NCBI GenBank assembly: GCA_048882485.1
Contig: JBHLRP010000030.1
Location: 1 to 38,584, forward strand
Direction: 5' to 3'
From: Candidatus Thorarchaeota archaeon
GTDB taxonomy: Archaea > Asgardarchaeota > Thorarchaeia > Thorarchaeales > Thorarchaeaceae
Length of the DNA stretch: 38,584 nucleotides
Below, piece by piece: positions 1-38,584 of this stretch (its first letter is position 1; each line of letters starts with the position of its first letter). Made by a program: the position numbers and the translations under genes. The notes beneath the pieces are model-generated. The model searched no databases. It had not been told where the DNA came from and saw nothing but the letters and a program-made list of their open reading frames with translations.

Positions 1-1
1 T

Positions 2-115
2 GACATCTTGTCGCTTTCCTTCAGAGAAGTTGGGCACACACTCGATGATTTTCAAGAGATTCACCGGTGCCCGCTCGATACAGTGATGCACAAAAGCGTT
101 TGGGATGTTGTCTAA
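2..115 (+). CDS. Possible 3' end of a CDS entering from the left edge (…DILSLSFREVGHTLDDFQEIHRCPLDTVMHKSVWDVV*)
   Basis: Open frame from base 2 to TAA at 113-115, convergent on the GNAT gene; too short to identify. Confidence 0.3.
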   Translation, partial: DILSLSFREVGHTLDDFQEIHRCPLDTVMHKSVWDVV

Positions 116-174
116 GGACTATGAAACTTGAGTTAGCAATGCATGATTGACCCAATTGGGCAACAACAAATCAT

Positions 175-1227
175 TCATTTTCCTTTCAGAAAATCACCAA
201 GCTTCTCAGTATCAATTTGGAGATTGTATGTTTCGAGATGTAACTTGAAACCTAGACGCTCATTGATTGAAATCATAGGTGCATTAGAAGTGGCATTACT
301 GGTGGATATTGCCCTAATGTCAGGAAATTTCTCGCGAACTTTCAGAAGCATCGCTGCTTTTACCCACTTTCCTTTTCCATGACCACGGTATTTTTCATCG
401 ACTCCTGTTAGAATTTGAGTCAATAGTGGAGCCTTTGAGGGATGATAGAGAACATCCGTCATTCCAGAGATGTCCCCACTCTTCTCGCTTATTACCGCCT
501 TAAGCCAGGTTTCACCAGACTTCGCACAGGTTTCCTCATATTTCCTCACTAGCTCAGGAGTGTAGACCAAATCACCAACATCGAGTTCATCTAGAGGCAT
601 TTGGTTATACACTTCTGTATACTTTTCACAATAAGCTGCAAGAATCTCATCAGGTATAGATTCATAGAATTCAAGAAAGGCATCAGGCGATCTCTCTCCC
701 CCCTCGCGATTCCAGCTCTCAACCATCTTCCAGTCAACTTCATCCAAACTCAGACGATAAACACGCATCTCAAGAGCTTCCGTTCCTCCGATTTTATGAT
801 TCAGATCCCTACCTTCCTTGTCAGTGGTACTTCCAATTATGACACGTTTTTTGTGTTCCTTGGCAAACTCATAGACTCTTTTCAGTAGAGAGAGTCCAAT
901 TCCTTTCCGTCTATGTTCTTTAAGCACAGCCAAATTCACTCTGACCAGATGTTTGTTTCCAGGGTAGGAAGGAGAACTTTCTTTGAAAACAAACATCTGA
1001 AGCCACGCTATTATTTCACTAGAATCTTCCTTCAATGAAACCGAATAGCATTTGACGTCATTTTCGTCAAGAGATGCTCTAGCCCACTCTTCATACACGA
1101 AATCTTCTTCTACTGGATCCCCTGGAAAGACCTCTGAACTCCTCTTTCTACGATATCTGTGAAATTTGGCCCACTCTTCTTGGGAGGCACTTGCAGTGTC
1201 GAATGGCTGAATATCATAATCCTGCAT
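175..1227 (-). CDS. Tandem-domain GNAT family N-acetyltransferase
   Basis: Two acetyl-CoA motif A copies (VLKEHRRKGIG; TGVDEKYRGHGKG) and C-terminal NATSNAPMISINERLGF; GGTGAGAGGAG SD upstream. Confidence 0.85.
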   Translation of the reverse strand: MQDYDIQPFDTASASQEEWAKFHRYRRKRSSEVFPGDPVEEDFVYEEWARASLDENDVKCYSVSLKEDSSEIIAWLQMFVFKESSPSYPGNKHLVRVNLAVLKEHRRKGIGLSLLKRVYEFAKEHKKRVIIGSTTDKEGRDLNHKIGGTEALEMRVYRLSLDEVDWKMVESWNREGGERSPDAFLEFYESIPDEILAAYCEKYTEVYNQMPLDELDVGDLVYTPELVRKYEETCAKSGETWLKAVISEKSGDISGMTDVLYHPSKAPLLTQILTGVDEKYRGHGKGKWVKAAMLLKVREKFPDIRAISTSNATSNAPMISINERLGFKLHLETYNLQIDTEKLGDFLKGK

Positions 1228-1319
1228 GAATTACTCCTCACCTAAATCTATGTGAATAATCAGCCCAAGATGTGGAGTCAACTTTCTAATAAATCGTGAC
1301 AGATGATGTCATTTTGGAC

Positions 1320-2213
1320 TCACTTCGCCAAGGACGCTTGAGCAATGAAAGCATCAAGCACATTCTGTAGTAGCATTGTGATTGTCATAGGCCCCACACC
1401 ACCAGGCACAGGCGTAATGCAGAGTGCCTTCTCCTTCACCCTCTCGAACTCCACATCGCCATGTGGAGTCGAAACATCTATCACAACTGCACCTTCCTTT
1501 ACCATGTCAGACGTAATGAAGAAAGGATCATCCTCGGACTCCCTTCGTCCAATTGCACTCACGAGAACATCAGCCTGCCGCGTAAAGCTTGGTAGGTCCG
1601 CAGTTCGTGAATGACAAACGGTCACAGTTGCATTCCGATTCAGAAGGAGGAATATGAGCGGCTTCCCCACGATTGTGGACCTATTGATGATCACTACATG
1701 TTTTCCGGATAGGTCGCCCCATCCAATATGGTCCAACATTGTGACGATCCCATGGGGTGTCGCAGAACTCAGCTTCTCTCCTCCATAGAATAGTCTGTAG
1801 ATGTTTTGTGGTGAGAAACCATCTACATCCTTTAAAGGTTCTATTGCTCCAATGATTGCTTTCTCGTCAATATGCTTCGGCAAAGGCAATTGGACCAAGA
1901 TTCCGTGAACCTCAGAATCCTCATTGAGTTTCTTGATGAGAGCCAAGAGCTCCTCCTGAGTAGTACTCTCTGGCAAGTCATGATGGTCGGAAAGTATCCC
2001 GGCCTTGTTCGATGCTTTGTGTTTCATACGCACGTACATCTGGGAACCTGGATCTTCCCCCACAATGACTGTCACAAGCTTGGGTGCAATCCCATACTTG
2101 GTTGTGAGAGCCTCAACCTCAGCCGCCACTTTCTTCCGAATCCTATTGGAGAGTCTTCGGCCCTTTATCACATGGTCCTCACAGATTGGTTTCAGTTCGG
2201 TTTCATCTGACAT
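1320..2213 (-). CDS. folD: Bifunctional methylenetetrahydrofolate dehydrogenase/cyclohydrolase
   Basis: YVRMK, GILVQLPLP, KDVDG, RSTIVGKP, NATVTVCHSRT and ITPVPGGVGPMT motifs. Confidence 0.97.
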   Translation of the reverse strand: MSDETELKPICEDHVIKGRRLSNRIRKKVAAEVEALTTKYGIAPKLVTVIVGEDPGSQMYVRMKHKASNKAGILSDHHDLPESTTQEELLALIKKLNEDSEVHGILVQLPLPKHIDEKAIIGAIEPLKDVDGFSPQNIYRLFYGGEKLSSATPHGIVTMLDHIGWGDLSGKHVVIINRSTIVGKPLIFLLLNRNATVTVCHSRTADLPSFTRQADVLVSAIGRRESEDDPFFITSDMVKEGAVVIDVSTPHGDVEFERVKEKALCITPVPGGVGPMTITMLLQNVLDAFIAQASLAK

Positions 2214-2227
2214 ACTCCGACACCTCT

Positions 2228-3835
2228 TTAGAAGACTCCACTGATATTTCCATCCTCATCCACATCCATGCCAAATGCTGCAGGCTCTTCAGGCAAACCG
2301 GGCATTAGCCGGATATCACCCATGTAGATGACGATGAAACCAGCTCCATTACTAACATCAGCGCCAACTACCTCAACGTTAAATCCGGATGGTCTGCCTC
2401 TCAAGCTCTTCGCGTCTGACAGACTGAATTGGGTCTTTGCAATACAGATTGGGAGATTCCCATATCCGCGCTTTTCGAGCGAACGAATTCTTCCACGAGC
2501 ACCCGCTGTATAGTCTACATCATCTGCCCCGTAGATCTTTTGAGCTACCTTCAAAATCTTGGTCTTAGTCGGTTCCCGGAGATCGTACGTGTAGTTGATA
2601 CCACTGATTGGATTCTCCTTGATTGCTTGGATTACTGCCTCAGCGACAGGCTTTCCTCCATCGCTACCCTTGGCAAATACCTCAGAGACCTCCATCTTCC
2701 AACCTTTCTCCTGGCAGAACTTCCGAAGAAGGTCAATCTCGTCTTCAGTGTCGTCTGGGAATCGGTTCAGAGCGACAACTGCGGGGACCCCAAATCCGTT
2801 GATGTTCTCCATATGCTTCTCAAGATTTGGGAAGCCCTTCTCAAGATCATCCTTTCCGTGATACTTGAGTGCGCGAATTGTTGTTATAACCACACACGCA
2901 TCAACATTGAAATCACCGGCGCGAGTCACGATGTTGAAGAATTTCTCAGCCCCAAGATCTGCACCAAACCCAGCCTCGATTACTACATAGTCAAAGAGTC
3001 GTAAAGCTATGTCAGTTGCGATGATTGAGCTAGTCCCATGGGCAATGTTTGCGAAAGGCCCAGTATGAATGAATGCAGGTGTGCCTTCGATTGTTTGTAC
3101 CAGATTTGGTTTGAGCGCATCACGAAGTAGGACTGTCATTGCACCTTCAGCTTTCACATCCTTTGCGAACATCTCCTTGAGCTGCTCTGACCTTGCGATG
3201 AGAATTCTTCCAAGCCGCTCCTTCAAGTCCTTGTAGTCTTTTGAGAGACCTAGAATGGCCATCACCTCTGAAGCTGAAGTGATGACAAATGTGTCCTCCC
3301 TCGGGAATCCATCATATCTTCCACCCAGACCTACTATCACCTTCCTTAGAGCGCGGTCATTCATGTCTAGATTCCGCGGCCAATAGGTGCGTCTCACATC
3401 AATCTCTGGTTGGTGATCGTGATGTATGTAATTGTCTATCATTGCGGAGAGAAGATTACCTGCTGCGGAAACTGCCGGAAAGTCAGCTGTAAACATTAGA
3501 TTGATCTGCTCGAATGGCAATACTCTGGACTTGCCGCCTCCAGCTGCACCACCCTTCACTCCGAACACTGGTCCGAGTGAGGGCTCCCTCAGAGTCACGA
3601 CAGCTTTGTGTCCTAATGCATTAAGAGCCATTGAAAGGCCAATTGAGTTTGTCGTCTTTCCCTCTCCTGCTGGCGTTGGATTGGTTGCAGTAACAAGAAT
3701 CAATTTGCCTTTCCTGTCGCCCAACTCCTTCCTAAATTTCAGGTCAATCTTCGCCATGTAATTTCCGTACGGCTCTATGTATTTCTCAGGGATACCTGCC
3801 TGTTTGGCAATCTCAGATATGTGAATCATCTTCAT
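2228..3835 (-). CDS. fhs: Formate--tetrahydrofolate ligase (start moved to ATG 3835)
   Basis: TPAGEGKTT, LREPSLGPVFGVKGGAAGGG, HTGPFANIAHG, EAGFGADLGAEKF, CIAKTQFSLSD, MPGLP; AGGTG just upstream of ATG 3835; 14 bp upstream of folD. Confidence 0.97.
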   Translation of the reverse strand: MKMIHISEIAKQAGIPEKYIEPYGNYMAKIDLKFRKELGDRKGKLILVTATNPTPAGEGKTTNSIGLSMALNALGHKAVVTLREPSLGPVFGVKGGAAGGGKSRVLPFEQINLMFTADFPAVSAAGNLLSAMIDNYIHHDHQPEIDVRRTYWPRNLDMNDRALRKVIVGLGGRYDGFPREDTFVITSASEVMAILGLSKDYKDLKERLGRILIARSEQLKEMFAKDVKAEGAMTVLLRDALKPNLVQTIEGTPAFIHTGPFANIAHGTSSIIATDIALRLFDYVVIEAGFGADLGAEKFFNIVTRAGDFNVDACVVITTIRALKYHGKDDLEKGFPNLEKHMENINGFGVPAVVALNRFPDDTEDEIDLLRKFCQEKGWKMEVSEVFAKGSDGGKPVAEAVIQAIKENPISGINYTYDLREPTKTKILKVAQKIYGADDVDYTAGARGRIRSLEKRGYGNLPICIAKTQFSLSDAKSLRGRPSGFNVEVVGADVSNGAGFIVIYMGDIRLMPGLPEEPAAFGMDVDEDGNISGVF

Positions 3836-3996
3836 GCACCTAAAACCTGCAATCCTGCGGTGATTCACCAATTGTTCTCACTGATAAACCAAACTCTATG
3901 GCCGATTCGATGCAAAAGATGCACTTGTTAGGAAGACTATTCGAAATGCGGGGCCTTGCTTGAATTGCCACCTTTACATAGGAAGATGCATGCATT

Positions 3997-5211
3997 GTGT
4001 GCATGACTGGAAAGAGGATATTCGCGGGATGGCTCCTGATTCCACTTCTGCTGTTTGCGACAGCATTAGCTAATTCTACAATATGTGCATCTGCTCAAAT
4101 GACAAGAGACTATTGGCCCACGGATGATTGGAGGACAAGCACTCCAGCAGAGCAAGGAGTCAATAGCTCACGGCTGGAGGAGGCGGCACAGTATATCGTT
4201 GACTCCGGAGCGCGAGTGAGAAGCATGCTTATTGTACACAACGGCTATCTGATCTTTGAACGATACTTCACTCCAAGTCTCTATGACGTGGATGACACCC
4301 ACATCATCTATTCCTGCACCAAGAGTGTCACTTCCAATCTAATTGGAATTGCAATTGACAAGGGCTACATTGACAATACCAGCCAATTGCTAGTAGACTT
4401 CTTTCCTGACATATACATCGATAACCTCGACTCAAGAAAGGAGTCCATAACTCTGGAAAATGTGCTTACAATGACCTCTGGTCTGCAATGGGATGAGGAG
4501 AGATACGATGAGCCAAATGACTACTTTGGAATGACGGGCTCAGAGAATTGGGTTCAGTATGTATTGAACAAGACCATGGTAGCAGACCCCGGTACAACTT
4601 TCTACTACAACACCGGAGGATCCCACTTACTCTCAGCAATTATCAACAGAACAACTGGCATGTCCACCTTAGCTTTCGCCATTGAAAATCTCTTTGAGCC
4701 CTTGGGCATAACAACGCATCCTTGGCCAGTTGATCCTCAGGGAATCCATTTTGGAGGATCAGCATTGGCACTCAGACCTCGAGACATGGCTAAGTTTGGA
4801 TATCTCTATCTGAACAACGGCATATGGGACGGGGATCAGATTGTTTCGTCAGATTGGGTTGCGACCTCCAGGTACGAGCATGTTCCAATATACGGTGGTA
4901 CATTCAGCTATGGCTATCAGTGGTGGATCAATTCGCCTAGTGGCTATTATTGTGCAAGGGGGTATCAAGGCCAGTTCATCTTTGTTGCTCCTGAGGAGGA
5001 CCTTGTTGTGGTCTTCAGCTCAGATATGGATGATATCTACATCTCAACGGATTATCTTGTAACAGACTACATTGTCCCTGCAGTCCAAGACGATATAGTT
5101 CCACACGGCTCTGATCTACTGTCTGCAGTCCTAGTTTCTGTCGGTATAGTTGGCTCTGCAGTCTTTTTGGTTCTTGTCGCATATACTTTGAAGCGAAGAG
5201 CGCATCCTTGA
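3997..5211 (+). CDS. Secreted, C-terminally membrane-anchored serine hydrolase (beta-lactamase class C / 6-aminohexanoate-dimer hydrolase family)
   Basis: SxxK (SCTKS), YxN-type FYYN, LLTM-like VLTMTSG, YGYQWW, ARGYQGQ; N-terminal signal peptide and C-terminal hydrophobic helix followed by KRR. Confidence 0.85.
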   Translation: MCMTGKRIFAGWLLIPLLLFATALANSTICASAQMTRDYWPTDDWRTSTPAEQGVNSSRLEEAAQYIVDSGARVRSMLIVHNGYLIFERYFTPSLYDVDDTHIIYSCTKSVTSNLIGIAIDKGYIDNTSQLLVDFFPDIYIDNLDSRKESITLENVLTMTSGLQWDEERYDEPNDYFGMTGSENWVQYVLNKTMVADPGTTFYYNTGGSHLLSAIINRTTGMSTLAFAIENLFEPLGITTHPWPVDPQGIHFGGSALALRPRDMAKFGYLYLNNGIWDGDQIVSSDWVATSRYEHVPIYGGTFSYGYQWWINSPSGYYCARGYQGQFIFVAPEEDLVVVFSSDMDDIYISTDYLVTDYIVPAVQDDIVPHGSDLLSAVLVSVGIVGSAVFLVLVAYTLKRRAHP

Positions 5212-5279
5212 TTCATCTTTCATCCTAAGGCCAAAAGGACATAAGACGGGGTTTGCTCCACTCCCTGTGGCTGATAATC

Positions 5280-6584
5280 ATGGATAGAATGCCCTTGGAA
5301 GCAGAACCTGAAGCGCTCCCGGATTCGATTGATGTTGAAAAACATGTGATTTGCACCTACTACACGAGATTGCCCCCATTTCTAGATGTTAGAGAATTGG
5401 CAAGAGGGGCGGCTGTTGAACAGAGCACAGGTACTTGGACACTTGTTCCAGGAGAAACTCCTGCAGTAAGAAAGAGGCATGTAGCCAAAGTCATTGGCAT
5501 CTACGAAGCTCCGCAGTATGAGTTTAGCCTCCCAAGTGATTTAGATAGGCGGCATTACATCATTCAGATAGCATTTCCTTGGGAGAACTTTGGCCAGCAG
5601 ATACCGATGCTGCTTTCCACTGTGATAGGTAACATCTCCTTGGGACCCATCAAGTGTCTGGACATGAGATTCCCGAAGAGCTGGCTGAAGGGTTTCAAGG
5701 GCCCAAAGTTTGGGATAAAGGGGCTTAGAAAACTTCTTGGAATAAAGAAGCGGCCATTTGTCAACAACATGATCAAGCCATGTGTGTACACATCTGCAAA
5801 AATGGGTGCAGACCTCTGCTATCAGGCTGCACTCGGAGGTGCAGACATAATCAAGGATGATGAGCTTCTTGCAGATGCAAGCTTCAATACACTGGAGGAG
5901 AGAATTCCGCTCTTCATGGAAGCCATCGACCGTGCTGACTCTGAGAAGGGTGAGAAGACGCTTCTTACAATTAATATCACGGATAGTGTGCCCAAGCTGT
6001 TTGAAAATGCAGAGAGAGCCATAGAGCTTGGGACTAATGGTCTTATGATCAACTTCTTGGCAGTGGGCTATTCAGCGTTTCGATACGTGTGTGAAGACCC
6101 GTCAATCAATGTCCCGGTCCTAGCGCATATGGACATAACAGGTGCAATGTCATATGCTCCAAACATCGGCATAGGAACGAACATCGTAATTGGAAAACTT
6201 CCACGTATATGCGGCTCTGACATCACTGTATTCCCAGCACCATACGGAAAAGCCCCAATGCTCAAGGAGAGGTTTCTGAGAATGGCGCACGAGATGGTGA
6301 TGCCGTTACATCACATTGAACAAACAGCTCCTATGCCAAGCGGCGGAATCAGCCCGGGTCATGTTGACGAAGTGATTGACGATTTGGGCCCGGACATTGT
6401 CATTGGAACGGGAGCAGGTATCCATGCGCATCCAGATGGCCCAACAGCAGGTGCCAGGGCGTTCAGACAGGCAATCGGTGCCAAAATGAACGGTATATCA
6501 CTCAAGAAAGCGGCAGCTGAGCATGAAGAATTGAAGAAAGCCATGGACTCATGGGGCACTGGCAAGACTGGCTTTGACCTATAG
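5280..6584 (+). CDS. RuBisCO-like protein (form IV RLP); start probably ATG 5280 or 5289
   Basis: EQSTGTW, GPKFGIKGLR, IKP, GGADIIKDDE, YGK, SGG, HPDGPTAGARAFRQA; carboxylase-specific positions are substituted (IKPC rather than IKPK, HMD rather than HRA). Confidence 0.92.
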   Translation: MDRMPLEAEPEALPDSIDVEKHVICTYYTRLPPFLDVRELARGAAVEQSTGTWTLVPGETPAVRKRHVAKVIGIYEAPQYEFSLPSDLDRRHYIIQIAFPWENFGQQIPMLLSTVIGNISLGPIKCLDMRFPKSWLKGFKGPKFGIKGLRKLLGIKKRPFVNNMIKPCVYTSAKMGADLCYQAALGGADIIKDDELLADASFNTLEERIPLFMEAIDRADSEKGEKTLLTINITDSVPKLFENAERAIELGTNGLMINFLAVGYSAFRYVCEDPSINVPVLAHMDITGAMSYAPNIGIGTNIVIGKLPRICGSDITVFPAPYGKAPMLKERFLRMAHEMVMPLHHIEQTAPMPSGGISPGHVDEVIDDLGPDIVIGTGAGIHAHPDGPTAGARAFRQAIGAKMNGISLKKAAAEHEELKKAMDSWGTGKTGFDL

Positions 6585-6620
6585 ACAGCCATGATTGACT
6601 CGAAGGCTGAAAGAGGAGAT

Positions 6621-7676
6621 ATGCTAATGGTCGACCTTTCTGAACCAATCGATATTGGAAAAGTACAAGTGAAGAATCGCTTTGTCCTACCCCCAATGGT
6701 GCGAAACCTCTGCACTGAGGATGGCAGAGTCACTGAAGAGGCAGTAGAACATTATGCAGCAATAAGCAAGGGCGGAATGGGGCTCATCATCGTCGAGGCT
6801 GCAGCGATAACATGGGAACACCGTATATTGAGTAGGAATGTAGGGATATACGACGATAATCTCATTCCAGGTCTCAAGAAGCTCGCAGATGGGATCAAAA
6901 CTCATGGTGCGAGTGCCTTTATTCAGATAAATCATTCAGGGCCGAAAGCACATTTCCAGAAGCGATTTGTTGGACCTTCGAACATACCTGTGATAAAGAA
7001 CAAGATACCCGAACCCCTATCTGTTGAAGAGATCGAGGATATTAGAGAAATGTTTGTCGACGCCGCCAGACGGGCGCAATTAGCAGGCTTTGATGGGGTA
7101 GAGGTCCATGGAGCACACTTCTATTTGTTGAGTGCATTTCTCTCATCATACACGAATAGAAGAGAGGACGAATATGGCGGCTCAACAAGGAACAAAGCGA
7201 AGTTCACCGTTGATGTCATTCAGAGAATTCGAGAAGAACTAGGGGAATATCCAATCATTCTTCGAATCAATGGGATTGAGAATGTTGTAGATGGAATCAC
7301 CCTTGAGGAAGGTATAGAGATCTCTAGGATTGCAGAGAAGGCAGGAATTGATGCATTGCATGTTTCTTGTGTCGTCGATGCGACCTATAATCCAGGAATT
7401 CCACCAATATTTACCGAAGCAACGATGCCAGAATTTCTAAAGGGATATCCGTATGACTGCTGCATTCCCGTGGCACGTGAAATCAAACCACATGTAGGAG
7501 TCCCTGTAATAGGAGTGGGCATGGTCAGAGATCCTCAGTTTGCTCGAAGAGTCATGATGGAAGACAACTGTGACCTTTTGGGTGTGGGTCGCGCTCTATT
7601 GGGAGATTCTGAGTTCGTAAATAAGACGCTCGAGGGAAGAGACAACGAGATAATACCATGGAAGGATACTGAGTAA
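6621..7676 (+). CDS. NADH:flavin oxidoreductase (Old Yellow Enzyme family); start probably ATG 6621 or 6627
   Basis: KNRFVLPPM, GLIIVE, QINHSG, AGFDGVEVHGAHFYL, NRREDEYGGS, GR near the C-terminus; GAGGAG SD before 6621; no Fe-S/FAD extension. Confidence 0.92.
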   Translation: MLMVDLSEPIDIGKVQVKNRFVLPPMVRNLCTEDGRVTEEAVEHYAAISKGGMGLIIVEAAAITWEHRILSRNVGIYDDNLIPGLKKLADGIKTHGASAFIQINHSGPKAHFQKRFVGPSNIPVIKNKIPEPLSVEEIEDIREMFVDAARRAQLAGFDGVEVHGAHFYLLSAFLSSYTNRREDEYGGSTRNKAKFTVDVIQRIREELGEYPIILRINGIENVVDGITLEEGIEISRIAEKAGIDALHVSCVVDATYNPGIPPIFTEATMPEFLKGYPYDCCIPVAREIKPHVGVPVIGVGMVRDPQFARRVMMEDNCDLLGVGRALLGDSEFVNKTLEGRDNEIIPWKDTE

Positions 7677-7723
7677 AGCGCCATCGGGCAGTCTTATTAG
7701 CTCTGAAACTCTAGTGAGCAGAC

Positions 7724-8722
7724 ATGAGTCTTGAGGAGTTCATCAATGAGGAAGTGCTTGAATGGCTCTTGGAAGAGGAGAATCCAAGTGTGAGATATTG
7801 GGCGCTTCAGCAACTTCAAGATAAGCCAAGTTCAGACACAGAAGTAATAGAAGCACAAAAGCAAGTCATGCAGTCAGAGTGTGTAAAGTCGATTCTTGCG
7901 GCTCAGACCGACGACTACTTTTGGGGAAACCCAGATGACATGTATAATCCAAAATACAGGGGAGCTACACATAGTCTTCTCATTCTAGCAGAACTCGGCG
8001 CAGAAAGAGCACCAGAGATTGAGATTGCTATAGAGCACCTATTTCTTTTCCAACGTGACTCTGGTCACTTTCTCGGAGACCTGCCCAAGACTGCAAAGGG
8101 AAAGGCCAGTGTTGTAAAGGATGGTTGCTGTCTTGATGGGAACATCCTATACTACTTGCTGCACTTCGGATATCTTGAAGACACTCGAGTTCAGCGACTA
8201 ATCGACTTCCAAGTGGACTACTATGATGACACAAACGGTGGATGGAAGTGTAGGGCGTTTCCTATTGACCCATCGAAGGTGTTCCTAGTGAATTGCTTCA
8301 TGGGCAGAGTAAAGATGCTTCGAGGGCTCTCTTCCATTCCAGAGAAAGCAAGATCAAAAGAGATGAGTGCAATCATTGACAAGGAGATAGAAGTCATACT
8401 TGAGAATGAGGTCTACAAATATCTAAAGAATTCAGATGGAACTAGAAAGGAAAAGGCAGGGTGGAAGCGCTTTGGGTTCCCACTCTTCTATCAGTCAGAC
8501 ATGCTTGAAGTCTTGGATGTCCTTACCGTTTTAGGAGTCAAAGACAAGCGGATGCAGCATGCAATCAATTACCTGACCGAAACACGAGGGAAAGATGGCA
8601 AGTGGCTACTCAAGAACAGCTACAATGGGAAGATGCTGTGCGATATTGATGTCAAGGGACAGTCATCCAAATGGATAACCCTTCGTGCACTCAGAGTTCT
8701 CCGTCGATTCCTGGGGCCATAG
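7724..8722 (+). CDS. Alpha/alpha-barrel (prenyltransferase/squalene-cyclase-repeat-like) conserved hypothetical protein
   Basis: WLLEEENPSVRY, Q-x-x-D/G-x-W-like repeats (QTDDYFW, QRDSGHF, NGGWKC, DGKWLL), FGFPLFYQSDMLE, SKWITLRALRVL. Confidence 0.7.
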   Translation: MSLEEFINEEVLEWLLEEENPSVRYWALQQLQDKPSSDTEVIEAQKQVMQSECVKSILAAQTDDYFWGNPDDMYNPKYRGATHSLLILAELGAERAPEIEIAIEHLFLFQRDSGHFLGDLPKTAKGKASVVKDGCCLDGNILYYLLHFGYLEDTRVQRLIDFQVDYYDDTNGGWKCRAFPIDPSKVFLVNCFMGRVKMLRGLSSIPEKARSKEMSAIIDKEIEVILENEVYKYLKNSDGTRKEKAGWKRFGFPLFYQSDMLEVLDVLTVLGVKDKRMQHAINYLTETRGKDGKWLLKNSYNGKMLCDIDVKGQSSKWITLRALRVLRRFLGP

Positions 8723-8766
8723 AAAAGCAGCAGCAAAAAGAAATGGATGGGGCAGACAGTGCCCCA
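8721..8766 (-). terminator. Hairpin plus U-rich tract between convergent genes
   Basis: TGGGGCA(8748-8754)-GACAG-TGCCCCA(8760-8766) perfect 7-bp stem, followed on the minus strand by TTTCTTTTT. Confidence 0.55.
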
Positions 8767-8774
8767 AATTCACT

Positions 8775-9725
8775 CTACCACCACTCCTGTTCTGCTACTC
8801 CAATTCTGGACCGCAAATCCTTGTATAGCACGGCTTGGAAGACATTGGTTATGGGACCCACAAACAACAAGGAAAGATAGGTGCCAATAGTCATAGCAAT
8901 CGTTGGATCAGAAAGATAGAGCGCTATGACACCAAACGATAGAGCTCCGCCGATGAGCAGTGTGACTATCCCAAGGAGAAGGCTCGCTCCAAGAACATGC
9001 CAGAAATTACCACCAGTCAGATCCCATGCCCGCTTAATCGAATCAATCGCGGAGAGATCTTCAGCATTCACAACACCGGTGGTCACTGTAAGCCTGACTG
9101 CTATGAAGAAGACCAGTATGAAGCACACAAGGAGTATTGGTAAGAGTGCTGCGAGTACTGCGAGAGATGCATACGGATCGAGGGGATTAAACGTGATAAG
9201 TGCGCCAAATGCCCAGAAAATGACAGGCGACGTGATTGCAAGAATGATGAGTGAAATAACAAGCTGTGTAAGGATTAGTGTGAGAGCTCGCCCCAATGCA
9301 TGAGAGAAGCTTTCACCAATCTCACCTGCCTCGCGATTCCCGTAGTTATCAAGTGCATACTTCACACCAGCTCCATTGATTATGGCGAGAAAGACGGTGT
9401 TGATTATGCCAATTAACACAATGTAGAAAATGACAATTCCAGTAGGACCCAGAAGTCCTAAGAAACTCATCAGCAGTGAGATGGGATCAAAGCCGGTGAC
9501 GCCGGGATAGTAATCATAGCCAGCCGCTCCAAAAATAAGCACAAAAAAGGCCAGTCAAAGAATGCCAATTATAACGCTAGGGAGCCCGACCATGACTATG
9601 TAAGCGCCAATCCGACGGATGTAGACGCTGATTGTCCTGGACACAATCTCACCCGCACCGGCTTGGAAGTTGGCGGATGGTTGCTGAGGTTCTTCATCGA
9701 TACCAGGACCAGAACCAATTTCCAT
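8775..9725 (-). pseudogene. Polytopic membrane protein (GDPD-membrane-domain-like) interrupted by a single in-frame TGA at 9555-9557
   Basis: ORFs 9555..9896 and 8775..9542 share a frame and are separated only by TGA plus 4 sense codons (VIIGIL*LAFFVLIF); AGGAGG SD before ATG 9725; AIDSIKRAWDLTGGNFW motif and LYKDLR tail. Confidence 0.7.
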
Positions 9726-9810
9726 ATTGAAAACTCCTCCTAGAGTTGGACTACAGGCTAATGCATTATTAAAGCAATCGACCAATTGATGGGTTTCCTG
9801 CCCCCTTTTT

Positions 9811-10329
9811 CTACGATCTATCAGAAGGGATAGCGACCTTGTAGCTTCCCTCCGTATGTTCACTTCGTAGCTCCATGATACTAATGCCCACGCCATAGCA
9901 AAAGACGGTTGGTTCTGGATTCATCTTTATGAATAGCGCTTTCTTAAGAAGCTCGGGGTCTACGCCCTGATTCATTCTAAGTATTCTCTTCTGGTTGAAC
10001 GCCCACTGAGCATCTGGTTCATTGAATGGCACCAGCTCCGCCTTCCCCCTGAACATAACATAGCTTGCTGGTGCAAAGCGAATATAGTAGTGAGGAAAGG
10101 TCACGACAAGTGAAACGTTGGGATTCCGTCTGATGTGCCGTACCTTGGCATAACCCTCCATGGTAAGCATGAACAAAGCGAACTTCGACTCTGGCGGCGA
10201 AACACCATATAATATGCCAGTGGAGTGTGGTTTCCCCTTGGCATCGATAGCAGTTAGAACCCCGAAGGTCTTCTTTCTGACCTCCTTTTCAACAAACTCG
10301 AACGTGAATCCCCAATCAGTTATTCTCAT
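9811..10329 (-). CDS. Pyridoxamine 5'-phosphate oxidase-like split-barrel flavin-binding protein
   Basis: GVLTAIDAKGKPH and KVRHIRRNPNVSL motifs; ATGA overlap with the upstream kinase stop. Confidence 0.8.
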   Translation of the reverse strand: MRITDWGFTFEFVEKEVRKKTFGVLTAIDAKGKPHSTGILYGVSPPESKFALFMLTMEGYAKVRHIRRNPNVSLVVTFPHYYIRFAPASYVMFRGKAELVPFNEPDAQWAFNQKRILRMNQGVDPELLKKALFIKMNPEPTVFCYGVGISIMELRSEHTEGSYKVAIPSDRS

Positions 10330-11906
10330 CCACTCCTATTGAGCCTCTTGTACATCTTCGCGTTGTTCTTGTATATGTTGAGAAACTCCTTGAACAACTC
10401 ATCGTAGAGCGCCCGATTGTCAGGATTCGGGGTGAACTCCTTCTCAAACTGAATGAGACTTGGGATTTCGTCAAAAGAGCATAGCCCAAGAGATACAGCT
10501 CCAATGAGCGCAGCGCCCCTTGCATTGGCATAGATTGGGTCCTTCACTTTGCGAATAGTGCGATTGAGAACGTCGGCATAAATCTGACACCAGATGTCAG
10601 ACTGGGCTCCTCCACCAATGATGTTTAGCGGGTCCATCTTCCTCTTGATGAATTTCTCAACCAGTTCCATGAGCCACCTGCTGTTGTATGCAACTCCCTC
10701 AAACACTGCACGAATCATATCCTCCCGCTTTACGGGAAGCGATACATTGTGGAAACCACCCCTTAAGGTATGGTCCTCAATAGGAGTTCGTTCTCCATAA
10801 AGCCAAGGCGTAAAAATCAATTTGTGGCTGCCGGGCGGCACCTGCTCAACGATTGAATCAAACTCTTGGTAGACCTCATATTTGCCATAGCGCTCGGGGT
10901 CGTCAGAGAAGAACATATTGTCCCGGAGAAATGTTAGACATGCTCCAGCTGATTCTTGCTCGTTCGCAACAAAATACCTTCCTGGGATTGCTGAAGGTAT
11001 TGAGGCCATGTTGTGTGACAGGTCTGTTTTCTTGAATGGGACGTGGCAAAGAACCCAGCTACTGGTACCAATATAGATATGCCCCTCATAGTTGCGTACA
11101 GCTCCAGAACCAACAATCGCGGAATGAAGGTCTGCTGAGCCTACCACAACCTTTGTTTCCGGATTCAGGCCAATCTCATCAGCAACATCTTTTCTCACTT
11201 CGCCTAGAATGTCAGTGGAGTATTTCAATGGTGGGAGCTTCTCACGATGAATGCCAAGCTTCTTGATCAACCCATTGTCATAGTTCATATTTGAGATATC
11301 ACGTGTATCAGTGACCCAATGAAGCATAATGGAATCATAGGAGGCAGCAAACTTCCCTGTTAGCTTGAGGTTGAGGTAGTCTTTGCATTCAAGAAAGTTG
11401 AATGTCTGGTCATAGATCTCAGGATGCTCATTCTGGAGCCACAAGATATGGGCGATTGGGTCTTTTCCGCTATTCGTGGGGATTCCTGCAGTCTTTCGAA
11501 GCCAACGTAGGATGTTCAGGAGACCATAGCCTTGAATGTTGATGATACCTCTCAGCTTCTTTGAGATGTACGGTTTTCCTCTAGTGTCCATCCAGATTAT
11601 AGCCTTCCAGAGGTGATTGCCAGCTTCGTCAACAGCCACGGTGCCGGACCATTGGCTTGAGACCGATATCCCTGCAATCTGATCCGCTGGTACATGACCA
11701 CCCTCAACAAGACGCCTAGAACAGTTCTTGAGAGCAGTCCACCATATATCTGGGTCTTGCTCAGCACCACCACCTTCTATTAGCTCAAGTGGGATCTCTT
11801 CAAACTCAAATGCCAAAACCTCTCCGCATGAGTCCGTCAATGCGATCTTCATCGCAGATGTACCATGATCGACTGCAAGGAGGTATTTGCTATCACTAGT
11901 CGCCAT
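10326..11906 (-). CDS. FGGY-family carbohydrate kinase (xylulokinase-like)
   Basis: LAVDHGTSAMK, AEQDP, IIWMDTR, IGTS, PWLYGERTP, RAVFEGVAY, IGGGAQS, W.QIYADV. Confidence 0.92.
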   Translation of the reverse strand: MATSDSKYLLAVDHGTSAMKIALTDSCGEVLAFEFEEIPLELIEGGGAEQDPDIWWTALKNCSRRLVEGGHVPADQIAGISVSSQWSGTVAVDEAGNHLWKAIIWMDTRGKPYISKKLRGIINIQGYGLLNILRWLRKTAGIPTNSGKDPIAHILWLQNEHPEIYDQTFNFLECKDYLNLKLTGKFAASYDSIMLHWVTDTRDISNMNYDNGLIKKLGIHREKLPPLKYSTDILGEVRKDVADEIGLNPETKVVVGSADLHSAIVGSGAVRNYEGHIYIGTSSWVLCHVPFKKTDLSHNMASIPSAIPGRYFVANEQESAGACLTFLRDNMFFSDDPERYGKYEVYQEFDSIVEQVPPGSHKLIFTPWLYGERTPIEDHTLRGGFHNVSLPVKREDMIRAVFEGVAYNSRWLMELVEKFIKRKMDPLNIIGGGAQSDIWCQIYADVLNRTIRKVKDPIYANARGAALIGAVSLGLCSFDEIPSLIQFEKEFTPNPDNRALYDELFKEFLNIYKNNAKMYKRLNRSG

Positions 11907-11957
11907 CCTGAATCCCAGTATGGCTTGTCAAACCTTCATATATGAGATTCGAGAGGA

Positions 11958-13172
11958 CTAAATGTCGATTTTCTCAACCTTCCCTTCATGATTGATCGAC
12001 TCGATTATGAGGGGAGAACCCTTCCCTGTGACTTCCTCCAGACCAAGAACATCCTTCATCATAAGGAGTAGGTCCATTGGGACAACGCAGGCTTCCGGAG
12101 GCAGCACCCCCTTTCCTGTTACTTTGCCCCTTTGCATGAGAATTGCTCCAAGCGCTGCTGGAATGCCAGTTGAGTCGCCCATGGCTCGTCCCACTGATGC
12201 CATTGTGAAATCATATTCATGGGGTTTACCATCAAGTGTTCCACGAACCCTAATCTTCAGAGCGCCTCTCTGTTCTCCAAAGTTTGCTTCCCTAAGAATG
12301 CGTTCCCGTTCTTTGAGAATAAAAGAGATAGCGAAATTGAAGGGGATGACTGGCTGGCCTCTGACATCAATCGGCTCCTCACTGACAATTCCAAGTCGTA
12401 CTATATCTCGAATCAGATTGTAGTACTCAGGCGGGATAACACATCCAAGATTCGTTACTCTGTTGCACTTGATGTACTTAGGCAAGGTAATGGTTTCAGG
12501 ATGAGGATAGCAGTAGCTCCTATATTTCCCAATCAAGGGATAATCAATTTCCTCCTCCAACGCAACACCGCTCTCCTCGAAGTACTTCACAGTGGTGAAT
12601 TTGCCATCTAGATACATTGGGATGTCTGCGAGCATACTGTGAATTCTATGTGCAATAACTGCAGGCCCCTCTCGCACGTCACCCCCGTGCACATGAAGGA
12701 TATCAATTGAGTCCACCTCATCAAGCATTACGTCTGCACAGAATTTCGCAAGGAGATTCGCAATGCCAGGTGAGCCACCCATTCCCGTCAGAGCTATTAT
12801 TCCGGCCTTCTTGGCTGCCTCATCCATCTCCAGCAGGACCTGGGTTGCGTCGAAATCATCACAGACATCAACATAGTTGATACCCTCCTCAATTACAGCC
12901 TTGAGAACTATAGGCCCAAGCTTGTAAAACGGGCCACAAACATTGAGAACGATGTCCGCACTCCTGATTACTTCCTTGATATTATCGGGATTAGTAGCAT
13001 CAACTAGAATAGCTGAGCATCTGTCTTCATCCACCTCTGCAGCGCATGTCTGTGCTCCTTCATAGTCAAGGTCAGCCACTACTATCTCTGAGAAGTCATC
13101 ATACGCGGCTAGTGTCTTCACAGCAATGCTTCCGACAGTTCCGCATCCACCAATTACTACAATGCGAGCCAT
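11958..13172 (-). CDS. Saccharopine dehydrogenase-like NAD(P)-dependent oxidoreductase
   Basis: Rossmann GGCGTVG, NVCGPFY, NYVDVCDD, GMGGSPG, HPE, GVLPPE. Confidence 0.88.
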   Translation of the reverse strand: MARIVVIGGCGTVGSIAVKTLAAYDDFSEIVVADLDYEGAQTCAAEVDEDRCSAILVDATNPDNIKEVIRSADIVLNVCGPFYKLGPIVLKAVIEEGINYVDVCDDFDATQVLLEMDEAAKKAGIIALTGMGGSPGIANLLAKFCADVMLDEVDSIDILHVHGGDVREGPAVIAHRIHSMLADIPMYLDGKFTTVKYFEESGVALEEEIDYPLIGKYRSYCYPHPETITLPKYIKCNRVTNLGCVIPPEYYNLIRDIVRLGIVSEEPIDVRGQPVIPFNFAISFILKERERILREANFGEQRGALKIRVRGTLDGKPHEYDFTMASVGRAMGDSTGIPAALGAILMQRGKVTGKGVLPPEACVVPMDLLLMMKDVLGLEEVTGKGSPLIIESINHEGKVEKIDI

Positions 13173-13337
13173 ACTGCCTTTCGCGTCCTACAGGTATTTA
13201 GGTCTGATGCCTTAATCAATTGAGGAAATGATAGGTTAGGGAGGAGGTTTAGCAAGCGTCATCATCAGAGAACAGGAAACCCCAGACCTGCATATTGGAC
13301 CGCATATGAAAATCATGCCCTCGATTATCATGTACGA

Positions 13338-13883
13338 TCAGCCTAGAAAGCATTCAGGTAGCACTCTCCCTCGAGAGTCAAACTCGACTCCTTCCATTGA
13401 GAGAATCTGTCGTTTCATTTCAAGCCCGCCTTGATATCCGCCTAAGGTCCGGTCAGAACGAATGGCCCGATGACAGGGAACCACGATGGGAAAGGGATTT
13501 CTTGCCAGTGCGCCTCCAACTGCACGTACCGCTCGAGAATTCAAATGATTGGCGATTCGCCCATATGATGAGGTCTTGCCCCGAGGAACTACATGTTCTT
13601 CCTTTAAGACCGATAGCTGAAAGGGCTTACATATTGATGTATCAACAAGACTCAATGGAATAGGAGTTGGGTCCCCTAGAAAGAAGTTCTGAATCCGCTC
13701 TCGAAGCTCTGATACTTCATCACCATCCGATTTCAGTGCCTGAGGAAACAGCACTTTGATGATGCTTTGTGTTTCTCTTTTGCTCCGAGGTAGAAAGAGG
13801 TTTACTGCCTTAGCAGAAGCGCCATTCGTCCTGTATACAATTCCCATGTGCCCGAAGGCGGTTTCAAAGACTGTGTATTCCAA
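13338..13883 (-). CDS. ogt: Methylated-DNA--protein-cysteine methyltransferase
   Basis: SYGRIA, RAVGGALARNPFPIVVPCHR (active-site PCHR), GGYQGG...K...E; TTG start. Confidence 0.93.
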   Translation of the reverse strand: MEYTVFETAFGHMGIVYRTNGASAKAVNLFLPRSKRETQSIIKVLFPQALKSDGDEVSELRERIQNFFLGDPTPIPLSLVDTSICKPFQLSVLKEEHVVPRGKTSSYGRIANHLNSRAVRAVGGALARNPFPIVVPCHRAIRSDRTLGGYQGGLEMKRQILSMEGVEFDSRGRVLPECFLG

Positions 13884-14019
13884 TTAGCTCACCACTAGCT
13901 CAATTAGTTCAGTTTGCGCCGATTTAGATACTAAGCTCTGTCCTGCCGAGCTTAGAAGCTCGACGATATCACAAATCTCAATAGAGAGATGATTGGGCGT
14001 TCAGAACGAGTGATACAGA

Positions 14020-14751
14020 TTGACAGACAAGTCCGCGACTCACGATTTCGCTTGCATGATTTGCGGTGAAACTCTTGTCTACAGCGACAAGGGATCTGAG
14101 CACATCTGTGACTACTGCGGACTTGATTTCATCTCCACAATCAATTGCCCAAAAGGTCACTTCATCTGCGATGAGTGTCACTCAGCAAATGCACTTGAAT
14201 TGTTGCGCAGAATGGCCGAGGGAGAAAAAAGCTCAAACCCACGGAAAATCTTGGAGGAGGCCTTCAATCACTCGTCGTTCACTTTTCATGGACCGGAACA
14301 TCACAGTCTGGTGCCTGCGGCGTTACTCATTGCTATGAAGAATCGTGGAATTGCTCGACCAAATGGAGAGAATGTGACCCTCAAGATGATTCTTGAGGGC
14401 ATAAGAAGAGGCTCAAAGATACCTGGCGGGTTCTGCGGCACGGCAGGGAATTGTGGAGCTTGTGTTGGTGCTGGGATTGCTATTGCCTTGTTCCTGGGTT
14501 CTACTCTGACGAAGGGCCCGGAGCGTCTCTCGGCTCATAGAGCTACAATAGCAGCACTTGAAAGAGTGACTGATGGTCTGATACGCTGCTGCAAGAGATC
14601 TTCATTATATGGAATTGGTGCAGCCATCGAGATACTGAGAAAGAATCATGGAGTGGACTTAGGTCCTGAACCAGAAGTAGGGTCCTGTGAGAACTGGAAG
14701 AGGAATCGAGATTGCGCCAGAGATGCGTGTGTCTTTTTCCCAAAGTTGTGA
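14020..14751 (+). CDS. Cys-rich DUF5714-like protein (N-terminal Zn-binding domain plus C-GCAxxG-C-C-like domain)
   Basis: CMIC, CDYC, CPKGHFICDECH, HGPEHH, GGFCGTAGNCGACVG, RCCKR and C-terminal Cys residues. Confidence 0.75.
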   Translation: MTDKSATHDFACMICGETLVYSDKGSEHICDYCGLDFISTINCPKGHFICDECHSANALELLRRMAEGEKSSNPRKILEEAFNHSSFTFHGPEHHSLVPAALLIAMKNRGIARPNGENVTLKMILEGIRRGSKIPGGFCGTAGNCGACVGAGIAIALFLGSTLTKGPERLSAHRATIAALERVTDGLIRCCKRSSLYGIGAAIEILRKNHGVDLGPEPEVGSCENWKRNRDCARDACVFFPKL

Positions 14752-15483
14752 CTATTCGATTATTAGGCGGTCTCCTATTCTGAGTGAAAGAATGTCTATG
14801 GCTCGACCGTTTTGCGTTGAAATTTCTAGTGTGTCTGAGCTACCTGTAACAACGAAGATTCCGTCCTCAGGTCCTTCCGCATAGGTACGGCAATGAACTG
14901 AATCCAGTTCGCTATCATTCGTCCTAATCTTCACGGGCCCCATGTCTGTTGGAGGAATATTGGTAACAATATTCCCGAATCTGTCTATACGAACTACCTC
15001 TCCCTCTCGGCCCTCTTGATGGAATGAAATCTCAATATCCAATGCAGTCTTGTATGGACCAAGATGTCTTCCAACAACGCGCCTTTCAAGATTGGCTGCA
15101 GTCACAGCGAAAACATCCCTCCCATGAAATGTGTCTGATGCGTCTTCATCGATGCTAAGACTGAATATCTGTCTGATTCCATCTTGCATAATTGCAGGAT
15201 ACATCAACCCATTGTCGGGTCCGATGAACATGTAGTTAGTCGTGTCAACCAAGACAGCATCACGATCTGTGCCTACCCCAGGATCCACAACACAGACGTA
15301 TATTGTATCCCTAGGAAAGTGTTGATAGTTTTGTAGCAAGACCCAAGCTCCTTCTCGAACAGACTGAGTAGATATTGAATGTGTCAGATCCACAATCTGT
15401 GCGCCTGGAGCGATAGACAGTATAACGCCTTTCATAGCTCCAACGTATTCCGACTCGCCAAAGTCAGTCAAGAGCACAATCAT
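14752..15483 (-). CDS. SAM hydroxide adenosyltransferase (DUF62, SAM hydrolase)
   Basis: LLTDFG, VVDPGVGTDR, GPDNG, TFHGRDVF, DRFGNIVTN; the Asp-Arg-His set typical of the hydrolase branch. Confidence 0.92.
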   Translation of the reverse strand: MIVLLTDFGESEYVGAMKGVILSIAPGAQIVDLTHSISTQSVREGAWVLLQNYQHFPRDTIYVCVVDPGVGTDRDAVLVDTTNYMFIGPDNGLMYPAIMQDGIRQIFSLSIDEDASDTFHGRDVFAVTAANLERRVVGRHLGPYKTALDIEISFHQEGREGEVVRIDRFGNIVTNIPPTDMGPVKIRTNDSELDSVHCRTYAEGPEDGIFVVTGSSDTLEISTQNGRAIDILSLRIGDRLIIE

Positions 15484-15570
15484 GATAGTTCACTCATTGT
15501 ACAAGTACAGTGTTTCAACCTTCGGTCACTTCTTTAGTCTTCACGGCCTAATAGAAATTGTTTCCTATCA

Positions 15571-15667
15571 GGGGTGGCCCATTTGGGAAATACCTGGCAT
15601 ATTCTTTCCTCATAGGAGCCAAGTCTAATACTCCTCTCGCCCTCCGCCGACTGAACTGGGCCACCCC
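15571..15667. ncRNA. Candidate structured RNA or long hairpin (97 nt)
   Basis: Perfect 11-bp GC-rich terminal inverted repeat GGGGTGGCCCA/TGGGCCACCCC with further internal stems, in a non-coding divergent intergenic gap. Confidence 0.45.
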
Positions 15668-15716
15668 AAACCAATCACAATCGCATATTTCTTTAGCGCT
15701 CTAGCTCCAACTGGAG

Positions 15717-16325
15717 TTGTTTGTGATGTCGAGGTCGGCTATGTTTCCATTCGTTTACATCTGCATAATTCTCATGATAGTTGAACTGTTGCCAGTCTAT
15801 GCATCACAAAACACAGCTAGTTCCATCTCTGCTGATTTCCAAGATGTGCCAGAAGTGCCGGTCAATGTGACTGATTGGAAACTTCAGGTCACTGAGATAA
15901 ATGGTAGATTGGACTTGATGGTTGATATTCTCTATTCCTACAATTTCACGGACGATGAAAGACTCACTACTGCGGCTTTGTTTCTCTCTCTAGACAATGA
16001 GACCTTCATTCAAGCTCAGAAGCATGATTTCGACCCTGAGCTGATGTCAGCTACGGGAGAAGGGGGATTCTACTTTGCGAACGCTGTTGGCGACCCGCTT
16101 CCCTTTGATGTATATCAGGGAGACATTCTCTATGGTTATGTTGAATTCACAACCACCTTTGAAACCTATGTCTCGCCAAGAGTTGCTCTTGAGATACCCA
16201 TCGATGTTATCCGATCCTTCCTATTCCGAATTCCGCCCATCGTGTTCTACATGGGAGGATTAGCAGCTGGGATACTCCCTTTGGTCATCATAGCCTATTG
16301 TGTGACTAGAAGGAAGAATCGATGA
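15717..16325 (+). CDS. Hypothetical secreted protein with C-terminal membrane anchor
   Basis: N-terminal hydrophobic segment, beta-rich acidic middle, C-terminal TM helix plus RRKNR; exact start uncertain. Confidence 0.65.
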   Translation: MFVMSRSAMFPFVYICIILMIVELLPVYASQNTASSISADFQDVPEVPVNVTDWKLQVTEINGRLDLMVDILYSYNFTDDERLTTAALFLSLDNETFIQAQKHDFDPELMSATGEGGFYFANAVGDPLPFDVYQGDILYGYVEFTTTFETYVSPRVALEIPIDVIRSFLFRIPPIVFYMGGLAAGILPLVIIAYCVTRRKNR

Positions 16326-16332
16326 GGAGGAC

Positions 16333-17463
16333 CTATACTACTTTCACAAGTCGAATCTCGTTATAGTCTGTGATGACGCGAATGTAGCCCCTTAGCATCT
16401 CATCCACTTCACTACTGCCTGTGTCGACCCTCAATGTCCCACCTTCGATGCCATTCAGCTTTGAGGGCGTGGAAATAACCAGAATCCGATCTTTGCCGAC
16501 CCTCTCTATTACCTTTGGACTGATTTGTTGATTCCCCCTACCAAATAGCATTCCTTGATGGCCTATTGGCGAAACAACAATCCACACTTTTTCAAAGTCT
16601 GCTATCATTTCAAGAATGTCGTTTTCATTCACATCATTGCGCATACCATCTCGTGAGTATACATCAACCCCAAGTGTAGTCTTCTTGACTTCCAGCATAT
16701 CCGTGATAGCCCGAACAGTAGTTCCGGGGCCAAGAATATACCAGTAGTCGGGTTCCATCTCGTCTATCACATATCGAGCAATTGCTTCCTGTGCCTCTTG
16801 TTCATTTGTTGTTTCAGGACTTGCCTGTTTCGCTCCCTGAAAGCGAGCAGGCACTGCAGGACCTTTGAGGTATCCATAGAGTTTGATGATGAATCGATCC
16901 TCACGGATGGCATCCTCATCAGCATCCATGATCTCAAACTCTGCAGACGACGTACTTCCCTGAGCGACGAGACGAATCACCTCTGCGGCGTCCCGAGGAT
17001 TGACGACAAAGATGCCGCTATACATCTTCACTCCGGACGGGACTCCAAGCACATGAAGGTCGTCTAGGCTGTGTTCATTGACCGCATCAAGAATATCGCG
17101 TGCAGTTCCATCACCGCCAACAAAAACAAGGAGCCTGACACCCTCAGAGTATAGAGCAGTCACACACTTTCGCGTATCTTCGGGTCCTGTTTCTGAGGCT
17201 ATTGCTGCATCAACTACCTCAAAAGGCAGCCCGCTAGCTCTAGCTACTTGTTCCCCCATCACATCAGGACATGTCACAAGACTGAACTCGACACGTCCAA
17301 CATTTCGCATTTGTGACAGGGCATCTAAGAAATCAGCTGCTCTTCCTGCTGCAACAGGCTCTGCACCCCTCTTGATAGCCTCCTCAACCACACCATCTGT
17401 GCCTTTGAGACCTACGCGTCCACCCATGCCAGCAATTGGATTAATGAGTAGACCGAATTTCAA
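16333..17463 (-). CDS. ATP-NAD kinase family protein (start moved to TTG 17463)
   Basis: INPIAGMGGRVGLKGTDG, GGDGTARD, GVPSGVKMYSG, GPGTT, TLGVD, GRGNQQIS, LRVDTG. Confidence 0.88.
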   Translation of the reverse strand: MKFGLLINPIAGMGGRVGLKGTDGVVEEAIKRGAEPVAAGRAADFLDALSQMRNVGRVEFSLVTCPDVMGEQVARASGLPFEVVDAAIASETGPEDTRKCVTALYSEGVRLLVFVGGDGTARDILDAVNEHSLDDLHVLGVPSGVKMYSGIFVVNPRDAAEVIRLVAQGSTSSAEFEIMDADEDAIREDRFIIKLYGYLKGPAVPARFQGAKQASPETTNEQEAQEAIARYVIDEMEPDYWYILGPGTTVRAITDMLEVKKTTLGVDVYSRDGMRNDVNENDILEMIADFEKVWIVVSPIGHQGMLFGRGNQQISPKVIERVGKDRILVISTPSKLNGIEGGTLRVDTGSSEVDEMLRGYIRVITDYNEIRLVKVV

Positions 17464-17607
17464 AGAACGCTCACATCCACACGAGCCAGTTGTGATACAT
17501 GCTCGCTTTAGGGTTTCTGATTGTGAGGGTATTGACCAAGATTGTCCTTTTCTACACTGCAATGCAATTCTGTGCTATAGTTTAAATGCGCACCTTACCT
17601 AATCCGG

Positions 17608-17703
17608 GGTTGGGAATTCGTGGTGGAAACCTGAAATTGGGGGGAGTCCCTATCATATCAATTGAAGGGATTTCCTCTACTTGTTATTCATGCCTACCCA
17701 ACT
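17608..17703 (+). ncRNA. Candidate structured RNA (about 96 nt)
   Basis: 14 contiguous pairs (17638-17651 with 17666-17679) including 4 G-U, plus outer stem GGTTGGG/CCCAACT; TTTAAA at 17581-17586 about 25 nt upstream. Confidence 0.4.
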
Positions 17704-18283
17704 AGTAGTCCAGAGCATTGACTTGAGCTGCGGACTGCATCCAGAAGGAGACCCTGACAAGGACCTCCTCTAAGAAACGGCGCCGGTTGTCTGGTGTGGC
17801 GTCTTTGGGCCACTTAGTCTTGCGATAGTCGTTGAATTCATTGAAAGTCTTGCCGTATTTTGTTGTGAGGGGCAAAGCTACGCGCTCGTTGCATACAGTA
17901 TTGAGTGAACGTATAAGCGTCCTGAAGTCGAGGTCCATCCGCATTAGCCATTTCATCATTGTCTTGAAGAATGGACGTATATTGATCTCATCCCAAGGAA
18001 GTTCTTTGAGGGCATCACGATCATTTCCATTCACACGTTCAGTGTTGACTTTACAGTCCTTCTTGAAATTGCACCTTGCTCTGGCGTAGATCCTGCGATT
18101 TGAAATCCAGACAACTATCTCATGCTCTCCCTTCTTGATCATGGTCTCCTTATGATCTCCAGCCGGAAAGACAACCTCGAGTGTCTTGTCTTTGAATCGA
18201 GCACCAGTCCTTAGATACAGATTCAGTGCCCATGCGATTGCAGGAATTGTGTTTACTGCGTAGTAATCGTCAGGGTCAGTCAT
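17702..18283 (-). CDS. Hypothetical soluble basic protein (start probably ATG 18283)
   Basis: About 193-aa ORF with globular-looking composition, directly downstream of and co-oriented with the Rab-like gene; no family recognised. Confidence 0.7.
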   Translation of the reverse strand: MTDPDDYYAVNTIPAIAWALNLYLRTGARFKDKTLEVVFPAGDHKETMIKKGEHEIVVWISNRRIYARARCNFKKDCKVNTERVNGNDRDALKELPWDEINIRPFFKTMMKWLMRMDLDFRTLIRSLNTVCNERVALPLTTKYGKTFNEFNDYRKTKWPKDATPDNRRRFLEEVLVRVSFWMQSAAQVNALDY

Positions 18284-18356
18284 TTTGCTGAGCTTGAGGG
18301 TTGTATCCATCCTGATATGGATTAGGATTTGCACAGATTTGGCTGAAAATGAGTTT

Positions 18357-18905
18357 CTAGCGGTTTACATTTTGACGCATTCTGACAAGAACAGTGCCCA
18401 GCTCTTCAAAGATGTCAACGACTCCCTCGCCAGTCTTGGCAGAGCTCTCCACATAGGGCATGCCATGAGCATCAGCAAATTCCCTGCCCTCCGAGGGCTC
18501 TATAACTCTATCTGGCAGGTCCGTCTTATTGGCCACAAGCACTAATGGAATCTCCTTCTGGATTGCCTTATGGAGCTCATCTAACCACTCTTGCAGCAAC
18601 ATGAAGGTTCGGCGTCTAGAAACATCGTAAACAAGAAGCCCTCCGTTCGAGCCACGATAGTACATCGGCCGCAGTATCTGAAATCTAGACTGGCCCGCGA
18701 CGTCCCAAATTTGCAACTTCACAACTTGATTCTCGCCATCTGGAGCGACTATGTCTATGTTCTTGACAGCGAACTGAGATCCAATCGTCGTCTTGTAGTC
18801 GGTCCTGAAGAAGCCGTGTGAGAAGCGTGTGACGATGGCGGTCTTTCCGACGGCGCCTTCACCAAGGACTACAACCTTGAAAAGGTAGTCGTATGAGCTG
18901 CTCAC
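18357..18905 (-). CDS. Rab-like small GTPase (start probably GTG 18905)
   Basis: G1 GEGAVGKT, G2 YKTTIG, G3 WDVAGQ, G4 NKTD, G5 SAK; RabF-like IGSQF, KLQIW, RFQIL, YYRGS, LVYDV; GGAGG SD before GTG. Confidence 0.95.
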   Translation of the reverse strand: MSSSYDYLFKVVVLGEGAVGKTAIVTRFSHGFFRTDYKTTIGSQFAVKNIDIVAPDGENQVVKLQIWDVAGQSRFQILRPMYYRGSNGGLLVYDVSRRRTFMLLQEWLDELHKAIQKEIPLVLVANKTDLPDRVIEPSEGREFADAHGMPYVESSAKTGEGVVDIFEELGTVLVRMRQNVNR

Positions 18906-19067
18906 GATTGAATCCTCCGAAATTGAGAACTGCCTGAACAATTGCTATGGCATGTGGGGACAGTTCTACGAAGCGTTAAGAGTTCTAGGGCACTAATAAG
19001 GTTTCGTTCTACATCGCCTCTGACTATAGTGCTCGTTGATATGTGAGAATGGGCAGCATAAAAGAAC

Positions 19068-19898
19068 CTACTTCTTGCACTTCTCCTCTACCCATTCGAG
19101 GAACTTTTTGAGAAGCTCATTGAAGCGCTCAGGATTTTGAAGCATGGGAACATGGTCAGATTTCTTCACAACTGCTATGTCAGCTCGGGGTAGAGATTCC
19201 TTAAACTGCTTCGCCATCTGGGGAGTGACTATGTCGTCGTGCTCCCCAACAATGACGAAGACTGGTATGTCAATATCAGCCACGCGGTCAGCCACATTGA
19301 ACTTGTCTGCTGCAGCGAGGTCCCGACTGATTATTCGAGGATTCCGTCTCTTGATGTCCTCCTCTTCGCGGATGATATCGTAGGGACCGTCCTTTCCTCG
19401 TTCCTTTCTTCCTCTGAACAAGTAGAGCTGGGTCTCAATTGTCTCTATAGCAAGGCCAGTGGCAAGCCTGGATAGCTCTAGTGTGGGATGCGTGTCAACG
19501 AGTGTGATGGCAAGAGGCTTCCGATACTCGGCATTGAGGACATAAGACATCACAACGCCGCCTCCCATAGAATGCCCCACAAGCACGAAGTCCCGGAGGT
19601 CTAGGTGTTCTACAAGAGTAGCCAACTCAGCGGCGAATCCTTCAATGCTGGCTTCATCTGGACCGGCTTCTGACTCTCCATGTCCAGAGAGATCAATGGC
19701 GAGCACGCGATGAGTGAATTCGAAGGCCTCAGTCTGCATATGCCATGTCCTGCGGGATGAACCTGCACCGTGAACGAAAACAACAGGCAGACCTCTTGTT
19801 TTATCCTCGCGCTTATCAGACTCCTGATAATAGAGGTGCATGTCTTGATGATGAAAGACTGGCAAAACAGATGAACCTCCAAAGTCTAGTGTACTCAC
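19068..19898 (-). CDS. Alpha/beta fold hydrolase
   Basis: VFVHGAG, IDLSGHGES, nucleophile elbow GHSMGG, GEHDDIV acid, DH catalytic His; start uncertain. Confidence 0.9.
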   Translation of the reverse strand: MSTLDFGGSSVLPVFHHQDMHLYYQESDKREDKTRGLPVVFVHGAGSSRRTWHMQTEAFEFTHRVLAIDLSGHGESEAGPDEASIEGFAAELATLVEHLDLRDFVLVGHSMGGGVVMSYVLNAEYRKPLAITLVDTHPTLELSRLATGLAIETIETQLYLFRGRKERGKDGPYDIIREEEDIKRRNPRIISRDLAAADKFNVADRVADIDIPVFVIVGEHDDIVTPQMAKQFKESLPRADIAVVKKSDHVPMLQNPERFNELLKKFLEWVEEKCKK

Positions 19899-19989
19899 CA
19901 GTTAAAAATCATATAGAGGTATTTTGTACACTGCACGTCCAGTAGGTACCTTTTTCTCCAGTAACGATAGCATTCACTCTGTGTGAAGG

Positions 19990-21366
19990 ATGACTGGCAA
20001 TCTCTTCGGTACTACAGGTATTCGAAAGGTCTACGGTACTGAATTTGATCTCTCGATGGCACTAAAACTAGGAAAATCTCTTGGAACATATCTTGGGGAA
20101 GGAACTGTGGTAATGGCAAGAGATGCTCGCACAACTGGACCCATGATAGAGGATGCTCTTACAGCAGGCATTTTGTCTACAGGTGTCAATGTTGTACAGG
20201 CAGGCATGATACCGACACCTACTCTCGCATTTATCACAAGACAGCATGGCTACGATGCAGGACTTATGGTGACTGCATCCCATAATCCTCCTGAATATAC
20301 TGGTGTGAAGTTCTGGAGTCCAGATAGTATGGGCTACACTCCAGAGATGGAGAGAGAGATTGAGCGAATCTATACTGAGGAGGAGTTTCAAGTCGCCAAA
20401 TGGAATGGCTTGGGTGAAGAACTAACCATAGATATTGCTGTGGATGAACACGTTGAAGCTATTCTTGACCAGGTCGATTCTAAAAAGATAGAATCCAAAG
20501 AATACAACATCATCGTTGACCCCGGCAATGGTTCCGGCTCAGTGTTGACTCCATACTTGATGAGAAGGCTCGCCTGCAAGGTCATCTCAATAAATAGCCA
20601 ACCAGATGGTCATTTTCTTGGAAGAGTTTCTGAGCCTGACAAGGAGTCGCTCACAGATCTCATCAAAATCGTCAAGGATACTGGTGCAAATCTTGGTATT
20701 GCCCATGATGGCGATGCGGACAGGGTCGTCTTTGTTACAGAAAAGGGAGAGGTGATTAGGGGAGATCGAACCATTGCCCTTCTATCGCGAGAAGAAATCA
20801 AACGTTCCAAGGACAAGCCCATTGTTACAACTGTGGACAGCTCAAGAGTCGTTGACGAAATCGTCGAGAAGTCCGGTGGGAAGATAATTAGAACTCCTGT
20901 AGGCGATATTCAAGTGGCTCTAAAGATGAGAGAGACTGGAGCAGCATTTGGTGGAGAAGCGGCGGGTGTGTTCATCTTTTCAGAGTTCCACAATGCTCCA
21001 GAACCATTTCTGACTGCTTGCAGGATTCTTGAATTGATGGCAACTGCTGGGAAATCCTTTGGAGAACTAATCTCTGAAATCCCAGTCTATCCACTACGAA
21101 AGGCCAAAGTGAAGTGTGAGAATGAGAAGAAGAACGCTGCTATGTCAGCCCTCGTTAAATCACTTCCAGAGGCGATGGAAGATACGGCGGAAGTCATTAC
21201 AGTGGATGGAATCGGCATCTCGCTCAAAGCAGGATGGGTTCTTGTTCGTCCATCCGGAACTGAACCAGTCATTAGAATTACGTGTGAGGCTCCTTCTGAT
21301 AAGCAGGTGGAGAAGATTCTTGCAGATGCCAAGGCAGAAGTGGAAAGAGCCATAGGCAATTTGTGA
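19990..21366 (+). CDS. glmM: Phosphohexomutase (phosphoglucosamine mutase / PMM-PGM)
   Basis: LFGTTGIR, TASHNP phosphoserine loop, DGDADR metal loop, GGE, VRPSGTEPVIR. Substrate specificity (GlmM versus PMM) is inferred only from context. Confidence 0.85.
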   Translation: MTGNLFGTTGIRKVYGTEFDLSMALKLGKSLGTYLGEGTVVMARDARTTGPMIEDALTAGILSTGVNVVQAGMIPTPTLAFITRQHGYDAGLMVTASHNPPEYTGVKFWSPDSMGYTPEMEREIERIYTEEEFQVAKWNGLGEELTIDIAVDEHVEAILDQVDSKKIESKEYNIIVDPGNGSGSVLTPYLMRRLACKVISINSQPDGHFLGRVSEPDKESLTDLIKIVKDTGANLGIAHDGDADRVVFVTEKGEVIRGDRTIALLSREEIKRSKDKPIVTTVDSSRVVDEIVEKSGGKIIRTPVGDIQVALKMRETGAAFGGEAAGVFIFSEFHNAPEPFLTACRILELMATAGKSFGELISEIPVYPLRKAKVKCENEKKNAAMSALVKSLPEAMEDTAEVITVDGIGISLKAGWVLVRPSGTEPVIRITCEAPSDKQVEKILADAKAEVERAIGNL

Positions 21367-21435
21367 CAGTCAGCTGCACGCGGAATATGTTTATAGACAA
21401 AACTCCCACTTTCAGGCGCTAACGGGGTCAATGAA

Positions 21436-21834
21436 ATGAGCAAAGATGGCGAAGACTTCATTTTGGATGAGTTTGAATGGGCTTTGAAAGACCCAACAGA
21501 AGAGAAATTACGTGCTCTCGGAGAGGTCGTCAGTATAATCACAACCAAACTCACAGAAGCTGTCAGCAAAGTCATGGAGGATGTCTACGAACTCCAGACT
21601 CAGCTATCTAAGCTTGAGTCTTCGTTTGATGCCAAAATCAGCGCACTGCAAAGATCCGGTGTCGCTGCAGCCGGTCCTTCACCAGCAGCGGCAGAGGCAG
21701 GCGGTGAACCTATAGCTTCGGCCCCCATCGCTAAAGCTCCACCTCCAAGGGCGCCTTCTGGACCTGGAGGAATGATGGGCGAACTCAAAGCGTTGCTTGC
21801 TGCTAGAAGACGAAAGGCAGATGGAAGTGGATAA
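21436..21834 (+). CDS. Hypothetical coiled-coil / Ala-Pro-rich protein with a C-terminal WH2/VASP-FAB-like motif
   Basis: Heptad region (LTEAVSKVMEDVYELQTQLSKLESSFDAKISAL), linker APIAKAPPPRAP, tail GGMMGELKALLAARRRKA; TTTATA box upstream near 21390. Confidence 0.75.
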   Translation: MSKDGEDFILDEFEWALKDPTEEKLRALGEVVSIITTKLTEAVSKVMEDVYELQTQLSKLESSFDAKISALQRSGVAAAGPSPAAAEAGGEPIASAPIAKAPPPRAPSGPGGMMGELKALLAARRRKADGSG

Positions 21835-21850
21835 AAACACTCTTGATGCC

Positions 21851-22519
21851 TCAGACTAGCCTATCAACTGCGTTTTTCGGGTAGAATGGACCTGCATGGG
21901 TGGGTAGAGTGATTGCAAATGCTTCTGCTCTATCGCATGCAGCTTGAACTCCTCGTAAACGTGTTCTTGCGTCATACAACTTCAAGTAGTACTGATCAGA
22001 CTTGGGAGTCTGTGACTTGTGTTCTTTCAAAGCTTGAAGAGCCAGGTCATAGGTGCTCCCAATATCGACATGGACATTGGGCATTGAAAGGAGATTATTG
22101 ACCTCCATATGATAGATTCGTTCAACTCGATGTGCATTGTCAAAGATTGTCGCATGAGAAGCCCATTCCGCAGAGTGTGCGACTATCTTTGCACACTCAA
22201 GATGGTTCTTGTTGTAGTCCTCTAAAGAGTGCGTAATCACAATAGCTGGACGCGACTTCAAAATGGCACCAATCACTTCGTTTGTCAAGGAGGAATCGAT
22301 TGCAAAGTCATCTCTCTCACTGAGATACAGATGTCGAACTCCCAACACCTCACACGCTGCTTTAATCTCGGCGTTCCGAGTGTCATTACCCGTCATGCAG
22401 TGAACATCTACAGGAATCCCTTGCTCCACATGCTTCCTGATTGTCCCTCCAGCTCCTAGGGATTCATCATCTGGATGTGCAACAACCACAAGGATGGAGT
22501 TCTTTGATGGGCTGCTCAT
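21851..22519 (-). CDS. bshB: PIG-L/LmbE family deacetylase, BshB-like
   Basis: VVAHPDDESLGAGGTI, R..E...A...LGV, K.HKSQ, AEAF; divergent from bshA. Confidence 0.75.
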   Translation of the reverse strand: MSSPSKNSILVVVAHPDDESLGAGGTIRKHVEQGIPVDVHCMTGNDTRNAEIKAACEVLGVRHLYLSERDDFAIDSSLTNEVIGAILKSRPAIVITHSLEDYNKNHLECAKIVAHSAEWASHATIFDNAHRVERIYHMEVNNLLSMPNVHVDIGSTYDLALQALKEHKSQTPKSDQYYLKLYDARTRLRGVQAACDRAEAFAITLPTHAGPFYPKNAVDRLV

Positions 22520-22659
22520 AAGGCGGGCTAAGATTGCGGCTGCTAATCAAGCTTTGGCACATCACAAGCCATTAATGCGAGATGCGTGAAAAATCGAATG
22601 GATGTCCAAACCATTCCCCTTAAAGGGGCCCTCTATAGTGTTCTCAAAAGGTGTAGCGG

Positions 22660-23823
22660 TTGAGGATTGGAGTTAATCTATTTCCCTCAGTGGGCGGTTC
22701 AGGATACCTTGCCACAAGACTTGGTCAGAAGCTGGCTGGTAGAAAGCATATCATTCACTTCATAACTTACCAGCGGCCCTTCTCTCTGATGTGGGAGCAA
22801 ACAAGCGGGGTCTATGTCGATCTCGTCGACCGATTTGATTATCCTCTGTTTAAGAACATTGGACCGCCATATGGCATGGCACTCACATCCAAGATTATCA
22901 AGACAGTGAAAGACGCAAAGCTAGACCTGATACATTCGCATTATGCAATCCCACATGCGATGTCAGCATACATGGCGCGCGAGATAGTTGGTGTCCCATA
23001 TGTTGTGACACTTCATGGTTCCGATGTGCATACACTAGGGCAAGACCCTGCATATCAGCCAGTTGTCAAACACACAATTGAGAAGGCAGATGCAGTCACA
23101 GCGGTCTCTGAATTTCTGAAGAAGAGGGCTCACGAGGGGCTTGGTATCGAGCGCGAAATCAATGTGATACCGAATTTCATCGACGTTGAACAGTTCAAAC
23201 ATCTCAACGGAACTAGACTTATGGTTGAGAGTGGGTGTGTATCAGTCCGAAAGGTGGAAGAAGCAAAAGAGTTAGATCCGGAAGCCAAAATCCTCCTACA
23301 TGCCTCCAATTTCCGCAGGGTCAAGCGAGTGGTTGAACTGATAGAGATAATGAGAATCGTTGCAGACCACTACCCCAAGGTGCGCCTTATCATTGCAGGA
23401 GATGGACCTACTCGAATCGAAGTAGAGAGGAAGATCGAAGCTCTTGACCTCTGTGACAATGTGCATTTACTTGGTGTGAAGAGTAACATGCAGGAAATCA
23501 TGTGCTCTGCTGACGTTTTTCTCCTAAACTCTACCCTTGAAGGGATGCCACTAGTCCTGCTTGAAGCGATGGCATGCAGTCTTCCAGTAGTCACTACACC
23601 GGCCGGGGGAATTCCAGAACTCGTGCGTCCAAATAAGGATGGGATAGTCACTGAAGGATTTGGGATTGATGAGTACGCCCAAGCAATAATCGAAATACTA
23701 GACGACGATTCCCTCCGAACCAGAATAGGCAAAGCTGGACGAAAGCGGGTGGAAGAAAGCTTCTCCGCTGAGGAGATCGTGACAGAGTATGAGAAGGTGT
23801 TTCAAAAAGCAGCGGGCAAATGA
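22660..23823 (+). CDS. bshA: N-acetyl-alpha-D-glucosaminyl L-malate synthase (GT4)
   Basis: FPSVGGSG..AT.LG..LA...H.IHFITY, HSHYAIPHA, TLHGSD, VTAVS, HASNFRRVKRV and LLEAMAC match the BshA subfamily signatures. Confidence 0.9.
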   Translation: MRIGVNLFPSVGGSGYLATRLGQKLAGRKHIIHFITYQRPFSLMWEQTSGVYVDLVDRFDYPLFKNIGPPYGMALTSKIIKTVKDAKLDLIHSHYAIPHAMSAYMAREIVGVPYVVTLHGSDVHTLGQDPAYQPVVKHTIEKADAVTAVSEFLKKRAHEGLGIEREINVIPNFIDVEQFKHLNGTRLMVESGCVSVRKVEEAKELDPEAKILLHASNFRRVKRVVELIEIMRIVADHYPKVRLIIAGDGPTRIEVERKIEALDLCDNVHLLGVKSNMQEIMCSADVFLLNSTLEGMPLVLLEAMACSLPVVTTPAGGIPELVRPNKDGIVTEGFGIDEYAQAIIEILDDDSLRTRIGKAGRKRVEESFSAEEIVTEYEKVFQKAAGK

Positions 23824-23835
23824 GGGGGCAATTGA

Positions 23836-25545
23836 GTGAAAGCAAGCATCATGGAGGTCTATCAGCAGTTCATCTGGAAAGACGAACTAAATGATCTTGC
23901 TACGCATCTCTATGACTCCCCTGTGATTACGATGGGCGCAATAGCGACGAAGGCACCTTCACTTTTACAGAGATATTCGAATACTGATTGGCACACAGAA
24001 GAAAGGCTAGAACGGACCGCAAAGGCGTTGAGGGAAGCCAACAGAAGACTAGGCATTCTAACACCCAAAGTGAAGGAGGCGATAGAACATCTTCGGGAGG
24101 GTGCGATAGAGGCAGCTCATCAGAGTGTTGCCATGGGAGGGCCTTGCTATATTCTAAACAAAGCGGCCACAGCCAGAAGCATTGCTACATTTGGTAGTAG
24201 TGACGATCTACAGCTCACACCCTATTTCTTCATTGCAGATTATGATGTTGTACAATCCGAGTTGACAAACATCCGAACTCCAAATGCAGGTCAAGGTGGA
24301 AATCTTGTCAGCATTCCTATACCACCTGGATACGAGTATTCTCCAGTCAGCATGATTCCTCTTCCAGGAAGACAATGGTACGAGCAAGCAGAAGAGAGCA
24401 TCCGTCACAATTATCGTCCGTTGTTCAAATCTGTTGATGGCCATGCCAGAACATTGGTAGAAGAAAGGCTCGAACAAGCATTGAGCCTAATACGTTGGGC
24501 ATATCACAACTCAAATACCCTTGACGAATGGAGTCAGAGAATTATTGGGCGGCTCCTAAACCTGGAAGGAGATCTTGGAATTCCCCTTGTACGTGCCACT
24601 GATGATAAGATTAGAAACTTAATGACGCATGGTCTAGAGATTCTCTTAGCCAAAGAGAATAGAGAGAGATTCTTGGCTGCACATGCACATGCAACCTCAA
24701 TGATACAAGATCAGGGATTCAAGCCAGGCATAGGTATGAGAGACCCCACCTTTGTTCCGTTCTTCTTCGAGTGCAAAGGGAAAGACTGCAATCGAGCACG
24801 AATCGAACTCTCCTACTCTCTGACTGGATTCAAAGCACTGTTGACAGGAAAATGTCCAATTTGCGGCGATGTTGTCGAAATCGAGATCAATGCAGAGTCA
24901 CCCGACCTGTCACAAGTAGCAGATTCACTATCTTTGAGAGTTGACTCCAGACAGGTTGCTGTTGATACTCTCCTTCCAGTTGTTGCTCACGTTGGGGGCC
25001 CTGGTGAAACCGCCTATTATGCGCAGGTCATTCCAGCTGCAAATGCACTCGGCATTCCATTTCCTCTTTTTGTAAGATATCCGCGAATCTACTTCAATAC
25101 GCCTTGGAATGAGAGTCTCGCAGAAGCATTGAGAGAAAAGGGATTCCCAGTGATTCATCGTCCTGAGATGTTTAAGACTCTAGGAAAAGTGGGGAGGTTC
25201 AGAAAGAAGAAGCGATTTGATGAGATGAACCAGGCTCTCGCTGAATTCGGGGAATCTCTTTTCAAGCTCCATTCAGAACTCAATCACCGTCATTCTGAGC
25301 TGGAAGCACAGAAAAGCAGCGGCAAAGCAGATGAGAGTCTTTTAATGACTAAGATTGATGTGGAAAAGTATCTTAGCTGGGCATTCGGGCAATTCACACA
25401 GGAAAAGGTTAGCCAAGAATCAACTTGGTCATGGATAGAATGGACGTTGAACGCGGGGTTTGTAGACTTATTTGGTCCCTACTTCAGAGCCCATTCTGAT
25501 GAGATGAAAAATGGGGCAACCTACTTCGTCAACTTCATCCTCTAG
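23836..25545 (+). CDS. bshC: Bacillithiol cysteine-adding enzyme BshC-like, divergent
   Basis: AHQSVAMGGPCYILNK (cf. GQQ..L.GP.Y...K), LLPVVAHVGGPGETAYYAQ, YPR, coiled-coil segment, late QE; 12 bp after bshA. Confidence 0.82.
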   Translation: MKASIMEVYQQFIWKDELNDLATHLYDSPVITMGAIATKAPSLLQRYSNTDWHTEERLERTAKALREANRRLGILTPKVKEAIEHLREGAIEAAHQSVAMGGPCYILNKAATARSIATFGSSDDLQLTPYFFIADYDVVQSELTNIRTPNAGQGGNLVSIPIPPGYEYSPVSMIPLPGRQWYEQAEESIRHNYRPLFKSVDGHARTLVEERLEQALSLIRWAYHNSNTLDEWSQRIIGRLLNLEGDLGIPLVRATDDKIRNLMTHGLEILLAKENRERFLAAHAHATSMIQDQGFKPGIGMRDPTFVPFFFECKGKDCNRARIELSYSLTGFKALLTGKCPICGDVVEIEINAESPDLSQVADSLSLRVDSRQVAVDTLLPVVAHVGGPGETAYYAQVIPAANALGIPFPLFVRYPRIYFNTPWNESLAEALREKGFPVIHRPEMFKTLGKVGRFRKKKRFDEMNQALAEFGESLFKLHSELNHRHSELEAQKSSGKADESLLMTKIDVEKYLSWAFGQFTQEKVSQESTWSWIEWTLNAGFVDLFGPYFRAHSDEMKNGATYFVNFIL

Positions 25546-26810
25546 ATATTCTCGGATAGAAGTCCACCTAGTTTCTCAATTCCCTCAGCAATCTTAGTCC
25601 TTGTTGCATATGAGAAGCCAAGACGCATAGTATTGACCTCAGGCCTACTTGGTTCTATGTCATTTCCATTGTCGACTAGCTTAAAGCCAGTGATTGGATA
25701 AAATGCTTCTCCGGGCACATAGATGATATCGTTGGGAATGCCATATGCCTCCAAGAACTGACTGCTATCAAATGGTTTCTCGCTTTGCCACCATATGAAG
25801 AATCCACCCGTTGGATCAGTCCTCTCACCTGCAGGGAATGAAGAATCAATAGCCTTGGCCATGGCTTCTGCGCGTTTCTTGTAACGTGGAATGCTCTGCC
25901 GCATCGCTTCGTCGATATGCTTTGTGTAATAAATATCCAGAATTCGCTGGACCAAGGTTGAGGTGCAAAGATCAAGATACCCCTTGTCCTTCAGGACCTG
26001 CTCTCTCACATTGGGAGGTAGAATAGAATATCCGACCCTAAGCACTGCGGCCTCCTTGCTAGTTGTTCCCAAATATGCGACGCGCTCATTCTCCTTGTCA
26101 AGTGTTTTAATAGCAGGAGGAGCTTTATTGAATTGTATCTCAGCATAGGCTGAATCTTCGATAATGAGAATATTCTCATTCTCGCACAAATCAAAAAGAG
26201 CCTGGCGTCGCTTCATGGGCAAAGTTGTGCCCTTGGGATTATCACTATCAGGCACAACATACACCATATCGGGGAGCTTTCCGAACTTCTCTTGGGAGAG
26301 TTGAATTCCTTTCTCTACATACTCTGGAATGATTCCATCAAGATCCGTGGGAACTGCAAGAACTCGTGCCCCAAGTTTCACTGCGGGGACTAGAAAGCCA
26401 AGATAGGAGGGGGAGGGCACGATGATGACATCGCCAGGATTGACAATAGTATCAAGCAAAGCGTAGAGTGCCTGTTGGGATCCATTCGTTATAGAAACGT
26501 TACTCCATTCATCTATAGGGTCAATTGGTATTTTCCTCTTGTCATGAAGTCGCTTTGCCAAGGTCTTCAAGAACCAGGGCTCGCCACCAGTAGGCCCATA
26601 GTTCAGGTCATCAAGAGCTTGCTTGGAGTCCTTTTGATAGGTCTCTCCCAGCTCCTCCATAATCCTCCCAAAGATTTCTGTGGGCATTATTCCCGGCTTG
26701 CCACCAGCAAAATAATACTCAACCTTGTACTTTAGTAGTGCACGAATCTGAGACTCCTCAATAAGAGTGGTCCAAGTTGCAAAATGGTACCCAGAATTAT
26801 TCCTCGCCAT
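25542..26810 (-). CDS. PLP-dependent class I aminotransferase (2-aminoadipate/aromatic type); start probably ATG 26810
   Basis: FAGGKP, YGPTGG, ITNGSQQAL, NPKG, IIEDSAY, GTTSK...LRVGY, GGFFIW, MRLGFS. Confidence 0.92.
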   Translation of the reverse strand: MARNNSGYHFATWTTLIEESQIRALLKYKVEYYFAGGKPGIMPTEIFGRIMEELGETYQKDSKQALDDLNYGPTGGEPWFLKTLAKRLHDKRKIPIDPIDEWSNVSITNGSQQALYALLDTIVNPGDVIIVPSPSYLGFLVPAVKLGARVLAVPTDLDGIIPEYVEKGIQLSQEKFGKLPDMVYVVPDSDNPKGTTLPMKRRQALFDLCENENILIIEDSAYAEIQFNKAPPAIKTLDKENERVAYLGTTSKEAAVLRVGYSILPPNVREQVLKDKGYLDLCTSTLVQRILDIYYTKHIDEAMRQSIPRYKKRAEAMAKAIDSSFPAGERTDPTGGFFIWWQSEKPFDSSQFLEAYGIPNDIIYVPGEAFYPITGFKLVDNGNDIEPSRPEVNTMRLGFSYATRTKIAEGIEKLGGLLSENI

Positions 26811-26991
26811 CTGTCTTCCGTCCCGCGATGTGTTTTGCATTGTAGCCTTCCAACGGATTCGGGATGTTAAGATGGTATGTACAAGAGTGTACATGTCCGA
26901 CTGTATCAAGTAGTGACTCGCCTTTATCTGTTTCTAAGGATGAATTCTGTTGAGGGTTCCAATCAGCTCTCTGATGTACAAATGTGTTCGG

Positions 26992-27783
26992 TCATTTTGT
27001 TTCGGCAGCAATGACTGCAGCCGCTGCGCCAGGATCCTCAGCATTGACAATCGACCTAGCAACAATTACGTAGGACGCTCCCGCATCAATTGCCTCTCTG
27101 GCTTTGCCTCCTTGGCTTCCTATACCAGGGCTGATGATTGGAATCTCTGTGCCAAGGATCTTGTAAACCTCCTGAATTCGCTTCGGATAAGTCGCTCCAA
27201 CTATGACTCCATCCGCACCCCACTTCTGGGCTCTTTGTGCAAATGATGTCCAGATAGGTGTTCTTGTCTTCTTGTCAAAAGCAATTTCAAGGCCATACCC
27301 TTCATCAGCTGCAGGATGCGACATGTAGCAGAGCGTGATTATACCCCGCTGCCTCTTTCGTGCAAGATCGAATACAGAGTCTAGACCACCCTCCCAGCCA
27401 ACAAACGGATTTGTGATTAAGGCATCAAATCCGGCATCGAAGTAGTACCTTGCAATGTGTGCATTGGTATTTCCTATGTCGTTAATCTTGCAGTCCATTA
27501 TGGCTGTTAGTCCCTGGTCATGTATGGTATCAATGAGGATAGGAATCCTATCGAATACCCCTAAAGGTAGAACGAGTTGTCTGTTGAATTTGAAAGCCAC
27601 TGCATATTCTGATGTGCCAGCAATGACCTTCAGAGCTTCTTGCTCAATGCGATCTATCTCAGCCTTTCGCTCCTTCTTGCTCTTCCCTCCCATATCAGCA
27701 ACGAGATCCAGACCTACAATCAGTCTACTCTTCCTGACAAATGCTGCAGCCTGCAATTTCCGTGCGTACAACTGGTCTACCAT
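26992..27783 (-). CDS. pyrF: Orotidine-5'-phosphate decarboxylase (start probably ATG 27783)
   Basis: LIVGLD, DCKINDIGNT (DxKxxDIxxT), MSHP, VGAT, SPGIGSQGG, IVARSI. Confidence 0.95.
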   Translation of the reverse strand: MVDQLYARKLQAAAFVRKSRLIVGLDLVADMGGKSKKERKAEIDRIEQEALKVIAGTSEYAVAFKFNRQLVLPLGVFDRIPILIDTIHDQGLTAIMDCKINDIGNTNAHIARYYFDAGFDALITNPFVGWEGGLDSVFDLARKRQRGIITLCYMSHPAADEGYGLEIAFDKKTRTPIWTSFAQRAQKWGADGVIVGATYPKRIQEVYKILGTEIPIISPGIGSQGGKAREAIDAGASYVIVARSIVNAEDPGAAAAVIAAETK

Positions 27784-27862
27784 TACACTCTTTCCTCGAC
27801 GAAAGTGTACGCTATGCATACTTATATGAAATGCGGGTTTTCAAGAGCTTGGAGAGGCGAAG

Positions 27863-28906
27863 TTGAAACCTGATTGGATGATGTCCCGTGTAACTGTAGT
27901 ATTAATTGCTGTACTTGGACCAGTCTACTTCTTCATTTTAATGCAATTTCTTCCTTTTCAGTTGGCGCCGTTTCAAGACACGACTTTGGACTGGTGGTTT
28001 CACTATGTCTTAGTCCCATCGATCTTTTCAGCTCCGTGGATAGGCATCATCTATAATTCACGCTATAGACTTGCAAACACATTCCATCTCACAGAAGAAG
28101 CAACAGATGCGGTGCCACTACGCTGGCGATTATTCTATGGAACAAACGCAGTGTTTGTGCTCATCTTCTTCATCCTGCCAATAATAGCAGCACCTCTCGC
28201 AATCATAGCAGGCCTCTTTGTAGCTGCTACTGTGTTCTATAGAATCGGCATTGGAAAATTCGGTGCTGGTAGACCTGCCACAGCAATTGCAGTAATTATC
28301 GCAATTGCGTTATGCACTCTACCCACACTAATCATGCTTGAGTTCATACCCCGGTATATTGAGGTCTGGAATGCTGTGATGGGTGGATGGACCGGATATT
28401 GGGTCAATATAGTCTATGGCTTTGCTCAGTGTCTAGTGAATGCGCTCACCTTTGGCTCGCCCTTTTACTTTGTGTTCTTTGCAGCACAGCAGTATGATCG
28501 TGGTCTCTACGGAACTGTATACACGCAAGCGCCAACGACCAAAATCAGGATAGGCGAGATAATTCTATTCATTGTGTTCCTCTACACCTATCTGCCACCC
28601 ATAGTCACTCCCTTTGGTACCCTAAGATTCTTGGACCAGTCTTGGATATTTACGTTGTACATCAATTGGATATCCCTTTCCATTGCTGCCTTGATGGTAC
28701 TCATTCGTTTAAGGACGGGAGTGCAGGACAACAGTACAATGGGGGGACCATCCAATATTCTAGTTGTTGGACTGTTTCTGATAGTAGAGATCTTCTTCAA
28801 GACTTCCACCATAATACTGACTTCCATAATCTGGTTCGCATTCCTAATCTTCGCCGCGGTCAGCTTGGTCAATTTCATGAGAGCATCTCCACGGGAGATG
28901 TACTGA
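27863..28906 (+). CDS. Hypothetical polytopic membrane protein (about 9-10 TM helices)
   Basis: 347-aa ORF with repeated hydrophobic segments; GGAGAGG SD; no family recognised. Confidence 0.75.
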   Translation: MKPDWMMSRVTVVLIAVLGPVYFFILMQFLPFQLAPFQDTTLDWWFHYVLVPSIFSAPWIGIIYNSRYRLANTFHLTEEATDAVPLRWRLFYGTNAVFVLIFFILPIIAAPLAIIAGLFVAATVFYRIGIGKFGAGRPATAIAVIIAIALCTLPTLIMLEFIPRYIEVWNAVMGGWTGYWVNIVYGFAQCLVNALTFGSPFYFVFFAAQQYDRGLYGTVYTQAPTTKIRIGEIILFIVFLYTYLPPIVTPFGTLRFLDQSWIFTLYINWISLSIAALMVLIRLRTGVQDNSTMGGPSNILVVGLFLIVEIFFKTSTIILTSIIWFAFLIFAAVSLVNFMRASPREMY

Positions 28907-28908
28907 GA

Positions 28909-29343
28909 ATGTATAGGAATCCTTCACCCGCAGTTGATGTTGCGGTCGTCGATGGAGGGATGCTCCTTCTAGTGAAACGTGGTAGAGACCCCTATAAGGA
29001 CAGCTGGGCCCTTCCAGGAGGCTTTGTCGAGTACGGAGAAACAGTGGAGGAGGCAGCAGCTCGAGAGGTCTTAGAAGAAACTGGTCTTCGTGTCACACTT
29101 GAGGCAATCCTAGGAGTATACAGTGATCCAAGGAGAGACCCAAGAGGACATACTATTACAACGGTCTTCCTAGCCAGACCAGTTGCAGGTGAACCAGTTG
29201 GAGGCGATGATGCAGCAGAGGCATCCTGGGTCAGTCTGGAGTCACTGGAGGCGAAGACGCTAGCCTTTGACCACTCCAAAATTGTAGAGGACCTTATGCG
29301 ATGGTTACAGCACAACTCAACCTTCTGGTCCTCGAAGGATTGA
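28909..29343 (+). CDS. Nudix hydrolase (ADP-ribose pyrophosphatase-like); start moved to ATG 28909
   Basis: Nudix box GGFVEYGETVEEAAAREVLEETG, YSDPRRDPRGH, GDDA, LAFDH. Confidence 0.93.
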   Translation: MYRNPSPAVDVAVVDGGMLLLVKRGRDPYKDSWALPGGFVEYGETVEEAAAREVLEETGLRVTLEAILGVYSDPRRDPRGHTITTVFLARPVAGEPVGGDDAAEASWVSLESLEAKTLAFDHSKIVEDLMRWLQHNSTFWSSKD

Positions 29344-29354
29344 CAGTTGGTGGA

Positions 29355-29720
29355 CTAAAGGTCAAGAATCGGTAGTTTCTCTGCCAGTCTAATTATGGGT
29401 AGATATGCGACTCTAGGTTCTAGTGAAGGAGTTGTAGTGAACTCGTACATTTCCTTGTCACGGTTAGTGTATGACAGATAAGACCCCTCCGGGGGGCCCT
29501 CGCCCTCAGTATATACCCACAGTGGCATCCCATACATCTCATAGTAGCCATGATGGGAAATCAGTGTGCCATAGATATGTTTGCCCTGGTGCTCGAAGTA
29601 AAGCATGCTTGCAGGACGGTTCGCTTGACCAGAGGCAGCAAGCATTCTTGCCAAATCCATCATGGACTCAAGCTTGAAATTTACAGGTGATCGTATGCCT
29701 TCTTTGCTCAAATTGTGCAC
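29355..29720 (-). CDS. Conserved archaeal hypothetical protein
   Basis: LES..DLAR, YYEMYGMP and LPIIRL pattern resembles a small family I recall from TACK archaea; not verified. Confidence 0.6.
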   Translation of the reverse strand: MHNLSKEGIRSPVNFKLESMMDLARMLAASGQANRPASMLYFEHQGKHIYGTLISHHGYYEMYGMPLWVYTEGEGPPEGSYLSYTNRDKEMYEFTTTPSLEPRVAYLPIIRLAEKLPILDL

Positions 29721-29783
29721 CTAGGCGGCTGTCGGTGACATCCACTTATAAGAGTAAGTTTAGGGCTCGCAGTAGGCGCGTTC

Positions 29784-31982
29784 CTATTCCTCAGCAAGTT
29801 CACTCAGCTGATTGGAGATAGATACAACCTCTTTCCGGTCATCTCCCACCACTGCCACTGCAACGCATGTCATTGGGCCGCTGGCTCCAACTGAAAGACC
29901 AGCCCTTGTGCTGTCTTTTTGCAGCAACACAAACGAGAATCCTTCAGAGTCCCCGATGGAATCTACCTGCATTCCCAATGAACCCAATCTAGAAACAACT
30001 TCTTCTACAAGCAAATAAGGTTCAATGTCGGTTCTGACTATACTGGTGGTTTCTCTCCTTACTGAATCTCGCCCGAATAGGTAAGGGTGAGTGACTGGTG
30101 AATAGAGTACCTTTCGAGCTATAGCCTTCTCCAATAGAGATTGTGTTATTGGTCCAAATCGTCTAATCGAAACTACCGAACCATCTATTTCAGCAGGCTT
30201 GTATTCCTCCTCTGGAAGGTCAACATCTGAGAGCTTCCACTGCATAAGCGGCCTTGCCGCATCATCATCCTCACGAGGGGCAATTTCCTCCGTGATTGCA
30301 TATTCCTGTTTTTTGCTGTCAAAATACGCCTCGATGTAGTCCTTCATCCAAGCGTCCATAATCTCCCAATCTTCTTTGCTAAGCTTCAGCGGAGGTCTTG
30401 GTACAGCTGGTAGGTCTTCAGGTAGGTCTTCCTCTATTAGCTCTGGAGCGGCAGCCCCCATTATCTCGACATCTTCAAGTTCTACTTCATCAGGTATCAT
30501 CAGTCGGGCGGCTTCAAAGAGGGCAGACAGGCGATCAGTACCACCGTGTTGAGAAACTCTTGGTCTGACTTGAATCATGAAGCCACGCTTGTTTTCCGTA
30601 CTCTGATCAAAAACGATTCCTACTCCCCGTGGTAAGCTGCTGATGAAGACCTTGTCACGAAACTTGTCTGGCATCACTGCAGGAGCTCTCTGTATTAGAG
30701 CCTTGATATCGTTGTCATGGGAAAGTGAGTGCGACAGAATGATGTCTGCTTGTGATATCGCTTCATCTGATACAGCAGATGGTTGCTGAGTGCATAAGAC
30801 TAGGCTGCATCCGAAGCGTCTTCCAAGTTTCGCATAGCCCACTATGGCGTCCTTGGCTGGCGTGCTTCCAGACTTCGGTACAAGTGTGTGAGCTTCGTCT
30901 ATTATGAGCCAAGTCGGGGGAAGTTCTTCCCTTGCACTCTCTCCCTCATCAGTCCATGCCATGCGATAGGTTAGAACTTGGCGGCATAACATGTTGGTCA
31001 ATATAGCTAGAACAGTGTGAGCATCAGAACCAAGGGGCGCTACGTCAATGATAGTGATTTGACCAGCGACAGCAAGGTCCTGCGCACTTGTTCCTCCTGG
31101 ATGAAAGACACCGAGTCTGTCTGCGCGGCGGAGCCTTTGGATCATCGCAGTCCTCGATGCAGGCTGATAAAGATCAAGAATAGATGGATTTGACTCGATG
31201 CATTGAATCATATCTGAAATGCTGAAATCACGTTTTAGCGGCACCTTCTCGCCATTCTCACGAATATATCCCTTTCTTAGACTCTCGAGAACATCGCCCA
31301 TCAGGTTGTCCATGGCTGTGCTCAGTTGCCCGCCCTTTTCCAAGACAAAGCCCCAGTCTGATGCGGTCAATTCTCTCGGACTGATAGCTAATGGGTATAA
31401 TCGTGCCTTCTTCTTCACCTCATCTGGAAGGCCTGCGTATGTTCTACGAGGTATGTATACAGCAAATGGAAATCCTCTGGCTTCCATACCCCATTTCGTA
31501 AGCAGGTCGACTTGGTCATCATTAGGCTCTACACTCTGTCTGAATACATCCACTGTATCAATGACGACACCCGCCACTTCGATTTCTTTTCGTTCCATGG
31601 CGAGGGCGAGTTCCTCTGCAATGATTCCAAGTGTATAGCTTTTTCCAGACCCTCTCTTTCCTGCCACCAGCATTACATGGGGGCTTACAAAGTCAAGCTG
31701 AACAGGCATCCCAAAAAGAGAGGTGAGAACATCATCACTTGTTTCGGTCACCGCGCCCAGCATGCCTAGACCTGCCTTCGAGTACTTCTCGTGAAATGAC
31801 TCCGATCGACCTACAATCACACCAGATCCCATATCAACCAATAGATCCAATGGGTCTCCAACTCGTGGATGATACTGCAGTGCGGACTTGGGTAAGAGAT
31901 CCACCGGCTTGTGGTCTTCCTCTTCAGGTTCGGATGCGGGCGTAGGGTCCTCATTGGGGTGGTGCTCGTTCAAATGATTCAC
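29784..31982 (-). CDS. HerA/FtsK-superfamily (DUF87-like) P-loop ATPase with acidic linker and extra C-terminal domain
   Basis: PHVMLVAGKRGSGKS (Walker A), VVID, WLIIDEAH (Walker B), GRRFG (Arg finger), CTQQPS. Confidence 0.88.
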   Translation of the reverse strand: MNHLNEHHPNEDPTPASEPEEEDHKPVDLLPKSALQYHPRVGDPLDLLVDMGSGVIVGRSESFHEKYSKAGLGMLGAVTETSDDVLTSLFGMPVQLDFVSPHVMLVAGKRGSGKSYTLGIIAEELALAMERKEIEVAGVVIDTVDVFRQSVEPNDDQVDLLTKWGMEARGFPFAVYIPRRTYAGLPDEVKKKARLYPLAISPRELTASDWGFVLEKGGQLSTAMDNLMGDVLESLRKGYIRENGEKVPLKRDFSISDMIQCIESNPSILDLYQPASRTAMIQRLRRADRLGVFHPGGTSAQDLAVAGQITIIDVAPLGSDAHTVLAILTNMLCRQVLTYRMAWTDEGESAREELPPTWLIIDEAHTLVPKSGSTPAKDAIVGYAKLGRRFGCSLVLCTQQPSAVSDEAISQADIILSHSLSHDNDIKALIQRAPAVMPDKFRDKVFISSLPRGVGIVFDQSTENKRGFMIQVRPRVSQHGGTDRLSALFEAARLMIPDEVELEDVEIMGAAAPELIEEDLPEDLPAVPRPPLKLSKEDWEIMDAWMKDYIEAYFDSKKQEYAITEEIAPREDDDAARPLMQWKLSDVDLPEEEYKPAEIDGSVVSIRRFGPITQSLLEKAIARKVLYSPVTHPYLFGRDSVRRETTSIVRTDIEPYLLVEEVVSRLGSLGMQVDSIGDSEGFSFVLLQKDSTRAGLSVGASGPMTCVAVAVVGDDRKEVVSISNQLSELAEE

Positions 31983-32091
31983 TCAAAGGAAGCCCCTTCT
32001 GAAATCGAATAAAGGTTTGTAGCTTGGCGCGTCTGAAGGAACAAACCACCACTAGCAACACTCAAAACACAATCAGTAATGGTGACCAGTC

Positions 32092-32874
32092 ATGCCCGAC
32101 GACCTTATCCAAGATGGGGATTTTGTCTATATCTTCCTCGATGCAAAGAGAAACTGGATCAGGAAAGTCAAAGCTGGAGATGCTTTCCACTCAAACAGAG
32201 GAATCATCCAATATGATGACCTGATTGGAGGCCCATTCGGCCGCAGAATTGAGAGTCATTCAGGAAGTATCTTCCAAATTCACCGACCAACTCAGACTGA
32301 CATACAAATTGCAATGGGAAGGAACACTCAGATCATTTATCCAAAAGATGCTGGTATAATCCTCATTGAGGCAGGAATTGTTTCTGGGTCCAGAGTGGTT
32401 GAGTCAGGAACGGGGTCAGGAGCCCTCACGGGCATCCTCGCACGAGCAGTTGGTGAAACAGGACATGTCTATACTTATGAGATTCGTGAAGACATGTACA
32501 AAGGCGCGGAGAAAAATCTGAAACGTTATGGTCTCTTGGGCAACGTAACAATGCATCATAAGGACATCCTTGATGGGATCGAGGAAGTTGATGTGGATGC
32601 AGTTGTATTGGATTTGGCTACGCCATGGGAGGCGGTGGATGATGCTCATCGAGCACTAAAGCCTAGTCATATGTTCACAAGCTACAGTCCAACAATTGAA
32701 CAATCCATGAAGACTTGTAAGGCATTGGGTGAGTCTGGGAATTGGGGAATGATCAAGACAGTTGAAGTCCTTCAAAGGGAAATCATGGTGAGAGAGGGGA
32801 AAACAAGGCCTACGACCTGGATGGTCGGACACACTGGGTACATCACGTTTGCTCGTTCCATGGAATCAAAGTGA
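32092..32874 (+). CDS. trmI: tRNA (adenine-N1)-methyltransferase (TrmI/GCD14)
   Basis: RNTQIIYPKD, VVESGTGSGALT, VYTYEIRED, VVLDLATPW, YSPTIEQ, TRP...MVGHTGY. Confidence 0.95.
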   Translation: MPDDLIQDGDFVYIFLDAKRNWIRKVKAGDAFHSNRGIIQYDDLIGGPFGRRIESHSGSIFQIHRPTQTDIQIAMGRNTQIIYPKDAGIILIEAGIVSGSRVVESGTGSGALTGILARAVGETGHVYTYEIREDMYKGAEKNLKRYGLLGNVTMHHKDILDGIEEVDVDAVVLDLATPWEAVDDAHRALKPSHMFTSYSPTIEQSMKTCKALGESGNWGMIKTVEVLQREIMVREGKTRPTTWMVGHTGYITFARSMESK

Positions 32875-32887
32875 AAATCGCTTGAGT

Positions 32888-32900
32888 AAAACCTTATATA
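32888..32900 (+). promoter_or_regulatory. Archaeal BRE/TATA-like promoter (AAAACCTTATATA)
   Basis: A-run followed by TTATATA at 32894-32900, about 50 nt upstream of ATG 32950. Confidence 0.6.
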
Positions 32901-32913
32901 CGAATTGGACAAG

Positions 32914-32956
32914 TGTTGATTGTCGATTATTGTCGATTGTTGTTGATTAATGTCGA
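32914..32956 (+). repeat. Tandem 10-bp-phased repeat array (TGTYGA core)
   Basis: TGTTGAT(32914) TGTCGATTAT(32921) TGTCGATTGT(32931) TGTTGATTAA(32941) TGTCGA(32951). Confidence 0.8.
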
Positions 32957-33321
32957 GCGAGATCAGTATGACTTACCGCCATAAGAAGATGATTTGTTCT
33001 AAGAAGACTCGAGATATCCTCGAGAAATACACGCGTGAGGACAGCAAATATGCCTCGGTGCAATTTGCTAGCGCCGTGAATATGGAAACTACAGAAGAGA
33101 TCATGGAAGAGGAACGGCCAGAGGCCGAGAATGTTCTAGACGAGGATGTGGATTGTATAGACGAGATTCAGCTTCCACCAATGCCGATCAATGAAACGGA
33201 AGGCCTTGAAGACTATACACCGATTGAAGAGCCTACTTTTGAGGTCGAGGCCACCAAGGAAGAAGTTGAGAAGAAAAGGAAGAAGCGGAATTATGTAGAG
33301 TTCCGTGAAGATTATGCATGA
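32950..33321 (+). CDS. Hypothetical acidic, likely disordered protein with basic ends
   Basis: E/D-rich middle, KKRKKR near the C-terminus; stop overlaps the next ATG (ATGA). Confidence 0.65.
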   Translation: MSSEISMTYRHKKMICSKKTRDILEKYTREDSKYASVQFASAVNMETTEEIMEEERPEAENVLDEDVDCIDEIQLPPMPINETEGLEDYTPIEEPTFEVEATKEEVEKKRKKRNYVEFREDYA

Positions 33322-33713
33322 AAGGAGTGGGGAGAATGCCTAAGCCAAGTATCGATGATCTGATGGATGAGATTAAGGAACTAACACAGACAGTCATGGA
33401 TCTAAGGGAGACTGTCGATGTCTTAAGTTCAAGAATCACCGAAACCAAGAACCGAAGGACAACTAAAGTCGAGATGGGGTCCTACAAGGTAGTACAGGAC
33501 CAAGGAAGTGTCATCGAGGGGGATGTCAGCTGGACCCGTCTTGTTGGACTTCTTCGTGGAAAGGCCTCAGGACTTACAGCTTCAGAGCTTGCTAACAAAT
33601 GGGGCAAATCACGCTCTCGGACCAGTGAGGTTCTGAACAGACTGGTCGAGGAAGGGCAGCTTATCAAATATAGAGATGGTAGGAGCATCAAATTCCGCGC
33701 GAGACAGGAATAA
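33318..33713 (+). CDS. Coiled-coil plus winged helix-turn-helix DNA-binding protein
   Basis: N-terminal heptads (IDDLMDEIKELTQTVMDLRETVDVLSSRI); C-terminal LTASELANKWGKSRSRTSEVLNRLVEEGQLIKYRDGRSIKF wHTH. Confidence 0.85.
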   Translation: MKGVGRMPKPSIDDLMDEIKELTQTVMDLRETVDVLSSRITETKNRRTTKVEMGSYKVVQDQGSVIEGDVSWTRLVGLLRGKASGLTASELANKWGKSRSRTSEVLNRLVEEGQLIKYRDGRSIKFRARQE

Positions 33714-33814
33714 ACTGATGTTCTAGCATAGTACATCATTAGCGAACTAGGTACTCTTAAGTACAGCCAGAGGGCCATAGGGCTGGTACACACGTATGCC
33801 GAGGGTGGCAGGCA

Positions 33815-36142
33815 TTGATTAATACCAGGCCCGGAGAAAATGCGAAAAGCGTCACTGATGATATTGAGGTATATACTAGCAAGCTGTATGACCTGAACAT
33901 TCAAGCACAGGATGCAGTTAGAGATTTCGCGCTTCAGGACATTGATGACATGGATGGCGTTGAGAAGAAGCGCATCGCAATGCATGACGCGTTTACGGAA
34001 CTGTACAATGAGATAGCGACTTTCAGTGAGGAGATTCGGGGCGAGGATTTTGATATTGCGTACCTTCGAGAGAGAATTGAGTATGCTGAAGGAGACACAA
34101 AGGAACAACTAGAAAACGCTCTGAAGGAATTAATCACCAAAGCACAGGAAACCCAGGCTGATGTTTGGATGGCCAAAGTAATGGCTTGGCTCCATCAAGC
34201 AGCTGCAGCCAGCGGCCCTTTTATCGAGAGCGAACACCCAGATAAGAAGAAGAGCGCTTCTAGGTATCTTGCAGAAGTGTATACCATGCTTGAGAAGCCT
34301 TTCTCAGCGGTGCCATCCAAGGTGGATGGAACAGAGAAGTTGAGGCGTGTAGCTCTCGGTCATAAGGCGTACAGTCTAATGAGTGCGGGGAGAAAGAAGG
34401 GTGACAAGGAGCTCGCGCAGATTCTTGGTAACAACAAGACTGCGGAGGCCGAATTCTATGACGAGTTTCTCAATGAACTGATAGGAAAAGAGAGCACATT
34501 CAGACAGGCATTCAATCCCTTTGATGAGCTGATATGGCGCGACATTCTTAGTTCCTTTATATTCGAGCAGGCAACAGACCTGTATAACGAGTCAATCCCG
34601 CATTTCACTAAGAATAGAAAAGAAAACAGGCAGAAGATATCGCTTATCAAATCTTGGAAGCAGAATACTGCAGGTTTGAGTGAAGTGTATCTTGCAATGA
34701 CGTACAATGATATTGCAGATGCTCAAATGAGAGCGGGTAATCTTGAGGATGCATCCAAGCTTTACCAGACATCTTCGGATGCTTTTGGAAGAGCAGAGAA
34801 ATGTTTCAGGGAGGAATTACAGTTACTAGCAAATGCAACTCAGTCAATGGCAGACAAAGAGCAGAAGAAAGCTCAGTCTCTCTTTTGCAGGGCTGAGGCG
34901 AATGTCAAGACACTATCGGAACTCATTCTGATGAATAACAAGAAAGAATCAGTGATTGTTCTGAAGGAGATATTCAAAGACCTTAGAAAGGCCGAGAAAC
35001 TCTCAAAGACAAGAGACCTTACAGGAGCGATTAAAGCTGATCTCACCACATTTGCGTTTGTAGAGGACCAATTGAAGAAGAGAAAAATCAGCAATCTAAA
35101 TGGTATTGCAGAACAGATCAACTTTGCAAAGCAAATCAGGAAGACTTCATTGATACAAAGCGTGAGCAAATCGCTCGATGATGCCAGCGCACACATGGCT
35201 GACACACCTGTAGATGCAATAGAGGCGATTCGTGAGGGATTGGATACCCTTGGAATCCTTCTCAGCCTCGAAACTGATGATGATGAAGTGTCTGACCTGA
35301 GAAACAAGACAATTGCACTGCTCAATCATGTCAAGTATGTGATTCAGTTCCAACAGAGCTCAAAGCTCCAACAAGGAGTGAAGTTCATCCTCTCAAGAAT
35401 ACTTGAGAACCTACATGCCATGGAGGCTGCATCCTATTACAAGGTCATAGGAGAAACTGCTGCGGCTGGAGAAATGACCGACCTAGGCAAGCTGGCTCTG
35501 GCAACATCATACGCCTCAGAAGCTCAGGTCTATTCAAGACAGGCAGAGCAGTGGGCGTTCCGTTCCCAGATGGAGCGGGTCAATTTCTTCAAAGTAGTAT
35601 CTGATGAGCTCGCTCAACTGGAAGATGAGGACTCAGACTCGATTGATAATGCAATGGAAGCTCATGATATCACATTAAAGAGGATAAAGCAGACTCTTGC
35701 TGCGTTTGAATCAGCGGCAAATGAACTGGCCAGTGTCAAAGGGGAGGAGATTCGAACCAAGAACAACGTCGAGGCACAGGTAAACCAACTACATGCTGTT
35801 GTTATGAAATTCAGAGGAGACTTGAGCAGACTCGAGGGGGCAAAGAGTGATTTCTTAGCTGAGTTCGAACTGTTGAAGGGCGAGAAGTCACGAGCACTTC
35901 GACACTTTTCTGATGCGAATGACCATCTCAGGGAAGCAGTAGGCAACTACACTGTAGCGGCACAAGTGTTCCAGCAGAGCGGAGATGGACAAGCGGCCCA
36001 GAGTGTTGACACCAAGGCGAAGACAAGCGACCTTCTGGCAAGAACGATATGGGACAACAGTAAACGTATCGAGATGAACCAAGATCCCATGGAGAAGGAC
36101 GATGCAGTGCTTGCTGCGCTATATATGGGCGGAGGGCAGTAG
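33815..36142 (+). CDS. Large all-alpha hypothetical protein with TPR/SNAP-like segments
   Basis: 775 aa, A/E/K/L-rich, few Pro/Gly, no TM helix; TPR-like ADAQMRAGNLEDASKLYQTSSDAF and AEFELLKGEKSRALRHFSDA. Confidence 0.7.
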   Translation: MINTRPGENAKSVTDDIEVYTSKLYDLNIQAQDAVRDFALQDIDDMDGVEKKRIAMHDAFTELYNEIATFSEEIRGEDFDIAYLRERIEYAEGDTKEQLENALKELITKAQETQADVWMAKVMAWLHQAAAASGPFIESEHPDKKKSASRYLAEVYTMLEKPFSAVPSKVDGTEKLRRVALGHKAYSLMSAGRKKGDKELAQILGNNKTAEAEFYDEFLNELIGKESTFRQAFNPFDELIWRDILSSFIFEQATDLYNESIPHFTKNRKENRQKISLIKSWKQNTAGLSEVYLAMTYNDIADAQMRAGNLEDASKLYQTSSDAFGRAEKCFREELQLLANATQSMADKEQKKAQSLFCRAEANVKTLSELILMNNKKESVIVLKEIFKDLRKAEKLSKTRDLTGAIKADLTTFAFVEDQLKKRKISNLNGIAEQINFAKQIRKTSLIQSVSKSLDDASAHMADTPVDAIEAIREGLDTLGILLSLETDDDEVSDLRNKTIALLNHVKYVIQFQQSSKLQQGVKFILSRILENLHAMEAASYYKVIGETAAAGEMTDLGKLALATSYASEAQVYSRQAEQWAFRSQMERVNFFKVVSDELAQLEDEDSDSIDNAMEAHDITLKRIKQTLAAFESAANELASVKGEEIRTKNNVEAQVNQLHAVVMKFRGDLSRLEGAKSDFLAEFELLKGEKSRALRHFSDANDHLREAVGNYTVAAQVFQQSGDGQAAQSVDTKAKTSDLLARTIWDNSKRIEMNQDPMEKDDAVLAALYMGGGQ

Positions 36143-36159
36143 GCCCGTTTGCCCCCAAC

Positions 36160-38352
36160 TCATGAGACCGCGTAGCTCTCTTGCGATTGGAGTGTCCCTA
36201 AGGGCATGGTGTGGATTCGATCTGCTTTGAACGGTACAAAGGCAACACCACCGGCATGAAAGAACTTGCTGAACCATTCTACAAAATGTAGCCTGAGTGT
36301 ATTCATGAATGCGAGCATGCCCTCTAGTATTCCTACAATGAAGGTACCAATGATTGCGCCAAGCAGGGGCAGATGTGGTGTATGTGGAGCACCAACAGTT
36401 TGCGGATGAACTTCATGCGGAATCAATTCAACTCCAAAGAGTGATAGCTCGGGGAATGGTATGTATATTATCGCGGGAATGAGTGTGAAGAGAACACCGC
36501 TGAGAATCACATGGACTGTATTAAGGGCAAAAATTCGTGCATAGCTGACGGTATGACTAATCATGCCTATTGCATACTCCAAAAACAGGACTGCGCCGTC
36601 CATGCCTCCTTTGAAAGATGCCACAGCCATGATTATCATGGGTGCAATGAATGTAAACAGTGAGAAGTACAGAGGTGCGATCCCAGAAGCCAGATACACT
36701 CCATTGTTCGCAATGCCATAGCCTATGCCCGAAATCGGAACCCAAAGATACACTTGGCCAGCAGTGCTGAACCAGTTATTGACACTGCTGTAGCTTACGC
36801 CGAATAGCAGATTAATGAATCCATAGTATAGGATAAGATAGGAAATGCCCACTATTGCTTCACGACGCTCATGATACTTGAATTTGCTGTAGATATTCAG
36901 AATAATGCCAAGCATGATGTGGATGGCACCAATCTCTATTGAAAGCTTAAGCATGTGTGCAGCTCTATAGGGATTTGCAATCATGTGGCCATGCCCATCA
37001 TCGATGTAATGAGCGAAGGTAGGCCATAATGGCTCGAATACTGTTTCAGCACCGAAGAAGCTCCCAAACAAGAATCCACCAATTATGGCAAAGATGCCCA
37101 TCATGATGAGCCCTTCAGCTCCAGACTGAAGATAGCCCATAATCTGACCCCAGTCATCTCCACGCCTCTTAGCTCGCACACCTGCGAGGCCAATCAGAAG
37201 AATCAGTAGTCCTTGCCCAATATCTGCAAAGATGAATCCGAAGATTATGGGAAATGACAGAAACATTACTTTGGTGGGATCGAGATCGTGTCGCGATGGT
37301 ATTCCGAAAGCTGTCACTACGTCTTCAGTGGGGCCCATAGCAGAAGGATTGTCAAGATAGGTAGGCGCCTCGTGTTCTGCGAAGTCTGGATGCTCGAATT
37401 TGATGTCAACAACAGCGCCTGTCGTTTCACGAAGAACACTCTCGAACTCCTCCTCAGTGCCTACTGGTATCCACCCCCAAGCCTTCACTGACTGCTCTGT
37501 GTAGACCAAGTACCTTTTAGCCTCAACTCTTCTCGTTTCAATAGCTAAAATCTCCCACGCTGCCAGAATCTTCGGTCCCCATTCACGAGCAATGTTCTTC
37601 TTACGTGCCCTAAAGCTCGAGAGCTCCTCCTCAAGTTCAGTGATCTTCTGTTCTGCTTTCTCAACAACACGTTCTGGTTGTCCCTCGGCTCCCTCAGGCA
37701 TTACAAAAGACTCGAACTCCATCGCCGAGAGGATGCGTTCAACTGCATCTCTCCTCTCAATAGGAATACTCAATGTTGCTACTGATACGCCTCGCTTCAA
37801 TGGGAGATGTTTGAATGCGAAGGCATCCTCAGTGACCTCCCTGATGCTCCATTCCAACTGTGAAACACGACCGGTAGGCAGCACTCCAGCAGTGCTGAAG
37901 GTAAAGTCTGTCGCTCCTAGCCTGCTGGGATCAATCCCTAATGGTTTGAGAGATAATGCAACATCCCTGATTGCCTGTTGTTTGTCCAGCTCGAACTTGG
38001 CAGCCGCAAATTCAGTGTCAATCTCTAGCAGCTCAGGTTCAACGGACTGAATAACACCAGAAGCGTATTGTATTGAGTCAGTTATCTTGCGGTCATCAAT
38101 TTCGATTTTGGGCCCAGCCCGCCTGGATGAATCAAGACCCAAAGAATCAATCATCTTCATAATCCTATCTAGAGCCACAAAGACCGTTTCCTCATCGCGC
38201 GATCTCTTGACATCAACAATGGATGCGTGTTGAGTGACATCAATAAACTCGAATAGTCCAAACGCCTGAAGGGCTAAGAGGACTTCACGTTCATAGTCCT
38301 TGTGAGAAACGACCCTTGCAACAATCATCTCTGCGGGGCTCAGCAAGCCCAT
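36160..38352 (-). CDS. atpI: A/V-type ATP synthase subunit I (a); start moved to ATG 38352
   Basis: GWIP, APTYLDNP, FGIP...LDPT, FGFIFADIGQG, SHTVSYARIFAL (essential Arg), LRLHFVEWFSKFF; GGTGA SD. Confidence 0.95.
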   Translation of the reverse strand: MGLLSPAEMIVARVVSHKDYEREVLLALQAFGLFEFIDVTQHASIVDVKRSRDEETVFVALDRIMKMIDSLGLDSSRRAGPKIEIDDRKITDSIQYASGVIQSVEPELLEIDTEFAAAKFELDKQQAIRDVALSLKPLGIDPSRLGATDFTFSTAGVLPTGRVSQLEWSIREVTEDAFAFKHLPLKRGVSVATLSIPIERRDAVERILSAMEFESFVMPEGAEGQPERVVEKAEQKITELEEELSSFRARKKNIAREWGPKILAAWEILAIETRRVEAKRYLVYTEQSVKAWGWIPVGTEEEFESVLRETTGAVVDIKFEHPDFAEHEAPTYLDNPSAMGPTEDVVTAFGIPSRHDLDPTKVMFLSFPIIFGFIFADIGQGLLILLIGLAGVRAKRRGDDWGQIMGYLQSGAEGLIMMGIFAIIGGFLFGSFFGAETVFEPLWPTFAHYIDDGHGHMIANPYRAAHMLKLSIEIGAIHIMLGIILNIYSKFKYHERREAIVGISYLILYYGFINLLFGVSYSSVNNWFSTAGQVYLWVPISGIGYGIANNGVYLASGIAPLYFSLFTFIAPMIIMAVASFKGGMDGAVLFLEYAIGMISHTVSYARIFALNTVHVILSGVLFTLIPAIIYIPFPELSLFGVELIPHEVHPQTVGAPHTPHLPLLGAIIGTFIVGILEGMLAFMNTLRLHFVEWFSKFFHAGGVAFVPFKADRIHTMPLGTLQSQESYAVS

Positions 38353-38546
38353 ATCTATCACCCTTTGGTTAAAGTCGACTCCTTCTGAATTTAGCAGGAA
38401 GCCAGTTAGATTGTGCCATTTCATGGTAAAGATAAACGTTGTGAAAGGCAAGCCGATAGTCAAGTCGTGTTCTGTAACAAAGGTCAATCTTTATCAGGGG
38501 TATTAGAAGTGAAAACGACACCCTGCTAAAGGTGAGGAATGCAGTA

Positions 38547-38584
38547 ATGAGTGCTGCTCACGAAGAGATTGACCAAATCCATGA
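38547..38584 (+). CDS. Start of a CDS running off the right edge (MSAAHEEIDQIH…), divergent from atpI
   Basis: AGGTGAGG SD at 38530-38537, ATG 38547, open to the window end; too short to identify. Confidence 0.45.
   Translation, partial: MSAAHEEIDQIH

Follow-up and report, generated by a model that had tools for sequence, protein, structure and literature searches.

The window, i.e. the whole stretch of 38,584 nucleotides analysed here (contig JBHLRP010000030.1 of a Candidatus Thorarchaeota archaeon, assembly GCA_048882485.1), contains an open reading frame for a protein of 132 amino acids (Table 1). The frame and its product are identical to those given in an earlier note on this DNA. The two strings singled out in that note were also located where it had placed them: the Ala/Pro linker APIAKAPPPRAP covers residues 96-107 and the tail GPGGMMGELKALLAARRRKAD covers residues 109-129 (nt 21760-21822). 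Judged by its approximately 270 homologues and by conserved blocks with clear constraint, the frame is a real gene. It is separated from the upstream gene by a gap of 69 nt, in which both a TATA-box-like hexamer (TTTATA) and a possible ribosome-binding site (GGGGT) are found. The presence of the hexamer in this gap suggests that the 132-aa gene has its own transcription start, the promoter role being read from the sequence. At all 30 Thor loci the same gene order is observed: the phosphohexomutase, the 132-aa gene, the convergent LmbE/BshB-like deacetylase and a BshA-like glycosyltransferase. A second family of the order likewise has the mutase upstream of its copy of the gene. This arrangement looks like inherited synteny and indicates no function.

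Table 1. Coordinates of the 132-aa family member, its parts and neighbours (window positions) and of the tail-bearing GTPases (positions within the named locus).
Feature	Position	Strand	Basis
TTTATA, TATA-box-like hexamer, 41 nt 5' of the ATG	21390..21395	+	direct reading
GGGGT, possible ribosome-binding site	21424-21428	+	direct reading
CDS of the 132-aa family member (P0001), including stop codon	21436..21834	+	about 270 homologues; hits with the Thor-built profile in 262 of 400 Asgard genomes
Conserved N-terminal block, residues 9-42, I-x-DEFEWALKDPTEEKLRALGEVVSIITTKL	21460..21561	+	entropy 0.49 bits in Thor
Long helix, residues 22-78, presumed oligomerising coiled coil	21499..21669	+	AlphaFold2 pLDDT 82-96
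Disordered Ala/Pro-rich arm, residues 79-111, with APIAKAPPPRAP	21670..21768	+	pLDDT about 41-51
Conserved tail core, residues 109-127, G-x-G-G-MMGELKALLAARRRK, VASP-FAB-like	21760..21816	+	entropy 0.41 bits in Thor
Predicted C-terminal helix, residues 112-130	21769..21825	+	AlphaFold2 pLDDT about 67-74
Upstream neighbour, phosphohexomutase (GlmM/PMM-like)	19990..21366	+	adjacency in 30/30 Thor loci
Convergent downstream neighbour, LmbE/PIG-L-type deacetylase (BshB-like)	21851..22519	-	adjacency in 30/30 Thor loci
Arf/RagA-type GTPase with tail, 411 aa	L055:1492-2724	-	tail-only profile
Arf/RagA-type GTPase with tail, 472 aa	L058:211-1626	+	tail-only profile

The AlphaFold2 model of the protein, built on an alignment of 24 sequences, agrees with the three-part build proposed earlier, in which an oligomer-type helix is followed by a flexible Ala/Pro arm and an end helix. 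The chain starts with a short helix (residues 3-18) and continues in the long helix, the second half of which (residues 43-76) is variable in sequence. After the arm, the predicted C-terminal helix presents a hydrophobic stripe (M113, M114, L117, L120 and L121) and then a basic collar (R124-K127) that faces all sides. Confident packing between the parts is absent from the monomer (pTM 0.33). A Pfam scan of the protein and 24 family members, with E-values up to 10, returned solely weak matches to generic coiled-coil families, namely those of the long helix to Trimer_CC, LPP, SlyX and ZapB. Searching the PDB sequences with the whole protein gave nothing meaningful. A WAVE/Brick1-like reading of the N-terminal helix was considered as well and was abandoned for want of Pfam support.

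The approximately 270 homologues recovered in a word-seeded search are 72-231 aa long. Those with a name are nearly all entered as 'hypothetical protein' under Thorarchaeota; Hod- or Promethearchaeota appears as the label in a few cases and Bathyarchaeota in one, so that the names on close relatives are almost exclusively Asgard. The 'stops inside' flags on some Thor matches merely represent the natural stop codon. When 1.84 billion representatives were scanned exhaustively with phmmer, only 11 clusters were obtained, so that close relatives outside the family's group are absent, and among the ESM Atlas features nothing was found beyond the family's own unnamed clusters. The members share a signature: the N-terminal block reads E-F-x-x-x-L ... 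P-x-E-E-K-L-x-x-L-G-E-V-V, the long helix and the disordered arm come next, and the terminal helix has the form (I/M)-M-G-E-L-K-x-L-(L/F)-x-x-R-(R/K).

A family profile was built from 30 Thor sequences, and it scores its own locus with an E-value of 3.7e-57. Matches were obtained in 80 of the 85 genomes of the window's own family and, in two Loki-type families, in 110 of 135 and 10 of 14 genomes. None were obtained in some other, actin-bearing families, e.g. in the three genomes of f4 or the four of f29. By this profile, the family would thus be missing from part of the actin-bearing Asgard archaea. Actin itself was detected in all 27 good genomes sampled, f4 and f29 families among them, so that, from what has been observed, only actin-bearing archaea have the family. 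The genome to which the window belongs encodes a lokiactin-type actin as well as gelsolins. The earlier note had raised the question of whether homologues are common in lineages lacking actin; they were found in Asgard archaea only, nearly all of which have it. It can be stated with high confidence that this is an undescribed protein family, seen so far solely in Asgard archaea.

Constraint is concentrated in the tail core, which together with its preceding Gly pair reads (GG)MMGELKALLAARRRKA, and in the N-terminal block, which takes in the short helix and the KDPTEE turn and runs into the long helix. The mean column entropies of these two blocks in the 30 Thor sequences (Table 1) compare with 1.65 bits for the second half of the coil and 1.55 bits for the arm. 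Phylum-wide, the tail is the lowest-entropy region of the protein, so the first check proposed in the earlier note, whether it is the most conserved part, has a positive outcome. L117 is invariant in the tail and F13 in the N-terminal block, while E116, K118, L120 and R124 in the former and E12 and P20 in the latter are kept in at least 90% of the sequences. The tail was retained in every intact homologue examined, including distant members (..SLRGAIMGELKELFAKRK, ..ARMQLQSELKELFSRLRR and ..EMRGELKSFLARRR). Three Thor matches were apparently tail-less: one has a longer arm and an intact tail, one contains Ns, and the third looks frameshifted, judging by its aberrant C-terminus. With high confidence, the terminal helix, held on a flexible arm that extends from a helical stalk, is the working part of the family.

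The tail had originally been compared with the F-actin-binding (FAB) segment of VASP, and the human motif used for that comparison is the one in print (PMC10340426). In human VASP the FAB occupies residues 259-278, the GAB corresponds to 223-APGLAAAIAGAKLRKVS-239 and the tetramerising coil to residues 343-380 (PMC10340426). When the FAB was used as an ungapped query against the 2.9 million six-frame windows of the archaeon's own 3.96-Mb genome, the tail ranked first with a score of 52, the next best window reaching 41. The margin narrows to 36 vs 32 if the Gly run is left out. In a gapped BLOSUM62 alignment with one gap, FAB and tail score 55, compared to 18.8 +/- 4.2 for shuffles of the tail, of which none out of 5000 reaches 55. 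Tails of the Loki type align to the FAB without a gap and also score above shuffles. The Thor tail HMM assigns 19.8 bits to the FAB, which places it second among 20,001 composition-matched peptides; with the phylum-wide tail HMM the score is 14.0 bits and the rank again second. Both helices display the same hydrophobic spacing (an adjacent pair, one residue three positions on, another adjacent pair, an Ala and the basic run), and their helical hydrophobic moments are similarly low (0.16 and 0.15).

As measured by these comparisons, the likeness to the FAB is beyond chance and is not compositional. A match of about 20 bits over about 20 residues implies neither homology nor function, and several equally strong chance matches per human-size proteome are to be expected by estimate. 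It is also the low similarity, only about 20 bits, that makes VASP unable to surface in a protein database search. The tail profile matched no solved chain in the PDB at E-values up to 1; with the limit raised to 10, there was still no match to an actin-binding or WH2 chain. The PDB contains many WH2-actin complexes.

Membership in the Ena/VASP or WH2 families, to which the earlier comparison had pointed, is not supported: of the testable defining features, those other than the FAB-like motif and the Pro-rich region fail. In the 24 family members, scanned with E-values up to 10, neither WH1/EVH1 (PF00568) nor VASP_tetra (PF08776) was matched, and WH2 (PF02205) was not among the matches shown. 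AlphaFold2 models the N-terminus as entirely helical, as opposed to the beta-rich, PH-like fold of EVH1. From reading the tail, the tetrad of Leu, two basic residues and Val or Thr is absent. A second helix-plus-basic motif like the WH2-like GAB, which has a KLRK motif, is absent from the protein according to both sequence and model, and a GAB query did not return the 21436 reading frame among the best windows of its own genome. Given the failed Pfam, PDB and GAB tests, the family should not be filed under Ena/VASP or WH2.

Several features are nonetheless held in common with Ena/VASP proteins. The FAB-like helix has equal hydrophobic spacing and an RRRKA basic run, and it is directly preceded by a flexible Pro-containing segment, with true P5 runs in the Loki-type relatives. 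A presumed oligomerising helix is present as well, so that the logic of several putative actin-binding tails per stalk is similar. However, both EVH1 and the GAB/WH2 monomer site are absent, the coil is N-terminal and has no VASP_tetra match, the Thor arm is Ala-rich, and the protein comprises 132 aa vs 380 in human VASP. A Pfam or PDB sequence link is absent, and the similarity is limited to about 20 residues and about 20 bits.

With WH2 proteins (WASP, WIP, thymosin beta-4), the tail shares a short amphipathic helix and, behind it, a basic patch. In contrast, PF02205 gives no match and the L-(K/R)-(K/R)-(V/T) tetrad is missing, as the basic run comes directly after Ala-Ala. The tails of Loki members open with S-L-R-G-A-I-M-x-E-L-K and in this resemble the beginning of WH2 helices. 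In gelsolins, a WH2-like element is already known to bind Asgard actin (PMC9433394). The two-domain gelsolins of Asgard archaea contain a WH2-like linker of the LKKT type, which is LRRV in Thor and LVDV in Loki (PMC9433394).

The polyproline character of the arm, which was part of the original comparison with VASP, is weakened for Thorarchaeota. The Ala/Pro arm itself is real and P5 runs occur in the Loki-type relatives, but no Thor arm contains more than one PPP, and half of the members lack even that. In the 132-aa protein, Ala makes up 26% and Pro 16% of the arm, which contains one PPP; Thor arms in general have 20-39% Ala and 11-18% Pro. The Pro content of Loki-type arms is 24-39%, and runs of the GPPPPP type directly precede the tail in protein order (e.g., ..APPPPPGRTPGSPPPPPGRAPPPPGRAPP..). 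A polyproline stretch followed by a helix is the order of the VASP, WASP and formin FH1-tail modules. The P5 runs of Loki forms, set against at most PPP in Thor, make profilin recruitment plausible for the Loki forms and weak for the Thor protein. In published work, a Thor profilin reportedly bound VASP polyproline no tighter than in the millimolar range. A Pfam Profilin search of the window's own genome had no match, and since its control was equally silent, this result carries no weight.

The tail is not restricted to the small proteins. In one Loki-lineage genome a tail-only profile detected, besides the family gene, the two Arf/RagA-type GTPases of Table 1. Similar to the family members, these GTPases have a coiled coil and a Pro-rich stretch towards the C-terminus and end in ..TTVLNELKELFQKRKK or ..RSQIMSELKDIFKKKG. 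Unlike in the family members, an N-terminal region and the GTPase domain replace the small N-terminal helix, and their tails are more divergent (20-22 bits). The C-termini of ten other GTPase paralogues (from the Loki-lineage genomes G135, G138 and G147) differ and do not carry the tail, and with the tail profile no tail-bearing GTPase fusion was detected in the Thor genome. The only longer protein with the Thor tail in a search of 5.8 billion proteins was a single phosphohexomutase-family fusion call (P0131) on a 2.1-kb contig. By these profile matches the tail is a portable module that has been reused on GTPases. This reuse fits either an effector motif, as part of a GTPase-coupled actin assembly, or a membrane anchor. 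The Arf GTPase that is enriched in the Lokiactin co-IP (Nature 658:1218, 2026) was considered as a tail carrier and rejected, since none of the ten paralogues has the tail and no GTPase in G138 matches the tail profile.

The neighbours of the Loki family genes are Pelota, a radical SAM enzyme, an Elf1-like protein and a protein with a BAR fold. The latter is an all-helical protein of 206 aa that adjoins the family gene in 13 of the 17 non-Thor loci, in two gene orders. It was modelled by AlphaFold2 with a pLDDT of 91, and its Foldseek matches are almost exclusively BAR domains: arfaptin (TM 0.61-0.68), FAM92A, IRSp53 I-BAR/RCB, PinkBAR and the MIM IMD, all with weak E-values (0.007-0.04). For the Loki neighbours c1, c3 and c6 and for the BAR-fold protein, no homologue was found in the Thor genome. 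Identity of the BAR-fold neighbour with the published Bar1 or Bar2 is excluded by the position of the L. ossiferum copy (about 3.02 Mb). In eukaryotes, I-BAR proteins recruit Ena/VASP. The pairing of family gene and BAR-fold gene is for this reason suggestive, although a purely membrane role would fit too.

The published proteome of Lokiarchaeum ossiferum offers a view of the family at the protein level. Genome G138 holds a family gene at 2628799-2629257, encoding 152 aa (16.14 kDa). The molecular weights of three G138 reading frames (24.03, 76.38 and 53.86 kDa) correspond to those listed for L. ossiferum tags 02218, 02254 and 02268 (24.01, 76.34 and 53.82 kDa, respectively). As the three match in order and spacing and the family gene comes directly after 02218, we infer that it is GNAMCCOK_02219. 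The latter was detected in all 16 proteome samples with a mean log2 intensity of 18.47, compared to 21.69 for actin and 19.68 for the Arf GTPase in the same proteome. Estimated from its position in the sorted table, it ranks roughly 400-470 of 3,061 in abundance. It was not among the Lokiactin co-IP rows listed, which are sorted by ratio and go down to log2 -1.06, a further 841 rows lying beyond this limit. The presumed Loki homologue would thus be made in quantity without Lokiactin enrichment among those rows. This absence lowers the actin reading moderately, and not more than that, for three reasons. Firstly, low-affinity helix motifs are easily lost in a co-IP. Secondly, the method under-represents membrane-associated proteins, as its authors point out. 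Thirdly, the rows listed stop at a log2 ratio of -1.06.

Overall, the best explanation that can be offered, and a tentative one, is that of a small oligomeric tentacle adaptor with an actin-binding end helix. Residues 3-78 would assemble into a coiled-coil stalk, from which each chain would extend its flexible Ala/Pro arm of about 33 residues, ending in the strictly conserved helix. As the working part, the end helix would have the archaeon's own actin as likeliest target, bound in the way of the WH2-related FAB helix of VASP. Several tails per stalk could then tether, bundle or cluster filaments, by which filament assembly may be affected, and the polyproline arms of the Loki-type relatives may additionally feed in profilin-actin. 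As to the target alone, actin is the best single guess, to be held with reserve. It is preferred because of the FAB likeness, the Loki order of Pro run and helix, the fusions to GTPases and the adjoining BAR-fold gene. Against it stand the Ala-rich Thor arm with at most PPP, the Thor locus, at which no BAR-fold neighbour was found and whose conserved neighbours are genes of sugar and thiol metabolism, and the lack of a match to the Thor-built profile in several actin-bearing families (e.g., f4 and f29). The missing Pfam and PDB links, the FAB match of about 20 bits, the absence of a GAB-like motif and that of the presumed Loki homologue from the co-IP rows listed also argue against it.

A more far-reaching version is possible at best. 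According to it, the family would be an Asgard-own multivalent actin-assembly factor built on Ena/VASP logic (coil, Pro arms and an FAB/WH2-type helix), whose tail is also carried by Arf/RagA GTPases and which is paired with a BAR-fold protein in Lokiarchaeia. If this were true, actin assembly linked to GTPases and membrane curvature, and perhaps the FAB motif itself, would be older than the eukaryotes.

Instead of binding actin, the tail could be a short linear motif for a conserved non-actin Asgard partner, perhaps a so far unrecognised protein, which we regard as rather unlikely. The protein would then be a multivalent scaffold, and the FAB likeness would reflect convergence on 'hydrophobic helix plus basic patch'. 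A match of this size cannot separate homology from chance, and the missing sequence link to actin binders in Pfam and PDB, the occurrence of the tail on unrelated scaffolds such as the GTPases, and the absence of the Loki homologue from the co-IP rows listed are all in line with such a partner. The phylum-wide conservation of E116 and K118 points to a specific protein interface and leaves the partner unspecified. However, gene context does not name one either, as the Thor neighbours are metabolic and those in Loki are the diverse set given above, and polyproline followed by a helix, as in Loki, is typical of actin assembly factors. ESCRT-III was considered as a source of such a motif. Its tails bind MIT domains through the MIM1 pattern (D/E)xxLxxRLxxL(K/R). 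This pattern fits residues 112-130 in no register, and a Snf7 Pfam match is absent.

A membrane anchor is improbable. In that case, the hydrophobic helix and the polybasic patch would dock the oligomer, and likewise the GTPases that carry the tail, on acidic lipids, maybe together with the BAR-fold neighbour in Loki lineages. With five basic and two acidic residues, the net charge of residues 112-129 is +3, and the tail lies at the extreme C-terminus of proteins of the small-GTPase type, where polybasic anchors are common. The frequent BAR-fold neighbour and the bias of the co-IP against membrane-associated proteins would likewise agree with an anchor. The terminal position, the combination of hydrophobic and basic residues and the flexible linker are shared with the membrane-targeting helices of MinD and FtsA and with the polybasic tails of small GTPases. 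Unlike these, the tail has a low hydrophobic moment (0.04-0.19 on the Eisenberg scale) and a near-invariant sequence with conserved acidic and Gly residues (E116 and G115), whereas lipid-binding helices usually conserve their physical character only. Moreover, the basic residues face all sides rather than flanking one face, and the Thor tail contains no aromatic residues.

It is very improbable that the tail folds back on its own N block, or else docks on the stalk of an adjacent oligomer, to form a self-assembling coiled-coil lattice without external ligand: residues 9-42 and 109-127 are indeed the sole constrained parts and the arm is long enough to reach back, but the GTPases carry the tail without the N-terminal block, this block differs far more than the tail between Thor and Loki, and the AlphaFold2 monomer lacks confident packing. 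Other targets of the end helix share the remaining probability.

Cultured Asgard archaea crawl and display dynamic, actin-filled protrusions. In the papers on Asgard actin consulted here, which date up to September 2026 and include a 2024 review, profilins and gelsolins are the only regulators named, while Arf and BAR proteins are hinted at. Among them, a Nature paper from September 2026 still places filament polymerases such as formins and Ena/VASP in the more complex eukaryotic machinery. The present family is mentioned in none of these, neither in the review nor in the Nature paper. It is small, abundant in L. ossiferum as judged by the inferred homologue, Asgard-only so far and present in most Asgard lineages, and it offers a concrete and testable candidate for an actin regulator. 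If the tail binds actin, multivalent actin organisers with tails on a stalk predate the eukaryotes, whether the link is one of descent or of convergence. If it does not, the near-invariant tail that is shared with GTPases marks a conserved Asgard interaction hub.

As a separate observation, the Elf1-like protein encoded next to the Loki family gene (02218) was itself enriched in the Lokiactin co-IP, with a log2 ratio of 1.36 and an adjusted p of 0.034.

In the Loki lineages, a gene of the Elf1 type lies close to the coiled-coil family gene, and this proximity is conserved. The product of the L. ossiferum copy (L103) has a zinc ribbon and, in addition, a long acidic extension that ends in DDPGFLEF. 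By molecular weight, this protein corresponds to GNAMCCOK_02218, for which the published Lokiactin co-immunoprecipitation shows significant enrichment (log2 1.36, adjusted p 0.034).

A second neighbour is a three-helix protein of 206 aa, which adjoins the family gene in 13 of the 17 loci outside the Thorarchaeota (Thor). The set (alignment A6) consists of L046:3242-3859:+ and 12 orthologues. The structural matches of its predicted model (pLDDT 91) are nearly all BAR domains, including arfaptin (TM up to 0.68), the I-BAR of IRSp53 and the IMD of MIM. Pfam returned no match for this BAR-fold protein, and a homologue was looked for in the Thor genome and not found.

The genome of the window itself encodes a lokiactin-type actin and a two-domain gelsolin, the genes of which lie on the same contig with about 12.7 kb between them. 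Two more gelsolin-like ORFs, both single-domain, are found on contigs C17 and C8. A Pfam Profilin search of this genome gave zero matches, but the control was equally silent.

Variants of the tail, or motifs resembling it, were observed in other genomes. In three members of the Loki family f21 (L052:1150-1605:+, L034 and L035), the tail is followed at the very C-terminus by 2-6 Asp (..KRRTDDDDDD), giving the order helix, basic, acidic. This order is reminiscent of WASP-type VCA regions, which also end in acidic residues. The Trp that is conserved in VCA regions is, however, missing from these tails. A 191-aa coiled-coil protein from another genome (G132, L056:1453-2025:+) carries a tail-like motif at its N-terminus (..SSPRTSVIGELKQLLQDKK..), a weak match with an E of 0.009 for one genome.

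Features in the window, in L. ossiferum (G138) and in the window's own genome (G000)
Feature	Sequence	Coordinates	Strand	Remarks
Rab/Ras-like small GTPase, 194 aa	window	18357-18941	-	motifs GEGAVGKT, WDVAGQ, NKTD
Phosphohexomutase	window	from 19990		first gene of cluster
LmbE/PIG-L deacetylase	window	within 19990-25545	convergent	
GT4 glycosyltransferase	window	22660-23823		
BshC-like protein, 569 aa	window	23836-25545		
Elf1-type zinc-ribbon protein (L103)	G138, C1	2628036-2628656	+	directly upstream of family member
Two-domain gelsolin	G000, C4	4538-5059	+	
Lokiactin-type actin	G000, C4	17723-18826	-	

Around the family gene of the window, four genes (19990-25545) form a bacillithiol-type cluster, here in an archaeon. 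The order of phosphohexomutase, deacetylase and glycosyltransferase is constant in all 30 Thor loci. In P0131 (JGI, 472 aa, on a 2127-bp contig), about 350 aa of phosphohexomutase are joined in frame to a whole family member (residues 356-472, 57% identity with P0001 of the window). This one single gene call is either a true fusion of two conserved neighbours or an artefact of assembly or gene calling.

The family-type tail is not present on the Rab/Ras-like GTPase encoded in the window. This GTPase is of a kind typical of Asgard genomes.
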